Virus record (IMG/VR): IMGVR_UViG_3300020306_000014
Location: 1 to 31,827 of that record
Reading direction: 5' to 3' (one strand)
From: a virus
Lineage: Duplodnaviria > Caudoviricetes
DNA: 31,827 bases
A program made the position numbers and the translations under genes. This document shows, piece after piece, positions 1-31,827 of this stretch. The notes under the pieces were generated by a model that saw only the letters and a list, made by a program, of their open reading frames with translations, made no database searches and was not told the origin of the DNA. The number at the start of each line of letters is the position of its first letter. Within the stretch, counting starts at the first letter, position 1.

Positions 1-4
1 AAAA

Positions 5-1741
5 ATGGAAAATTCCCTAGTTTTACTACAGCAAGACTTTAAGCTGTTTCTACAGGCATTGTGGTCACAGCTAGACTTGCCAAGTCCTACGAGGGCACAG
101 TACGCGATAGCGGACTACCTACAGAATGGCCCGAAGCGTTTGCAAGTGCAGGCGTTTCGTGGTGTAGGTAAGAGCTGGATTACTGGTGCCTTTGTTTTAT
201 GGACACTATTTAATGACCCAGAAAGAAAGGTTATGATTATCTCTGCGTCGAAAGAACGTGCAGACAACATGTCTATCTTTCTACAGAAACTCATCATAGA
301 CACACCTTGGTTAAGCCACCTCCAGCCCAAGTCAGACGACAGTAGATGGTCAAGGATAAGCTTTGATGTTAACTGTAGCCCACACCAAGCACCGTCAGTT
401 AAGTCAGTTGGTATCACCGGACAGCTAACTGGTAGTCGTGCAGACCTGATGATCTTGGATGACGTAGAAGTACCCGGTAATAGCTTAACGGAGTTCATGC
501 GTGAAAAACTTTTACAACTATGTACGGAAGCTGAATCTATCCTCACGCCAAAAGGTGATAGCCGTATTATGTATCTCGGGACTCCTCAGACTACTTTTAC
601 TATTTACCGTAGGTTGGCTGAGCGTAACTACAAACCCTTGGTCTGGCCTGCAAGATACCCAAGAAAGAAGCAGCTGTCCAAATACGAAGGACTGCTAGCC
701 TTTGAGATACAAGAGGACATCGAACAGGGGGCCGAAGAATGGACTCCTACAGATGATAGATTCTCACATGAAGACCTGTTGGAGCGAGAGGCTTCAATGG
801 GCAGATCAAACTACCTATTACAATTTCAACTTGACACATCACTATCCGATGCAGCGAAGTTTCCACTTAAGATGGCTGATCTCGTTGTTACTAGCGTTAA
901 CCCTAACTCTGCACCCGAAAATGTCGTATGGTGCTCAGACCCAGCAAACGTTATCAAAGACGCACCAAGCGTCGGACTCCCCGGAGATTACTTTTACTCT
1001 CCGATGCAACTTAGTGGGGAGTGGAGTGGATACACAGAAACCATTTGCTCTGTCGATCCCTCCGGTAGAGGCTCTGATGAGACGACCGCTGCTTATTTAT
1101 CACAGCGAAACGGGTTCATCTATCTACATGAAATGCGGGCTTACAGAGACGGATACAGCGACACTACGCTCCTAGACATACTCAAGGGGTGTGAGAAGTA
1201 TGATGTCAGCTCACTTGTAGTAGAAACTAACTTTGGAGATGGAATCGTTGGCGAACTATTTAAGAAACATTTACAGAACACAAAACAGGCGATATTTATT
1301 GAAGAAGTACGGGCGAATGTTAGAAAAGAGGACAGGATTATTGATTCTCTTGAACCTGTGCTTAACCAGCATCGTCTTATCGTCGACCGTGGCGTTATTG
1401 ACTGGGACTACAACAGTAATCCAACTGAAGCTCCCGAACAGCGGCTTCTCTACATGCTATTCTACCAAATGAGCCGTATGTGCCGTGAAAAACGGGCAGT
1501 CAAACACGATGACAGGCTAGATTGTCTTGCACAGGGGGTAAAATACTTCACAGATGCCCTTTCTATCAGTGCAGAACGTCAGATAGCCCTAAGAAAGCAA
1601 GAAGAATGGAATACAATGCTCGAAGAGTTCCTAGATGACCCTCAAGCATCTGCAAATCATATGGTGTTGGGTATGGATATAGAGCAGCGTAGAGAGGCTA
1701 GAGGCTTAGAAGACCACAATAGCGGTCACAACTGGGTTTAG
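5..1741 (+). CDS. terL: Terminase large subunit (T7 gp19-like DNA maturase B)
   Basis: 578 aa; Walker A AFRGVGKS, Walker B ILDDVE, nuclease motifs SVDPSGRGSDE and HDDRLD typical of T7-like TerL. Confidence 0.96.
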   Translation: MENSLVLLQQDFKLFLQALWSQLDLPSPTRAQYAIADYLQNGPKRLQVQAFRGVGKSWITGAFVLWTLFNDPERKVMIISASKERADNMSIFLQKLIIDTPWLSHLQPKSDDSRWSRISFDVNCSPHQAPSVKSVGITGQLTGSRADLMILDDVEVPGNSLTEFMREKLLQLCTEAESILTPKGDSRIMYLGTPQTTFTIYRRLAERNYKPLVWPARYPRKKQLSKYEGLLAFEIQEDIEQGAEEWTPTDDRFSHEDLLEREASMGRSNYLLQFQLDTSLSDAAKFPLKMADLVVTSVNPNSAPENVVWCSDPANVIKDAPSVGLPGDYFYSPMQLSGEWSGYTETICSVDPSGRGSDETTAAYLSQRNGFIYLHEMRAYRDGYSDTTLLDILKGCEKYDVSSLVVETNFGDGIVGELFKKHLQNTKQAIFIEEVRANVRKEDRIIDSLEPVLNQHRLIVDRGVIDWDYNSNPTEAPEQRLLYMLFYQMSRMCREKRAVKHDDRLDCLAQGVKYFTDALSISAERQIALRKQEEWNTMLEEFLDDPQASANHMVLGMDIEQRREARGLEDHNSGHNWV

Positions 1742-1930
1742 GTCGATCACGCACTTATACAGGGGAGGAGAAGGGTGGACTCGTCCTCTGTACCTATTAT
1801 CATATGAGGTGATAATTCTTAATCTACTACCACCAACTACCACTAAACCGGCTATTAGCTGTAAAAAATGGTAAAAATTTGAGAGGTCGTTATACGTATG
1901 CAGCTGGTCGCAGTTGTCCCATATGGGTCT

Positions 1931-1939
1931 TGCTATACT
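1931..1939 (+). promoter_or_regulatory. Putative host sigma70 extended -10 early promoter
   Basis: TGC-TATACT, same form as the three downstream early promoter candidates. Confidence 0.4.
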
Positions 1940-1942
1940 ACA

Positions 1943-2210
1943 GAGACCGAGACTCAATGAGTCGCACGAGTTGCATGAGTCTCATCGCAACAAGGACGTA
2001 GTCTAGCGAGTCTAAGACCGAGTCTTGTCAAGTGCGGTACACCGATTCACAATCATTCGCAACATGGACGCATTAGACTCGTGTGTTGAATGAGTCGCGA
2101 TCTGTTGGCGTTCCAGTTTGAGTCCGAAATAAATCGTGTGAGAACCGACAAATCTTGAGTGAGTCTCAGTTGAGCGTGCTATTATAATAGTGTAAGAGAC
2201 AAAAGGAGAC
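1943..2210. repeat. Cluster of GAGTC/GACTC and GAGAC/GTCTC short motifs with small palindromes
   Basis: GAGTC/GACTC at 1951, 1959, 1977, 2008, 2020, 2076, 2092, 2120, 2161. Palindromes GACTCAATGAGTC (1951-1963), ATGAGTCTCAT (1975-1985), AAGACCGAGTCTT (2014-2026). Confidence 0.8.
2177..2188 (+). promoter_or_regulatory. Putative host sigma70 extended -10 early promoter
   Basis: TGCTATTATAAT about 30 nt upstream of the first early ORF, followed by SD AAGGAG. Confidence 0.65.
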
Positions 2211-2216
2211 AAACAC

Positions 2217-2417
2217 ATGACCAACATTCAGACTCAACCTAAGACAGCCTTCGGTCGTACACTACACTATGTAACAGATCCAGTCCTAGCTGACGCACTT
2301 CAGACTCTAACTGGTAAGAAGACACTAACAGATAAAGATATTACTTGTTTACAAATGTTAGGATTAAATGTTAATGGTGTTAATTATGTAAACCAATTAG
2401 AATTAGTAGGAGTTTAA
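2217..2417 (+). CDS. Small early hypothetical protein (LTGKKTLT-type)
   Basis: 66 aa with strong SD AAAGGAG; first ORF after the promoter. Confidence 0.8.
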   Translation: MTNIQTQPKTAFGRTLHYVTDPVLADALQTLTGKKTLTDKDITCLQMLGLNVNGVNYVNQLELVGV

Positions 2418-2418
2418 T

Positions 2419-2634
2419 ATGTATAACAAACCAGTACCAAATCATAAGTTCTTTAAATATTATCATCATAGTAAAAGTTATTATGAACAACTAGCAAAAG
2501 AGATTGATATGTTGCAAGATCAATGCAAGACTGTATCTTATCAGCAACTACCTTCAACTATTAATTACAATCGTAGGAGTAAGTTTATCAAAACAAATAA
2601 CAATACAAACAAAACATACAAGAAAGTATCATGA
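2419..2634 (+). CDS. Early hypothetical protein
   Basis: 71 aa, SD AGGAG, AT-rich, ATGA overlap with the next ORF. Confidence 0.65.
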   Translation: MYNKPVPNHKFFKYYHHSKSYYEQLAKEIDMLQDQCKTVSYQQLPSTINYNRRSKFIKTNNNTNKTYKKVS

Positions 2635-2918
2635 ATAAAACAAAAGAATATACTGTCAACATAGAAATAGATATTGATTGTCAAGAACTATTAGATGCAA
2701 TCGGTTTAGATTATGAATTATCAGAAGATGATGAAACACAGAATGTAATCGGATTAACATTAACAGAAGAAGAGTTTCAAGATGTATTTGAGACTTGCCA
2801 GTTAACTAAAGCAAATGAAGTTGAATTTGGTACTAGATTATTAAATCCAGAACTCGGAGAGTATTGTACTAAAGTAACAGTATTAACTCCAGATAACAAT
2901 GTAATTATATTTAAATAG
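2631..2918 (+). CDS. Acidic early hypothetical protein
   Basis: 95 aa, very D/E-rich, coupled by ATGA overlap. Confidence 0.75.
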   Translation: MNKTKEYTVNIEIDIDCQELLDAIGLDYELSEDDETQNVIGLTLTEEEFQDVFETCQLTKANEVEFGTRLLNPELGEYCTKVTVLTPDNNVIIFK

Positions 2919-2994
2919 TATGGACAATATATTTAATGAGTCTTACGAGACTTATATTCATTCTCTCATATCTCAAGTCAATCTCATTTTGATT

Positions 2995-3003
2995 TGCTAT
3001 AAT
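2995..3003 (+). promoter_or_regulatory. Putative host sigma70 extended -10 early promoter
   Basis: Perfect TGnTATAAT in the intergenic gap before ORF 3054. Confidence 0.7.
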
Positions 3004-3053
3004 ATAGGTATGAGACAAATCGATCATCATCACAATCATCAAAGGACGCAGTT

Positions 3054-3335
3054 ATGCTACATCACTTAACATATGGACGCAATATAGGCGAGGACGGATA
3101 TGTGTCCGATCTTGACTGGGAGATGTACTGCAAGGAAGTACTTGACTCACACTTCGAGGGTTATACCATACAGGACGCAGTGGGAACATGGCAGTCCGAT
3201 CTCGAAGATACCAAGATAGTCAGTATTGACACAGGCAACAGAGACGCAGTTGAGAAGGTCGCATGGCTATACAAGGACATGTTCAACCAAGACGCTGTTG
3301 GTCTATTTATCACACCAAGCATGGAGTTTATCTAA
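3054..3335 (+). CDS. DUF3574-like / possible SAM-lyase-like early protein
   Basis: 93 aa; pattern GRNI..VS...W......F.GYT..DA.G.W....E.TK and YK..FNQDAV matches DUF3574-type proteins (by eye). Confidence 0.65.
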   Translation: MLHHLTYGRNIGEDGYVSDLDWEMYCKEVLDSHFEGYTIQDAVGTWQSDLEDTKIVSIDTGNRDAVEKVAWLYKDMFNQDAVGLFITPSMEFI

Positions 3336-3493
3336 TGGATTACAAAGCAAACGGAATCATAAACAAGTACGAAGAAGCATGGGAGCAGTTCAGACTCAGC
3401 AACCAACTCACACGTGCAGAGATGTCGTACCTATTATCCTTCAGTCAAGGAGCTAGGGACGCAGTATTCAAACTATCGGAGACAATGCCATGA
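3335..3493 (+). CDS. Early hypothetical protein (52 aa, MDYKANG...)
   Basis: TAATG coupling to the previous ORF and SD GGAG; start revised from 3263 in the ORF track. Confidence 0.65.
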   Translation: MDYKANGIINKYEEAWEQFRLSNQLTRAEMSYLLSFSQGARDAVFKLSETMP

Positions 3494-3663
3494 TGCAATG
3501 GTCACAACAACACTTTCAAGGACTCACAGAGTTTCAACATGGTATTAATAATACATGGTTCGAGACTATGTTTGAGCTTGCACTCAAGGACGACGGTATA
3601 TTATATGTACCAGTTCTAGGTAAATCATTCAATAAACAAGGAGAAGAAATATGCCATACGTAG
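3490..3663 (+). CDS. Early hypothetical protein (57 aa, MMQWSQQH...LKDDGILYVPVLGKSFNKQGEE)
   Basis: Manually translated; ATGA overlap upstream; fills the gap between coupled ORFs. Confidence 0.7.
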   Translation: MMQWSQQHFQGLTEFQHGINNTWFETMFELALKDDGILYVPVLGKSFNKQGEEICHT

Positions 3664-3851
3664 CTTTCAACACATACATAGACGACGCAGACATGATACC
3701 TATACTATTATCTTATGATTGGGTAATATGGAAGGACACATGGACAAACTGTAAACAACATATATACAATCACATCAAGGACGTACACTTACACGATTAC
3801 AAGCACCAGAAAAAATCTTGGTTTCCTGACAATCACTTGTCCTTCGCTTAA
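3651..3851 (+). CDS. Early hypothetical protein
   Basis: 66 aa with SD AAGGAG. Confidence 0.6.
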   Translation: MPYVAFNTYIDDADMIPILLSYDWVIWKDTWTNCKQHIYNHIKDVHLHDYKHQKKSWFPDNHLSFA

Positions 3852-3865
3852 TACTTTGCTATATT
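3837..3865 (+). promoter_or_regulatory. Putative sigma70 promoter, possibly giving a leaderless mRNA
   Basis: TTGTCC-17 bp-TATATT with extended TG; ATG lies only 6 nt after the -10 box. Confidence 0.55.
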
Positions 3866-3871
3866 AGAGAC

Positions 3872-4738
3872 ATGAATATCTTTGTAACTGACACTTGCCC
3901 AATACAATCGGCTCTCAATCTACCAGACAAGCACATAGTCAAGATGCCACTCGAGACTTGCCAAATGCTTGCTATCATATACAGCGACTGGTATTACGGC
4001 ATTGGTGAGTTACACAAAAAGGACGGCACACCATATCGTACTCAGCATGGTGCTTTCCGCAAGCATCCTTGTACAATCTGGGCAGCCGCCAACCAGTACA
4101 ATCTTGCATGGCTCATTGCACATGGTTATGCTTTGTGTGCAGAGTATCACTCACGCTATGACAAGGTGCATACTTGTTACTCTGCTATATGCGAAGCCGC
4201 TGACATCTACGATCGTACCTTCGACGAGAAGTGCGGTGACGTATATCACAAGGTCACAGACTTCACTCGTGCCATGCCAGAGGACATCAAGTTCGATAAG
4301 ACTATCGATACTATCACAGCGTACAAACGCTACCTCAATACCAAGCCGTGGCTAGCTACAAACTATCTACGCATACCATCACGTAAACCATCATTCATTA
4401 CCACCATGACAACATCAACACCAAACAACCTACCAGTATTTGACTTCAGCAATGACAAGCCTGCTACTGAGCAATACCCTGAGCCAAAGATCGCTGAGAA
4501 AGATATACTCAAGGATGCTATCGCCAAAGCAGAGGCAGCAATGGCAGCCAAGTCAGCTAAGCGTCCACTAGTCAAAGCCAAGAAGTCAGGCAAGGCAGGC
4601 AGAATCGTAGGTATATCAGCAATCGAGAACGAGTTTGTTAAGACTTTGTTACAAAAGCTACCTAACTCAGATTTCGCTGCTATGATAGAAGAGAACCAAG
4701 AAGCTTTCGACAAGCTACAAGCTAGATACAACAAATAA
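3872..4738 (+). CDS. Pyrimidine-dimer DNA glycosylase (DenV/endonuclease V-like) protein with long C-terminal extension
   Basis: N-terminal MNIF...DKHIVKMPLETCQML, HPCTIWA, AMP, AYKRY motifs; about 110 extra C-terminal residues. Confidence 0.75.
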   Translation: MNIFVTDTCPIQSALNLPDKHIVKMPLETCQMLAIIYSDWYYGIGELHKKDGTPYRTQHGAFRKHPCTIWAAANQYNLAWLIAHGYALCAEYHSRYDKVHTCYSAICEAADIYDRTFDEKCGDVYHKVTDFTRAMPEDIKFDKTIDTITAYKRYLNTKPWLATNYLRIPSRKPSFITTMTTSTPNNLPVFDFSNDKPATEQYPEPKIAEKDILKDAIAKAEAAMAAKSAKRPLVKAKKSGKAGRIVGISAIENEFVKTLLQKLPNSDFAAMIEENQEAFDKLQARYNK

Positions 4739-4752
4739 TACAGGAGATAACC

Positions 4753-5244
4753 ATGCCAAACCATTGCCACAACAGGGTTACAGTTTATGCACCTACCATG
4801 GGTACAGAAGCTAGGGCTCATGTTGCTAAGATCAAGCAGATGTTCGAGGACGAGAGCTGCTTTGGTCAGATTATACCAGAACCTGACTGGCTCAACACAC
4901 CACTTATGTCTAAAGATGTGAAAGAGTATTCATTCTCTGAACCTAGAGGCAAGGTTGGTGAGTTACCACAATACGTCGAAGATCCATGGCGTAGGCTTGT
5001 ATTCAAGTCAACAGGCAGAGCTGACGACAGATGGTATGACTGGAGACTAGCTAACTGGGATACCAAGTGGGACGCATACGACGTAGTAGTTACAGATGAC
5101 GACCCTGACCAAGTTGAGATTGAGTTCAATACAGCATGGTCGCCACCCGAAGCCATATGCCATGCACTCAGAGAGCAGTATCCTGACGTAAACATATCGT
5201 GGTTCTACGACGAGCCGGGCTGTGAGATAGCGGGGTACTTATGA
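4753..5244 (+). CDS. DUF1281/YubB ferredoxin-like domain protein
   Basis: MPNHCHN start, WYDWRLANWDTKW, FNTAWSPP, YDEPG motifs; SD AGGAG. Confidence 0.8.
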   Translation: MPNHCHNRVTVYAPTMGTEARAHVAKIKQMFEDESCFGQIIPEPDWLNTPLMSKDVKEYSFSEPRGKVGELPQYVEDPWRRLVFKSTGRADDRWYDWRLANWDTKWDAYDVVVTDDDPDQVEIEFNTAWSPPEAICHALREQYPDVNISWFYDEPGCEIAGYL

Positions 5245-5501
5245 CCGAAAAAGAAATAGCAAACATTTGTTTTAATAGACCAATGACAAGAGACGACGTA
5301 CCAGATATACAGCCCAAGACTAGGGTTGTCAAACCATTATACATACTTATCAAGGTTGATGTTGACGCAGACATTGTGTACAACAGGGACAAAGCAGAGA
5401 AGTATGCAGAGAATCACTGCAATAATATGGAGTATGAGCTTGTAGATTACCACTACCCTATGAAGTATAGCGAACGCCACTACCCTTATATAGCACTATG
5501 A
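5241..5501 (+). CDS. Early hypothetical protein
   Basis: 86 aa, ATGA-coupled at both ends. Confidence 0.7.
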   Translation: MTEKEIANICFNRPMTRDDVPDIQPKTRVVKPLYILIKVDVDADIVYNRDKAEKYAENHCNNMEYELVDYHYPMKYSERHYPYIAL

Positions 5502-5572
5502 TCGTTTACTTCTTTCTAATACCAATCATACTGTACAGTATATACGTATTGATACGGTACAACCCTCACTAA
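5498..5572 (+). CDS. 24-aa hydrophobic membrane peptide MIVYFFLIPIILYSIYVLIRYNPH
   Basis: Manually translated; ATGA overlap; single predicted TM helix. Confidence 0.55.
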   Translation: MIVYFFLIPIILYSIYVLIRYNPH

Positions 5573-5594
5573 TCACAATCACGCACGGACGCAC

Positions 5595-5753
5595 ATGACA
5601 CACATACTATACAGAGCCACCATGGACAATGACGTACTCTTCCCTGTATATGCTACAGATGATGAAGAAGCTGCGTACAAATCACAGGAGATTGCTAAAA
5701 TATATTATGGACGCAAACTCAAAGACGTAACACGAATTAAGGAGAAATTATGA
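5595..5753 (+). CDS. Early hypothetical protein (52 aa, MTHILYRAT...)
   Basis: Manually translated; ATGA overlap with ORF 5750. Confidence 0.65.
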   Translation: MTHILYRATMDNDVLFPVYATDDEEAAYKSQEIAKIYYGRKLKDVTRIKEKL

Positions 5754-6079
5754 CTAAAGGATACTACCCAAACAACTGGCAAGCAGTTAAAGATACACCA
5801 TCAGAATGGTTTGAGTCTATTGACTACGACGAGTTTATGTCTTGGAAGATGGACGGATGGGAGTTTCCAACCTCTGTCTTCTGCATGATACGTACACGTA
5901 ACTGTGAGACTGATAAGGTAACAGAGTATATCTACACCTCAAAGTCAGCAGCGGCTAAAAGAGTAAACAGAATACTCAAGGAAATGGACTCTGAATTTAC
6001 TGTATGTACACATGATTACGTCTCGTTCATGAAACCAGAAAAATACATTACAGACGGAGACAAGGAGAACTATGTCTAA
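5750..6079 (+). CDS. Conserved cyanopodovirus hypothetical protein upstream of RNAP
   Basis: 109 aa, YYPNNW...FMSWK..GWE.P.SV motif, SD AAGGAG. Confidence 0.8.
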   Translation: MTKGYYPNNWQAVKDTPSEWFESIDYDEFMSWKMDGWEFPTSVFCMIRTRNCETDKVTEYIYTSKSAAAKRVNRILKEMDSEFTVCTHDYVSFMKPEKYITDGDKENYV

Positions 6080-6269
6080 AATACATGAAGTACCGCCATC
6101 AGACGTGTACACATATTACAACCAAGCATTACAGATGCTTAGCAAAGAACATCCTCACTACGAGGAAGTACGTAAACACTTACTAGCACAGGTGCAAGAT
6201 GAACTCGCAGACACATATAACTCAAGACCGAATCACGGAACAGGTAAACTTAGAAAGGTCACAGATTAA
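6072..6269 (+). CDS. Hypothetical protein overlapping the RNAP start
   Basis: 65 aa, SD AAGGAG. Confidence 0.65.
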   Translation: MSKIHEVPPSDVYTYYNQALQMLSKEHPHYEEVRKHLLAQVQDELADTYNSRPNHGTGKLRKVTD

Positions 6270-8550
6270 GCAAGGTCTTAAAAGATTACAAGATCAAACC
6301 TATAAGCTAGAACAACAGCAGTACTCTTCTGCTACAGTGTATGGTATATCTTCTATTGATGCACTACTACCACGTGTAGTTGCACGTATTGATAATACCA
6401 ACAAGAAAATACATCAAGGTAAGTATGGAGCTGCCTTCAAAGATATACACCAGTACCTCGCAAGTATTGAAGCACTAGCTGCGGCTGCTATCGCATGCAA
6501 GGTTACATTTGATAATGTCTTTGGTTACAAGGATGGCTGTAATACTGCTACCAATATATGCACCATGATAGGTAAGGCTATCGAAGACGAGTGCCACATG
6601 CGTCATTACGAGCATCATGCACCAGCTTTACTTAAAACACTCAAGGACAACTACTGGCACAAAGCCTGTGGTACACACCAGAAGCTAGTTGTTATCAGGA
6701 CGCTGATGAACAGAGCTAAGGTTACACCATGGACATCTTGGAGTGCAAGCATACGCACTAAGCTAGGCGGTTGGCTACTCGACTGTATCATGGAATCAAG
6801 TGGCTGGTTCTACAAGCAACGCCTTCGCACAGGCCGTAAGACCACTGTGTTCATAGCTCCAACAGCTGAGTTCATGGACATCAAGGATGAAGTAATGGCA
6901 AATGCAGAGCTTTTCAGCCCGTTAGCATGGCCTATGCTAGTGCCTCCACGCGACTGGTCTAACGAGCAAGTCGGCGGATATATTCTTAATGAGGTGATGC
7001 AAGGTCACGAGCTCGTTCGACGAGGCGATCACGCACTAATACAGGGGGAAATCCCACTTGCTTTTCTCAACAAAATTCAACAGGTCAAATACCGGCTAAA
7101 CCCATTTATAGTAAAGGCCGCATTTGAATTACAAGAGAGAGGTATAAGTGTGGGTAAGTTTCTACCGATTGTTCATTACGACCTCCCACCCAAACCAGTT
7201 GACATTGAGACTAACAAAGAGTCGAGAAAGGCGTATCGCAGATCAGCGGCAGAGGTCATGAACAAGAGAGCAGCAGAGTTCAAGAGATCCTGTCGCACAC
7301 GTATGACTATGGAAGCTGTCGCTCGCTTCAAGGACAGAGAGTTCTACATACCATGGTCATTTGACTACAGAGGTCGAGCCTATCCTATCCCTGCATTTCT
7401 CACACCACAAGACACAGACTTTGGCAAATCGCTTTTGCTCTTCGCCGATGCTGTTGACTTGAACGAGAGTGCAGAGGGTTGGCTTGCCTTTCAAGTTGCT
7501 ACTACATATGGTCTTGACAAGTCTACTATGCAAGAGAGGCTTGACTGGACACACAACAATGTCTCACTTGTCTCACGAGTTGCGACTGACCCACTTAACA
7601 ATCTAGGTGATTGGGAGGGTGCAGATGAGCCTTGGTTATTCTTGGCTGCATGTGAAGAGTACTATCATTGTTGTATACTTTGCGATAGGACACAGACTTC
7701 GTTGCCTATTGCTACTGATGCCACTTGCTCAGGGTTGCAGATACTTGCAGGCTTAGCTCGTGACAGATCAACTGCACTGTTGGTAAATGTAGTACCATCA
7801 GAAAGACCACAAGATGCCTATGCTGTGGTCGCCAAGGTTTCACAGCCTTACATTCCAGAGAAATACCGTTCCGTCTGGGATCGTAAATGTGTAAAGCGTA
7901 CAGTTATGACTATACCATACAACGCTAAACCTTTCTCCAATAGGTCGTATATCAAAGATGCACTCAAAGAAAAGGGTGTCGAGGTTGATAAGGATGACCT
8001 CACTCAGATCGTTCAATCAGTTCGTCAGGCTATGCAGGCAGTTGTGCCCGGGCCGATGTCAGTTATGAGATGGATCGAGAATGAGATTGGTAAGACTATA
8101 CGTAGAGGAGAAAGCTACATAGAATGGACGACCCCTTCGGGCTTCGTGGTTAGACAGCGGTACTTTAAAAAGAAAGTAGAACGTATACAACTACAGCTTT
8201 TAGGTCGTTGCGACTTATCCGTTGCAGTAGAGGATGGGAAGGAGGTCGACATCAACAGGCACAAGGCGGCTACTGCGCCTAACCTGATCCATAGTCTTGA
8301 TGCAAGCCTGTTACACCTTGCGCTACGGAGATTTGATGAGCCGATAGCACTAATTCATGACAGTGTGTTAAGCAGAGCTTGCGATATGGATAAACTCAGT
8401 GCTATAATAAGGGAGACGTACATGATTCTCTTTGCAGAACATGACTATCTCAACACCTTTGCCAGTCAGATACAGGCAGAGACAGAACCACCGATCGTTG
8501 GCGACTTACAGCCAGAGACGGTTATTGAATCCACTTATTTCTTTTGTTAA
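6199..8550 (+). CDS. gp1: Single-subunit phage RNA polymerase (T7 gp1-like)
   Basis: DYRGRAY, DATCSGLQ (motif A), RKCVKRTVMTIPY (motif B), APNLIHSLDA, IHDS (motif C), C-terminal YFFC. Confidence 0.98.
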   Translation: MNSQTHITQDRITEQVNLERSQIKQGLKRLQDQTYKLEQQQYSSATVYGISSIDALLPRVVARIDNTNKKIHQGKYGAAFKDIHQYLASIEALAAAAIACKVTFDNVFGYKDGCNTATNICTMIGKAIEDECHMRHYEHHAPALLKTLKDNYWHKACGTHQKLVVIRTLMNRAKVTPWTSWSASIRTKLGGWLLDCIMESSGWFYKQRLRTGRKTTVFIAPTAEFMDIKDEVMANAELFSPLAWPMLVPPRDWSNEQVGGYILNEVMQGHELVRRGDHALIQGEIPLAFLNKIQQVKYRLNPFIVKAAFELQERGISVGKFLPIVHYDLPPKPVDIETNKESRKAYRRSAAEVMNKRAAEFKRSCRTRMTMEAVARFKDREFYIPWSFDYRGRAYPIPAFLTPQDTDFGKSLLLFADAVDLNESAEGWLAFQVATTYGLDKSTMQERLDWTHNNVSLVSRVATDPLNNLGDWEGADEPWLFLAACEEYYHCCILCDRTQTSLPIATDATCSGLQILAGLARDRSTALLVNVVPSERPQDAYAVVAKVSQPYIPEKYRSVWDRKCVKRTVMTIPYNAKPFSNRSYIKDALKEKGVEVDKDDLTQIVQSVRQAMQAVVPGPMSVMRWIENEIGKTIRRGESYIEWTTPSGFVVRQRYFKKKVERIQLQLLGRCDLSVAVEDGKEVDINRHKAATAPNLIHSLDASLLHLALRRFDEPIALIHDSVLSRACDMDKLSAIIRETYMILFAEHDYLNTFASQIQAETEPPIVGDLQPETVIESTYFFC

Positions 8551-8552
8551 TT

Positions 8553-9122
8553 ATGAGCAAAAACGTACACGTCACAGACGAAGTAAAACTAGAAGGCTTC
8601 CAAGCCATACTTGAGCCCGGTAAGTTTGGCTATTCCCTTGCTGCTATTGTAGGAGAGGATATGGTCAATGCACTGGAGACTGAAAGAAAGTCTGTCCTTG
8701 CATGGGCAGAGTCCAAACTAAAGAACCCAAAGAGAGCTACACTCAAGCCAACACCATGGGAAGAGGTAGCTGATGGTAAATACAAGATCAAGTTCTCATG
8801 GGGAGAGGACAAGAAACCACCTGTTGTTGACACAGAAGGATCACCAGTTACAGATGCAAAGACACCTATATATGGTGGCTCAACTGTAAAGCTAGGCTTC
8901 TTCCAAAAGCCATACATCTTGAAAGATGGAGTTACTTATGGTAGTTCACTCAAGCTTGTCGGCGTACAAGTCGTCGAGATCAAAGGATCAGCAGCAGGCG
9001 TTGACACAGACAGCATGGACGAGGAGGCTGTAGCTGACTTGTTCGGTAAGACTGAAGGCTTCAAAGCTACAACAGCAGAAGCTCCAAAGATAGAAGCTTT
9101 TGAAGAAGAAGAGGACTTTTAA
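8553..9122 (+). CDS. gp2.5: Single-stranded DNA-binding protein (gp2.5-like)
   Basis: IYGGSTVKL and SLKLVGVQV motifs, acidic tail ending EEEEDF; ATG at 8553. Confidence 0.9.
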   Translation: MSKNVHVTDEVKLEGFQAILEPGKFGYSLAAIVGEDMVNALETERKSVLAWAESKLKNPKRATLKPTPWEEVADGKYKIKFSWGEDKKPPVVDTEGSPVTDAKTPIYGGSTVKLGFFQKPYILKDGVTYGSSLKLVGVQVVEIKGSAAGVDTDSMDEEAVADLFGKTEGFKATTAEAPKIEAFEEEEDF

Positions 9123-9465
9123 ATCTAAACTAGAGGTCAGCGTTGCTGAGCTACTAGATCAGATTGGTACACCGTATGAGTATGAGTCACATAAGGTTCC
9201 GTATACGATACAACATCATTATACACCTGACTTCATACTACCTAACGGTATCTATCTTGAAACAAAAGGGTATTGGGATGCTGATGATAGACGTAAGATC
9301 CTAGCTGTTATTAGAGATAATCCAGATGTAGACTTACGCATGGTGTTTCAAGCACCCTTCAACAAGATAAGTAAAAAGTCCAAAACCACATACGCCCAGT
9401 GGTGTGAGAAACACGACATCAAATGGGCGGCAGTACACGCAATCCCCATTGATTGGCTAACATGA
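9100..9465 (+). CDS. gp3: Endonuclease I / Holliday junction resolvase (gp3-like)
   Basis: FKSKLE, YTPDFILPNGIYLETKG, TTYAQWCEK; start uncertain (TTG only). Confidence 0.93.
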   Translation: MKKKRTFKSKLEVSVAELLDQIGTPYEYESHKVPYTIQHHYTPDFILPNGIYLETKGYWDADDRRKILAVIRDNPDVDLRMVFQAPFNKISKKSKTTYAQWCEKHDIKWAAVHAIPIDWLT

Positions 9466-11054
9466 ACACAGAATCAGAATTTGTGGCACATGAGCCGTGC
9501 GATAATTGTGGTTCGTCAGATGCTAACTCACGTTACTCTGACGGCCACGCGTTCTGCTTTTCGTGCCAGACGTACACCCCGGCGGACGGGGACAATAATA
9601 CACCCAGAATGATAAATGACAAAACCGCAGCAAGATTCCTCGGAGAAGCAGAAGCCCTTAAAAAGAGAGGAATCAGTGAAGCAACCAACAGCTTCTACAG
9701 AATATACAGATACGGTAACACCCTACGTTTCCCATATTACACAAATGATGGGGTCGTTGCTGGATTCAAAATTAAAACTAAGTCAAAAGACTTTCACTAC
9801 GAGGGACAATCTACAAGCACACTTTTTGGTCAACACTTATTTCCAACTACTGGCAAGCGAATTGTCATCACTGAAGGAGAACTAGATGCTGCCAGTTGTT
9901 ATGAAGTTATGTCAGGTTGGCCGATGGTCAGCCTTCCTCATGGTGCGGCAGCAGCAAGAAAGGACTTACAAAAAGCCATACCCTTCTTGCAAGGCTACCA
10001 AGAGATCGTCCTGTTCTTCGACAACGATGAAGCAGGGCGTGAGGCCGTTGAATCTGCCTCGAGCATACTCCCAGCCGGCCGCGTTAAGATTGCTAGACTC
10101 GATGCTTACAAAGATGCAAGCGATGCACTCCAAGCTAATGACCAAGAAGCAATAAGACGTGCGATATGGGATGCTAAACCCTACAGGCCAGACGGCATCG
10201 TAGATGGTAAAAACCTATTGGGCTTAGTCACAGAGCCTACTAAAACCTGTGACCACGAGTTCCCATTCAAGGGACTCAATGAGAAACTACATGGCATCAG
10301 GTACGGTGAGTTAACTACACTTACAGCTGGGTCAGGTAGTGGTAAGACCTCTTTGGTCAGGGCTATTGCTGCTGATCTTCTACAGAAAGGAGAGACTGTC
10401 GGCATACTTGAGCTTGAGGCAAACAACAAACGTACAGCACTCGGCTTGATGTCTGCTGCACTTGGTAAACCTTATCATATTGGAGAACATGGACGAGAAG
10501 AACTCACCACTGCTTTCAATGATACTCTATCAAACTGGAATGTTTTTCTGTTTGATGGGTTTGGTAGCTTTGACCCTGACGTTATTTACAATAGGATCGA
10601 ATACCTTGCCAGTGGATTGGAGTGTCGTATTATATTCCTCGATCATCTTAGTATATTATTAAGTGGACTCGATGGAGACGAGCGACGCATGATTGACTCA
10701 ACAATGACGAAACTCAGGTCATTGGTAGAGCGTACAGGCATCGCACTATTTTTAGTTTCACATTTAAGGAGAACAAACAGTGACAATAATTCGCACGAGG
10801 AAGGAGGACGTGTATCCCTCGGACAACTACGTGGATCTCATTCGATTGCTCAGCTCAGCGATTCGGTCATCGCTTTGGAACGTGACCAGCAAGGAGAGGC
10901 TGACGCTAATCTCACAACTCTGCGAGTCCTTAAAAACCGTTTCTCAGGAGAAGTCGGAGTCGCTACACAACTGAGTTATGATTTATCCACATGTCAATTC
11001 TATGAAAATAAACCCGAAGAAACAGCTGAGTTCAACCCAGCTACAGATTTTTAA
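9462..11054 (+). CDS. gp4: Primase/helicase (gp4-like)
   Basis: Zn finger CDNC...CFSC, TOPRIM EGELDA and FDNDEAG, Walker A AGSGSGKT, LRGSHSIAQLSD, KNRFSG, terminal Phe. Confidence 0.97.
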   Translation: MNTESEFVAHEPCDNCGSSDANSRYSDGHAFCFSCQTYTPADGDNNTPRMINDKTAARFLGEAEALKKRGISEATNSFYRIYRYGNTLRFPYYTNDGVVAGFKIKTKSKDFHYEGQSTSTLFGQHLFPTTGKRIVITEGELDAASCYEVMSGWPMVSLPHGAAAARKDLQKAIPFLQGYQEIVLFFDNDEAGREAVESASSILPAGRVKIARLDAYKDASDALQANDQEAIRRAIWDAKPYRPDGIVDGKNLLGLVTEPTKTCDHEFPFKGLNEKLHGIRYGELTTLTAGSGSGKTSLVRAIAADLLQKGETVGILELEANNKRTALGLMSAALGKPYHIGEHGREELTTAFNDTLSNWNVFLFDGFGSFDPDVIYNRIEYLASGLECRIIFLDHLSILLSGLDGDERRMIDSTMTKLRSLVERTGIALFLVSHLRRTNSDNNSHEEGGRVSLGQLRGSHSIAQLSDSVIALERDQQGEADANLTTLRVLKNRFSGEVGVATQLSYDLSTCQFYENKPEETAEFNPATDF

Positions 11055-11157
11055 ACCTAACCCACCTACTAGGAGAGCAAAGCAACGTGCCAAATTCAGA
11101 GACAAAACCTACCACCCTCCTGTTCGATCTGGAAACAACACCACTCGACGCAGCTAG
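11002..11157 (+). CDS. Small overlapping hypothetical protein (51 aa, ...KPNPPTRRAKQRAKFRDKTY...)
   Basis: Manually translated; spans the helicase end and polymerase start. The PNPPT...F.DKTY pattern resembles small cyanopodovirus ORFs at this locus (from recall). Confidence 0.45.
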   Translation: MKINPKKQLSSTQLQIFKPNPPTRRAKQRAKFRDKTYHPPVRSGNNTTRRS

Positions 11158-11629
11158 GACTGAAATACACTGCCTCGTCATTCTCGACTATGAGACTGGT
11201 GAGACTGCAAGATACAATGATACTGGAGCTAGTGAGCCTATACTTACTGGTGTCAAGGATCTTATGTATGCCGACACTATCATTGGACATAACATCATCG
11301 GCTTTGACATTCCGGTGTTGCAAGAATGTTACCCTTTCTTTGAACCACAGGGTCGCATCGTAGATACATTATTACTATCAAGGCTATACCACCCTGACAT
11401 GCTTGAGGTTGACCGCAAGCGTAAGGTAGAAGGTATGCCAACCAAGCTTTATGGTCGCCACTCTTTGGAGTCCTATGGTCACAGGTTGGGAGAATACAAA
11501 GGGAACTTTGGAGAGACTTCCGACTGGTCACACTGGAGCAAGGAGATGGAGGACTATTGTGAACAAGATACAATCGTTACAAGAAAACTATGTCAACATT
11601 TCCACCCTTACCTGATTGGGTCAAACTAG
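11087..11629 (+). CDS. DNA polymerase gp5, N-terminal 3'-5' exonuclease part
   Basis: ExoI FDLET, ExoII GHNIIGFD, HSLESYG, ExoIII YCEQD; stops before the polymerase domain. Confidence 0.9.
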   Translation: MPNSETKPTTLLFDLETTPLDAARTEIHCLVILDYETGETARYNDTGASEPILTGVKDLMYADTIIGHNIIGFDIPVLQECYPFFEPQGRIVDTLLLSRLYHPDMLEVDRKRKVEGMPTKLYGRHSLESYGHRLGEYKGNFGETSDWSHWSKEMEDYCEQDTIVTRKLCQHFHPYLIGSN

Positions 11630-12852
11630 AGCATCAGGTCGCACTAATACTACAACAACAAGAAGAACATGGATGGTACTTTAATGAAGGCTCTGCACGG
11701 GAACTTGAGCAAACTCTCAGATCAGAACTTTCAGAAGCTACTGAAATATTACGGAGGAGACACCCTTTCGTTGCCGGAGCAGTGTTCACTCCTAAGCGAA
11801 ATAACAGGACACAAGGGTACATACAAGGATGCCCCTTCACCAAACTCAAACAACTCAACCCCACATCAAGAGATCAAATAGCATGGATACTGAAGACACA
11901 CAGCAATTGGACACCGAAATCGTTAACTGCCTCAGGGAAGGCGGTTATAGACGAGACCGTATTAAAAGATATTGGGTCGGAGACAGCCCTGTTGTTTCTT
12001 CGATGTCTCGATATTACCAAGAAATTGGGGATGATCTCGGAAGGCGTGAACGCATGGCAGAAGCTATCTACGACGTGTAATAGAATACACCATCATTGTT
12101 CCGTCGCCACCAGCACATTCAGATGTGCCCACCGTAAACCAAACTTAGCACAAGTACCAGCAGATGAAAGATTCAGACACCTTTTCCAAGCGACTCCTAG
12201 TAAACAAATGGTTTCAGCTGACCTTAGTGGGATTGAGCTTAGGATGCTTGCTCATTACCTCTCGAGGTATGATAACGGACGCTATCAAAGGATTCTTATT
12301 GAAGGGGATATTCACCAAACTAACGCCGACAGGATTGGAATCACTAGACGGCAAGTTAAAACTGTTACCTATGCCTTCCTCTATGGAGCCGGCGATACCA
12401 AACTCGGCTACTCCTTCAACAAACAGCTTACCGAAACCGCAGCTAGGCATAAAGGGGCTGAGATAAGAAAGGCGTACGTTGCAGCTATTCCCGGCTTGAA
12501 GGAGCTGCTTGATGCCACGCAGAAGTGTGCGGCCAAAGGTTTCGCAAAAGGAATTGATGGCCGTAAGATCAAGGTAGATAAGTCGCACAAGTTTCTTAAC
12601 TACCTATTACAAGGCTCAGCAGCTACAATAGCAAAAAGATGGATGGTGATTGTGAATGATTGCCTACCACCTGATGCTCACCAACTATCATTCGTTCACG
12701 ATGAGCTAAACTATGAATGTTATCCTAAAGATACTGAAGAGTTAGCCAAGTGGCTCGAAATATCTGCTAAACTAGCAGGAGAATATTATAACCTAAGATG
12801 CCCTATCGCAGCTGAAGCTAAGATTGGATATACTTGGGCAGACGTACACTAA
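11590..12852 (+). CDS. DNA polymerase gp5, family A polymerase part
   Basis: DLSGIELR (motif A), RRQVKTVTYAFLYG (motif B, Tyr at the 762-equivalent position), VHDE (motif C). Confidence 0.95.
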   Translation: MSTFPPLPDWVKLEHQVALILQQQEEHGWYFNEGSARELEQTLRSELSEATEILRRRHPFVAGAVFTPKRNNRTQGYIQGCPFTKLKQLNPTSRDQIAWILKTHSNWTPKSLTASGKAVIDETVLKDIGSETALLFLRCLDITKKLGMISEGVNAWQKLSTTCNRIHHHCSVATSTFRCAHRKPNLAQVPADERFRHLFQATPSKQMVSADLSGIELRMLAHYLSRYDNGRYQRILIEGDIHQTNADRIGITRRQVKTVTYAFLYGAGDTKLGYSFNKQLTETAARHKGAEIRKAYVAAIPGLKELLDATQKCAAKGFAKGIDGRKIKVDKSHKFLNYLLQGSAATIAKRWMVIVNDCLPPDAHQLSFVHDELNYECYPKDTEELAKWLEISAKLAGEYYNLRCPIAAEAKIGYTWADVH

Positions 12853-12858
12853 ACCACC

Positions 12859-13596
12859 ATGAAACTACTAATTGATGCAGACTACATAGTATACAAGTGC
12901 TGTGCAGCCTGTGAAACTGAGATTGACTACGGCGAAGACGTTATTTTTGTTACATCCAACTTTTCTGACGCTTATAAGGCCGTAAAACGTGAAATAGACA
13001 ATATAAATATGCAATTTGGCGGTTTTGGCTCACCAATGCTGTTTTTTAGTGATTCTAAAAATTTTAGGAAAAAAATTTCCCCAGATTACAAAGGTCATAG
13101 AAATAGAAAGAAGCCATGCGGCTACAAACGTGTCATACGTAACCTAGAACTAGAATTTAGTGTTATCACTATGCCAGAGCTAGAAGCTGACGATGCTATG
13201 GGTATATACGCTACAAAGTTTCCCGGCAATACTATTGTCTCACCTGATAAGGATATGAGACAGATTCCCGGCAAGCTATACAACCTAGAAGACACTACAA
13301 CAATTACACCAGAAGAGGGTGCTAGATGGCATCTGATACAGACACTAGCTGGCGACCAGACTGATGGCTACAGCGGTGTACCCGGTATCGGTGTAAAGAG
13401 AGCAGCTACCCTGTTTGAGAAAGAAGGCTACAGCTGGGCTACAGTTGTTAAAGCATTTAAGGACAAAGGGTTGACAGAAGACAACGCTTTACTTAATGCA
13501 AGACTAGCTAGAATACTTACAGATCAGGACTATGACTCAAGAACCCAAACCCCTATCCTCTGGACACCCGAAGCCGATTACAAAATTGACGGTTGA
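12859..13596 (+). CDS. gp6: 5'-3' exonuclease (gp6-like)
   Basis: LLIDAD, YKGHR, LEADD, DKD, GDQTDGYSGVPGIG motifs. Confidence 0.95.
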   Translation: MKLLIDADYIVYKCCAACETEIDYGEDVIFVTSNFSDAYKAVKREIDNINMQFGGFGSPMLFFSDSKNFRKKISPDYKGHRNRKKPCGYKRVIRNLELEFSVITMPELEADDAMGIYATKFPGNTIVSPDKDMRQIPGKLYNLEDTTTITPEEGARWHLIQTLAGDQTDGYSGVPGIGVKRAATLFEKEGYSWATVVKAFKDKGLTEDNALLNARLARILTDQDYDSRTQTPILWTPEADYKIDG

Positions 13597-13747
13597 ACAA
13601 GACCTCAAGATGCGGCTTATAGAAGACGGGCTCAGAAAAAAATACTGGACAAACAAGGAAGATGTAATCACTGTCTTCCTTGCACTTCAAGAACAAAACT
13701 TTATACTTGGTAACAATCTAAAAGAACTACTACAATTTATACCATAA
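13532..13747 (+). CDS. Hypothetical protein
   Basis: 71 aa, SD AGGA, TAATG-coupled to RNR. Confidence 0.7.
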   Translation: MTQEPKPLSSGHPKPITKLTVEQDLKMRLIEDGLRKKYWTNKEDVITVFLALQEQNFILGNNLKELLQFIP

Positions 13748-15123
13748 TGTCTACTCAATTTATCTCCCGCACCGGCAGAGTGCAATCTTGGATCGATGAT
13801 CCTACATCAAGACTACCTGTATCATGCACCATCTTCGTTGTAGAAGATAGCATGGAAGGGCCAGAGGGTATCGAAGCTAGCTGGAGGTTCGCTTCCCATG
13901 CACTACGTTACGGTGCAGGGTGTGCTATCCACCTGTCTAAACTTAGACCCGAGGGACACACAAACGACAAAGGGCTGGTAGCTACAGGCCCAGTCAGCTT
14001 CGGTAAGATATACTCAGCTCTCAACGAGACACTTCGTAGAGGTGGAGCTTACAAGAACGGAGCAATAGTTCTGCACCTAGACCTAGACCATGCAGACGTA
14101 CTAAAATTTATAACTACACCCAGACAGGAACTACCGTGGGTGAAGCGTTGCGTTGACATCACACCAAAGATGTGGCGTAACTGTAATAGAGAAATCAAGG
14201 AGGCTTTACTACATGGAATCAAATCAGGAGACATCTGGCTCAACAAAATCAAATACGACGGAGAAGGGACTCGTATCTATGGAAACGTATGCCTTGAAGT
14301 ATACTTGCCCTCACGTGGAACTTGCTTGTTACAGCATGTCAATCTCGGTGCCTGTTCAATCGACGACCTACAAGAGGCTTTCGTATCAGGCATGTCCGAG
14401 TTGTGTGATCTCCATGGCCGGACAGGTGTTGGAGAATCTGGAGAGTACCTTGCCCCAGAAATTGACAAACAAGTGGGGCTTGGAGTGCTCGGTCTTGCCA
14501 ACTTCCTCAGACAGTACAGTATCTCGTACGAGGACTTCGGAGAGGCACTCAGCAGAGTAAACAAAGGACTCTCTGCAAACGATGCTCCGGGCATAGCAGC
14601 TTGGGGATTACAACACGCTATCTTTGAAGCATCACAGATAGCAAGAGAACATAACATGGTAAGGGCGTTCGCTATTGCACCCACTGCCAGTTGCAGCTAT
14701 CGCAGTAAAGACCTAGACGGCTATACATGCACACCCGAGATAGCACCACCAATAGCTAGAACCGTAGACAGAGACTCCGGCGAGTTCGGAGTAGAGAGAG
14801 TTGAATACGGCGACGTTGAGATTGCAAGTGAGGTAGGATGGGACGCATATAAGCGTGTAGCAGACGAAATCATCACAATGCTCGATAGGACAGGATTGCT
14901 TCATGGCTACAGCTTCAACAGCTGGAGCGACGTAGTAACTTACGACGAAGCGTTTATCGAAGAGTGGCTAGCTAGTCCACAAACTTCGTTATATTATTCC
15001 CTCCAAGTCATGGGCGATGTACAAGATAAGTCTGATGCTTACGCAGCGTTGGGTGACATTGACGTCGACAATTACTTGGCAGGCATTTTAGATAACAACC
15101 CCAAATGCGACTGCGAACAATGA
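13747..15123 (+). CDS. nrdA: Ribonucleotide reductase alpha subunit, minimal class I (cyanopodovirus type)
   Basis: PVSC, NVCLE finger loop, APTAS, SLYY tyrosine dyad, C-terminal CDC; no ATP cone. Confidence 0.9.
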   Translation: MSTQFISRTGRVQSWIDDPTSRLPVSCTIFVVEDSMEGPEGIEASWRFASHALRYGAGCAIHLSKLRPEGHTNDKGLVATGPVSFGKIYSALNETLRRGGAYKNGAIVLHLDLDHADVLKFITTPRQELPWVKRCVDITPKMWRNCNREIKEALLHGIKSGDIWLNKIKYDGEGTRIYGNVCLEVYLPSRGTCLLQHVNLGACSIDDLQEAFVSGMSELCDLHGRTGVGESGEYLAPEIDKQVGLGVLGLANFLRQYSISYEDFGEALSRVNKGLSANDAPGIAAWGLQHAIFEASQIAREHNMVRAFAIAPTASCSYRSKDLDGYTCTPEIAPPIARTVDRDSGEFGVERVEYGDVEIASEVGWDAYKRVADEIITMLDRTGLLHGYSFNSWSDVVTYDEAFIEEWLASPQTSLYYSLQVMGDVQDKSDAYAALGDIDVDNYLAGILDNNPKCDCEQ

Positions 15124-15833
15124 ACCCATACGAAAAATTATTTAGTAGAAAAAGAAAATGGACACCCGTTCAACCCACAAAAGGAGCACTGAAGGAAGGT
15201 GCTGAAGAAACCATCAAACGTGCTCTCGCAATACGTCATATGGAGCTGCCAGTTGGAGACTTTATTCTTGAGGGTCTTGAGAAAGAAGTACCCGATACAG
15301 CTAGAAAGCTTCTCATCTCGAATGTCAAAGATGAAGAGAAGCATGACATTGCGTTAAACTATATTGTTGATGCTCACGGAGCAGATATACAATCAGAACT
15401 AGAAGCTATAAAGATAAGAGATGCTTGGATTGCACACCCCGATCACACTATTACAAAAGCCCTCGTTGCAGAGCGAGCTATATTCTTTGTTCTATTACCT
15501 TTCTTTAGGTTTACTGGTGATGCTGCTATCAGAACGGTATCAGCTGATATATCCAGAGATGAACAAGTCCACGTGGCTACGAATAGCTTGGTCTGTGCCG
15601 AGCTTGGCCTTCGTCCTAGCAGTAGCTTGGATAAGCTTAGGAAGGCAACTATTTCATGGGTAATGCAACCCTTGAAAACTTCACCGGACAAACATTTAGA
15701 CAAACAGTTCTGGCTTGATGCGAGCGACCGGTTGATGTATGAAGGTAAGGCACCACAGTTTGCCGATACCAGAGCAGCTCGCATGCCAGCGTTTTTTGAA
15801 CATGCAAATACAAACCTCCCCCAATACGCTTAG
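15120..15833 (+). CDS. nrdB: Ribonucleotide reductase beta subunit (ferritin-like)
   Basis: Two ExxH motifs (DEEKH, DEQVH), C-terminal Tyr (PQYA), ATGA-coupled to alpha. Confidence 0.82.
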   Translation: MNPYEKLFSRKRKWTPVQPTKGALKEGAEETIKRALAIRHMELPVGDFILEGLEKEVPDTARKLLISNVKDEEKHDIALNYIVDAHGADIQSELEAIKIRDAWIAHPDHTITKALVAERAIFFVLLPFFRFTGDAAIRTVSADISRDEQVHVATNSLVCAELGLRPSSSLDKLRKATISWVMQPLKTSPDKHLDKQFWLDASDRLMYEGKAPQFADTRAARMPAFFEHANTNLPQYA

Positions 15834-15987
15834 CTTTCATTCAGAGAAGTTAGAGAAGTTGGTCGAGGATTTGGAGTCCAAGTTCGCTTGGCATCCAGTC
15901 CACCCCAAGGAGGAGCTAGCCTCCATTATGTACAGGGCCGGCCAAGAGTCGGTCGTACAATATGTAAAATCTATTTTAGGAGAATAA
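15802..15987 (+). CDS. Conserved hypothetical protein (IMYRAGQESVV motif)
   Basis: 61 aa from ATG 15802; typical position ahead of the morphogenesis genes. Confidence 0.7.
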   Translation: MQIQTSPNTLSFHSEKLEKLVEDLESKFAWHPVHPKEELASIMYRAGQESVVQYVKSILGE

Positions 15988-15989
15988 CT

Positions 15990-16268
15990 ATGTGCGTTGG
16001 AGGTCTATTTGGAGGACGACAACAGCAGCAAGCTATTGCAGCACCCGCACCTATACAACCAAGAAACCCTGATTTAGCTCAGGCTTCAAGACTACCTAGT
16101 AAAAAAGAGTTACTAGATCCAGATGATGTAGCTGGAGTAGAGTACGGTACATCAGCTAAGAAAGAAGATCAAAGAGGTAACGCTGCAAGAACCGGTACAG
16201 ATGCTTTAAAAATAAACATCAACACTGGTGCTGGTGGTGGCGGAACATCAGGAGGATTAAATGTCTAA
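15990..16268 (+). CDS. Small virion/tail assembly protein (T7 gp6.7/7.3-like)
   Basis: MC start, P/A/G-rich, SD AGGAG, immediately upstream of the portal. Confidence 0.7.
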   Translation: MCVGGLFGGRQQQQAIAAPAPIQPRNPDLAQASRLPSKKELLDPDDVAGVEYGTSAKKEDQRGNAARTGTDALKININTGAGGGGTSGGLNV

Positions 16269-17844
16269 GGCTAGGGAAAGATACACCCAGCTATTGACAA
16301 ACAGAACACAGTTTCTTGATACAGCAGTTGAGTGTTCAGAACTTACCCTACCTTATCTTGTTACACAGGATGACAACTATAAAGGCAGACGCACACTGAC
16401 ACAACCATATCAAAGTGTTGGAGCTAAAGCGGTCGTAACTCTTGCAGCAAAACTCATGCTTGCAGTATTACCACCGCAGTCAGCTTTTTTCAAGCTACAA
16501 GTCAGAGATGACAAGCTTGGCGAACAGCTAGACCAAACCATGCGTAGCGAGCTAGACCTATCATTCTCAAAGATTGAGAGATTGATTATGGATTACATAG
16601 CTGCATCAAGTGATAGAGTTGTGGTACATCAAGCCTTGAAGCACCTGATCGTATCTGGTAACGCTCTTATATTTATGAGCAAGGATGGTCTAAAGCATTA
16701 TCCACTACAGAGATATGTTGTAAACAGAGACGGTAACGGTAATGTTGTAGAGATTGTTACAAAAGAACTAATTAATAGAGAAGTGCTAGGACTCGAATCG
16801 CCTAACCCTTCAGAGCAGCCAGTCAATGGCGACTACGGTTCGACAGAGGATGACGCAGAGGTGTATACCTACGTGCGTATGGATGAAAACAGTGGACGCT
16901 GGCTGTGGCATCAAGAGGCTGACGATCAGGTACTTGAAGGCACACGTAGTACAGCACCAAAAGGTACTTCTCCATGGTTAGTTCTCCGATTCAATACAGT
17001 AGACGGTGAAGACTACGGTAGAGGTAGAGTAGAAGAGTTTCTCGGTGACTTACGGAGTCTCGACGGACTGTCTCAGGCTCTTGTAGAAGGAGCAAGTGTA
17101 GCAAGTAAGGTTGTCTTTCTTGTATCACCATCCGCTACAACTAAACCCGGGACACTGGCTAAGGCCGGTAATGGTGCTATCATACAAGGTAGACCAGAAG
17201 ATGTAGGAGTTGTCCAAGTTGGTAAGACAGCGGACTTTGCTACAGCTGCAAACTTAGCAGCACAGATAGAAAGAAGAATACTTGAAGCTTTCTTGGTTAT
17301 GAACATCAGGAACGCGGAAAGAGTAACGGCAGAGGAGGTACGCCTCACACAGTTAGAACTAGAGAAAAGCTTGGGTGGCTTATTCAGCTTGCTCACAGTA
17401 GAGTTTCTAGTACCCTATCTGAATAGAACACTGCTGATACTACAACGAAGCAACCAGATACCTAACTTACCAAAGAATATAGTCAGACCTAAGATCGTGG
17501 CTGGAATCAACAGCCTAGGCAGGGGACAAGACAACGAAGCTTTGACTAGGTTTATACAGACGGTTGCACAAACACTAGGGCCAGAAGCATTGATGAAGTA
17601 CATAGACCCAACAGAAGCTATCAAGAGATTGGCAGCTGCACAGGGTATTGATGTGCTTAATCTTGTACGTACAGGTGAACAATTAGAACAGCTAAACCAG
17701 AAGCGGAAAGAAGATTTACAATCTCAAACTCTTCTTAATCAGGCTGGTCAATTAGCCGGTACACCGTTGCTAGATCCTAGTAAAAACCCAGACGTAGCCG
17801 AACAAGCGGCTGGTATTCTGGGCAACCTCACACCACCACAGTAA
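16261..17844 (+). CDS. gp8: Portal / head-to-tail connector (gp8-like)
   Basis: YQSVGAKAV, GEDYGRG, AERVTAEEV motifs. Confidence 0.97.
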   Translation: MSKARERYTQLLTNRTQFLDTAVECSELTLPYLVTQDDNYKGRRTLTQPYQSVGAKAVVTLAAKLMLAVLPPQSAFFKLQVRDDKLGEQLDQTMRSELDLSFSKIERLIMDYIAASSDRVVVHQALKHLIVSGNALIFMSKDGLKHYPLQRYVVNRDGNGNVVEIVTKELINREVLGLESPNPSEQPVNGDYGSTEDDAEVYTYVRMDENSGRWLWHQEADDQVLEGTRSTAPKGTSPWLVLRFNTVDGEDYGRGRVEEFLGDLRSLDGLSQALVEGASVASKVVFLVSPSATTKPGTLAKAGNGAIIQGRPEDVGVVQVGKTADFATAANLAAQIERRILEAFLVMNIRNAERVTAEEVRLTQLELEKSLGGLFSLLTVEFLVPYLNRTLLILQRSNQIPNLPKNIVRPKIVAGINSLGRGQDNEALTRFIQTVAQTLGPEALMKYIDPTEAIKRLAAAQGIDVLNLVRTGEQLEQLNQKRKEDLQSQTLLNQAGQLAGTPLLDPSKNPDVAEQAAGILGNLTPPQ

Positions 17845-17847
17845 CAT

Positions 17848-18639
17848 ATGGCAGAAACATTATCATACGAAAACAATACACCAACTGAGACAGTTGAGAC
17901 TAACCTTACTCCTGACGAACAAGATTCATTACGAGTTGCGGAAGCACAGGAACAAGGTAAGGAGCCTGCACCACCAGAGGAACCCTTACTCGCTGGTAAG
18001 TATAAGAACGCTGAAGAACTAGAAAAAGCATACAAAGAACTAGAGAGTAAATTAGGTGAGAAGAAAGAAGAAGAAGAAAAGAAGGCTGAGCCTGACAAAG
18101 CTAACTTCTCAGACAATGCTCAACTCATCACCAGTGCGTCAGAGGAGTGGGCAAAAGCCGGCGGCAAGCTGACTGATGCTACAAAGTCTAAGCTTGCAGA
18201 AATGTCAAGTGCAGATTTACTCAACGCATACATGGAAGTACAGGCTAGTAACACACCTATACAACAGATACCTGAGATCACAAACGACGATATTTCAAGT
18301 ATCAAGGAATCAGTTGGAGGTAACACACAATATACTCAAGTCATCAACTGGGCCAAGTCTAACTTACCCGAAGATGTGATAAAAGGCTATGACCAAACTA
18401 TAGAAAGTGGCAGCCTCGCAGCCATAAAGCTGGCTGCTGCTGGGCTCAAAGCTCAGTATGAGGCAGCCAACGGTTCAGAGGGTAGAACCTACACAGGTAA
18501 GCCTGCATCAAACAAGGGTGATGTATTCCGAAGTCAAGCGGAACTCATCCGAGCTATGAATGATCCAAGATATGACCAAGATGAAGCATATCGTAACGAC
18601 ATTCTAGAGAAACTTGACAGATCAGACATTAATTTTTAG
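17848..18639 (+). CDS. gp9: Capsid assembly scaffolding protein (gp9-like)
   Basis: Acidic; LLAGKYKNAEELEKAY and FRSQAELIRAMNDPRY motifs. Confidence 0.92.
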   Translation: MAETLSYENNTPTETVETNLTPDEQDSLRVAEAQEQGKEPAPPEEPLLAGKYKNAEELEKAYKELESKLGEKKEEEEKKAEPDKANFSDNAQLITSASEEWAKAGGKLTDATKSKLAEMSSADLLNAYMEVQASNTPIQQIPEITNDDISSIKESVGGNTQYTQVINWAKSNLPEDVIKGYDQTIESGSLAAIKLAAAGLKAQYEAANGSEGRTYTGKPASNKGDVFRSQAELIRAMNDPRYDQDEAYRNDILEKLDRSDINF

Positions 18640-18646
18640 GAGAGCT

Positions 18647-18727
18647 ATGCCATCAGGAAAAGGGACTTACGGAACTAAGAGAGGTAGACCACCAAAGAAG
18701 ACTAAAAAGAAAGGAATGAAGCACTAA
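18647..18727 (+). CDS. 26-aa basic micro-protein MPSGKGTYGTKRGRPPKKTKKKGMKH
   Basis: SD AGGAG; AT-hook-like RGRP; TAATG-coupled. Confidence 0.75.
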   Translation: MPSGKGTYGTKRGRPPKKTKKKGMKH

Positions 18728-18915
18728 TGCCGAACACTAAAAACGTTAACTCATTTGATGAGCAAAATACCAAAGATGCCGGTGGTAAGAAAGCTAAACG
18801 CAAACGATTACCACAGCCTATTAGAGGTATAGCTAACTTCTTAAATGAAGAAAAAGCAGCAACTCAAGGAAACTTTGAGAAGCTTCGTAAACTTAAAAAG
18901 AAACCTAGATACTAA
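18727..18915 (+). CDS. Basic micro-protein (FDEQNTK family, copy 1)
   Basis: 62 aa, TAATG overlaps at both ends. Confidence 0.75.
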   Translation: MPNTKNVNSFDEQNTKDAGGKKAKRKRLPQPIRGIANFLNEEKAATQGNFEKLRKLKKKPRY

Positions 18916-19064
18916 TGGCTAAGAAGAAAAAGCCTACCTCAGATCCTAGATCACCACAAGATCTATTTAAACCTGAGAAAAAAGAATACTATCGCCAGCT
19001 AGAGTTACCTCTGGCTCGCGTAGAAAAATACAGAAAGAAAAACAATCAGTCAGTAAACGCATGA
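18915..19064 (+). CDS. 49-aa basic micro-protein MAKKKKPTSDPRSPQDLFKP...
   Basis: Manually translated; TAATG and ATGA overlaps. Confidence 0.7.
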   Translation: MAKKKKPTSDPRSPQDLFKPEKKEYYRQLELPLARVEKYRKKNNQSVNA

Positions 19065-19192
19065 CACACAACCACAACGGCCAGAAATGGCATCCAGCTG
19101 AAGAGCTGAACGGCAGACTAGCCATGCTAGGATTCGTAATTGCTGTTGGTACTTACATCACAACTGGACAAATTATTCCCGGTATATTATAA
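19061..19192 (+). CDS. hli: High-light-inducible protein (43 aa)
   Basis: AEELNGRLAMLGF...TGQIIPGIL chlorophyll-binding motif. Confidence 0.93.
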   Translation: MTHNHNGQKWHPAEELNGRLAMLGFVIAVGTYITTGQIIPGIL

Positions 19193-19299
19193 TGACACCC
19201 GAAGCAGAAAGATTCAATGGCTGGGCAGCTATGCTCGGTTTCGTAGCAGCTGTAGGAGCATATGCTACAACAGGACAAATCATACCCGGTATATTCTAA
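19192..19299 (+). CDS. hli: High-light-inducible protein (35 aa)
   Basis: MTPEAERFNGWAAMLGFVAAVGAYATTGQIIPGIF, Prochlorococcus multicopy-type Hli. Confidence 0.96.
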   Translation: MTPEAERFNGWAAMLGFVAAVGAYATTGQIIPGIF

Positions 19300-19460
19300 T
19301 GCCAAAAGGAGCTGGAAAGAAATACTCTGGCAAACAAATGAAGATCGCCAGAGTTGCACCACCTAGAGACAAGATTACAGGAGCGGACTTCGCAAAACTA
19401 AGAGGTAAAAATGGCACCAAGAAAAAGAAAGGGAGTAAGCCTGTCTCTCGGAAGAGGTGA
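19299..19460 (+). CDS. 53-aa basic micro-protein (DKITGADFAKLR motif)
   Basis: TAATG-coupled true start at 19299 within the 19140 ORF of the track. Confidence 0.75.
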   Translation: MPKGAGKKYSGKQMKIARVAPPRDKITGADFAKLRGKNGTKKKKGSKPVSRKR

Positions 19461-19665
19461 GAAGAGCCGCAAAGGCGGCCTGACAGCTAAAGGTAGAGCC
19501 AAGTACAATCGTGCCACTGGCTCTAATCTCAAAGCTCCACAGCCCGGAGGAGGGGCTAGAAAGAGGTCATTCTGTGCCCGCATGGGTGGCATGAAAGGCC
19601 CAATGAAAAAACCAAACGGTAAGCCTACAAGAAAGGCTCTTGCCCTACGACGTTGGAAATGCTAA
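19411..19665 (+). CDS. Basic small protein (DUF6321-like)
   Basis: GGLTAKGRAKYN...NLKAP...RKRSFCARM...ALRRWKC; SD GAGGT. Confidence 0.75.
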   Translation: MAPRKRKGVSLSLGRGEKSRKGGLTAKGRAKYNRATGSNLKAPQPGGGARKRSFCARMGGMKGPMKKPNGKPTRKALALRRWKC

Positions 19666-19883
19666 TGGCAAAGAAAACAAAAAACATAAAACCATTTGAT
19701 GAGCAGAATACCAAACACGCTAAAGGCAAAAAGGTAGCTCTTATCAGAAGAATAGAAGATATGAAAAACTTAAGTGAATCAGAAATAACTGACGCTATAA
19801 GAATTATTGACAAAACTTCTACCAGTAAAGGTAACAGACAACGAAGGATGAACAACCTTCTTAACGATGTAACAGGAATCTAA
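19665..19883 (+). CDS. Basic micro-protein (FDEQNTK family, copy 2)
   Basis: 72 aa from the TAATG overlap. Confidence 0.75.
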   Translation: MAKKTKNIKPFDEQNTKHAKGKKVALIRRIEDMKNLSESEITDAIRIIDKTSTSKGNRQRRMNNLLNDVTGI

Positions 19884-20074
19884 TGGCAATTACTTATTCA
19901 GAAGACGGTTCCGTAAGGAAACGCAAAGGCAATAAAAAAGCTTTAGCCTTGAACGACGGGCCTAGCACACCAATTAAACTTTACACAGATGTAAACGAGC
20001 CTCATGGTAGATTTCTACCTAACTCTGGAGCTGGTAGAGTAGGTAAAATTAGAATGAAAAAGGGAAAAGTCTAA
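19883..20074 (+). CDS. Basic micro-protein
   Basis: 63 aa, TAATG overlaps. Confidence 0.7.
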   Translation: MAITYSEDGSVRKRKGNKKALALNDGPSTPIKLYTDVNEPHGRFLPNSGAGRVGKIRMKKGKV

Positions 20075-20292
20075 TGTTTGGTAGAAAAAAGAAAAAGAAA
20101 AACACCAAAGATGTCGATGCTTTCAACAGCAAGACTAGTGGCAACGGTAAGGTTAATGATCCTAGCGATAACTTTCTTTTAAACAGAGTTAGAAAAAACC
20201 AACTAAACCCTAGAAACAAATCTCACAGCTCCACATTTCAAAAGCGTCAACAAAGGCTAAAAGAATTACTGAAGAAAGAGGGTTACAATTAA
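20074..20292 (+). CDS. Basic micro-protein
   Basis: 72 aa, TAATG overlaps. Confidence 0.7.
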   Translation: MFGRKKKKKNTKDVDAFNSKTSGNGKVNDPSDNFLLNRVRKNQLNPRNKSHSSTFQKRQQRLKELLKKEGYN

Positions 20293-20351
20293 TGCACAAG
20301 AAAGGTAAAAAGAAAGGCAAAGGCTGTGGCTGTAAACACGGAGGTAAGTAA
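20292..20351 (+). CDS. 19-aa basic peptide MHKKGKKKGKGCGCKHGGK
   Basis: Manually translated; TAATG overlaps at both ends; CxC plus His. Confidence 0.6.
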   Translation: MHKKGKKKGKGCGCKHGGK

Positions 20352-20515
20352 TGGGTAAGTTATGTCCTCGCGGTAAGGCAGCAGCCAAACGCAAATTCAA
20401 AGTATACCCTTCTGCATACGCCAACGCTTATGGTGTTAAGGTATGTAAAGGTCAAGTCAAAGCCGGTGGCAAGAAGAAAGCTGCACCCGGATATTCACGT
20501 AAGAAAAGAAGATGA
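20351..20515 (+). CDS. 54-aa basic micro-protein MGKLCPRGKAAAKRKFKVYPSAYANAYGVKVCKG...
   Basis: Manually translated; SD GGAGGT; TAATG and ATGA overlaps. Confidence 0.75.
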   Translation: MGKLCPRGKAAAKRKFKVYPSAYANAYGVKVCKGQVKAGGKKKAAPGYSRKKRR

Positions 20516-20763
20516 GCTTAAGACGATGGTTTAAAGAAGAATGGGTAGACACCAAGACCGGCAAGCCTTGTGGCCGCCAAAAAGGGGAGAAACGCAAAGG
20601 CTATCCAGCTTGCCGTCCGTCGAAACGCGTTTCTTCCAAGACTCCTAAGACTACTGGTGAGATGTCGAAAGGCGAAAAAGCCAAGTTCAACAGATCAAAG
20701 ACCAGTAGCCGTAGGATCAACTATAATCACAAACGACGAAATAAATTAAAAATTAGAAAATGA
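20512..20763 (+). CDS. Basic small protein (DUF5872-like)
   Basis: [18 protein letters not shown]...[20 protein letters not shown] motif. Confidence 0.75.
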
Positions 20764-21800
20764 TCACAACTCAAACACAAACTCTAACTAGACAAGATAA
20801 CAACTGGCAAAGGTTCTGTGAGTGGGTCACATCTACCGATAACCGCCTCTATGTGGGGTGGTTCGGTACATTAATGATACCCGCACTCTTAACAGCAGCA
20901 ACATGCTTTATCGTAGCATTTATCGCTGCACCTCCCGTCGATATTGACGGCATACGTGAGCCAGTTGCAGGCTCTTTGCTATTTGGTAATAACATAATCT
21001 CAGGAGCAGTAGTACCTAGCTCTAATGCTATAGGTCTACACTTCTATCCTATATGGGAAGCAGGCACATTAGACGAGTGGCTATACAATGGTGGCCCTTA
21101 TCAGCTTATTGTCTTCCATTTTCTCATTGGTATCTCAGCATACATGGGTCGCCAGTGGGAGCTCAGCTACAGATTAGGCATGCGTCCTTGGATTGCAGTA
21201 GCTTACTCTGCACCTGTATCAGCAGCGTTCGCTGTATTCCTTGTGTACCCGTTCGGTCAAGGGAGTTTCAGTGATGGTATGCCTCTTGGTATTAGTGGTA
21301 CTTTCAATTTTATGTTCGTATTCCAAGCAGAGCACAATATACTTATGCACCCTTTCCATATGGTCGGTGTTGCTGGGGTATTCGGTGCAGCTCTTTTCTC
21401 TGCTATGCATGGAAGTCTCGTTACTAGTTCTCTCGTTCGCGAGACGACTGAACTCGAGTCTCAGAACTATGGGTACAAGTTCGGTCAGGATGGTGAAACC
21501 TATAATATTGTCGCTGCTCATGGCTATTTCGGCAGACTGATTTTCCAGTATGCATCCTTCAACAACAGCCGTGCTCTTCATTTCTTCCTTGCTGTGTTTC
21601 CTGTCGTTGCTATTTGGATCACCTCAATGGGTATATCAACAATGGCCTTTAATCTAAACGGTTTTAACTTTAACCAGTCAATCGTTGATGCTAATGGCAA
21701 GATTATACCTACATGGGCTGATATTGTCAACAGACAGAACCTTGGTATGGAAGTAATGCACGAGAGAAACGCACATAATTTTCCATTAGATTTAGCTTAA
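20760..21800 (+). CDS. psbA: Photosystem II D1 protein
   Basis: [51 protein letters not shown] is Prochlorococcus-like. Mn-cluster ligands retained. Confidence 0.99.
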
Positions 21801-21808
21801 TACCACGT

Positions 21809-21860
21809 CCGTTCATCCTTCGGGACGCATGAGATCCAAGCATGGAACGGGGCTTGGGTA
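21809..21860 (+). promoter_or_regulatory. Glutamine-II (Downstream-peptide) riboswitch
   Basis: CCGTTC/GAACGG P1, TCC-TTCG-GGA hairpin, CATG/CATG stem, pseudoknot ATCCAAG/CTTGGGT; immediately upstream of a YRG peptide ORF. Confidence 0.88.
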
Positions 21861-21873
21861 TATGGAGTTTACA

Positions 21874-21930
21874 ATGACTGTAACCTACGTATATCGTGGC
21901 ATTGAGTACACAAGAGTAGTCAAGAAATAG
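21874..21930 (+). CDS. 18-aa DUF4278-like downstream peptide MTVTYVYRGIEYTRVVKK
   Basis: SD GGAG at 21864; YRGxxY motif characteristic of peptides under Downstream-peptide riboswitches. Confidence 0.82.
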   Translation: MTVTYVYRGIEYTRVVKK

Positions 21931-21963
21931 TTGACATGGGAGGTGCAACTCCTCCCTACTCTA
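21913..21963 (+). ncRNA. tRNA-like mini-element (acceptor stem + T-arm, no D-arm)
   Basis: 7-bp AGAGTAG/CTACTCT stem contiguous with 5-bp GGAGG/CCTCC stem and 7-nt loop TGCAACT, plus TCAA/TTGA hairpin. Confidence 0.55.
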
Positions 21964-21965
21964 TT

Positions 21966-22021
21966 GGCAACAGCCCTCCAAGGAGGATACCTATTGCCGT
22001 CTAGACGGTGGGATAGACCAC
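21966..22021 (+). promoter_or_regulatory. Structured leader upstream of the major capsid gene
   Basis: GGCAA/TTGCC stem enclosing CCTC/GAGG; palindrome CCGTCTAGACGG; GTCTA/TAGAC with possible GTGG/CCAC pairing. Confidence 0.5.
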
Positions 22022-22079
22022 AAAAAAAGGCCAAAAAATTTCAGTACTGAGAACGTAAACACATAATACATTCTTAGAA

Positions 22080-23234
22080 ATGGGACAACAAAATTCAACA
22101 CTGACTACAGGTATTACCAATCTGGGTCAGGCTAACGGTTCGGGTGATAAGAGAGCCCTTTACCTTAAATTATTTTCCGGGGAAATGTTCAAAGGCTTCC
22201 AAAGGAACACGATAGCTCGTGACCTTGTGATGAGAAGAACACTTCAAAACGGAAAATCTCTACAGTTCATCTACACTGGACGCACAAAAGCTGAGTATCA
22301 TACACCGGGAAATAGCATCCTTGGTAACTCAGATTCTGCACCACCAGTAGCAGAAAAGACAATAACTGTTGATGATTTATTAATCAGTTCAGCTTTTGTC
22401 TATGAGCTAGATGAAACACTCTCACACTATGATTTGAGAGGTGAGATCTCTAGAAAGATCGGATACGCTCTTGCAGAGCAGTATGACAGAAAGATCTTCA
22501 GAGCTATCACAAAGGCTGCACGTACAGCACACCCTATCTCAAAGGCTAACTTTGTAGAACCCGGTGGAACACAGCTACGTGTAGGTACAAACGCACAGGC
22601 TTCTGATGCGTACAACCCCGGATTCCTTATCACAGCTTTCTATGACGCTGCTGCGATCTTAGACGAGAAAGGAGTTTCTGGTGAGGGTCGGGTTGCCGTA
22701 CTTAACCCAAGACAGTACTATGCTCTTATACAGAACATAGAAACTAACGGATTAATCAACCGTAACGAAAGAGGAGACGCATTGCAGTCTGGTAATGGCA
22801 TCATCGAGATCGCTGGTATCCAGATCTTCAAGTCAATGAACATCCCATTCTTCGGTAGTTTTGGTACAAAGAACGGTGGTTCTGCTTCATCAACAAACCC
22901 CGGCACAAACGGTGGTGACAACCAAGGTAGTTTCGTAGGCGAAACAATGGCTGACGAAAGAGCTGGCTCATCTGCAACTAAGACTGTTAACACATACGGT
23001 AACAGCACAGAGTTTGCACAGAGCTGTGGTTTGATCTTCCAGAAAGAAGCTGCCGCATGTGTAGAAGCAATCGGCCCACAAGTTCAGACAACATCTGGAG
23101 ACATCTCAGTGGTTTACCAAGGAGACGTTATCTTAGGTCGTCTAGCTATGGGAGCAGATTCTCTCAACCCAGCAAGTGCTGTTGAGTTAATCGCCGGTGC
23201 TGCTGTATCTAACACAACTAAGGCTTTCTCTTAA
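22080..23234 (+). CDS. gp10: Major capsid protein (gp10-like)
   Basis: ALYLKLFSGE, RTLQNGKSLQF, EKTITVDDLL, YDLRGEIS motifs. Confidence 0.97.
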   Translation: MGQQNSTLTTGITNLGQANGSGDKRALYLKLFSGEMFKGFQRNTIARDLVMRRTLQNGKSLQFIYTGRTKAEYHTPGNSILGNSDSAPPVAEKTITVDDLLISSAFVYELDETLSHYDLRGEISRKIGYALAEQYDRKIFRAITKAARTAHPISKANFVEPGGTQLRVGTNAQASDAYNPGFLITAFYDAAAILDEKGVSGEGRVAVLNPRQYYALIQNIETNGLINRNERGDALQSGNGIIEIAGIQIFKSMNIPFFGSFGTKNGGSASSTNPGTNGGDNQGSFVGETMADERAGSSATKTVNTYGNSTEFAQSCGLIFQKEAAACVEAIGPQVQTTSGDISVVYQGDVILGRLAMGADSLNPASAVELIAGAAVSNTTKAFS

Positions 23235-23250
23235 TTTACACTTTTTATAC

Positions 23251-23274
23251 GGGGGCTTCGGCTCCCCTTTTTTC
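23251..23274 (+). terminator. Tphi-like intrinsic terminator after the capsid gene
   Basis: GGGGGC-TTCG-GCTCCC hairpin followed by a T run. Confidence 0.9.
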
Positions 23275-23276
23275 TT

Positions 23277-23888
23277 ATGGCTTCCACAACTATTGACATC
23301 GACACAGAACTGTCCGCAGTAAATAATATACTGGGGGCTATAGGTCAATCACCTATTACAACACTTAACTTTGACAATCCAGAAATATCATTTATATTTA
23401 ATCTACTCCGCGATGCCAACGTAGACACGCAGGCAGAGGGGTGGCACTTTAATACAGAAAAACACGTCAAGTTTAGCCCAGACTCTAACAATTTTATTCT
23501 GATAGGAAACGACATACTATCCATGGATCTACATGATGGACGTTTTGATAGGCGTAGTAACTTCGTACGTCGTAATGGTAGACTGTATGATAAAGTAAAA
23601 CACACAGATATATTTACATCAGATGTAGATTTAGATGTTGTTAGACTTTATGAGTTTGAAGATTTACCAATAATATTTAGAAGATATATCACAAACCGAG
23701 CAGCAAGAGCAGCAGCTACACAGCTTGTTGCCAATCCACAGCTTGTAAAGTTACTAGCTCAGCAAGAAGCTTTGTCTCGTGCAGCTCTTATGGAGTACGA
23801 GTGCAATCAAGGAGATCACAACATGCTTGGATTTGAAGATGATACTCATTACCAATCTTATCAACCATTTAGAAATCTAAGAAGATAA
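23277..23888 (+). CDS. gp11: Tail tubular protein A (gp11-like)
   Basis: TELSAVNNILGAIGQSP, QAEGWHFN motifs. Confidence 0.93.
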   Translation: MASTTIDIDTELSAVNNILGAIGQSPITTLNFDNPEISFIFNLLRDANVDTQAEGWHFNTEKHVKFSPDSNNFILIGNDILSMDLHDGRFDRRSNFVRRNGRLYDKVKHTDIFTSDVDLDVVRLYEFEDLPIIFRRYITNRAARAAATQLVANPQLVKLLAQQEALSRAALMEYECNQGDHNMLGFEDDTHYQSYQPFRNLRR

Positions 23889-26674
23889 TGGCAGGCATAA
23901 CACAAACTATACCTCAATACTCACTAGGAATGTCGGAACAGCCTGACCAGTTAAAATTTCCCGGTCAAGTAACTGAGATCACAAACGGGATACCAGATAT
24001 AACTAGAGGATTATTTAAAAGGCCGGGTGCAAAAAGAATAGGATCAGATAAGTTAACTAATGTACAAACTGGTGGTTCGTGGTTTCACTATTTTCGTGAC
24101 GAAACTGAGGGATCTTACATAGGTCAAGTAGCAGCTGACGGACAAGTTCGCGTATGGCGTTGTAGTGACGGTCAGCAGATGACTACTAGTTATACTCATA
24201 ACGGTGTTAATAATCAAACAGCGATACAAAACTACCTAGCAACAACTGTTCCAGAAAACTTACAATTCTTAACCATTAACGATACTACCTTCGTTAACAG
24301 TCGTGACGCTACTAATGCTAACACGCTTGTTGGTATGACAGGTACAACTGATACCACACCTGATGCACACTTTGCATTTTTAGAACTAATACGTACAGAA
24401 AACGGTAGGCAGTATGGTATAAACCTACACGGAAACAATACACAGACTTCAACATTAACAAGAGCTACACGTCTTAAAATATCGAGTGATACGCTAAATG
24501 AGGGAGATGGCACAGGTCACTGCCCCGGTATAGGTACACAGGTCTTTAGTGTAGACTCAGGATCGTCTAAAAAAAATCTAATATTTAGAATCACTACTGT
24601 AGGACAACAAGGTGTAAGTCCTAACTACAGTGCTATTCAAGAAGGCCCAGATGGACAAAACTATAGGTGTAGTTATAGTAGAGACGTGGTCTTACTACAT
24701 GGTGGTGAAGGCTGGACTACAGGAAATACAGCTGATGTAATTTTAGACTCTGCTTCACAAAACTTTCAATATACAGTTCGAGTAGAAGATCATGAATCCA
24801 CTGTGCTTAATGCTACAGTATCAACTAACGGAGACGGTATAATCAGACCGGAGCCTACCCCTTTTGATGCAGATACAGCTGTTACTGCTGATACTGTTAT
24901 TGGTGGTATTCTTGCTAATTTACCTAGTGGAATTAGTGGCAAGCATATAGGTAATGGTATATACTTTTCTAGTAATAACCCGTTTCAGCTAGAAGTTGTA
25001 GAAGATGATTTAATGCGTTCGTTTCAGACCTCAGTAAACGATGTACAAAACTTACCTAACCAGTGTAAGCATGGATATATAGTAAAAGTATCTAACGCTT
25101 TACGTTCAGAAGAAGATGATTACTATCTTAGATTTGAAGGTCAAAACAATAAAGATGGAACTGGTTCATGGGTCGAATGTGCAGCACCCGGCATAACCAA
25201 AACACTTACAAATATGCCGTTGGTTATACAGCGTACTGCTACAACTACATTTACAGTTAGACCTTTTGATTATAAAGAGAGACGCGTAGGAGACAATGTA
25301 ACAAATCCTGAGCCTAGTTTTGTAGGAAAACGTATCAATAAAGTTTTGTTTTTCCGAAATAGATTAGTATTATTATCAGGTGAAAATGCAATAGCATCAA
25401 GACCGGGTACATTAGGTCAACCTGACTTCTTTATAGAAACCGCTCTTACAGTATCAGCTAGCGACCCTGTTGATATATCAGCTGCATCAACATTCCCATC
25501 AGAGCTTTTTGATGGCATAGACACTAATACAGGTTTGGTGATATTTAGTACAAACCAACAGTTTTTACTTGCATCAGATGATACAGTCTTTAACCCTGAT
25601 ACTGCAAAACTGCGTAGCCTGTCAACCTTTAATTATAATAAAGATATACCTCCTATATCATTAGGAACTACACTAGCTTATGTAGATAACTCTGGTAAGT
25701 TTAGTCGATTCAATGAAATGGCTAACATACGTCGAGAAGGAGAACCATCTATAGTTGAGGTTAGTAAAGTTGTACCTACACTATTACCAAAAGATATAGA
25801 CTTACTTACCAACTCAAGAGAAAACTCTATAATATTAATAAGTAAGACAAACTCAGATACTGTTTTTGGTTATAAATATTTTCAAGTGTCTGAGCAAAGA
25901 CAACAAGCTGCATGGTTTAAATGGAAACTTAATAATCCATTAATATACCATTTTATTATAAATGATGAATATTTCTTTTTAGATAGTGATTACTATTTAC
26001 AAAGCATAAAACTAGTGCAGACACAAGACGATCCAAGTATAACACAAGATGAAACAGACTTCTTATTACATGTGGATAATCATACTACTATTAGCGGCGG
26101 TAGCTTTAACGCAACTACGAATACCACAACCTTCAGTGGTGTGGGGTGGTTAAACACAGTTACAACACCAAATCACGATCTTGTTATCGTTGATGTAGAT
26201 ACTAACGCGCCGCGTATCGGTAGATATGCTAAACCAACAGTATCAGGAACTACCTTAACTGTTATTGGCAACTGGTCTGGAGTAACATTAATTATAGGAT
26301 ACATATATCCTTACGAAGTTAAGTTTCCAAGATTTTATGCTACATCAAATGTTGGAGGTAAAGCTAGAGCTGATGTAAATTCATCATTAGTCTTACATAG
26401 GCTTAAGATACACTTTGGTAAAATAGGTCTATACGAAACTACACTTAAACGAATAGGTAAACCGGACTACACAGAAGTTTACGAATCTACACAATTAGAT
26501 GAGTACAAAGTATCTGATGCTCCGTTCCTTGACGAGTTTATTAAGACTATACCTGTGTACGAAAGAAACACAAACGTTGATGTTATTCTTAAATCATCAC
26601 ACCCTGCCCCAGCTACGTTAAGAGCGTTGTCTTGGGAAGGAGACTTTTCACCCAGATTTTATAAACGTGTCTAA
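23888..26674 (+). CDS. gp12: Tail tubular protein B (gp12-like)
   Basis: GMSEQPD, KRPG, PSFVG, FFRNRL, QAAWFKW motifs; 928 aa. Confidence 0.93.
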   Translation: MAGITQTIPQYSLGMSEQPDQLKFPGQVTEITNGIPDITRGLFKRPGAKRIGSDKLTNVQTGGSWFHYFRDETEGSYIGQVAADGQVRVWRCSDGQQMTTSYTHNGVNNQTAIQNYLATTVPENLQFLTINDTTFVNSRDATNANTLVGMTGTTDTTPDAHFAFLELIRTENGRQYGINLHGNNTQTSTLTRATRLKISSDTLNEGDGTGHCPGIGTQVFSVDSGSSKKNLIFRITTVGQQGVSPNYSAIQEGPDGQNYRCSYSRDVVLLHGGEGWTTGNTADVILDSASQNFQYTVRVEDHESTVLNATVSTNGDGIIRPEPTPFDADTAVTADTVIGGILANLPSGISGKHIGNGIYFSSNNPFQLEVVEDDLMRSFQTSVNDVQNLPNQCKHGYIVKVSNALRSEEDDYYLRFEGQNNKDGTGSWVECAAPGITKTLTNMPLVIQRTATTTFTVRPFDYKERRVGDNVTNPEPSFVGKRINKVLFFRNRLVLLSGENAIASRPGTLGQPDFFIETALTVSASDPVDISAASTFPSELFDGIDTNTGLVIFSTNQQFLLASDDTVFNPDTAKLRSLSTFNYNKDIPPISLGTTLAYVDNSGKFSRFNEMANIRREGEPSIVEVSKVVPTLLPKDIDLLTNSRENSIILISKTNSDTVFGYKYFQVSEQRQQAAWFKWKLNNPLIYHFIINDEYFFLDSDYYLQSIKLVQTQDDPSITQDETDFLLHVDNHTTISGGSFNATTNTTTFSGVGWLNTVTTPNHDLVIVDVDTNAPRIGRYAKPTVSGTTLTVIGNWSGVTLIIGYIYPYEVKFPRFYATSNVGGKARADVNSSLVLHRLKIHFGKIGLYETTLKRIGKPDYTEVYESTQLDEYKVSDAPFLDEFIKTIPVYERNTNVDVILKSSHPAPATLRALSWEGDFSPRFYKRV

Positions 26675-27107
26675 ATACATTCATCCACTCACAATAGAGG
26701 CTGCTACAGAAGTGGCCTCTAACCTACGTCCAGACGACCACAGAGAGGTGCAAGAGGGGCATGGGATAGATCCTACCCTCTTACCGTCTCTAATGGTTCA
26801 CAACCCATCCTACGTGTATTTCACAGTGCCTGACGGCAAGACTGCTGGCATGGCCGGAGTAGGAACAGATGGTGATATATGGATGCTATGCACTCCTGAT
26901 ATACACCGATATCCAATTACATTCGCAAGAGAAGCGAAGCGGTATGTCGATAACCGCGAAGAGCGACTCCTTTGGAATATAGTTGATAGCAGAAACACAG
27001 CACATCTAAAACTGCTGAAGTTTCTGGGCTTCAAGTTTTTACGTAAGTTAAAACATGGGCCAAATAATGTAACATTTATTGAATTTTGCCGTGTGCGTAG
27101 ATGCTAA
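26667..27107 (+). CDS. Internal virion protein A (gp13-like)
   Basis: NLRPDDHRE, LWNIVDSRN..H.KLLKFLGF motifs; synteny. Confidence 0.8.
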   Translation: MSKYIHPLTIEAATEVASNLRPDDHREVQEGHGIDPTLLPSLMVHNPSYVYFTVPDGKTAGMAGVGTDGDIWMLCTPDIHRYPITFAREAKRYVDNREERLLWNIVDSRNTAHLKLLKFLGFKFLRKLKHGPNNVTFIEFCRVRRC

Positions 27108-27666
27108 TGCAGGGGCTAGAGCAGCCGCTAGAGATAAAGCTAGACAAAAGGCATTTGCTTTCAAGTCTGAAGGTGTAAAGTTTTTTAACAGAGAGACTAC
27201 ACTTGAAAGACAGCAAAACTTAAACGTATTAGGTTTTAGCCGAGACAATGCAGATGCTTATGCAAAAGCTATTATTACCCAAGGTAAGGGTAGAAAGAAT
27301 ATAGAAAATGCCTATCGTAAATATTTTGCAAGTCAAAAAGTAAACGAAGGCGGTAGAAGTAGAAGGTTTGGCTTGGCTGGATACCAATCCGTATTACAAG
27401 CCGAAAGTGAGGTGCAAGGTGTGTTAGATGCTATACCAAGAAATTTAGCATATTCACGACAGGGTGCTACTCGTAAATTTCAAGCAGCAAATGCTTCAGC
27501 TAAAGAAGCACTAGGGCTACCTCCACAGTATGGTATGCCTGTTATGTTGCCCCCAACAAACAGACTTGGTGGTGCTTTACAGATCGCACAAGCAGGCTTA
27601 GGTATTGCTAGTAGCTTACAAGGCTTGGGAGCTTTTGGGTCTAAAGGATTATTTGGTAATTTATAG
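27091..27666 (+). CDS. Internal virion protein B (gp14-like)
   Basis: GTG start giving MCVD..., A/G/Q-rich; synteny. Confidence 0.7.
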   Translation: MCVDANAGARAAARDKARQKAFAFKSEGVKFFNRETTLERQQNLNVLGFSRDNADAYAKAIITQGKGRKNIENAYRKYFASQKVNEGGRSRRFGLAGYQSVLQAESEVQGVLDAIPRNLAYSRQGATRKFQAANASAKEALGLPPQYGMPVMLPPTNRLGGALQIAQAGLGIASSLQGLGAFGSKGLFGNL

Positions 27667-27675
27667 GATAGTATT

Positions 27676-30333
27676 ATGACATCATCATTTGGAACCGTAG
27701 TTGGTACACCACGGGATCAGTTACCCGACATCAGCAAGACCAACTACTTGCAAACAGACGCTGATATGACCGAAGCGACCAATAACGCGATAGATGACGC
27801 TAAGGCTGATTCCGAGGACTTCTATCAGCAGATGGTCAGAATCAGAGAATTACAACAAAGAAACTTTGATAATAACTTACAAAGTTTAGTAAACTTTTCA
27901 AAATCTGCTGCTCAATTTGTTGAAGCACGTGAAGCTGGAAGAGAAGCTAGAGAACTTAACAGGTTAGAGCGAGACAAGTTAGAAGCACTTAGAAAAAAGT
28001 ATACTGATGCAGAAGGTAACTTTAATATAAAAAATGCTGACTTTACTAAAGAGTTGCATGAAAACATAAATAAAGATAATTTTGACTCTGCTGTTGCAAA
28101 AAACTTATTTAAAGTTAGAAACGCGGATACCGCCGGAGATTTAACAGAACGTCAACTGAAACAGGAGTTGTTTGACAAAGGCTTTACTGCCAAAAATAAA
28201 TTTCTAACAGAAAATAACTTTCTTTTAATAGACGATCAAGACGCTGCTTTATCTTTATACGAAAGTACAGAAGAGCTCTTTTTATCTAAAATGATACTAC
28301 AAGCAAAAGCTTATGGTATGTCTGATAAAGAGTTCGATAGATTTTATATTAAAACTTTAGCTCCAGAAATGCGTCGTAGAAAGCAAGCCAAGATGCAAAG
28401 ATGGGAAAGCGTTACCGATAGCAGAGCAGAGGCAAACCAAACTAAAAAAATTAGAAGTCGTATTGTAGAAGTAATACAAAATCGTAAAAAACCCGGTGAA
28501 GACGGTGAAAGTATTGTACCTAATATAGATGGAACGGATGGCCTAATAGAATACGTACAGAAAGAAAAAAACTTTAAGACAAAGTTAGAAGCTCAAAACT
28601 ATGTATTTTCTGAAGTAGCATCCATGGTAAGTCAGGGGCAAAACGGTATGGATGATACTGATGCTGATTATTTATTAAATGAAGCTCAGTTTACTCATAG
28701 TGCTACTGGTGAATCCACAAGTTATGCAAATAGTAATTTTAAAAGCACTAGGGCTAACTCTCGTAACTTACAAAATGCAATAGAATCTTTTAGACGTGAT
28801 CCTGATAAAGAAAAAGTAGCTGCAACAAATAAGTTCAACGAACAAATGGATGAGGTCTTTAATCAGTACGACGGAAATCCTCCTTCTGGTGTAGTATTTG
28901 AGTTAATGGGACAGTGGAGAGATATTCCAGAACTGAAAGGTGAGGACTTTCCAGAAAAAATAAAAGCTGCTTTAAGTAGAGAACAGACTGGTGCTAACTT
29001 TGGAGATCATCCGTCTGCTGGTAAAAGTCAAGGCCAGATATACAGAGCAAGGCAAGATATGGAAACTGCGATGAAAATAATTGCAGGCAAAGATCAGGGT
29101 GTAGAGCAGGGAAACCTAACACAACCCATGAAGTTTCAAATAGATGCAGCTGTAGGTGATCTTAGAGCTAAAGTTAAAGCAGCTACAGATGGTACTAATG
29201 TAAGTGAAGGAGAAGCTGTAGGAAAATTCTTACCAGACGTTATAAAAAAACTACAAGAAGGAGGGTATAAAGATTTTTATAAATCTAAAATACTTACAAC
29301 AGCTAAAGATTATCAAAATGATAGAATTGATTTGATAAACGATAAATCTTTAATTGACAATTCTGAGTTTAATTCAGTATACGAAAAAGAAGCATTAAGG
29401 CAGATGAATCGTTTTCTAAAAAGCGGTGGGCCTATGCCTGAGTACTTTGATGAAGTAATAAAAAGTGTAAAGATACGTCAAGACGACGGTACGTTTATGA
29501 ATGGTATCGAGTATGCTATAGAAAGACTAAAGGCTACGGGTGGTATGGATAAAGATACAGGATTGCTTACTTATAAAAAAGACTATGCAGAGCTAACACC
29601 AGAAGACTATGCAGAAGTTGGACAAGGAGGTACATCTAACCAAACCAAAACCTATAACTTTATAGAAAAAGATAGAGAAAGTGCAACTAAAATGCTTAAC
29701 GGTTTTGCTAAAGAACGCCAGAGACAAAGTATTTCAAAAAATCATAGAGGAAAATTATCTGACCAAGAGAACGATGACTATTTTAAAAAACCTACAGGTA
29801 GAATTATAGGTGTTATACCTTCATCAAAACTTACTAATTATAATATAGAGTCAGTCTATAAAATGGCAAAACAAGGCTACACTGATTTTGGTAGATATGG
29901 ATTTACAGCTGAAGAAATTATAGACGTTGTGGACAACAGCGATGGTTTAGCTGGTATGGCTAAAGAAAGATTTACTGAAGATTATCAAACGTTTATGATG
30001 TTAGCCCTTATAAGAAGGAGAGCTAACAGATCTAATGATATTGGTGGTGCTCAAACAGAGGAAAAAAACTGGCGTAGATTAGTTAACTTATCACCCAAGG
30101 AACAGGATGCTGTACTAGCAACTTTTCCAAAATTAAAAAATATGCCCATGTCACAGTTTCAAAACTTGCAAGCCGATGTAGCTGCTTTAATTTTAACAGA
30201 AGCTGAAAAGGGTAGAATACAGAGAGACGAAAGAAGGGCAGCTAAAGAAGCTGAAAGAAAGAGAAAACAAGAAGAAAAAGCAAAAGCAAACGAAGGTCTT
30301 AACCGACTAAGACAAAGAAAGAAGAATGACTAA
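27676..30333 (+). CDS. Internal virion protein C (gp15-like)
   Basis: 885 aa helical protein at the gp15 position. Confidence 0.7.
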   Translation: MTSSFGTVVGTPRDQLPDISKTNYLQTDADMTEATNNAIDDAKADSEDFYQQMVRIRELQQRNFDNNLQSLVNFSKSAAQFVEAREAGREARELNRLERDKLEALRKKYTDAEGNFNIKNADFTKELHENINKDNFDSAVAKNLFKVRNADTAGDLTERQLKQELFDKGFTAKNKFLTENNFLLIDDQDAALSLYESTEELFLSKMILQAKAYGMSDKEFDRFYIKTLAPEMRRRKQAKMQRWESVTDSRAEANQTKKIRSRIVEVIQNRKKPGEDGESIVPNIDGTDGLIEYVQKEKNFKTKLEAQNYVFSEVASMVSQGQNGMDDTDADYLLNEAQFTHSATGESTSYANSNFKSTRANSRNLQNAIESFRRDPDKEKVAATNKFNEQMDEVFNQYDGNPPSGVVFELMGQWRDIPELKGEDFPEKIKAALSREQTGANFGDHPSAGKSQGQIYRARQDMETAMKIIAGKDQGVEQGNLTQPMKFQIDAAVGDLRAKVKAATDGTNVSEGEAVGKFLPDVIKKLQEGGYKDFYKSKILTTAKDYQNDRIDLINDKSLIDNSEFNSVYEKEALRQMNRFLKSGGPMPEYFDEVIKSVKIRQDDGTFMNGIEYAIERLKATGGMDKDTGLLTYKKDYAELTPEDYAEVGQGGTSNQTKTYNFIEKDRESATKMLNGFAKERQRQSISKNHRGKLSDQENDDYFKKPTGRIIGVIPSSKLTNYNIESVYKMAKQGYTDFGRYGFTAEEIIDVVDNSDGLAGMAKERFTEDYQTFMMLALIRRRANRSNDIGGAQTEEKNWRRLVNLSPKEQDAVLATFPKLKNMPMSQFQNLQADVAALILTEAEKGRIQRDERRAAKEAERKRKQEEKAKANEGLNRLRQRKKND

Positions 30334-31827
30334 TTCCAATTACTTAGGTCAAAGCGACGATGATTATCTAGATTATCTAGGTAGTGAAGCTGATCGTTTA
30401 ACCGAAGAGTACAATCAAGAGCAAGATAGGTTAGATGCTGCGGAGGCTGCGGAAGCCCAAGCAACAGCTAAGGCTGATGCAGTGCAGTACGACCCTAGAA
30501 ATGCCGATACATGGGGTGCTAAGGCACTCATCAAAGAAGGTCAGTCGATCTTATCAGGTGGATTACAAGACACTGCGTCTTCTATTGCTACCTTTCCAGA
30601 ACGTACGGTAGATGCGTTATCTGGTGAAATGCAGCGTCAAAGAGCTGCTACAGGTACTTATACGCCTGACTTTACACCATTTGGTGCATATGATAATCCT
30701 ATAGAAACAAAAACATGGTGGGGTAGACAGTTACGTGGTCTAGTGCATTTTGGTAGCTTAGCTGCTGGAACTGTACTTGCTGCAAAAGGTGCTGCTGCTG
30801 CCGGTCTAGTTACTGTACCAGCTGGTTTACTAGCACTATCAAAAGGCAACTTAGTTAGAGGTGCAGCTGTAGGAGCTGTATCTGACCTTGTATCTAAAGA
30901 GTCAGATGAACAGAACGCATTAGGAGCGTTACGTGACAGATACGGCTGGGTAGATACACCACTATCTACTAAAGATACCGATCACCCTGTAATGATGAAA
31001 GTAAAAAACATCGTAGAAGGTATGGGTATAGGCTTAGTATTTGATGGTATTGCATATACCTTAAAAAAAGGCGGAAGTAAAGCAATTAAACAGATACAAG
31101 ATAGAAATAAAAGCATAAAAGATCAAACAGTAGAAGCTGGCGTAGCCCAGTTACGTCGTGGTGAAACAGAATTTAGAGCAGATAAAAACGCACCTATATC
31201 TCAACCACACCAAGGGGCACACTTGTCACAAGTAGATCCACAGATAGCACGTCAACAGCTGTCAAAGACACGTAAATCGTGGGGTTCTGAAGAAGGATCT
31301 ACTGGTAGTGTAACTACTCCAGTCGAGCGTGAACGTATCGGTATGCTTGGTGAGACTGATGATGCAACTGTAGAACGTATATACAAAGGTCTTGTTAGCA
31401 GCGAAAAGTTTGCTAAAGAGTTAGAAAAAGCTAAAGGTAACAGATCTACATTAGCATCTACATTTAGAGAAGCTGTCGAGGCACATCAAAGAATTACACA
31501 AGGCAGAAACGCTGCTGATATGTCACCACAAGAGTACCTAAAAGAGTTGTTTGAAACTAATGATGTTATTGATGGTCAAGAGATTTGGACGTCTAAAAAC
31601 GTTGTAATTGCTGACTTAATTGGTGGTACTTTACTAAGACAACTTCGTGATCTAGGTGTAGCTGGTAGAGAAATAGCTGATCTAGTCGATATAGATGATA
31701 TAGATGGGCCAGCTAAGCAAGTAGTTGATACTATGCTTACTGCTTTGTATCAAACTAAAAAAGCTAGATTTGTCAAGTCTGACAGTTTTAGAGCATTAGG
31801 TGCGGGCAAAGCGAGAAAGCAAGCTAT
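30326..31827 (+). CDS. Internal virion protein D (gp16-like), 3'-truncated by the window
   Basis: ATG at 30326 (MTNSNYLGQSDD...) opens a frame that appears to run off the window end; synteny. Confidence 0.75.
   Translation, partial: MTNSNYLGQSDDDYLDYLGSEADRLTEEYNQEQDRLDAAEAAEAQATAKADAVQYDPRNADTWGAKALIKEGQSILSGGLQDTASSIATFPERTVDALSGEMQRQRAATGTYTPDFTPFGAYDNPIETKTWWGRQLRGLVHFGSLAAGTVLAAKGAAAAGLVTVPAGLLALSKGNLVRGAAVGAVSDLVSKESDEQNALGALRDRYGWVDTPLSTKDTDHPVMMKVKNIVEGMGIGLVFDGIAYTLKKGGSKAIKQIQDRNKSIKDQTVEAGVAQLRRGETEFRADKNAPISQPHQGAHLSQVDPQIARQQLSKTRKSWGSEEGSTGSVTTPVERERIGMLGETDDATVERIYKGLVSSEKFAKELEKAKGNRSTLASTFREAVEAHQRITQGRNAADMSPQEYLKELFETNDVIDGQEIWTSKNVVIADLIGGTLLRQLRDLGVAGREIADLVDIDDIDGPAKQVVDTMLTALYQTKKARFVKSDSFRALGAGKARKQA

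Follow-up and report, generated by a model that had tools for sequence, protein, structure and literature searches.

Introduction

The t-elements of plant mitochondria are tRNA-like structures with a conserved T arm that lie directly 5' of mRNA ends and have been described at cox1, rps4, ccmFN1, nad6, and ccmC; cleavage by RNase Z after the discriminator has been proposed to form the mRNA 5' end, the role can also be taken by real tRNAs or acceptor-like stem-loops, and some elements overlap a reading frame at its end (Forner et al. 2007, PMC1920247). Here we describe elements of T7-like cyanophages that have these traits in common with them, with the mRNA 5' end and its formation by RNase Z being predicted in our case. 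The cyanophage elements differ in that they reside in lytic DNA phages of bacteria, are 40–52 nt long, have no anticodon arm, occur several times per genome, show covariation within the D/T elbow (A18/G55 type), and swap with an unrelated hairpin.

Most cyanobacterial tRNA genes do not encode the CCA end. Cyanobacteria possess both RNase P and RNase Z (PMC10989914), and cyanobacterial RNase P favors substrates that lack CCA (PMC4264200). RNase Z binds both T arm and acceptor and cuts after the discriminator, and cytidines at position 74 and onward inhibit it (PMC7479834). It also reads the tRNA elbow, in which D-loop residues 18 and 19 touch T-loop residues 55 and 56; elbows are read as well by the ribosome, T-boxes, and modifying enzymes (PMC4810234), and an elbow alone therefore does not name the enzyme.

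Host RNase P matures the C4 antisense RNA of phages P1/P7, phage M3 RNA, and T4 tRNA precursors (PMC11143913). Our locus would resemble these cases in that a phage exploits host tRNA-processing enzymes on a non-tRNA or precursor RNA; unlike those cases, in which a small RNA or tRNA is the product, our locus would likely yield the downstream mRNA as product, with a signal that is repeated at other places in the genome. The T7 transcript has RNase III sites, which are absent from the T7 annotation; together with the phi10 promoter these sites serve the same genomic purpose, in that early genes are separated and the capsid gene obtains an mRNA 5' end of its own. T7 lacks a T-arm element and is annotated with promoters before genes 9 and 10, whereas four cyanopodoviruses show only two promoter-like repeats. 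Elbow mimicry is also known from the tymovirus tRNA-like structure (RF00233; PMC4810234), the consensus of which has the same T-loop letters and an AG-containing D-like loop; in contrast to it, the cyanophage element has no pseudoknotted acceptor, anticodon arm, or CCA and is internal rather than 3'-terminal. Finally, the module upstream of our element is a member of the Glutamine-II riboswitches with an IF17-like peptide (RF01704; PMC2864571, PMC6212724). The portions of these two reports consulted mention no tRNA-like element after the peptide, and the cyanophage t-element also occurs without the riboswitch. The literature that we searched holds no description of these elements in cyanophages; the motifs may be present unnamed in supplements, for example in those of PMC2864571 or among the 10,006 candidate viral RNAs tabulated in PMC10690425.

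A tRNA-Like Element 5' of the Capsid Gene

We analyzed a stretch of 31,827 nucleotides, hereafter the window, that is a fragment of a T7-like cyanopodovirus; the region of interest matches P-SSP7, P-GSP1, S-TIP37, and relatives, and the early region is absent from the 31.8-kb window. The relevant features are as follows.

20760–21800, plus strand: psbA (D1), the upstream gene on the same strand (open reading frame; Pfam Photo_RC, E 4.6e-87)
21807–21858, plus strand: Glutamine-II (Downstream-peptide) riboswitch aptamer (Rfam RF01704, 47.5 bits versus a gathering score of 33)
21874–21930, plus strand: riboswitch-linked peptide of 18 codons with a YRG motif, IF17-like/DUF4278-type by context (PMC6212724)
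21913–21963, plus strand: candidate t-element of type A, whole tRNA top-half and elbow mimic (fold, homologs, covariation)
21913–21918, plus strand: 5' strand of the acceptor-like stem, pairing with 21957–21962, inside the peptide reading frame
21919–21935, plus strand: D-arm mimic with a 5-bp stem and a 7-nt loop (elbow covariation)
21938–21956, plus strand: T arm with a 6-bp stem and loop 21944–21950, G55 being 21945 and C56 being 21946
21963–21964, plus strand: discriminator-like A followed by the predicted RNase Z cut site (from fixed spacing and an N74 that is never C)
21964–22079, plus strand: conserved structured capsid leader (no Rfam family)
22080–23234, plus strand: T7-like major capsid protein gene (Pfam Gp10A-like, E 9.3e-72)
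23251–23275, plus strand: intrinsic-terminator-like hairpin and U run 3' of the capsid gene (consensus match only)

The upstream module has the two parts of a Glutamine-II riboswitch, an aptamer above the gathering score followed by the short reading frame 21874–21930, and a Pfam search with the peptide gave no match. Within the 3' end of psbA, on the minus strand at 21730–21702, we noted a perfect 12/12 sigma-70 consensus; it is not conserved, at least 10/12 being kept in only 2 of 80 distinct psbA segments.

The original prediction had described 21913–21963 as a tRNA top half with a 7-bp acceptor-like stem and a 5-bp T stem. The bases are all in place, with AGAGTAG (21913–21919) complementary to 21956–21962 and GGAGG (21939–21943) complementary to 21951–21955, the T-loop TGCAACT at 21944–21950, the discriminator A at 21963, no encoded CCA thereafter, and the peptide TAG (21928–21930) within the loop of the middle hairpin. 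The total of 12 bp likewise holds, but the division into 7 and 5 is disfavored: a register with a 6-bp acceptor, a 5-bp middle stem (21919–21923/21931–21935), and a 6-bp T stem is better by 4.5 kcal/mol, and a contiguous 6-bp T stem is the commonest form in the homologs (35/64). The single hairpin proposed to replace both the D and anticodon arms is present as well, but is specifically a mimic of the D arm, as described later. The 51 nt have a folding energy of –19.6 kcal/mol (z –3.28), 1 of 200 shuffled sequences being equally stable, and the pairing probabilities of the helices stay at 0.88–1.0 within a 400-nt context. A strict T-arm rule, derived from the homologs of this element, finds this site only over the whole window and none in 40 shuffles.

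ARAGORN found no tRNA in the window, and 21913–21963 lacks the cloverleaf with an anticodon arm that makes a tRNA gene. Rfam has no family at the gathering score for the 51 nt; the best subthreshold match is the tymovirus tRNA-like element RF00233 (14.7 bits versus a gathering score of 40, E 0.94), whose other defining traits, a pseudoknotted acceptor and a 3' CCA, are missing from the cyanophage element. In contrast, the structural traits of t-elements are present: a tRNA-type T-loop closed by G53-C61, approximately 12 bp of acceptor plus T stem, an unpaired discriminator, and no anticodon arm. The element is real and belongs to a class that extends across the phage family, and by its structure we take it to be a new phage variant of t-element processing signals, for which processing is predicted.

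Covariation of the Stems and the Elbow

The original prediction was to fail if homologs showed no compensatory changes; such changes are present in the T stem, the acceptor, and a tertiary contact of the elbow. Across 13 hand-picked diverse copies all 78 of 78 cells of the T stem are paired, four of the six pairs show double changes, and the covariation score of this hand-picked set was reached by 0 of 500 shuffles. For the acceptor, at least 5 contiguous bp form in 30 of 38 distinct 3' strands compared with 10.8 (maximum 20) when strands were swapped, and at least 4 bp form in all 38.

The strongest covariation signal is tertiary and comes from the elbow. Because a folding-based count (34/9 vs. 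9/44) misassigned loops, we instead used a positional rule that takes the last purine-G dinucleotide 5–12 nt before the T stem, and applied it to 106 distinct elements, 6 of which were uncallable. Copies with G55 have AG in 52 of 53 callable cases and GG in 1, whereas copies with U55 have GG in 46 of 47 and AG in 1, this lone AG case being a match inside a P-SSP7 gene. One uncallable G55-U56 copy has AA, and its close relative with G55-C56 has AG. The association is absent in shifted control windows and is the same in 50 clusters at 75% identity, 3 of which hold both states with both sides switched; copies at early genes also obey it. The 5–12 nt window was set after inspection of the data, and its p-value is therefore not a clean test. 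Given the pairing of AG with G55 and of GG with U55, the middle hairpin is a D-arm mimic, in which A21929 and G21930 of the peptide TAG would be the equivalents of tRNA positions 18 and 19.

Occupants of the Capsid Slot

Loci were fetched by capsid protein (80), leader pattern (120), a second motif (120), and the T-arm pattern (119). Frequencies were taken from loci L001–L208 (capsid, leader, and 8 GenBank loci) and the window, requiring at least 110 nt upstream, which gave 182 partly redundant loci. Directly 5' of the invariant leader, which starts with TTGG, 77 of these loci have a T-arm element (type A, a few of them full tRNAs), 102 have a different hairpin (type B), and 3 have neither by rule, two of these being type A with a loop of 8 nt; by rule the slot is filled in 179 of 182. 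From the end of the T-loop to the TGG of the leader the distance is 14–15 nt in all 64 distinct type-A loci, none of which has CCA at positions 74–76. N73 is A in 48 and the T-loop is of the G55 variant in 34 of these 64 copies, and N74 is U in 35 of 38 distinct elements and C in 0 of 38. The conserved T-loop letters are no evidence because the search pattern fixed them.

Full tRNAs occur in the same slot, namely a tRNA-Leu found by ARAGORN in two loci (L077 and L078) and Gly-like cloverleaves, read by eye, in four others (L094, L126, L137, and L191). In seven phage capsid regions that we read, a T arm lies 5' of the leader in Syn5, S-TIP28, S-CBP2, S-CBP42, and S-CBP3, is degenerate in P60, and is not seen in roseophage CRP-113. 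On a capsid tree of 99 rows, built by a quick method from 121 alignment columns, type A, type B, and tRNA occupants are interspersed, with 24 changes compared with 34 in shuffles and at least 6 changes forced by well-supported branches; the slot is therefore filled interchangeably. One identical capsid fragment occurs with both A and B.

Several neighboring features were observed in individual loci. In locus L006 the peptide, slot element, and initial part of the leader are all missing, and the aptamer leads straight into the middle of the leader. In L077 an abiF RNA (1261–1374; Rfam RF03085, 47.8 bits) lies just 5' of the full tRNA, with another structured-looking stretch upstream of it. A cyanopodovirus contig (L022) has a group I intron match (2410–2637, 105 bits) approximately 1 kb 3' of the capsid start codon. 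In the Rhizobium T7-like phage RHEph01 an annotated tRNA-Asn (L487, 438–508) lies 188 nt before the capsid gene, which hints that tRNA-directed processing before capsid genes extends beyond cyanophages.

The Type-B Hairpin and the Capsid Leader

Type B consists of a covarying 6–10 bp stem, whose pairs 1–6 are retained in 93 or more of 96 distinct copies, and a near-invariant 15-nt loop; it ends 12–13 nt before the TGG of the leader in 94 of 96. It is carried by loci L017, L042, L070, L085–L088, and about 100 more, and fills the capsid slot of P-SSP10 and S-CBP4. We also saw it 5' of psbA in L325 and 5' of another gene in L304. Rfam has no family for the type-A element, type B, or the leader (window, 20 loci, and 3 genomes searched). 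Searching the GTDB collection with the exact type-B pattern gave 28 matches, 27 with stems of 3 bp or less (chance) and 1 on a phage-type contig with a capsid gene; for this exact pattern a host origin was rejected, as it found no stemmed copy in cellular genomes. We also judged a phage promoter unlikely, given that a freely covarying stem separates the loop from the leader, which begins approximately 12–27 nt further on, and that promoter-like repeats sit elsewhere in the genomes.

The leader in the window is modular, with a 5' stem bearing an internal loop and a capping hairpin (21966–21998), a palindrome (21997–22008), a short hairpin (22008–22021), and a second, perfect palindrome in the A/U-rich part (22041–22050). 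This second palindrome, of at least 8 nt and changing sequence, is present in 210 of 215 distinct leaders compared with 66 in shuffles and is possibly a site of RNA dimerization or protein binding. Across L001–L208 the leader is a conserved structured RNA in which the capping hairpin is often UACG and the first palindrome is perfect and 10–12 nt long. Module order is permuted in L218, L257, L323, Syn5, and P60, and by eye the first module is also found in HTVC105P, P-SCSP1d, RHEph01, and CRP-113.

Distribution across Cyanopodovirus Genomes

The strict rule gave 18 matches in nine cyanopodovirus sequences: four each in P-SSP7 and S-SBP1, three in S-TIP37, two each in Syn5, P-SSP10, and P-GSP1, one in the window, and none in P60, whose degenerate T arm the rule misses, or S-CBP4. 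All 18 are in the sense orientation, 0 antisense, and 17 are intergenic by annotation, where acceptors may overlap gene ends. Shuffled genomes gave at most 0.10 matches per strand, and three non-cyanophage relatives (T7, HTVC105P, and CRP-113) gave 0. P-GSP1, S-SBP1, S-CBP4, and CRP-113 were scanned once the rule was fixed. Before or between early genes lie 11 of the 18 matches, each of the 11 with a predicted hairpin within 0–2 nt downstream, a count that has no shuffle control. A T-arm scan of viral contigs placed 105 of 119 copies 5' of a capsid-type leader and 14 elsewhere, several of these 14 likewise having a hairpin and then a small gene downstream.

Syn5, P60, P-SSP7, and S-TIP37 each have two copies of an exact 14-mer repeat that resembles a phage promoter, one within the RNA polymerase gene and one after terminase, and that of Syn5 is identical to the promoter given in PMC6834552. 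With at least 14 identical bases required, so that shorter repeats would escape, none lies 5' of the capsid gene in these four genomes. Exact repeats in the same two places as the Syn5 promoter mark candidate phage RNA polymerase promoters in L476 (6853 and 43820), L477 (5908 and 44474), and L489 (2774 and 42004).

Discussion

A Probable Processing Signal for the Capsid mRNA

The 51-nt tRNA mimic likely guides cleavage by the host RNase Z immediately 3' of A21963, a cut that would free a capsid mRNA led by a hairpin. The enzyme would bind the elbow as well as T arm and acceptor and cut after the discriminator; the fixed spacing, the missing CCA, and the missing C74 together point to 21963/21964. 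The product would run from the structured, protective 5' hairpin to the terminator-like site at 23251–23275, which would supply its 3' end. Such cuts probably serve to punctuate long polycistronic transcripts into separate, stable mRNAs in phages whose capsid gene shows no promoter-like repeat ahead of it. RNase P may make a second cut at 21912/21913, between peptide codons 13 and 14; we regard it as less certain because it would remove the stop codon of the upstream gene, and rate it below the RNase Z cut because C72 is rare (2/51). The structure, the elbow, the fixed distance of 12+1 nt to the leader, and the recurrence at early genes were established by comparison, and we infer the enzyme, the cut, and its purpose from them. 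Because compensatory changes were found, the comparison supports well the original proposal of a host tRNA-processing signal ahead of the capsid mRNA, in which RNase Z is the probable enzyme and 21963/21964 the probable cut.

Several observations speak against cutting. A contig from an RNA library (a close variant covering 21886–22028, depth 19) spans the element uncut, and may represent precursor or DNA. The acceptor is often only 4–5 bp with a terminal mismatch, and just 2 of 51 capsid-slot copies have C72. Archaeal RNase Z requires a mature 5' end (PMC7479834), and to produce one here RNase P would have to cut within a reading frame. Type B is the commoner occupant of the slot, and its equivalence rests on position because it has no recognizable T-loop; S-CBP4 is without a type-A copy, and L006 is without the slot. 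In one sample, assembled metatranscriptome contigs break off at 21915, at a distance of 3 nt from where RNase P is predicted to cut. We rejected this break as an RNA end: another contig diverges there, the next piece has an overlap of 30 nt, and the break is therefore an assembly branch.

Alternatives to the Proposed RNase Z Processing

The element could instead act uncut, by stabilizing the 3' end of the upstream mRNA, blocking exonucleases, or recruiting ribosomes or elbow-binding factors to the leader. We consider this unlikely, although weak acceptor ends that are not G1-C72, together with the stop-codon overlap, would make RNase P cleavage costly, the T-loop is identical to the tymovirus tRNA-like consensus, and many factors read the elbow (PMC4810234); the contig that spans the element also fits. 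An uncut signal leaves unexplained the fixed distance of 12+1 nt to a leader that begins with a hairpin, the absent C74 and CCA, and the full tRNAs that end at the same nucleotide.

The original prediction further proposed that the element is unfolded by ribosomes as they finish translating the riboswitch-controlled peptide, and that glutamine would in this way set the rate of capsid mRNA maturation. The overlap on which this relay depends is conserved: in 47 of 60 distinct type-A capsid loci, with very different peptides, the stop codon of the peptide falls within the element (27 in the elbow and 20 on the acceptor side), and in the window this stop itself provides the AG of the elbow. However, 11 of the 60 loci have no aptamer in the examined flank and 2 have the stop upstream of the element. 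Among 86 type-B loci, 12 follow the peptide by 0–12 nt, 20 have the peptide further upstream, and 54 have no aptamer in the examined flank, and type B overlaps the stop in none of the 32 loci in which a peptide was found; occupants are, moreover, interspersed on the capsid tree. Early copies overlap ordinary upstream stops in five of eight annotated cases, which were read by eye as the acceptor-start finder misplaces position +1 in several rows, and Rfam scans of the whole genomes of P-SSP7, Syn5, and P-SSP10 place no aptamer near them. The direction would also be odd: glutamine switches translation on for gifB (PMC6212724), and were it to do so here, more nitrogen would mean less processing. 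The conserved overlap thus stands, and the relay built on it looks secondary because a riboswitch is missing from the early copies of the three scanned genomes and because the majority of capsid loci have the hairpin that does not overlap; we hold the relay to be quite unlikely. Overlap with a stop is a general trait of type A, arising by compaction or by coupling to translation, and a glutamine-specific relay is therefore possible but unneeded. It is quite unlikely that tRNA punctuation in T7-like cyanophages is gated by translation in general, with ribosomes terminating in the elbow or acceptor deciding the RNase Z or RNase P cut and capsid control through the glutamine riboswitch in type-A phages.

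It is improbable that the element is excised by RNase P and RNase Z to yield a small RNA as a product in its own right, such as a decoy for host factors that bind or cut tRNAs. An elbow preserved down to tertiary covariation would suit such an RNA, and plant mitochondrial t-elements can accumulate with added C/A residues (PMC1920247), but the sequence is highly variable, an unrelated hairpin can replace the element, and all strict-rule matches but one are intergenic and upstream of genes. A function at the level of DNA, as a host sigma-70 promoter (TTGACA, 21931–21936) or a promoter of the phage, or as an attP remnant derived from a host tRNA gene, is very improbable even though the –35 hexamer is perfect and relatives carry integrases: we rejected the sigma-70 promoter because no –10 box lies at 16–18 nt, the promoter scan lists none there, and the hexamer is not kept in homologs; phage promoter-like repeats lie elsewhere; and the sense-only orientation, the several divergent copies per genome, and the tertiary covariation fit an RNA.

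Implications for T7-Like Cyanophages

We return to the tRNA mimic as a likely RNase Z signal. T7-like cyanophages are abundant ocean viruses. With two promoter-like repeats per genome in the four checked, the excess of capsid over neighboring proteins is left to be explained, and family-wide mimics of the tRNA elbow give a testable answer with predicted cut sites in P-SSP7, S-TIP37, and Syn5, one of which has published genetics. The T-loops of the elements in question begin at 630, 1027, and 20661 in P-SSP7, at 1015, 1468, and 20541 in S-TIP37, and at 2728 and 19865 in Syn5, and each predicted cut follows the 20th base of the count that starts there. The type-B hairpin and the capsid leader also emerge from this work as two further conserved RNAs. 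Gating by translation, if true, would link capsid mRNA maturation to the nitrogen status of the host in type-A phages. If the processing reading is true, the elements would offer a naturally occurring collection of minimal RNase Z/P substrates, and organelle-style tRNA punctuation would extend to the viruses of bacteria.
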